A stretch of 32,000 nt of DNA from Candidatus Nanogingivalaceae bacterium (GCA_015257795.3 CP072208.2:90001-122000); one strand, 5' to 3'. Positions 1-32,000 are shown, numbered from the stretch's first letter. Made by a program: numbers and translations. Notes: a model not told the origin generated them from the letters alone.

Positions 1-1
1 A

Positions 2-820
2 ACAGGCTTGGCTATTAAGTTAGCCAAGCTTTTTGGCGGTGAAATTATTTCTGCTGATTCGCGCGCTATCTATAAAGATATTGATATTGCCTCCGCTAAG
101 CCTACTATTGAAGAACGGGAGGGAGTTCCGCATTGGGGATTTGATCTAGTTGAACCGGGTGAACGTTTTACGGCGGCAGATTTCAAAGAATACGCTTATT
201 TAAAAATTGAGGATATTTTAAGTCGAGGAAAAATTCCATTTTTAGTTGGTGGGACTGGCTTATATATTGATGCTGTATTATATGATTACGAATTTGGCGG
301 CGAAGTTGATGACGCCTTTCGGCAAAAAATGAATTCAAAAAGTCTTGAAGAACTTCAAAGATATATTTTAGAAAATAAAATTCGAATGCCTGAAAATTCT
401 AAAAATAAGCGTTATTTAATAAGGGCTATAGAAAAAAGCGTAAGCGTAAAGAGAGAAGATTGTAAAAAAGTCAACAAATATAACACTATTGTTGTGGGAA
501 TAACAACGCCACGCAACGAATTGAGACAAAGAATTTTTCAAAGAAATGAACTATTTTTTAGTTCAGGTATTATTGAGGAGTTTAAAAAAAATGAACAGAA
601 ATACGGAATGGATTCGGAAGCAGCAACAGCAAACGCCTATCCACTTGTACAAAAATATTTAGCAGGTGAATTAACGCAGCAGGAGTTGATTGAAAAAATG
701 AGTGTTCGTGATTGGAGATTAGCTAAGCGTCAAACAACCTTCATGAAGAGGAATAAAGATATAATTTGGCTTAATTTAAAAGATGCTGAACAATTTATTA
801 TTTCAAAAATTAAAAAATGA
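2..820 (+). CDS. miaA: tRNA dimethylallyltransferase (MiaA), 5' end cut by the window edge
   Basis: The frame is open from position 2. IISADSRAIYKDIDIASAKPT, GVPHWGFDL and VGGTGLYIDAVL are typical MiaA core motifs. The N-terminal P-loop is missing, which fits truncation. Confidence 0.8.
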   Translation, partial: TGLAIKLAKLFGGEIISADSRAIYKDIDIASAKPTIEEREGVPHWGFDLVEPGERFTAADFKEYAYLKIEDILSRGKIPFLVGGTGLYIDAVLYDYEFGGEVDDAFRQKMNSKSLEELQRYILENKIRMPENSKNKRYLIRAIEKSVSVKREDCKKVNKYNTIVVGITTPRNELRQRIFQRNELFFSSGIIEEFKKNEQKYGMDSEAATANAYPLVQKYLAGELTQQELIEKMSVRDWRLAKRQTTFMKRNKDIIWLNLKDAEQFIISKIKK

Positions 821-860
821 ACAAAAAAATTATAAAAGGCTAGTTGATTTTTAAAAAGTG

Positions 861-869
861 TGGTAAAAT
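861..869 (+). promoter_or_regulatory. extended -10 promoter TGGTAAAAT, 6 nt upstream of ATG 876
   Basis: TGnTAAAAT read directly. There is no Shine-Dalgarno between it and the ATG, so the transcript is probably leaderless. Confidence 0.5.
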
Positions 870-875
870 ATAGAT

Positions 876-1490
876 ATGGAACAGAGTATTAATGCACTAT
901 TTGGTTCAAAAACTAGAGTTAAGCTTTTAAACTTGTTTTTTAATAAGCCAGATGAAAAATTTTATGTTCGAGAAATTTCTAGAATAATTGATGAGCAAGT
1001 TAATTCTGTTCGAAGGGAGCTAACAAATCTTGAAGGCGTTGGCGTTGTGAAAAGTTCTACAGAGGATCGAAAGATTTTTTATAGAGCAAATCAGCGATTC
1101 AAATATTATTTGCCGTTAAGAGTTATTTTTGCGGGGGTTCAATTCTCAGAGAAAGAACATGATGTTAAAAATGCTACAGTATCAGATAACTGGCAAAATA
1201 AAATTTCTAACGTAAAAAATTCTTTAGATCTGCTTATACTATTCGGTGTATTCACTGACGATGAAAAATCGGATATAGATCTATTGATTGTGGGTAATAA
1301 TTTTAATGGCTCCTTATCTAAATGGGCTGCAGACCTTGAAAAACAAGAGGGCCGAGAACTAAACTATATGATTCTATCGATGGAAGATTTTTATTATAGG
1401 TACACGACTCAAGATACTTTTGTGAAACAATTATTTAATGGTAAGTATAATATAGTTTTCGACAAAGAAAATCTTCTTGAAAAATTATAG
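876..1490 (+). CDS. winged-helix (ArsR-like) DNA-binding domain fused to a minimal nucleotidyltransferase-like domain
   Basis: The N-terminus (TRVKLLNLFF..FYVREISRIIDEQVNSVRRELTNLEGVGVV) looks like a wHTH. The C-terminal LFGVFTDDEKSDIDLLIVG resembles the GS...DxD motif of MNT-type nucleotidyltransferases. Confidence 0.5.
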   Translation: MEQSINALFGSKTRVKLLNLFFNKPDEKFYVREISRIIDEQVNSVRRELTNLEGVGVVKSSTEDRKIFYRANQRFKYYLPLRVIFAGVQFSEKEHDVKNATVSDNWQNKISNVKNSLDLLILFGVFTDDEKSDIDLLIVGNNFNGSLSKWAADLEKQEGRELNYMILSMEDFYYRYTTQDTFVKQLFNGKYNIVFDKENLLEKL

Positions 1491-1503
1491 AAAGTGAGAG
1501 AAA

Positions 1504-2142
1504 ATGTTTGATATTGAATATAAGGGTGGAAATACTGTTGTAATTTCAACGAAAAAATCTTCACTAGTAACTGATCCGAAAATGTCAGTTAACGGGGAGA
1601 AGGATATAGTTATTAAAGATGGAGTAGAACTGGTTACTGAAGAGCGATTCGCAACTCGTAACGATAACTATAAGCTAACAATTAGCTACCCAGGTAATTA
1701 TGAGATTTCGGACTTTACAATTGCGGGATATCCTGAAAAACGACATATAGATGGTGATTCTGAAGGTAAAAAATCAGTAATATATGGTATTGATATTTCA
1801 GGAGTTAAGATTGGACTCCTAGGAAATATTGGTCCTAATATCTCAGACGATCAACTCGAGAACCTGGGGGTGCTTGATATCTTAATTTTGCCTATTGGTG
1901 GCGGGGGATATACACTTGATGCAACATCGGCCGCAAGTATTGCTAGGAGATCTGATGCAAAAGTTATTATTCCTGTACATTATTCTGATGATGGAATAAA
2001 ATATGAAGTTCCGCAATCTGATTTCTCTTTGTTTGCGAAAGAACTCGGATCTGAAGTTGAGAAAACTTCGAAATATAAGGTTAAATCTGCAGCAACTCTG
2101 CCAGAGAAAATGACAATTATACAAATTGAACGAACAAAATAA
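1504..2142 (+). CDS. metallo-beta-lactamase-fold hydrolase (UPF0173/Lactamase_B_3-like)
   Basis: Size and LDILILPIGGGGYTLDATSAASIARRSDAKVIIPVHY resemble the MBL-fold metal-dependent hydrolase family. A GAAAGTGAGAG SD-like stretch precedes the ATG. Confidence 0.5.
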   Translation: MFDIEYKGGNTVVISTKKSSLVTDPKMSVNGEKDIVIKDGVELVTEERFATRNDNYKLTISYPGNYEISDFTIAGYPEKRHIDGDSEGKKSVIYGIDISGVKIGLLGNIGPNISDDQLENLGVLDILILPIGGGGYTLDATSAASIARRSDAKVIIPVHYSDDGIKYEVPQSDFSLFAKELGSEVEKTSKYKVKSAATLPEKMTIIQIERTK

Positions 2143-2170
2143 AAAAGAGGTTTAATAGCCTCTTTTTTAT
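2143..2170. terminator. intrinsic terminator after the MBL-fold gene
   Basis: AGAGG(2146-2150)/CCTCT(2159-2163) hairpin followed by a T-run. Confidence 0.6.
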
Positions 2171-2174
2171 TGAT

Positions 2175-2201
2175 TTAAAAAAGAAAAACCCACAAAGTGG
2201 G
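2175..2201 (-). terminator. intrinsic terminator of rpmB
   Basis: CCCAC-AAA-GTGGG hairpin (2189-2201), followed on the minus strand by TTTTTCTTTTTT. Confidence 0.6.
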
Positions 2202-2225
2202 CAATTCTTTTTTTTGAGAAAAATA

Positions 2226-2414
2226 TTATAAAATACCTTTTTTCTTCAAAGTTCGGATAGCTGCGGTGCTCAAGTTTAGTCGAACTTTTTTACCATCAAC
2301 AATGATAGTTTTCTTTTGAATGTTTGGCTTAAAAGTTCGTTTTGTGCGTCGCAATGAAAAGCTAACGTTGTTTCCGTGTTGCTTTCCTTTTCCTGTTAAA
2401 TCACATACTGCCAT
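2226..2414 (-). CDS. rpmB: 50S ribosomal protein L28
   Basis: MAVCDLTGKGKQHGNNVSFSLRRTKRTFKPNIQKK... is canonical L28. I place the start at the internal ATG (2414), not at the 113-aa ORF start, because the upstream part overlaps promoter sequence and is not L28-like. Confidence 0.9.
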   Translation of the reverse strand: MAVCDLTGKGKQHGNNVSFSLRRTKRTFKPNIQKKTIIVDGKKVRLNLSTAAIRTLKKKGIL

Positions 2415-2451
2415 TTTAACTCTCTTTACTTTAATATTTACAATCTGTTCC

Positions 2452-2480
2452 ATTATAGCGTATTTTTGAAAAAAGGTCAA
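2452..2480 (-). promoter_or_regulatory. rpmB promoter, TTGACC-17 nt-TATAAT
   Basis: On the minus strand, TTGACC is at 2480-2475 and TATAAT at 2457-2452 with a 17-nt spacer. Confidence 0.6.
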
Positions 2481-2498
2481 GTGGTGTATAATAGATAT

Positions 2499-3131
2499 AT
2501 GGTTTTTACAATTATTATTTCGTTGATTTCGATTTTGATCGCAATGATTGTTCATGAATTTTCGCATGGTTTTATTGCATATTTGCTAGGTGATGAGACA
2601 GCTAAAAAGGACGGTCGGTTAACTCTAAACCCTTTAGCACATATGGATCCATATATTAGTGTAGTTTTGCCGATTCTATGCGTATTCTCAAACCTTCCTG
2701 TAATTGGGGGCGCTAAGCCGGTTCCTGTTGATTTTGAAGAGCTTAAATGGAAAAAATGGGGAATGGCCTTAGTTGCGTTTGCAGGACCACTCTCTAACTT
2801 TATTCTGGCTTTTTTGGCATATGCAATAATGCACGCTTTTAACGTTTCTTATGGCGATTTAGCTACAGGATTTTCTGTATTTGTTAAAATTAATCTTAGC
2901 CTTGCAATCTTCAATCTAATCCCAATTCCACCACTTGATGGCTCACGAATCTTATATCCAATTGCACCAGAATTTGTTCAAGATTTTTTTGATAAACTTG
3001 AATCTTATGGACCGATTTTTATTCTCATGATAATGTTTCTGTTTTCGACAGTCATTTCGAGCTATATTAGTTTATGTATGAGTTTTACTCTTGAAGGGTT
3101 TGCGGTTCTTTTAAGATTTTTTGGCTTGTAG
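2499..3131 (+). CDS. site-2 protease family (M50) integral-membrane zinc metalloprotease
   Basis: HEFSHGFIAYLLGD (HExxH in a TM helix), multiple hydrophobic segments and a NLIPIPPLDGS motif. Start is chosen at ATG 2499, which lies 6 nt after TATAAT 2487-2492. The ORF-track start at 2466 is the alternative. Confidence 0.75.
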   Translation: MVFTIIISLISILIAMIVHEFSHGFIAYLLGDETAKKDGRLTLNPLAHMDPYISVVLPILCVFSNLPVIGGAKPVPVDFEELKWKKWGMALVAFAGPLSNFILAFLAYAIMHAFNVSYGDLATGFSVFVKINLSLAIFNLIPIPPLDGSRILYPIAPEFVQDFFDKLESYGPIFILMIMFLFSTVISSYISLCMSFTLEGFAVLLRFFGL

Positions 3132-3164
3132 GATGAAAAAGTACTAGATTTTTTATATATAAGT

Positions 3165-3173
3165 TGGTATAAT
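3165..3173 (+). promoter_or_regulatory. extended -10 promoter TGGTATAAT for the unassigned RNA
   Basis: TGGTATAAT lies 7 nt before G3181, which is the first base of the closing stem. Confidence 0.55.
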
Positions 3174-3180
3174 TAAGTTA

Positions 3181-3322
3181 GGCCCTACTAACGTATGATT
3201 TTTCCTGAATAATCATTGATAGAGGAACTCCAAACGATGGTCTATTATCGTGGTAATAGGCTGAGGAGGTATCCACCGTATAATCTTATGCGGGGAAAAT
3301 ATCAAAGTTAGTGGGGCTTTTT
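3181..3322 (+). ncRNA. unassigned structured small RNA (~140 nt)
   Basis: An 11-bp closing stem (3182-3192 with 3307-3317) is followed by TTTTT. Internal hairpins are 3195-3200/3211-3216, 3217-3222/3300-3305, 3240-3247/3254-3261 and 3276-3281/3288-3293. No ORF is present. I could not match it to SRP, 6S or any riboswitch consensus. Confidence 0.5.
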
Positions 3323-3337
3323 ATATTGTCTAAAATT

Positions 3338-3346
3338 TGATATAAT
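3338..3346 (+). promoter_or_regulatory. extended -10 promoter TGATATAAT for rnpB
   Basis: TATAAT 3341-3346 is followed by AGT, with the RNA 5' stem starting about 3353. Confidence 0.55.
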
Positions 3347-3352
3347 AGTGAT

Positions 3353-3675
3353 AGCTTGTTAAATGGTCGCTAATTGAAAAAATTAGAGGAAAGTCCGGGC
3401 AGTATAGAGCAAGACAGTTGCTAACGGCAACCGAGGGAAACCTTAGGGAAAGTGCCACAGAAACGATACCGCCTGAAAAGGTAAGGGTGAAAGGAGTGAG
3501 GTAAGAGCTCACAGTCGCTCACGGTGACGTGAAGCGAGAGGTAAACCCTGTCTACTGCAAGGAGAATTATAAAATATGGTTGCTCGCCATAATTCGATAA
3601 CCGCTTGATTTAAGGAGTAATTCTTAAACTAGATAGATGACCATTCACGACAGAACCCGGCTTACAGACAAGCTT
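3353..3675 (+). ncRNA. rnpB: RNase P RNA (bacterial type)
   Basis: Universally conserved GAGGAAAGTCCGGGC (P4 5' strand) and ACAGAACCCGGCTTA (P4 3' strand). The terminal helix pairs AGCTTGT (3353-) with ACAAGCT (-3675). Confidence 0.92.
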
Positions 3676-3690
3676 TTAATGAAAATAATA

Positions 3691-3724
3691 AAAAACACAC
3701 CTCTTTCGAAAGTGTGTTTTTATT
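3691..3724. terminator. bidirectional intrinsic terminator (rnpB / rplT)
   Basis: AAACACAC/GTGTGTTT stem with TTTCGAAA in the loop, and A/T runs on both sides. Confidence 0.65.
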
Positions 3725-3735
3725 TATTTTGAAAA

Positions 3736-4077
3736 TTATTTTACTGATTCAACAATCTTCGCAAAAGCTTTAGGTTCACTTACTGCTAATTCTGCAAGAA
3801 CTTTTCGATCTAACTCGATATTCTTCGCTTTTAGACCGGCGATAAGTTTACCATAAGTTGTTCCGTTTTCGCGTGCAGCGATATTGATTCGAGTAATCCA
3901 GAGAGCTCGAAGATCGCGTTTGCGATTTCGGCGGTCGCGGTATGCATATTGCAATGAGCGAATCACGCCTTGTTTAGCTAAACGATATGAACGTGTTCGT
4001 GCATGTTGCATTCCTTTAGCTGCTTTTAGGATTTTCTTATGCTTTGCTCGTGCTGTTACACCTCGTTTTACTCGCAT
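3736..4077 (-). CDS. rplT: 50S ribosomal protein L20
   Basis: [22 protein letters not shown]...[26 protein letters not shown] is canonical L20. Confidence 0.95.
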
Positions 4078-4078
4078 A

Positions 4079-4276
4079 TTATTTTACTCCCAATGCTCGT
4101 TTAATATTTTTAGCCATTGCACCTTCAACGGTTGCAGTGGTATTAATTCGTCGTTTTCGACTCTTGCTCTTTTTTGAAAGCATATGGTTCTTAAAGGCTC
4201 GACGGCGTACTACTTTGCCGCTTCCAGTAAGCTTCATTCGCTTAGCTGTGCCTTTATGTGTTTTCATTTTAGGCAT
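4079..4276 (-). CDS. rpmI: 50S ribosomal protein L35
   Basis: [22 protein letters not shown] is canonical L35. Its ATG overlaps the infC stop (TAATG). Confidence 0.95.
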
Positions 4277-4782
4277 TATTTACTCCTTACTACTAAACTC
4301 AGATTGCGGCCAGCCATCTGAGGTTGCTGTTCGACGATAGCGTCTTCTTCTAGGAGGGAGAGAATTTTTTTAGCCATTTCGAAGCCAATTTCTTTATGAG
4401 CCATCTCGCGTCCTTTGAAAACAATTTGGATTTTAACTTTATTTCCGGCTGCTAAAAACTTTTTAACTTTTCGAAGTTTAATTTCTAGATCACCAGCTCC
4501 AATTTTCAAGCCAAAGCGCATTTGCTTCAACTCGACCTGTTTAGCTTTGCGTTTATTCTTCTGTTGTTCCTTCATTTTTTGATACTGGAATTTTCCCCAG
4601 TCAATAATCTTAACAACAGGAGGTTCGGCATTAGGTGAGATTTCGACTAGATCAAGATTTGCATCTTGTGCAAGATCGAAGGCTTCTTTTGAGCTCATAA
4701 TTCCAAGTTGCTCACCACTTTGACCAATAACGCGAACTTCGCGAGCGCGAATTTCTTCATTGATTCGAATTTTTTTGCTAAT
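4276..4782 (-). CDS. infC: translation initiation factor IF-3, probable ATT start
   Basis: IRINEEIRAREVRVIG...LVEISPNAEPPVVKIIDWGKFQYQ is canonical IF-3. GGAAGG (4794-4789) is followed by ATT ATT (4785-4780). The ORF-track TTG at 4818 has no SD and is the alternative start. Confidence 0.85.
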   Translation of the reverse strand: MSKKIRINEEIRAREVRVIGQSGEQLGIMSSKEAFDLAQDANLDLVEISPNAEPPVVKIIDWGKFQYQKMKEQQKNKRKAKQVELKQMRFGLKIGAGDLEIKLRKVKKFLAAGNKVKIQIVFKGREMAHKEIGFEMAKKILSLLEEDAIVEQQPQMAGRNLSLVVRSK

Positions 4783-4832
4783 AATTTTCCTTCCTTTCGA
4801 GCTGCTATTTTTCAGCAATTTACTCGCATATT

Positions 4833-4861
4833 ATTTTACCAAATTTTTACCGATAAATCAA
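4833..4861 (-). promoter_or_regulatory. infC-rpmI-rplT promoter, TTGATT-17 nt-TAAAAT with TGn
   Basis: On the minus strand, TTGATT is at 4861-4856 and TGGTAAAAT ends at 4833. Confidence 0.55.
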
Positions 4862-4866
4862 GTATT

Positions 4867-6375
4867 TTAATAAGTTTCGGTTTTTTGGCGATACTGGATA
4901 GCTTCACTAATGTGGTTCGCCTTAATTTCTTCAGATTCTTCAAGATCTGCAATTGTTCGAGAAACCTTTAATATTTTTAAATAAGATCGCACCGAAAGAT
5001 CCAATTTGCTAGTTGCAAGATTGAGCAGATCTTCTGCTTCTTTTGAAATTTTGAAACTACTTTTTACAACATTTGTTTTTGCCATACTGTTGTATAAATT
5101 ACTACACTCATAACGCTTATGCTGTAATTTTAACGACTTTTCTATCTGTTTTTTAGCATTAGCATGTTCACTTTTTTTGGATGGAGTGGTTTTTAATAGA
5201 TTCTCATTTTTAATTCTGTTAACATTTACCACCATGTCGATGCGGTCTATTAAAGGTCCAGATAATTTTCTTTGGTAATTTGAAATTTGCGCTGGTGAGC
5301 ATGTGCATTCTTTGGTTTCATCCCCATAAAAACCGCAAGGGCAAGGGTTCATTGTAGCAATAAGCATAAAATTTGCAGGGTAGGAGCTTTTACGATTCGT
5401 ACGTGAAATTGTGATTTTTCTATCTTCAAGAGGCTGCCTTAAACTTTCGAGAACGGACTTCGGAAATTCGGGCATCTCATCTAAGAAAAGCACACCATTA
5501 TGAGCTAAACTAATTTCACCTGGTAACGCTTTAGAGCCACCTCCAATAATCGAAACTTTGCTAGCTGTGTGATGCGGGGTCCTAAAAGGGCGAGATATTT
5601 TAGAGTCAACATCTTCAACCAATCCATGAATTTTTAGAACTTCAAGAATCTCTTCTTTAGAAAGGTTGGGTAAAAGATTTAAAGCAGCTTGTGCCAACAT
5701 TGTTTTTCCGGTTCCTGGAGGGCCTGTTAGTAGTATATTGTGATGACCGGCGATAGCAATTGTAAGTGCTCGCTTAGCTTGTTCTTGACCTATAATATCG
5801 TCTAATTCTGTTTGGTTTTGTGCTTTTTCGTGGTTATGCTCAATGATTTGGTTAGCAATGGTTTTTTCACCTTTTAAATGAAGAAAAATCTCTTTTAGAT
5901 TTTTTGCAGCAATTATTTTAATTCCATCTATTAAAGAACTCGACTCTAAATTATCTAAAGGTATAAAAACCTCATTAATACCGCTATTTCGAAGTTTCTC
6001 TAAAATATTAATAATACCTTTTACGGGTCTAAGTTCGCCACTAAGAGAAAGTTCGCCAATAAAGGCTTTAGATTTAATTTCGTGTTGTTTAATCTGACCA
6101 GATAGTGTCAAGATGGAAATTGCAATTGGTAGGTCAAAAAAAGTTCCGTCCTTAGGTAATTCCGCCGGTGCAAGGTTGATAACAATCTTTTTAGCAGGGA
6201 AATCGAGCATGGAGTTTTTTATCGCACTGCGAACTCGCTCTTTTGCTTCATCGATTGCTTTATTGCCCATCCCAACAATTTGTAGTCCTGGTAATCCTTT
6301 CGAAGAATCTCCCTCTACTTCAATAATTTCTGCTTCATAGCCGATTGGCGCGGCTGAAATAACTTTACTCACCAT
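4867..6375 (-). CDS. comM: Mg-chelatase-like AAA+ protein ComM/YifB
   Basis: N-terminal Lon-protease-like S5 domain, Walker A (LLTGPPGTGKTM), Walker B (GVLFLDEMPEF), a CPCGFYG...CTC zinc motif and a 502-aa length are all typical of YifB/ComM. Confidence 0.85.
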   Translation of the reverse strand: MVSKVISAAPIGYEAEIIEVEGDSSKGLPGLQIVGMGNKAIDEAKERVRSAIKNSMLDFPAKKIVINLAPAELPKDGTFFDLPIAISILTLSGQIKQHEIKSKAFIGELSLSGELRPVKGIINILEKLRNSGINEVFIPLDNLESSSLIDGIKIIAAKNLKEIFLHLKGEKTIANQIIEHNHEKAQNQTELDDIIGQEQAKRALTIAIAGHHNILLTGPPGTGKTMLAQAALNLLPNLSKEEILEVLKIHGLVEDVDSKISRPFRTPHHTASKVSIIGGGSKALPGEISLAHNGVLFLDEMPEFPKSVLESLRQPLEDRKITISRTNRKSSYPANFMLIATMNPCPCGFYGDETKECTCSPAQISNYQRKLSGPLIDRIDMVVNVNRIKNENLLKTTPSKKSEHANAKKQIEKSLKLQHKRYECSNLYNSMAKTNVVKSSFKISKEAEDLLNLATSKLDLSVRSYLKILKVSRTIADLEESEEIKANHISEAIQYRQKTETY

Positions 6376-6418
6376 AATAAGATAATTTTAACATAACCGT
6401 TTAGAAATCACAATTTTG

Positions 6419-6427
6419 TGGTATAAT
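6419..6427 (+). promoter_or_regulatory. extended -10 promoter TGGTATAAT for ssrA
   Basis: It lies 11 nt upstream of the mature GGGG 5' end. Confidence 0.55.
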
Positions 6428-6438
6428 GTAACTATGTT

Positions 6439-6816
6439 GGGGCTGAATTAGCTTTAGACAAGAGGAATTTAACAGTTTAGCTTGCAAGTCGTTTACTACG
6501 TAAAGTAATAAAATAAATGCAAAAAACTTTGCAGCTCGAGTTGCAGCATTCTTTGCTCCAGCTCCAGCAACAATTGCCGCTTAATTTTTTGGCAATCATT
6601 TTTTAAAACAGGGCAGTGCGTGTTTTAAAAAGTGTCATATATTTTTCACTGATAGTTTAAAACCTTGCGATAAGTTTTAAATGAGATTTTTTTCGCAACT
6701 TTTAATGTATTTTTGTTTATTTTTAGAGCATTAAATTTTATTTAGAATAGACTAAGCTTGTAGAAGGCTAAAATGTTACCTTTTGGACCCGAGGGCAGTT
6801 CTCGGCAGCTCCACCA
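6439..6816 (+). ncRNA. ssrA: tmRNA (SsrA)
   Basis: The 5' GGGGCTGAATTAGCTTTAGAC acceptor/D-like end and the 3' GGACCCGAGGGCAGTTCTCGGCAGCTCCACCA (T-arm-like plus CCA) are present. An internal tag reading frame runs GCA...TAA at 6519-6584. Confidence 0.9.
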
Positions 6817-6831
6817 AAAAATGTTTTTTCA

Positions 6832-6858
6832 AATACGCGTTTAGGGCGTATTTTTTTA
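6832..6858 (+). terminator. intrinsic terminator after ssrA
   Basis: ATACGC/GCGTAT hairpin followed by a T-run. Confidence 0.6.
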
Positions 6859-7605
6859 TTTTTATAGAAAAATAAAAATGAGCGACTGCGAGGAACGCTC
6901 ATTCTTGGAAATAGTAATGTGGAGTTTTTGATTTTAATTTTAGGTTTTTGTGAACTGCGGAATTCACTGTAAATAATTTTTATTTTTGGCTTATGTATAA
7001 ACTTTTTATTCATAAGCTACACTTATGATAACCCGAAATAAGCATAAAGTCAATACTTTTTTTCATTTTTTTGTATAATTTTTTTGTTCACTAAAATTAA
7101 CAGATTAAAGCATGTTAAAAATACAACAAAACTATTTTTATTATGCTTATGGTATTGACTTTTTATAATGCTTGTGTTACAATGTGAATAGCTTTGAAAG
7201 AAATAAAAAGCAAAAATTAAAAACACAGTATTGTACATTCCACCAAGCACATTAGTAAATTAAAATTTGATAATTTTGAGTTGTCCGTTAGACTTTTTTA
7301 CGGAGTTTGAACGGCGATTTGAAAATAAGGTTTTTAAAATCGTCATTGGATTTTTAACTTAGTTTCGAAACGCCAAAAAGCTCCGCAAGAATATAGCGTA
7401 GAGCGCTGAGGCTAATAAGTACTTATATTTTCAAAAGAAAATATTTAAGGAACCCTCAATGAAATATGCTTCTCCATGCGAGAAGCGGTCAACTAGCTCA
7501 AAAGAGTAAGCCGTAGACCACATATTTTAGTAAAGTATTTTGTTATGATGGCATTCTACTTGCTTACTCTTTGGGCTGAATCTAACAAAATGGTATTTAA
7601 TTATT

Positions 7606-7995
7606 ATGATTTCAAAAATTATTTTTAGTCTGTCTACATTATCTGGGGTTGGTCTATTTTTGATGCTAACCCAAACATCACCAAATAAAGTCGGTCCGCT
7701 CGGTATCCTTATTTTATTCATGATGGTGTATTTAGTATTTTTAGGAGTTATATCTTTTTTCTTGTACGGAAGTTATCGGGTGTTTTCGATTGCGGTTGTG
7801 TATTTTCGAAAAGGGCAACCAGTTGTTCAGAAAGAAGTTAAAACACCAGGATTCTTTTTAAAATATTCGGCTGCGTTAGCTTTTGCTCCAATTAGTTTAA
7901 TAGCAAAACAATCCACCGGCGGAGTTGGAATATTTGAAATATTGTTGTTAACGATAATTGAAATAATTGCAATAATTTACATTTCAAAACGTTAA
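7606..7995 (+). CDS. small integral membrane protein (hypothetical)
   Basis: A 129-aa ORF with about four hydrophobic helices. TGGTATTTA lies 6 nt upstream of the ATG. No family was recognised. Confidence 0.5.
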   Translation: MISKIIFSLSTLSGVGLFLMLTQTSPNKVGPLGILILFMMVYLVFLGVISFFLYGSYRVFSIAVVYFRKGQPVVQKEVKTPGFFLKYSAALAFAPISLIAKQSTGGVGIFEILLLTIIEIIAIIYISKR

Positions 7996-8018
7996 TGTTT
8001 ATGTTATAATGTTATTAT

Positions 8019-8435
8019 ATGGAACCGCAAAAAAATCTTGAAATTCCACGAGCTTTTGTGGCTCAGCCTGAGTCAATGAACAATAGTCCTCACGAAGTGG
8101 GGAATTTTGGCTTTGAAAAAGAAATAAATCAAATAGATAATGATAAGGCGAGAGCTGAAGCACTTCAAGCATTTTCGAATCAAGAGGGTCAGCCAACTGT
8201 GCAACCTCAGACTCAGCTTCCAGTCGTGCAAGACAGTCCATCTATACATCCAGCGCCTTTGGTTCCGGCGACAGCTAAGGATATTGACCTGATGGAAGAT
8301 GAGTGGGTTAAAGATTTGAAAAAAATGATTGTTGATACAAAAGGCGATCCTTACGCACGAGAAGTTCGATTCAAAGAAATGCAAATGGATTATTTAAAGA
8401 AAAGGTATAACAGAATTATAAATGGTGGGAAGTAA
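8019..8435 (+). CDS. hypothetical soluble protein with a Gln/Pro-rich centre
   Basis: A 138-aa ORF. Its stop overlaps the start of the next gene (TAATG at 8433-8437). TGTTATAAT (8002-8010) lies 8 nt upstream of the ATG. Confidence 0.5.
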   Translation: MEPQKNLEIPRAFVAQPESMNNSPHEVGNFGFEKEINQIDNDKARAEALQAFSNQEGQPTVQPQTQLPVVQDSPSIHPAPLVPATAKDIDLMEDEWVKDLKKMIVDTKGDPYAREVRFKEMQMDYLKKRYNRIINGGK

Positions 8436-11350
8436 TGAGTATTTGGATAATCTTATTTATTAGTTTTATAATTATATGTGTAGCTGCATATTTTGTCTTT
8501 GATCAGTATAAAAAAATGGTTCGTGAGGCTAAGAACTATGAGCGTGGGCTAAAAATGGTTCCTATTCGAATTCACCTTCCTCCACCAAGCGATGATCTTG
8601 AGACTGGTGGTCGCGATGAGCGTGATGTGGTCGATGAAGTTCTTTCTGAAGCTCAGACAATGTATAATATTATTGCTAGCACAGCAATGAAGGGCTTTAA
8701 GACGAGACTTTATGGTCAGAGGCATATTTCTTTCGAAATTGTAGCAAGTGATGGATTGGTTCGATATTACGCGGTGGTTCCAGCAGTTTTGACGGAAACA
8801 ATCAAACAAGCAATTTCTGCTGCATATCCTGCAGCAAGACTTGAAGAGGTTGAGATGGAAAACATTTTTTCTCAGCAGGGAAAAATGCAAGGTGTAATTG
8901 GGGGTGAATTCGAGCTTAAAAAAGATTTTTATTACCCAATTGCAACTTATCAGGAAAGTCGTAGAGATGCTGCCCGTGCCTTGCTCGACGCTTTAAGTGG
9001 GGTTGAACGCGGGGATGGAGCGGCTATTCAGATTATGTTTCGTCCAGCCCCAGAAAATTGGACAAATAAATCAAACCAAAAAGTTGAATCAATTCGAAAT
9101 GGTAAATCCAAAAAAAGCAGTGCAGCAGGCGCCCTTGACATAATGGAAGCCTTATGGAAACCGCCAACATACGGAATAAATAATTCATCGGCAGACTTTC
9201 CTCAATTAACGGCGCTAGAGAATGAAGAGATTCAAGCAATTGAAGATAAAACCAAATATCCAGGATATGAAGTTTTAACTCGAGTTATCACGTCTTCATC
9301 AACGGCCGCTAAAAGTCAAGCAATTTTACAATCTATCGTTTCAGCATTTTCGCTTTTTGATTCACCTCGTTATAACGGTTTTAAATTTAATATGACAACA
9401 GATGTTGATGAGCTTATTACCGCTTATATTTTTCGATTTTTCCCACAAAGTACGAATAAAAATATTTTGAACAGTGTAGAACTTTCGACAATATTTCATT
9501 TACCTGATCAAAATTCAATTCCTACAGGAAAGGTTGAACGGCAAAGAATCCGTCAAGTTGATGGGCCGACCGAACCAATGCGAGAAGGTTTGTTAATTGG
9601 AGTTAACGAATTCCGTGGCATTGAAAAACAGATTCGCCTTGGAATTAATGACCGCCGTCGACACACTTACATTATTGGACAAACTGGTATGGGTAAATCG
9701 AAACTTCTTGAAAATCTTGCTTATCAAGATATTATGGAAGGCCGAGGTTTTTGCTTTATCGATCCGCACGGAGATTCTGCTGAAGAACTTCTAGGGATGA
9801 TTCCTCAATCTCGAATGGATGATGTGATTTACTTTAATCCGAGTGATACTGAAAACCCATTAGGTTTTAATATTTTCGAAATTGAAAGTCCTGAAGATAT
9901 GGACTTTGTGATTTCTGAAACTAACTCGATGTTGAAATCGCTTTTCGATCCAGGAAACACGGGAGTTGTTGGTCCGCGAATGGAAAATATCGTGCGAAAT
10001 GCAGCCTTGTTGTTGATGAGTGATCCAGATGGTGGAACATTTATGGATATTCCAAAAGTTTTGGTTGATCCTGAATTTGCAAAGCAGAAAATTAAATACC
10101 TTCGAAATCAACGTGCGATTGATTTCTGGACGAAAGAGTGGCCTGCATCTCAAAGATCTAATGACGCGGGTGAGCTTGTTTCTTGGGTTGTTTCAAAATG
10201 GGCACCTTTCGAAAGTGGGTTAATTAACAATATTATTGGCCAGAAAAAAAGCGCCTTTAATATTCGAGAAGTAATGGATAATAATAAAATCTTGCTCGTT
10301 AACCTTTCTAAAGGTAAGCTTGGTGAAGCTGCCGCAAAGCTACTAGGTATGGTTTTCGTGATGAAATTCCAAGCAGCAGCGATGAGTCGAGCAGATATAC
10401 CTGAGGATGAGCGAAAAGACTTTTGTCTATTTGTTGACGAGTTCCAAAACTTTGCAACAGATTCGTTTGAATCAATTCTATCTGAAGCTCGAAAATACCG
10501 CTTGAATCTTATTCTTGCAAACCAGTTTACAACTCAGTTGAAGGATTCGATTAAAGATGCTATTTTCGGAAACGTTCCAAATAAAATTGTTGGTCGAGTT
10601 GGTATTGATGATGCTGAGATTCTTCAAAAGGCATTCACCCCAACGTTTACGGCAGAAGACCTAACTAAAACACCAAATTATAACTCAATTACAACAGTTT
10701 TGGTTAACGGTTTTCCTTCAGCGCCTTTCACGATGAAGCTTTTGCCACCAATTGGTCGTTCGAACTCGGAGATTCGTGAAGGTTTAAGGAAGTATTCTGC
10801 TTCAAAATACGGTAGGCCTCGTGCGATTGTTGAAGATGAGATTCGAAAGCGCTTAAGTGTTAACCCTACACCAAAGCCAGCTCAACGTCCTATGAGTCCT
10901 ACTGTTCCTCAAGTAGCACAAAAACCGCAGATTAGTTGGCAGGAAAGAGCGATTAACGCTACTGAACCGGCATCAGCTAATAGTTCTAGTAAGCCTCAAG
11001 ATTCTTTTCTTGATGATTGGATTAAAAAGCGTGATGAATTAAGAAATAAAACGGTAAGCACTGAAGAAAATAACGTGCCAAAGAGCAATTTAGCGCGAAC
11101 ATTTCAAAAGAATATTCTACAGACTCAGCAACAGAATTCAAGTGGATTACAAAATAAAAATAATCCACAAATTCAACAGCAGATTCGATCACCACAAATG
11201 CAGTATAATTCTGTGATCCAAGATATTACTTCTTCAAAAGAAGAGAAGGTAGAATCAAATCGATTATCGATACGGGAAGAGCCATCTCAGGATAAGACTG
11301 GTAGCATTAAAAAAATCGGTAACGATGAGGTAATATTTAAAATCAGGTAA
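8435..11350 (+). CDS. membrane-anchored FtsK/HerA-superfamily P-loop ATPase of the VirD4/TraD/TraG coupling-protein type, with a low-complexity Q/S/P-rich C-terminal tail
   Basis: One N-terminal TM helix (IWIILFISFIIICVAAYFVF), Walker A GQTGMGKS (9677-9700), FIDPHGD, Walker B CLFVDEFQNF (10424-10453) and LILANQF. The C-terminal ~150 aa are rich in Q, S, N and P. Confidence 0.6.
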   Translation: MSIWIILFISFIIICVAAYFVFDQYKKMVREAKNYERGLKMVPIRIHLPPPSDDLETGGRDERDVVDEVLSEAQTMYNIIASTAMKGFKTRLYGQRHISFEIVASDGLVRYYAVVPAVLTETIKQAISAAYPAARLEEVEMENIFSQQGKMQGVIGGEFELKKDFYYPIATYQESRRDAARALLDALSGVERGDGAAIQIMFRPAPENWTNKSNQKVESIRNGKSKKSSAAGALDIMEALWKPPTYGINNSSADFPQLTALENEEIQAIEDKTKYPGYEVLTRVITSSSTAAKSQAILQSIVSAFSLFDSPRYNGFKFNMTTDVDELITAYIFRFFPQSTNKNILNSVELSTIFHLPDQNSIPTGKVERQRIRQVDGPTEPMREGLLIGVNEFRGIEKQIRLGINDRRRHTYIIGQTGMGKSKLLENLAYQDIMEGRGFCFIDPHGDSAEELLGMIPQSRMDDVIYFNPSDTENPLGFNIFEIESPEDMDFVISETNSMLKSLFDPGNTGVVGPRMENIVRNAALLLMSDPDGGTFMDIPKVLVDPEFAKQKIKYLRNQRAIDFWTKEWPASQRSNDAGELVSWVVSKWAPFESGLINNIIGQKKSAFNIREVMDNNKILLVNLSKGKLGEAAAKLLGMVFVMKFQAAAMSRADIPEDERKDFCLFVDEFQNFATDSFESILSEARKYRLNLILANQFTTQLKDSIKDAIFGNVPNKIVGRVGIDDAEILQKAFTPTFTAEDLTKTPNYNSITTVLVNGFPSAPFTMKLLPPIGRSNSEIREGLRKYSASKYGRPRAIVEDEIRKRLSVNPTPKPAQRPMSPTVPQVAQKPQISWQERAINATEPASANSSSKPQDSFLDDWIKKRDELRNKTVSTEENNVPKSNLARTFQKNILQTQQQNSSGLQNKNNPQIQQQIRSPQMQYNSVIQDITSSKEEKVESNRLSIREEPSQDKTGSIKKIGNDEVIFKIR

Positions 11351-11354
11351 TTAA

Positions 11355-11660
11355 CTACCTGATTTTATTTTTAATGAATTTTAGAATGTAGAATGTAATT
11401 ATATATGTGATAAATAGTGGAAGAATAGCGTTAAAATCAATTGTAAAGCCATTTAATATACAAATATATAATAATATATAATATGTTAATAAACTAGCAC
11501 AGAGAGCGAAAAATAGCAGTTTAGGAATTATCACTTTCTCTAGCGTATCGGATATTTTTTCGATAGAATTTGAATGGATAATTTTATGAATTATCTTATC
11601 TCTTGAGGGCGATTCTCCGTTGATAAATTTTAAAATAGATTTATATTTTTTATCTTGCAT
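11355..11660 (-). CDS. small membrane protein (hypothetical)
   Basis: A 101-aa, very AT-rich ORF with two C-terminal hydrophobic helices. It overlaps the upstream gene by 11 nt. Confidence 0.4.
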   Translation of the reverse strand: MQDKKYKSILKFINGESPSRDKIIHKIIHSNSIEKISDTLEKVIIPKLLFFALCASLLTYYILLYICILNGFTIDFNAILPLFITYIITFYILKFIKNKIR

Positions 11661-12411
11661 TGTTAAAATCTCCTAAATGACGTTTAAAATAGCGAATTTC
11701 TTTGTATAATAAATTTGTACGCAAAGTCATATAAACAGATATAGCAAATAATATAATAAAGAAAAGGATATTTTTAGTGGTGGTTTTAAATTTTGAATAG
11801 CTAGAGAGCTGGTCTACTAAAGTTTCAATACTTTTCGAAATAGGGCATTTTACGGGATAAGCTAATTCGTTTCCAAAGCTAACTTTAATAATACAATCAA
11901 AAGAATCGCCTTGTTTTTTAAGCGTGGGGAATTTTTCTTTCATTTTTATAGCAAATATTTTTCTTTCAGATTGTCCGGCGTTGATCGTATCTTGATTCCA
12001 ATAAATCTTATCACCAGACTCTTTGTAGTCGGCACCATCAACTAAGTCTGCATATTCTAAAACATCGCTAAGATTAACTTCGAAATTTGTTTTTTGAGGA
12101 AGATTTGAGATGTTTTGAATTTTTAATGTATATGAAATAATATCCCCAGGTTTAAGGTTGTGTTTTGCAGTTGAACTAATGCTGTAGATCAAGTTTGGGT
12201 TAGCGGTATTGCTTTTGAAGTCTTTTGTTTTTATAGGAGTATTTAAAGAATTTATCAAAGAGGAAAAGAAAAAAGTAAAAAATACAAAAAGAATTGCGAA
12301 ACTACTAAAAGTCCACCAGCGCAGATCCTTCTTTAGTTTATTCTCATAGTCTTGTATTTTATTACCCAATGAAGGGCTTCTATAGTAACCTAAAATAATA
12401 TCTTTAAACAT
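11650..12411 (-). CDS. membrane protein with a DUF11/CARDB-like beta-sandwich surface domain (hypothetical)
   Basis: N- and C-terminal TM helices flank PGDIISYTLKIQNISNLPQKTNFEVNLSDVLEYADLV...INAGQSERKIFAIKMK, which resembles the 'conserved repeat domain' (DUF11). An AAAGGTGGG SD is present. Confidence 0.45.
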   Translation of the reverse strand: MFKDIILGYYRSPSLGNKIQDYENKLKKDLRWWTFSSFAILFVFFTFFFSSLINSLNTPIKTKDFKSNTANPNLIYSISSTAKHNLKPGDIISYTLKIQNISNLPQKTNFEVNLSDVLEYADLVDGADYKESGDKIYWNQDTINAGQSERKIFAIKMKEKFPTLKKQGDSFDCIIKVSFGNELAYPVKCPISKSIETLVDQLSSYSKFKTTTKNILFFIILFAISVYMTLRTNLLYKEIRYFKRHLGDFNNAR

Positions 12412-12530
12412 AACCCACCTTTATATTTACATTTTACCATATTATTGCTATAAAAATAAGCTTTGTTTGAATTTTTTTCGAAAATAAGGTATAATACAGA
12501 TATAAATTTATTACAGAAATTCTGAAATGA

Positions 12531-14519
<1,989 letters not shown>

Positions 14520-14521
14520 TT

Positions 14522-17017
14522 ATGGAAGATAAGAATAAAAAACCTCTTGAGGGTGAAATTGTTGAACAACAAAACCATTCGAAAGTTCTAGAATATCGAA
14601 CAGTTGAAGATGTGATGGAAGATTCGTTCCTTCGATATTCGATGTCGGTGATTATCGACCGTGCGCTACCGGATGTTCGTGACGGAATGAAACCAGTTCA
14701 TCGTCGCGTGCTCTATACGATGGGGGAAATGGGTGTTCGACCAGGATCGGCATTCAAAAAATCTGCACGTATTGTCGGTGACGTAATGGGTAAATACCAC
14801 CCGCACGGTGATAGCTCAATTTATGACTCAATGGTTCGCTTGGCGCAAGATTGGGTAATGCGATATCCCCTCGTTGAAGGTCAAGGAAACTTTGGTTCGA
14901 TGGATGGTGATCCGGCTGCTGCGATGCGTTATACTGAGGCGCGTCTTGGTCGAATCGGTGATATTTTGTTGAACGATCTCGATAAAGATACTGTTGATTT
15001 TCGACCAAACTATGACGGTTCTGAAAGTGAACCATCAGTTCTTCCAGCAAAATTACCAAATCTTCTTTTGAATGGTCAAATGGGTATTGCTGTTGGTATG
15101 GCGACAAGTATTCCAACTCACAATTTAAGCGAAATTGTTGACGCAACGGTTGAACTTATAAATAATCCAGAAGCTAAGCTCGAAGATTTAATGAAACACG
15201 TTAAGGGTCCAGATTTCCCAACTGGTGCCGTAGTCTACGGTGGAGCTCCAATGATTCAAGCTTATCGAACTGGTCGCGGAAGTGTTACTATGCGAGCGAT
15301 TGCTGAAATTGTTGAAACTAAACGCGGTCGTCATCAAATCGTTGTCTCAGAAATTCCATACAACGTAAATAAAGCTTCCCTAATCGAAAAGATTGCCGAA
15401 TTGGTAAAAGAGAAGAAAGTTACTTCAATCGCTGACCTTCGAGATGAATCTGCGCGTGGAATGGTTAAAATTGTAATTGATCTTAAAAAAGATGCGTATC
15501 CAAAGAAGGTTCTCAATCAGCTCTACAAATTAACACCACTTCAATCAAACTTCCACTATAACATGCTTGCATTGGTTGATGGTGTTCAGCCTCGAGTGCT
15601 TGGTTTGAAAGAAATGCTTGACGAATTCGTTAAACACCGTCGTCACGTTGTTCGTCGCCGAACAGAATTTGAACTTAAGAAAGCAAAAGCTCGTGCACAT
15701 ATTTTGGAAGGCTTAAAGATTGCGCTTGATCACATTGATGAAGTTATCGCAACAATTCGAGCTTCAAAAACTACTGATATTGCTGAAAAAGCTTTGCGTG
15801 AAAAATTTGGTCTAACTGAAATTCAAGCAAAAGCAATTCTTGCAATGCAACTCCGCCGATTGACTGGACTGGAACGTGAAGCGATCGAAGAAGAATTAGC
15901 GGCACTATTGAAACTTATTGGCGAACTTGAAGCTATTCTCGCCGACGAGAATGAAATCCTTCGAATTATTAAAGAAGAACTTCTCGAAATGAAAGAGAAA
16001 TATGGTGATGAGCGTAAAACTAAGATTATCAATCGTGAACTTGGTAAATTCTCAGATGAAGAGCTTATTCCTGAAGAAGAAAGTGTAATTCTCTTAACGG
16101 GTGAAAATTACATCAAAAGAACTCTTCTCGCAGATTATCGCCGACAAAATCGTGGCGGAAAAGGCAAGCGCGGAATGACAACAAAAGATCAAGATATTAT
16201 TGATCAGTTAGTTCCAGCAAGTACACACGATTGGCTATTGTTCTTTACGAATAAAGGTCGAGTATTTAGGCTTAAAGCTTATGAAGTTCCAGCGGCTAGT
16301 CTTCAAGCGAAGGGCGTTGCAGCAGTAAATCTATTGCAACTTCAACCTGAAGAGAAAATTACATCAATTATCAAGCTTGAACAAAATAGTAGTACAGAAG
16401 ATTACCTCTTTATGGCTACTGTAAAGGGTACTGTAAAAAAGACAGCACTTAAAGATTTCACTAATATTCGAACAAATGGTTTGAACGCGATCAATCTTGA
16501 TGAAGGTGATGAATTGCGCTGGATTCAAAAAACTAATGGTCAAAGCGATATTATCGTATCGACGTCTGCAGGACAAGCCGTTCGATTTAATGAAAATGAT
16601 GTTCGTTCGATGGGTCGCGCTGCTCGCGGTGTGCGTGGTGTTCGTCTCCGACCAAATGACAACGTTGTTGGAATGGATGTTGCTAAAGATGGAACGCAAA
16701 AACTTCTTGTTATTTCGGCGAATGGATACGGGAAAGCAACGAAAGTTTCAAACTTTGAAGTTAAACATCGTGGTGGAATTGGCGTTAAGGCTGCAATTAC
16801 AACTGCAAAAACTGGTCCAATTGTTTCAGTCCAAACTTTGCCAGAAGCTGTTTCAGATGCATTAATGATTTCAAGTGGTGGCCAAACTATTCGTGTTGCG
16901 GTTAAAGATATTCCAACTCTTGGCAGAACAACACAAGGGGTTCGAATAATGAAACTTTCTGATGGTGACACGGTCGCAAGCGTTGGTCTAATGGAAGAAA
17001 ACCGAGAGGAAGAATAA
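14522..17017 (+). CDS. gyrA: DNA gyrase subunit A
   Basis: [32 protein letters not shown] (QRDR), [10 protein letters not shown] (catalytic Tyr) and a C-terminal beta-pinwheel are present. Confidence 0.97.
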
Positions 17018-17439
17018 TGCCAAGATATTTAGTAATTTTTGTGTTGGCGTGGGTAATTGCGCAAGGTGCTAAATATATTCTTGAAATTCGAAAAGAGAAG
17101 TCGGCAAAATTTAAGCGAATCATCACTGAAAGCGGCGGAATGCCAAGTTCACACAGCTCAGTGGTGATCGCTATTGCAACGCTCATTGGATTACGCGAAG
17201 GAATTTACTCACCAATTTTTGGTCTCGCTTTCGTCTTTGCAATGATTGTAATTTATGATTCAATGAAAGTTCGATTTTCGAATGGAGTTCAGGCTGAGAG
17301 AATTAATGAAATTATCGAAAGCCAAAATCTAGACATTAAAAAAGTTCGAGTTGTAAAAGGTCACACACCTCTAGAAGTTGCTGTAGGCTCAACAATTGGA
17401 ATTTTCATCGGATATATAGCATTTTTATTAGGACTATAA
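17017..17439 (+). CDS. divergent PAP2 / acid-phosphatase-vanadium-haloperoxidase-related membrane protein (DUF212, YuiD-like)
   Basis: GGMPSSHSS motif and multiple TM helices. The ATG overlaps the gyrA stop (TAATG). Confidence 0.6.
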   Translation: MPRYLVIFVLAWVIAQGAKYILEIRKEKSAKFKRIITESGGMPSSHSSVVIAIATLIGLREGIYSPIFGLAFVFAMIVIYDSMKVRFSNGVQAERINEIIESQNLDIKKVRVVKGHTPLEVAVGSTIGIFIGYIAFLLGL

Positions 17440-17503
17440 TAATAAAATTAAATAGGCTTTTTGAAGTCTATTTAATTTTTATGAATTTTCTTTTAAAAAA
17501 GTG

Positions 17504-17532
17504 TTGACTTTTAAAAATCTATTAAGTATAAT
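17504..17532 (+). promoter_or_regulatory. 16S rRNA promoter TTGACT-17 nt-TATAAT
   Basis: Read directly. It is followed by a boxA-like TGAACTTTAACAAT (17587-17600) and the 5' half of the 16S processing stem. Confidence 0.65.
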
Positions 17533-17657
17533 AGTTATTAGTTCGATGCGTGGAGTTAATAAATCGCGAGATTGAACTGATAATTCTGAACTTTAACAAT
17601 TTAATTGTGCAAATTTATCGTCAGTCTATTTTATAGATTATCAATTTGATAATTCTT

Positions 17658-19185
<1,528 letters not shown>

Positions 19186-19343
19186 TAGGGAGAGTTATGC
19201 CAAAGGTTCGAGAAATCAACCTTTGAAGCTAGGTCGGTCTTTTCGAAAGTTTCTGTAAATTTTACTTTCGAATTCAGCCTGTAAAGGCAAGACTAAAGTT
19301 TACCGCAGACTGAGATAGATTGCACAATTAAGTTGTTAAAATT

Positions 19344-19376
19344 AAATAGCCTTTCGAAAGATCGGCTATTTTTATT
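19344..19376 (+). terminator. terminator-like hairpin inside the 16S-tRNA spacer
   Basis: AAATAGCC/GGCTATTT stem with TTTCGAAA in the loop, followed by TTTTT. Confidence 0.45.
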
Positions 19377-19391
19377 AATAAGAAAAAACCC

Positions 19392-19420
19392 TTGCATTTT
19401 ATTAATAAATAATATATACT
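19392..19420 (+). promoter_or_regulatory. candidate internal promoter TTGCAT-17 nt-TATACT ahead of the tRNAs
   Basis: Read directly. A second TATAGT is at 19423-19428. Confidence 0.45.
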
Positions 19421-19443
19421 ATTATAGTATTCATTAAAAATCT

Positions 19444-19520
19444 GGGGATATAGCTCAGTTGGCTAGAGCACCTGCTTTGCAAGCAGGGGGTCCAGGGTTC
19501 GAGTCCCTGTATCTCCACCA
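19444..19520 (+). tRNA. tRNA-Ala (anticodon TGC), CCA encoded
   Basis: GGGGATA acceptor with the G3:U70 pair, a CTTTGCAAG anticodon loop and a GGTTCGAGTCC T-arm. Confidence 0.93.
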
Positions 19521-19573
19521 AAGAAAGTTTTTGAATCTTTTTCGAAAATTCTCTTTGGCAAAAAGCCGAATAT

Positions 19574-19650
19574 GGGCGATTAGCTCAGCTGGTTAGAGCG
19601 CGTCACTGATAATGACGAGGTCGGAGGTTCAAGTCCCTCATCGCCCACCA
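19574..19650 (+). tRNA. tRNA-Ile (anticodon GAT), CCA encoded
   Basis: GGGCGAT acceptor, an ACTGATAAT anticodon loop and a GGTTCAAGTCC T-arm. Confidence 0.93.
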
Positions 19651-19654
19651 TAGA

Positions 19655-19677
19655 ACTCCCAAGTGGGAGTGTTTTTA
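19655..19677 (+). terminator. terminator-like hairpin after tRNA-Ile
   Basis: ACTCCC-AAGT-GGGAGT followed by GTTTTT. Confidence 0.5.
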
Positions 19678-19713
19678 TTTATTGCGAAAAATTAAAAAAA
19701 CATCCAAAAACTC

Positions 19714-19742
19714 TTGCATTCAAAAATAAAATGATATATAAT
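19714..19742 (+). promoter_or_regulatory. 23S promoter P1, TTGCAT-17 nt-TATAAT
   Basis: Read directly. The -10 is followed by AGT, as in the 16S, P2 and rnpB promoters. Confidence 0.5.
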
Positions 19743-19808
19743 AGTAATCACTTGCGAACGTTCATCCTGAACCTCTGGCTAAAAAGTCAATAAAATGATA
19801 AAAAACTA

Positions 19809-19837
19809 TTGACAAAAAATATTCAAAAATATATAAT
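19809..19837 (+). promoter_or_regulatory. 23S promoter P2, TTGACA-17 nt-TATAAT
   Basis: A perfect consensus read directly. A boxA-like TTTAACAAT follows at 19923-19931. Confidence 0.6.
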
Positions 19838-20010
19838 AGTAAAGCGTTTGAGATCAGGATGATAAGTTCGAATCTTTGTAAGATTGAATTTATAATTTTG
19901 CTCTTAAAATGGGAGCGAGAAATTTAACAATTTGGTGATGTAAAAGAAGATAAGAATTTAAGATTGACGGCAAGTATTTGGTTGTTACCAATTACTAGTT
20001 AAGTCAATGC

Positions 20011-23133
<3,123 letters not shown>

Positions 23134-23324
23134 GTCCATATTCACTAAAATAATCTTGTATTATTGGCGTGAATATGGTAGACTTAACTAGTGTTTGGTG
23201 ATTATCAAGGATAATCGCTAGTCAATCTAAAATCTTGGCATTACCAAATAATACCAAGGACATCGAAACGAGGTTTTGGCTCACCGCTTAGGAATTTGTG
23301 GCGAGTTGAAGCACAAAACCTTAT

Positions 23325-23432
23325 TTCGGTGCCCATGGCGCTGGGGAAACACCTGTTCTCATTCCGAACACAGAAGTTAAGCCCAGTAGCGGCGAGCATA
23401 CTGCGAAAGCGGGAAAATAGCACGGTGCCGAA
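23325..23432 (+). rRNA. rrf: 5S ribosomal RNA
   Basis: TTCGGTGCC...CCGAACACAGAAGTTAAGC...GGTGCCGAA, with helix I closing the two ends. Confidence 0.9.
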
Positions 23433-23440
23433 TTATAAAA

Positions 23441-23468
23441 AACTCCTCCTAACCGGTGGAGTTTTTTC
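23441..23468 (+). terminator. intrinsic terminator of the 23S-5S unit
   Basis: ACTCCTCC/GGTGGAGT hairpin followed by TTTTTT. Confidence 0.6.
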
Positions 23469-23516
23469 GTTGTTCATTTTTAGTCTTAAAAATACTAGTA
23501 AGAGTAGTGCTATAAT

Positions 23517-24374
23517 TCATTTATAATTTTTATATTCAAATACTTCACCTAATTCAATAGGAAATATTTTTACTTTTTGGCTATGTTTTCGAATCTTATC
23601 ACTTAATTCATTATATCTTTCAAGAGGAATTTCTACGTGAATAATATCATTAAAAGGAATATTATCTAAAGAACGAATCTCAGTTTCGCTAAATATTTTT
23701 GGCAATTTTGCAATTTTGTTTAGTTCTTTAATGCCAAGAATTACTGGGAAGTTTTCTCTAATATCAGAGTATTTTTCAAAAGATTCCCATGTATTTTTAC
23801 AAGATTTATTTACTTTTCCGCTCCAAGATTTTTTTGAATTTATTTTATTTTTCTTTCTCCAACTAAGAATATTCACAAGTGAACGCGGAGCAAGTATCGT
23901 ATATGCTAGAACATACATTTTTGTGTAGTGTCGCACAATCCAAAAAATACTATCGCCAAAACGAAAAGTTTTAGGATTCTTAAAATTATGATTATCCGCA
24001 TAGCATCTAGCAATAATTCTTTTATTTACTAGAGATATTGATTTCATACTTAATTTTTTAGAATAAATAATTAAGTAGTCATCTTGCTGGGTTTTTAATC
24101 CATTTTTTAAAATATTATCAAAAATTGGTGTAATATTTCTACTGGAATTATACTCAAAGCCTCCAGTTCCGTGCCAGAATTTTACATTTATAATACTATT
24201 TTTATACTCTTCTAGCTCATCTTCGGTAAAATTAGGTAAAGTATTCAAAAGTTGTTTTTTAAGCTCTAAAATCGCCTTATTTTGCGTTTTAGTTTTTAAT
24301 GAGTTTGGCAAGAAAAATATACAAATTTGCTTAGGCAACTTACGGTAGAACTTATTATTTATTCGAAAAAACAT
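23517..24374 (-). CDS. orphan protein, strongly AT-rich (hypothetical)
   Basis: Long ORF. The start is moved to ATG 24374 because TGCTATAAT (minus strand, 24389-24381) lies 6 nt upstream, and because the ORF-track N-terminus runs through the neighbouring gene's promoter. No family was recognised. Confidence 0.5.
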   Translation of the reverse strand: MFFRINNKFYRKLPKQICIFFLPNSLKTKTQNKAILELKKQLLNTLPNFTEDELEEYKNSIINVKFWHGTGGFEYNSSRNITPIFDNILKNGLKTQQDDYLIIYSKKLSMKSISLVNKRIIARCYADNHNFKNPKTFRFGDSIFWIVRHYTKMYVLAYTILAPRSLVNILSWRKKNKINSKKSWSGKVNKSCKNTWESFEKYSDIRENFPVILGIKELNKIAKLPKIFSETEIRSLDNIPFNDIIHVEIPLERYNELSDKIRKHSQKVKIFPIELGEVFEYKNYK

Positions 24375-24380
24375 AAGAAA

Positions 24381-24389
24381 ATTATAGCA
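24381..24389 (-). promoter_or_regulatory. extended -10 TGCTATAAT, 6 nt upstream of ATG 24374
   Basis: Read on the minus strand. Confidence 0.45.
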
Positions 24390-24447
24390 TAAACAGATTA
24401 GAAATACAAAAATATTATAATAAAATAAAAAAGTACTTATGTAAATA

Positions 24448-24476
24448 TTGACAAAAAGCATATGTTGTGCTATAAT
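24448..24476 (+). promoter_or_regulatory. perfect consensus promoter TTGACA-17 nt-TATAAT
   Basis: TTGACA 24448-24453 and TATAAT 24471-24476. Confidence 0.7.
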
Positions 24477-24529
24477 AAAAACATAATCAACAAAAAAGAT
24501 TAGATTTAATTAAAAATAAAGGAGATTAA

Positions 24530-24793
24530 ATGGCTGGAACTAAAGCTGGTGGCGCAAAAGCGGCCGCAACTAATAAAGCAAAATACGGTAAAGATTTTTA
24601 TTCACGCATTGGACAAAAAGGTGGTAAAAATGGAACAACTGGTGGTTTTGCCGCAAACCATGAACTTGCAAAAATTGCAGGTCGAAAAGGTGGACGTATT
24701 AGTCGTCGTGGACCCGCAACTACCTCAACTTCAACTCCAATTTCAATGATTGATGAATCTGAAGAATCGAAAATTGAAGTTCGAGTAGCTTAA
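24530..24793 (+). CDS. KGG-repeat general stress protein (YciG/GsiB-like)
   Basis: Gly/Lys-rich with repeats GQKGGKNG...GGFAANHELAKIAGRKGG, typical of the stress-induced KGG motif family. An AAAGGAG SD is present. Confidence 0.65.
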   Translation: MAGTKAGGAKAAATNKAKYGKDFYSRIGQKGGKNGTTGGFAANHELAKIAGRKGGRISRRGPATTSTSTPISMIDESEESKIEVRVA

Positions 24794-24801
24794 ATAAAAA
24801 T

Positions 24802-24837
24802 AAATCACGTTTTCGAAAGAGCGTGATTTATTTTTTT
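24802..24837. terminator. bidirectional intrinsic terminator
   Basis: AAATCACG/CGTGATTT stem with TTTCGAAA in the loop, flanked by A- and T-runs. Confidence 0.65.
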
Positions 24838-25280
24838 ATTCTGCGTAAGTTTTTAAACCTAGAATCGTTAACTTGCCAAACAGTACTGCAGGCGGGACAT
24901 TTATAGTTTAAGTCTGTCTGCTGAAAGCCATTTATTTGACAATTTGGACACAAGCTCCTCTTGTGGAGCCAATCTCGGTAAGTGTCAAGTTTTTCTTCGA
25001 TAAAGTTTGAGTCAAAACAAATTCCATATTGAGCTGCGAGTGAGTTTTTTGCGAATTCCCAAGCTTCGGACTCCATTTTTAAAAGCTCAATATCGAGAAA
25101 ATAATTTTCGTGACCAAGAAGTGCGTGTGATAATTCATGCAAAATTAACAGATGAAAATGCGAAGAGTCTGGATCGAAAAAAATAGTATTTTCTTGCTTT
25201 GACCAACGAAAATCGTCGCTTTCTTTAAAATTAAATTGCGGAAAATCTTTGCGTAAAGCTTTAACGAAATCTAGATTCAT
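24828..25280 (-). CDS. ImmA/IrrE-like HExxH zinc metallopeptidase domain with a C-terminal CxxC...CxxC zinc ribbon
   Basis: LILHELSHALLGHE resembles the ImmA/IrrE (DUF955) motif. CPNCQ...CPACS lies at the C-terminus. Confidence 0.45.
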   Translation of the reverse strand: MNLDFVKALRKDFPQFNFKESDDFRWSKQENTIFFDPDSSHFHLLILHELSHALLGHENYFLDIELLKMESEAWEFAKNSLAAQYGICFDSNFIEEKLDTYRDWLHKRSLCPNCQINGFQQTDLNYKCPACSTVWQVNDSRFKNLRRIKK

Positions 25281-25281
25281 A

Positions 25282-26106
25282 CTAAAAGTTTAGAGCCTTT
25301 TTTGCGAATTCAAAACAGCCATAAATCACGGCTTCTCGAGGTTTTTCAGCTTTAATAATTTCTGGGCAGACAATTCCGCTTGGTAGATTTTCGGCTAGAA
25401 TTCGCTTTAAAAATAGATCAAATTTTTCAAAATTTTCGCCCAAGCTACCGCCAACTACAATAACGTCAGGCTGAATTATTGGAATAATCACCAAAAAACC
25501 ACGCGCAACTCTATCGGCGATATGTTTCCAATGTCGTGGATTGGTTATATCTTTGGCGTATTTTCCGTAAACGTTGAAAATTGCCCGTGCGCTCGCAAAA
25601 TCTTCCCATTCTCGAATTCGGCCATCAAATTCAATTGGAATTCGGCCAATCTCACTATTTTTTAAGCCGTGATTAATTTTTCCATCTGTAATTATACCCG
25701 AACCAATGCCAGTTGAAAGTGTTACGTAAAGAATATTTTGGGCTTTATTTTTGAATTTTTTACTTTCGAAAAGACCCGCAAGATTGGCATCATTTTCAAC
25801 TAGAATTTTAGGCTCCGGAAAGATTTTCGAAAGCTCATCTTTGATTTTAAAGTTTGTCCAGCCTAAATTTTTTGCCCATGCGATAGTTTCATTTTGAATA
25901 ATTCCTGGTTCAGCGCAAGAAATTGCCTCAATTTGGCTATTTCTTAATTCTTTCGAAAACTCTTTTTTGATAATTTTTTCGATAATTTCAAGGTATTTTG
26001 ATTTCGATTTTGGTGTTTCAAATTCGAAAGACTTTAAAACTTTTCCTTCTTTCGAAAATCCTGCTAATAAAGTTTTTGTTCCACCCGTATCTATCGCAAT
26101 AATCAT
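25282..26106 (-). CDS. ROK-family sugar kinase (probable glucokinase)
   Basis: IIAIDTGGTKT N-terminal ATP motif, ENDANLAGL, and GIGSGII. Confidence 0.75.
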   Translation of the reverse strand: MIIAIDTGGTKTLLAGFSKEGKVLKSFEFETPKSKSKYLEIIEKIIKKEFSKELRNSQIEAISCAEPGIIQNETIAWAKNLGWTNFKIKDELSKIFPEPKILVENDANLAGLFESKKFKNKAQNILYVTLSTGIGSGIITDGKINHGLKNSEIGRIPIEFDGRIREWEDFASARAIFNVYGKYAKDITNPRHWKHIADRVARGFLVIIPIIQPDVIVVGGSLGENFEKFDLFLKRILAENLPSGIVCPEIIKAEKPREAVIYGCFEFAKKALNF

Positions 26107-26167
26107 AATTCTATTTTACGATGAAAGAGTCAAAAATTCAACCTTCGAAAAACTCTAAAACTAAAAC

Positions 26168-26202
26168 TTGACAAAACTGTTCGGGGGGGGGGGGGGTATA
26201 AT
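26168..26202 (+). promoter_or_regulatory. TTGACA / TATAAT promoter whose spacer contains a G14 tract (23-nt spacer as sequenced)
   Basis: TTGACA 26168-26173, G14 26183-26196 and TATAAT 26197-26202. Confidence 0.55.
26183..26196. repeat. homopolymeric G14 tract
   Basis: Counted directly. It is the only long G/C homopolymer in this AT-rich window. Confidence 0.95.
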
Positions 26203-26239
26203 TAGAGCGTAATTTTTTAATATTTTTTTAAGGAGAAAT

Positions 26240-26791
26240 GTGAATAATTTCAACTCATTTAACACTCAGCCGAAATGTTTAGAGAAAGAAGTAGATAAAT
26301 TCGGTAATTTAACATATGACAAAACGGGAACGAACCTTGATAATCTTGTTGACGATCTTAGACACGGCTATAGGGAAAGAAGTTTTGTTGCTACAGCTGA
26401 TGCATATAAAGATACTTTATTTCAAAGGCTTGTTGGTGCAGGAAATTACGTTGCAAATACGGGGCAAGAACCAATTTCATCTGTGCTAAAAATGGATAAC
26501 GGCAATTATATTGTTACTCATGCTGGCTTTATGGGATTGGTTAAAACTAACAAAGAAGGTAAAGCACAGCTAGAAGATCTTATTGATATGAACGATAAGG
26601 ATGAAGATTTCAATCCATACAAAGGTCTTACTATCGGCCAACCAACTGATAGAGGAAATACTCCTGTAGCGCTAACAATTCTTAATAGGGGAAATAGAGG
26701 TGTTCAAGATTCACACGATAATACGGATTATCTGGAGTTTAGAAAAGGCTTGAGTCGGCAAATTATAGACTACTACGAAAATATGAAATAA
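26240..26791 (+). CDS. orphan 183-aa protein (hypothetical), GTG start
   Basis: The ORF is open from 26213, with an AAGGAG SD at 26230-26235 and GTG at 26240. There is no signal peptide or TM helix, and no family was recognised. Confidence 0.5.
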   Translation: MNNFNSFNTQPKCLEKEVDKFGNLTYDKTGTNLDNLVDDLRHGYRERSFVATADAYKDTLFQRLVGAGNYVANTGQEPISSVLKMDNGNYIVTHAGFMGLVKTNKEGKAQLEDLIDMNDKDEDFNPYKGLTIGQPTDRGNTPVALTILNRGNRGVQDSHDNTDYLEFRKGLSRQIIDYYENMK

Positions 26792-26806
26792 ACTATACAT
26801 CAAAAA

Positions 26807-26835
26807 ATAACCTTCAAAAACGAGGGTTATTTTTA
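26807..26835 (+). terminator. intrinsic terminator
   Basis: ATAACCTTC/GAGGGTTAT 9-bp stem followed by a T-run. Confidence 0.65.
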
Positions 26836-26845
26836 GTTTTAATGC

Positions 26846-26874
26846 TTGAAAAATCTTTAAAAATCTGTTAAAAT
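26846..26874 (+). promoter_or_regulatory. rpsA promoter TTGAAA-17 nt-TAAAAT with TGn
   Basis: Read directly. Confidence 0.55.
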
Positions 26875-26949
26875 GGTAGCAATCTATTGGGCAGGTTAAT
26901 TTTAGCTATGTTCAAAGAAATACAATTAAGGAAGGAGTCTTAAAGACTA

Positions 26950-28017
26950 ATGGCTGAAGCCAAAAAACTAACTATGGACGAATTGTTGGCGTCTGCTCCA
27001 GAGAGCGTAAACCAACTAAACCAAGGCGAAACTGTTGAAGGTAAAATTCTTTCAGTTCGCAAGCACGAAATCTTGATTGACTTGGGTGCTAAAGGTGTTG
27101 GATTTGTTCCTCGCCGAGAAGCTGGTCATTCAAAAAATCTTGTTGAAGGTGAAACAGTAACAGCAAGCGTTGTTGATACAGAAATGGACAACGGAATGTC
27201 ACTACTTTCTCTTCGAAAAGCTGCGAAAGATCGCGGTTGGGAAGAAATTATTGCAAAAATGGAAAACGGTGAAACTATCGAAATCGTTCCATTTGACGCT
27301 AACCGAGGTGGCTTGCTTGTTGAATACGAAGGAATCCGCGGATTCTTGCCTGTATCACAACTTTCAGCAGAACACTACCCACGAGTTGGTGCAAGCGACA
27401 AAGATGAGATTTTGAGCCGATTGAATGTTCTTATCGATAAACCAATCAGCGTTCGAATCCTTGACGCAGATCGCAAAACTAACAAGTTAATCTTTAGCGA
27501 AAAAGAAGCTATCAAAGATGGTTTGAACGAACGATTTGATAGCCTAAAAATTGGCGACGTAGTTGAAGGTGTTGCTACTGGTGTTGTTGATTTTGGTGTT
27601 TTCGTAAATATTGAAGGAATTGAAGGTTTGGTGCACATTTCTGAAATTTCCTGGGAACGCGTAAACAATCCAAAAGATTACGTTAAAGTTGGTGACACTA
27701 TCAAAGCTAAAATCATCGCTATTGATAAAGATCGCTTAAGCCTTTCAATGAAACAACTAACTGAAGACCCATGGCTTTCAGAAGTTGAGCAATTCAAAAA
27801 AGGTTCGAAAGTTGAAGGAACTGTAACTCGAATTACGCCTTTCGGCGCTTTCGTAAAAATTAGCCCAGCGATTGAAGCGCTTGTTCACGTTTCAGAACTT
27901 GGCAAAGGCAACGATGTTAACCCAGAAAATATCTTTACTCTAAACGAGCGAAAAGAATTTGTAGTTATTGACATCGACAAAGAAAATCGAAAAATTTCTC
28001 TTAGCCTTGTAAAATAA
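26950..28017 (+). CDS. rpsA: 30S ribosomal protein S1 (short, four S1 domains)
   Basis: Four repeats of the G..V.G.V......G.FV......G..H.SE pattern over 355 aa. Confidence 0.85.
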   Translation: MAEAKKLTMDELLASAPESVNQLNQGETVEGKILSVRKHEILIDLGAKGVGFVPRREAGHSKNLVEGETVTASVVDTEMDNGMSLLSLRKAAKDRGWEEIIAKMENGETIEIVPFDANRGGLLVEYEGIRGFLPVSQLSAEHYPRVGASDKDEILSRLNVLIDKPISVRILDADRKTNKLIFSEKEAIKDGLNERFDSLKIGDVVEGVATGVVDFGVFVNIEGIEGLVHISEISWERVNNPKDYVKVGDTIKAKIIAIDKDRLSLSMKQLTEDPWLSEVEQFKKGSKVEGTVTRITPFGAFVKISPAIEALVHVSELGKGNDVNPENIFTLNERKEFVVIDIDKENRKISLSLVK

Positions 28018-28018
28018 T

Positions 28019-28083
28019 TTAAGCATTCTTGCGTTGAACAGTCGGAAATCGGTTTCGAAATCGGTTTCCGAACTTCAGCTTAA
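28019..28083 (+). other. extended palindromic structure between rpsA and infB
   Basis: A 28-nt near-perfect palindrome (28043-28070) is built from a perfect tandem duplication of GAAATCGGTTTC (28045-28056 and 28057-28068). It is closed by an outer TTAAGC/GCTTAA stem. Confidence 0.6.
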
Positions 28084-28109
28084 GAAAATAAAAAACCAAA
28101 GGAGGTTGT

Positions 28110-29897
28110 ATGAGTCAGAAGAAAATTGTAAATATCACAGATTCGATTACTGTTGATGAGTTGGCTGGGGCCTTAAATCTTTCTGTTACAACTTTAATTG
28201 GCGAACTTTTTAAAAACGGAATTGTTGCGACGATTAATCAGCGAATAGATTTCGAAACGGCGGTAATTGTTGTTGAAGAGCTTGGGCTAAAAGATGTTGA
28301 GCTTAAAAAGAAAGCTAAAGCAGATGAAGTGACTTCTCGCTTAAATAAATTGCATGAAGTGTCAGAGAATGCGAAACCTCGCCCACCAATTGTTGCAGTT
28401 ATGGGTCACGTTGACCACGGAAAAACAACGTTGCTTGATACGATTCTTGGAACGAAAACGGTTTCGGGTGAAGCTGGTGGAATCACTCAACATATTTCAG
28501 CCTATCAAACCGAAAGAAAAGGCCGAAAAATTACACTTCTTGATACGCCGGGTCATGAAGCTTTTGCGGCTCTTCGTCAACACGGAGCAACCCTAACAGA
28601 TGTTGTTATTATCGTTGTTGCGGCCGATGATGGTGTTAAGCCTCAAACTGTTGAAGCAATTCGCTTTGCGCAAAATGCCAATGCAAAAATCGTTGTTGCA
28701 ATTAATAAAATGGATAAAGACACAGCAAATAAAGATCGTGTCATGGCTGAACTTTCAGAACGCGGCTTGATGCCAGAAGAGTGGGGTGGCGATGTAACAA
28801 TGGTGCCGATTTCTGCCAAAACTGGCGAAGGTATCGATAATCTTCTTGATATGGTGATTTTAACAGCTGATCTAGAAGAGTTGCGCGCTGATGTGGATAT
28901 TCCTGCTGAAGGCTTGGTTATTGAGTCGCACATGGAAGTTGGAAAAGGCTCTGTTGTTTCGCTTCTTGTCGAACAAGGTGATCTAAAACAGGGTGGATTC
29001 TTGGTTGCTGGAACAACTTATGCGAAAGTTCGAACACTTCAAGATTACAAAGGTGATGCACTCAAAATTGCTGGTCCTTCAACACCTGCAACGGTAACGG
29101 GCTTTAAAGAGTTGCCTCAATTCGGTGATGTCTTCAAAGTAGTTAAAAGCGAAAAAATTGCGCGACATCTTGCACAAAAAGCTAAAATCGAAGCTGCTCA
29201 AAATGCGGCAACAGCCAATGTTACAGGTGCGGATTTGCTAAAAATGATGAACCAAAAACATGACGCAGAAGATTTTAACATTGTTATTAAGGCTGACGTT
29301 CAAGGTTCACTAACATCTGTTTCAGATAGCCTCAGGTTGATTGAAACTGGCGGTGAAGTTAACTTAAATATTATTAGTAGCGGAATCGGTAATATCACTG
29401 AAAACGATATCCATTTGGCGGCCGCTGGTGAAAAAACAATTATTTATGGCTTTAACGTTGAGCTTTCACCGGCGATCAAAAAAATTGCGACACGCGATCG
29501 TGTTGAAGTTCGAATCTATAAAGTTATCTATGAACTTCTTGACGACGCGCGCGCAGAAATGGAAAAACTTCTTGCGCCAGAAGTTGTTGAAACCGAGGTT
29601 GGTTCATTGGATGTGAAAGGTGTTTTCCGCACAATGAAAGAAGAAATCATTGCTGGTGGAGAAGTAAAATCTGGTCGCGTTTATGCTGGTTTGCTCGCTC
29701 GCGTAATTCGAAAGAAAGAGCAAATTGCTGAGGTTGAAGTTTCGCACGTTCAACGTCAACAACAAGAGGCAAAAGATGTTATTGAAGGTGAAATGTGTGG
29801 ACTTTCGCTCAAGACTAAAAAGAAAATTCAGCTAGAAGTTGGCGACAAACTTGAATTCTTTACACGTGAAGTTGTTGCTCGCAAGCTAAAGGGTTAA
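28110..29897 (+). CDS. infB: translation initiation factor IF-2 (short N-terminus)
   Basis: RPPIVAVMGHVDHGKTTLLD, DTPGH and NKMD GTPase motifs. An AAAGGAGG SD is present. Confidence 0.95.
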   Translation: MSQKKIVNITDSITVDELAGALNLSVTTLIGELFKNGIVATINQRIDFETAVIVVEELGLKDVELKKKAKADEVTSRLNKLHEVSENAKPRPPIVAVMGHVDHGKTTLLDTILGTKTVSGEAGGITQHISAYQTERKGRKITLLDTPGHEAFAALRQHGATLTDVVIIVVAADDGVKPQTVEAIRFAQNANAKIVVAINKMDKDTANKDRVMAELSERGLMPEEWGGDVTMVPISAKTGEGIDNLLDMVILTADLEELRADVDIPAEGLVIESHMEVGKGSVVSLLVEQGDLKQGGFLVAGTTYAKVRTLQDYKGDALKIAGPSTPATVTGFKELPQFGDVFKVVKSEKIARHLAQKAKIEAAQNAATANVTGADLLKMMNQKHDAEDFNIVIKADVQGSLTSVSDSLRLIETGGEVNLNIISSGIGNITENDIHLAAAGEKTIIYGFNVELSPAIKKIATRDRVEVRIYKVIYELLDDARAEMEKLLAPEVVETEVGSLDVKGVFRTMKEEIIAGGEVKSGRVYAGLLARVIRKKEQIAEVEVSHVQRQQQEAKDVIEGEMCGLSLKTKKKIQLEVGDKLEFFTREVVARKLKG

Positions 29898-29910
29898 TCT
29901 TTAAAATAAA

Positions 29911-29936
29911 AGGCGGTAATTTTACCGTTTTTTATT
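29911..29936 (+). terminator. intrinsic terminator after infB
   Basis: GGCGGTA-ATTT-TACCGTT hairpin followed by a T-run. Confidence 0.6.
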
Positions 29937-29942
29937 TAATTA

Positions 29943-29971
29943 TTGAAAAAACATTACGCTTGTGCTAAAAT
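29943..29971 (+). promoter_or_regulatory. promoter TTGAAA-17 nt-TAAAAT with TGn
   Basis: Read directly. Confidence 0.5.
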
Positions 29972-29997
29972 ATAGATAATTAAGTAAAGGAAAGAGA

Positions 29998-30411
29998 ATG
30001 TTTCAATTAGACGATAAATTTTTTGAAGGAATTGGCATTGAACGAATGTCGCCAGAAGAAGCAGCGGTGTTTAAGCAACACGTTCAAGAAGAACTCGAAG
30101 CTCGAATCGGTGAACGGATTATGGATGGTTTTTCAAGTGAAAAACTTGAAGAATTTGAACAAATTATGGATGATGCTCCAGGGTTCGTTGACAATTGGCT
30201 AAGACTAAACGTTCCAGACTTTCGAAATGACAAGACTTTTGCAGCGTTAGTTCAAAACAACAATGGTCAAGAGACTCGTCAAGTTATATCTGAATTTGCC
30301 TCATTGAAGTGGCTTGAAATTAACCGCCCAGATTTCAATCAAATCAGTATGCTTGTAATTAAAGAAATGCAAGACGAACTTAAAGCAAATATCGATAAAA
30401 TTTTTAGCTAA
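29998..30411 (+). CDS. acidic helical hypothetical protein
   Basis: A 137-aa ORF with an AAGGAAAGAG SD. It may belong to a Patescibacteria-restricted DUF, but I cannot verify that. Confidence 0.5.
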   Translation: MFQLDDKFFEGIGIERMSPEEAAVFKQHVQEELEARIGERIMDGFSSEKLEEFEQIMDDAPGFVDNWLRLNVPDFRNDKTFAALVQNNNGQETRQVISEFASLKWLEINRPDFNQISMLVIKEMQDELKANIDKIFS

Positions 30412-30416
30412 AATAT

Positions 30417-30446
30417 AAAACCGCGCAGAAGAGCGTGGTTTTATTT
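30417..30446. terminator. bidirectional terminator
   Basis: AACCGCGC/GCGTGGTT stem with flanking A/T runs. Confidence 0.55.
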
Positions 30447-31328
30447 TAGATAGCCGTTTTCAAAGCTTTTAGCAGCGGTTTCTTTACCGTTTGGTGTGAT
30501 TAGTCTTTCAATCTTTAAAAACGTTCCTTCGGCGAATTTTAACGTTAAAGGCGAATTTTCAGGGTTAGAACTAACTACTTTTGCGCTTTTAACGATTATT
30601 AAATGCTCACCGAGCTTAATTTTACTTTTTGGAAAAATTTCGAAAGCACGAATTTGCTGTTCGGCTTGCTCTGCAGTTTGCTCATCTTGAGAAAGAAGGG
30701 CGTCACTTTTTTTAAGAAGTTGGCAATATTCAGCTTGCGAATCATCTTGTTTTAGTCCTTTAATTTCACCAGAGATAATTTTTGGTAAATCCCGCACAAG
30801 CATTTCGGCGCCGATTTCACCACAAGTTTTATAAAGATCGCTTGCGGTTTCGGTTTTCAAAAGCTCAATTTCTTCTTGTGAATAAACATCGCCTGCATCC
30901 ATTTCTTTCGAAAGTTTCATTAGTGAAACGCCAGTTTTTTCATCACCGTTTAAAATTGCGCTTTCAATTGGGCTTGAACCGCGATATTTAGGCAAAAGTG
31001 AAGGGTGAACATTCACAATAGCGGGTGTGAATAAATCGATGATTTCTTGCGGAATAATCCGACCAAAAGAAACCAAAACTCCCGCAGGTTTTTCGAATTT
31101 TTTAACGAAGTCGGTAATTTCTGACATTTTTTGCGGTTGAAGTACTGGAATATTAAACTTTTCACCAATTTGCTTCACTTTTGGCGCTTGAAACTTTTGC
31201 CCGCGACCTTTTCGAGAGTCGGGTTTGGTGATAATTCCGGCAATTTCGAAGCCTTCATCAATAAGTTTTTGGAGTGAAACGGCCGAAAAATCTTCCGTTC
31301 CAAAAAAGATTATTGGAGTTTTTTTCAA
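30441..31328 (-). CDS. fmt: methionyl-tRNA formyltransferase, probable TTG start
   Basis: KKTPIIFFGTEDFS..., NVHPSLLPKYRGSSPI. GGGAGGA inside the def 3' end lies 9 nt upstream of TTG 31328. The ORF-track GTG at 31346 would overlap def. Confidence 0.88.
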   Translation of the reverse strand: MKKTPIIFFGTEDFSAVSLQKLIDEGFEIAGIITKPDSRKGRGQKFQAPKVKQIGEKFNIPVLQPQKMSEITDFVKKFEKPAGVLVSFGRIIPQEIIDLFTPAIVNVHPSLLPKYRGSSPIESAILNGDEKTGVSLMKLSKEMDAGDVYSQEEIELLKTETASDLYKTCGEIGAEMLVRDLPKIISGEIKGLKQDDSQAEYCQLLKKSDALLSQDEQTAEQAEQQIRAFEIFPKSKIKLGEHLIIVKSAKVVSSNPENSPLTLKFAEGTFLKIERLITPNGKETAAKSFENGYLK

Positions 31329-31330
31329 GA

Positions 31331-31912
31331 TTATAAATCCTCCCACAGATCAGAGTTGTTTTCGATATCTTTTTCGTAGTTTAATGGTTGTAATTCGCCA
31401 TCTTCGTCAAGTTGGTAGAAAGCGTCTTTTTTATCGCGAATATGATCAATGAAAAGAACGCCATTTGTGTGGTCGATTTCATGTTGAAGCACACGCGCAA
31501 GAAAATCTTCGGCTTTAATTCGAACTTCGTTGCCGTGAATATCAAGCGCTTTAACGCGAACTTTTGATGCGCGAGGAACTTTGCCGTAAATTCCTTTAAT
31601 CGAAAGACATCCTTCAAAATCAACATCTGTTTTTCCTTCGAATTTTGTAATTTCAGGATTGATTAAAGCGGTAAATTCTTTATTATTTTTATCGTCCAAA
31701 TCACTTCGAACAATAATAATTTTATAAAGTTTGTTAATTTGCGGTGCAGCAATTGCGGCCGAAATTTCGTGCGGGTGAGCATTTTCCCAGTCAAGGCTAG
31801 CATCAATCATATCTTGCACAATTTGGCGAACTTCATCTGTGATAACATGCACACGTTCGCATTTTTTGCGCAAATTTTGGTTAGGTAAGGTTATAATATC
31901 TTCTTTTTTCAT
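31331..31912 (-). CDS. def: peptide deformylase
   Basis: EGCLSIKG and HEIDHTNG metal-binding motifs. Confidence 0.93.
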   Translation of the reverse strand: MKKEDIITLPNQNLRKKCERVHVITDEVRQIVQDMIDASLDWENAHPHEISAAIAAPQINKLYKIIIVRSDLDDKNNKEFTALINPEITKFEGKTDVDFEGCLSIKGIYGKVPRASKVRVKALDIHGNEVRIKAEDFLARVLQHEIDHTNGVLFIDHIRDKKDAFYQLDEDGELQPLNYEKDIENNSDLWEDL

Positions 31913-31919
31913 TGTTTTT

Positions 31920-31928
31920 ATTATACCA
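31920..31928 (-). promoter_or_regulatory. extended -10 TGGTATAAT, 7 nt upstream of the def ATG
   Basis: The minus strand reads TGGTATAAT-AAAAACA-ATG, with no SD. Confidence 0.5.
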
Positions 31929-32000
31929 TTTTTAGGGTAAAAAAGCTACAAGATCATTGATTTCTAGGTTTGATTATGGTAAAATCTAATACTCGAAGAA

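Follow-up and report, generated by a model that had tools for sequence, protein, structure and literature searches.

The locus examined here lies in a 32,000-nucleotide stretch of DNA from a Candidatus Nanogingivalaceae bacterium (GCA_015257795.3, CP072208.2:90001-122000), referred to below, at its full length, as the window. An orphan gene encoding a protein of 183 amino acids is preceded by a sigma-70-type pair of -35 and -10 hexamers, and most of the space between these hexamers is occupied by an uninterrupted run of G residues (Table 1).

The locus, its promoter and its neighbours

The order of the genes, in which the ROK-family sugar kinase gene lies upstream and is divergent, and the orphan open reading frame (ORF) is followed by the genes of ribosomal protein S1 and IF-2, is found in nearly all of the complete loci, and at one of them (L037) the gene called in place of the ROK gene encodes just 49 aa. 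The intrinsic terminator downstream of the ORF has a fold energy of -14.2 kcal/mol (z = -4.2 relative to shuffled sequences) and is conserved in the relatives, and the S1 gene that comes next has a promoter-like site of its own, so that the unit would appear to be composed of a promoter, one gene, and a terminator.

The putative promoter of the ROK gene is a block that is conserved across the lineages and does not overlap the tract. The tract itself is unlikely to form part of this divergent promoter, given its distance of more than 40 nt from the best candidates (26105-26141). The best -10 candidate of the ROK gene, TAAAAT (26118-26113, minus strand), ends 6 nt 5' of the ROK ATG (26106), and a Shine-Dalgarno sequence is absent, which suggests a leaderless ROK mRNA. 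Directly 3' of the ROK gene, in the same orientation and 1 nt past its stop codon, lies a gene whose 150-aa product carries an HExxH motif and, at its C-terminus, a zinc ribbon; this product has a weak match to Peptidase_M78/ImmA-IrrE and a match to the PHROG 87 metalloprotease family (E = 2.7e-07).

Elsewhere in the window, a 971-aa protein bears a DUF8128 signature together with weak TraG/TrwB (type IV coupling protein-like) signatures, and its gene is preceded on the 5' side by two small ORFs that belong to no family (129 and 138 aa), an arrangement that is kept in several oral metagenome contigs. The window also holds the RNase P RNA, the tmRNA, and a complete rRNA operon, with the 16S, two tRNAs, the 23S, and the 5S.

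In the window, the sequence around the promoter of the orphan gene is ACTTGACAAAACTGTTCGGGGGGGGGGGGGGTATAATTAGAGCG, and the spacer (26174-26196) has 23 nt, being made up of AAACTGTTC followed by G14. The -10 hexamer is separated by 37 nt from the start of the ORF, which is led by a Shine-Dalgarno sequence and has the terminator at its end. The initial annotation of this DNA had placed the -35 hexamer, the spacer, the G14 run, the -10 hexamer, the ORF, and the overlap of an ATG-TGA pair with the GTG start, and every one of these coordinates is borne out by direct reading. The run had also been singled out as a compositional outlier, which holds in a window with a G+C content of 38%, where the longest runs apart from G14 are of five G and four C, and where simple arithmetic with P(G) = 0.21 puts the expected number of runs of at least 14 G at about 1e-5 per window. 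Other than the tract, no G or C run of at least 7 nt is present in the 379 kb of related G6 loci that were fetched.

The promoter scan makes no call at the poly-G site, because it is limited to spacers of 16-18 nt and the spacer here has 23 nt, and Rfam returned no RNA element in the region of the tract. The terminal poly-G artefact of Illumina sequencing is ruled out for this run, which is internal and has conserved flanks on both sides.

Table 1. Coordinates of the features of the orphan-gene locus and of other elements in the window.
Feature	Position	Strand	Basis or context
-35 hexamer TTGACA	26168-26173	+	direct reading
Fixed part of the spacer, AAACTGTTC, 9 nt	26174-26182	+	direct reading and comparison of 47 loci
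Poly-G tract	26183-26196	+	G14 in the window, G10 in CP076102.2, G6-G12 in relatives
-10 hexamer TATAAT	26197-26202	+	direct reading
Shine-Dalgarno AAGGAG, 4 nt 5' of the start codon	26230-26235	+	direct reading
183-aa ORF, GTG start, acidic, soluble, clade-restricted	26240-26791	+	translation
Intrinsic terminator, 13-bp stem and T-rich tail	26803-26843	+	terminator scan
Putative divergent ROK promoter, TTGAAT-17-TAAAAT	26113-26141	-	promoter scan, 9/12 matches
ROK-family sugar kinase, divergent upstream neighbour	25282-26106	-	Pfam PF00480, E = 3.9e-33
150-aa HExxH protein	24828-25280	-	
971-aa DUF8128 protein	7606-11350	+	
RNase P RNA	3351-3680		
tmRNA	6439-6816		
rRNA operon	17658-23433		
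Promoter-like site TTGACT-17-TATAAT	17504		5' of 16S
Promoter-like site TTGACA-17-TATAAT	19809		5' of 23S
Promoter-like site TTGACA-17-TATAAT	24448		5' of KGG-repeat stress protein gene
Promoter-like site TTGACC-17-TATAAT	2480	-	

Conservation and length variation of the tract

The orthologous loci were collected through a pattern scan of metagenome contigs in which the gap between the flanks was left free, through a protein-based scan of the GTDB species representatives, and through look-ups of the exact product for ten members of the family. The loci come from many human oral samples and from several assemblers, and both flanks are present in all 47 of the alleles tallied, among which the G14 of the window is counted.

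At every locus, the same layout, TTGAC[AC]-AAACT[GA]TTC-G(n)-[TCA]AT[AG]AT, is found 5' of the orthologous gene. The -35 hexamer is TTGACA in 37 loci and TTGACC in the other 10, the -10 hexamer is TATAAT in 28, TATGAT in 10, CATAAT in eight, and AATAAT in one, and the nine fixed nucleotides of the spacer are identical throughout, save for a single G/A variant (AAACTATTC). The placement that defines spacer-length variation, a homopolymer (for which about 7 nt is the usual minimum) between sigma-70-type -35 and -10 hexamers, is thus present in the window and at 47/47 complete orthologous sites, and the Shine-Dalgarno sequence is kept across the lineages in the form of aaggag, aaggaagg, or aaggat. 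The lineages that carry the tract have proteins that are 60-97% identical and are separated by a synonymous divergence of 0.5-1.2, and the best-conserved part of the intergenic sequence is formed by the -35 hexamer, the nine fixed nucleotides, and the -10 hexamer. The run of G is uninterrupted at 46 of the 47 sites, the one interruption being a G7CG allele (L052). Given that a neutral G run would be expected to decay at such a degree of divergence in DNA with 38% G+C, the integrity of the tract appears to be maintained across the diverged lineages.

The same pattern bears on the alternative that the hexamers do not form a working promoter, in which case the ORF would be transcribed from elsewhere, or barely expressed, and the tract would be a neutral intergenic hotspot. 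The G10 and G11 alleles do place the hexamers 19-20 nt apart, and the 16-18 nt scan is silent at the site, as this explanation would have it. The intergenic region, however, spans only 133 nt, in which the divergent ROK promoter is also housed, and nowhere in it is there a further promoter close to the consensus; the conservation of the two hexamers and the fixed spacer, and the persistence of an uninterrupted G run, also run counter to neutrality. This alternative is considered very improbable.

The length of the tract is variable. The most common allele is G10 (23 loci), followed by G11 (10) and G9 (six), with two loci each for G6, G7, and G12, and one each for G7CG and for the G14 of the window. 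The G8 allele, which corresponds to the predicted optimum of 17 nt, is absent from the 47 tracts, even though G7 and G9 occur, which may possibly be a matter of sampling. Different lengths are found within lineages that share an identical protein, that is, G7, G10, and G11 in one lineage (P0016), G9, G10, and G11 across two others, with the protein identical within each (P0002 and P0009), G10 and G11 in a fourth (P0015), and G11 and G12 in a fifth (P0013). A single fixed length in related strains, which the initial annotation had named as grounds for refutation, is not what is seen: the tract length varies among them (6 to 14), and it does so even between pairs that are otherwise only 0-2 SNPs apart over 1.4-3.3 kb, in which it differs by 1-4 G.

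Two G7 sequences (L022 and L029), for example, differ from a G11 sequence (L028) by 0-1 SNP over flanks of 2.6-3.0 kb, while two SNPs over 3.3 kb separate a G10 from a G11 locus (L023 and L024), and also a further G11 locus (L020) from four G10 loci. In another pair, G10 and G11 (L031 and L034) are one SNP apart over 1.4 kb. In the P0015 group (seven sequences, 3.4 kb) and the P0002 group (three sequences, 1.4 kb), the tract is the sole indel. Near-identical sequences that differ by exactly 4 G are found in two cases (G7/G11 and G10/G14), a coincidence that sampling may explain.

Poly-G sequences are difficult for Illumina and nanopore sequencing alike, and the alternative in which the G14 is a miscall, and the lengths that differ between assemblies are errors at a homopolymer of fixed length, must be weighed at this point. 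Several of the assemblies have a low coverage (about 4x), and in five independent assemblies (L030, L033, L035, L038, and L039) the 5' end of the contig falls at or inside the tract, which fits either reads of heterogeneous length or a poor coverage of poly-G. The single-G differences among the low-coverage metagenome assemblies could therefore be technical in origin. The differences of 3-4 G, such as those of G7 with G10 or G11 and of G6 with G9-G11, and the G7CG allele are, by contrast, too large or too specific for miscalls, and G7 recurs in L022 and L029, contigs that were assembled separately and have different run and assembly accessions; these differences are not technical. The initial annotation had allowed for an artefact of assembly or of homopolymer sequencing, and in this respect the tract itself, which was recovered together with both flanks from 47 assemblies made independently, with several assemblers and from many samples, stands, whereas its length of 14 in the window does not, given the G10 of another version of the genome.

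This other version, CP076102.2 (GCA_015257785.3, 691,584 bp), is JB003, a "Candidatus Nanogingivalaceae" of the Saccharibacteria clade G6 (HMT-870), a metagenome-assembled genome (MAG) closed from a saliva metagenome with nanopore and Illumina reads, polished with Medaka and Pilon, and with its rRNA regions restored by hand (PMC8386444, PMC9600527). Its authors noted that the polishing pipelines had residual differences just in homopolymers and short repeats (PMC9600527), which speaks for an error at the tract. It encodes the exact product of the ORF, and the window maps to its positions 90001-122000. When compared over window positions 1-21349 and 23236-29791 (~28 kb), the two sequences have no substitutions and only three indel differences, and they are therefore two versions of one assembly. 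One of the differences is at the tract, where CP076102.2 has four G fewer than the window (G10 and G14), and the other two are in the rRNA genes. In the 16S, CP076102.2 has a GA inserted in the universally conserved motif CCTACGGGAGGCAGCAG, giving CCTACGGGAGAGGCAGCAG (window site 18042), and in the 23S it lacks one G of a conserved stretch (window site 20925). At both of these sites, the canonical sequence is that of the window and the non-canonical one that of CP076102.2, and the window is thus not simply the cruder or worse-polished version.

The G14 is also the extreme among the 47 alleles, the mode of which is G10. Given that CP076102.2 reads G10, the length of 14 is disputed and not reproducible, while the tract itself is real. 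The 14-nt length given in the initial annotation is contradicted on this point, in a nanopore-based MAG of the kind in which homopolymers are a known weak spot, and the G14 would represent either a rare long (OFF) allele or an error of homopolymer calling or polishing for G10. An artefact is a likely enough source of the single value of 14, for which the chances are about even, and is unlikely for the phenomenon as a whole; as an account of the length variation in general, it is improbable. As the deposited versions of the genome disagree at the tract, its length should not be read from an assembly.

The orphan gene and its product

The orthologues share the position of the start and an N-terminal M[KN]NFNSFN, with an ATG start in the sister lineages, and the dN/dS between distant lineages is 0.15-0.35, which marks the ORF as a real gene. 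Between some of the closer lineages (L015/L022, L037/L057, and L052/L057), the dN/dS is 0.66-1.05, which hints at a relaxed or diversifying selection on the protein.

The overlap of the GTG start (26240) with an out-of-frame ATG-TGA pair (26238-26243), which had been remarked upon as unusual, is real, but the pair is present only where a GTG start follows AT. A role as a regulatory start-stop is ruled out, as the sister lineages start with ATG exactly where the GTG is and lack such a pair, and the overlap is therefore incidental.

The protein has a pI of 5.2, is hydrophilic, and belongs to a tiny family that is essentially confined to the clade. It has no match in Pfam, PADLOC, PHROG, NCBIfam, or the sequences of the PDB. 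The AF2 model (pLDDT 79, pTM 0.80) confidently predicts an antiparallel sheet packed on a long C-terminal helix, for which Foldseek found no neighbours at E<0.001 in the PDB or BFVD. The designation of the gene as an orphan is thus upheld by the sequence-family, structure-prediction, and Foldseek checks, which gave no match to a family or fold. No signal peptide or membrane segment was found in the 183-aa protein, and the gene is therefore not a classical surface gene like those of Neisseria, Haemophilus, and Mycoplasma that the initial annotation had cited. A soluble, acidic product is unlike the surface proteins or modification enzymes that are usual under such switches.

A number of alleles of the gene are disrupted. 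In one MAG (L014; CAUUHU010000005.1, 2380-2760), a 376-bp deletion between TAAAACTAA direct repeats, which corresponds to window positions 26165-26540, removes the -35 hexamer, the G tract, the -10 hexamer, and the first ~100 codons, which results in a null allele. Another lineage (L011/P0005) has an A7-to-A6 frameshift at about codon 16 (L011:2757-2830), two proteins (P0010 and P0026) have C-terminal frameshifts and end in ...QPTNQPTGVILL, a 99-aa product that begins at Met85 (P0027) is found on 26 contigs, and one locus (L008) has a 78-nt in-frame deletion in the ORF. Other than the deletion in L014, these disrupted alleles may represent either real decay or assembly error. Given this repeated damage by deletion and frameshift, the gene appears to be dispensable, as contingency genes are, and fast-evolving.

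Spacer length and its proposed effect on the expression of the gene

Four other intergenic promoter-like sites in the window, with 11-12 of 12 matches to the consensus, all have spacers of 17 nt (Table 1), and because these strong sites share the same spacing, the organism appears to have the canonical geometry of sigma-70 promoters. The estimate of the initial annotation, that the optimal spacing would be reached at about 8-9 G, agrees with this, as the length of the spacer at the poly-G site would be 9 + n, where n is the number of G.

The reading that is favoured here, with moderate confidence, is that of a slipped-strand expression dial of the porA/tp0126 type acting on a small orphan gene. 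Slipped-strand mispairing at replication would result in the gain or loss of G residues, and hence in a change of spacing between the hexamers. A tract of G8 would provide the optimum of 17 nt, as in the other strong promoters of the organism, while G7 (16 nt) and G9 (18 nt) would be near-optimal, G10 (19 nt) would weaken the promoter, and G6, or G11 and longer tracts, would leave it largely inactive. The transcription of the ORF would be dialled or switched in this way, heritably and reversibly, as in Neisseria porA or Treponema tp0126, for both of which such a mechanism has been demonstrated by experiment (PMC7864442). The sequences themselves show how the promoter is built, that the tract keeps its place and integrity across the lineages, that its length differs among near-identical strains, and that 17 nt is the norm at the other promoters. 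The conserved layout points to the -35 hexamer, tract, and -10 hexamer as the probable working promoter of the ORF, and the dependence of transcription on the length of the tract is proposed by analogy with the characterised systems. Frequent changes of the tract within a population are likewise supposed, with indirect hints in the five contigs that end at the tract and in the two versions of one assembly that disagree there, as heterogeneous reads would make them do, and the variability of the tract may be under selection.

The G7CG allele of L052 has a tract of 9 nt and thus a fixed spacer of 18 nt, and such a frozen spacer fits 17-18 nt as the functional spacing. The modal allele in almost every lineage is G10, with its spacer of 19 nt, and this mode is not an obvious ON state. 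Taken with the absence of G8, it would mean either that expression of the gene is generally low or OFF, or that a spacing rule like that of E. coli does not apply here.

The mode is also a point in favour of the alternative in which the G run is a cis-element with another role, for example in binding a regulator or, as a stiff block of G·C beside the -10, in promoter melting, and its length variation is slippage noise. The position of the run is conserved, its flanks are nearly invariant, and a G10 mode common to lineages with 60-97% identity has the look of stabilising selection for a length other than the sigma-70 optimum; in T. pallidum, moreover, the poly-G near the -10 of tprL acts with the -35/-10 spacing unchanged (PMC7864442). 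Alleles from G6 to G12, with spacers of 15-21 nt, which are seen in part among strains with an identical protein, nevertheless fit poorly with a length-specific element, the run lies strictly inside the hexamer pair, so that any change in its length alters their spacing and relative rotation, and no regulator-type motif or palindrome was seen in the sequence. A cis-element of this type is thus regarded as unlikely, and the slipped-strand dial is retained as the preferred reading.

Repeats that alter expression are known from several bacteria. In Mycoplasma hyorhinis, the promoter spacer of the vlp genes contains a poly-A, in Haemophilus influenzae, TA repeats are found between the divergent promoters of hifA and hifB, in Campylobacter jejuni, most of the poly-G tracts of the contingency loci lie within coding sequences, and in Neisseria meningitidis, opc has a poly-C at the -35. 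The original work on porA and opc is reportedly that of van der Ende in 1995 and of Sarkari in 1994. At vlp, hif, and the C. jejuni loci, a simple sequence repeat (SSR) alters the reading frame or the geometry of a promoter, as is proposed for the present site, and the genomes are likewise small or AT-rich, so that a lone G/C run is conspicuous in them; the type or position of the repeat is different. As in hif, the repeat is located in a divergent intergenic region, but the hif repeat is common to both promoters, whereas the tract here lies outside the predicted ROK promoter.

In N. meningitidis porA, there is likewise a homopolymer between the -35 and -10 hexamers, and the length of this poly-G in the spacer sets high, medium, or no expression through the spacing (PMC7864442). 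Unlike the orphan gene, porA and opc encode surface porins or adhesins, in a proteobacterium with more than 100 SSR loci (PMC5084427). The modal lengths of porA correspond to ON states, furthermore, while for the mode here, G10 (19 nt), a suboptimal promoter is predicted.

In Treponema pallidum tp0126, as here, a run of G (about 7-12 in that species) lies between the hexamers of a sigma-70-type promoter, and it has been shown experimentally that transcription is optimal with a spacer of 17 nt (PMC7864442). Promoter poly-G tracts are also found at tprE/G/J and tprL, and T. pallidum, which has a small genome and is host-associated as well, has tract lengths that vary both within and between isolates (PMC7864442). 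The genes of T. pallidum encode putative outer-membrane proteins, however, in contrast with the soluble orphan protein of the present locus, and the many tracts of that species contrast with the single one in the DNA covered here. The heterogeneity and the effects on reporters were measured in T. pallidum, whereas the evidence here comes from the comparison of sequences.

The site, at the level of its sequence, has the features of the promoter-spacer class of SSR, that is, the placement, the length polymorphism, and the maintained position. The mechanism is known, being of the porA, tp0126, or vlp type, and is apparently new for the Saccharibacteria and the Candidate Phyla Radiation (CPR). Full-text searches of the literature gave no report of such a mechanism in the Saccharibacteria or CPR, in line with the initial annotation, which was not aware of a description in the Saccharibacteria, and the nearest match from the CPR is an intragenic 9-mer repeat in a Gracilibacterium, which is nothing comparable.

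In the Saccharibacteria, as in the rest of the CPR, genomes are tiny and recognisable regulators few, and the variation of expression in these organisms is little understood. A tentative proposal, which is rather doubtful as it stands, is that several species of clade G6 have a single, selectively maintained poly-G dial, in which G8 is systematically avoided and null alleles are recurrent, with a clade-specific soluble product, of a fold unlike any known, that is transiently useful and otherwise costly. If so, the transient use may lie, for example, in dealings with the bacterial host, phage, or the human host. The poly-G dial, if true, would be the first SSR phase variation to be documented for a member of the Candidate Phyla Radiation, and the orphan protein would represent a trait on which selection in the mouth fluctuates, and thus a candidate for studies of the interactions of the uncultured G6 clade with phage or between episymbiont and host. 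If the switch is conserved, the Saccharibacteria would share a stochastic strategy with pathogens that have small genomes, among them Treponema, Mycoplasma, Neisseria, and Campylobacter.
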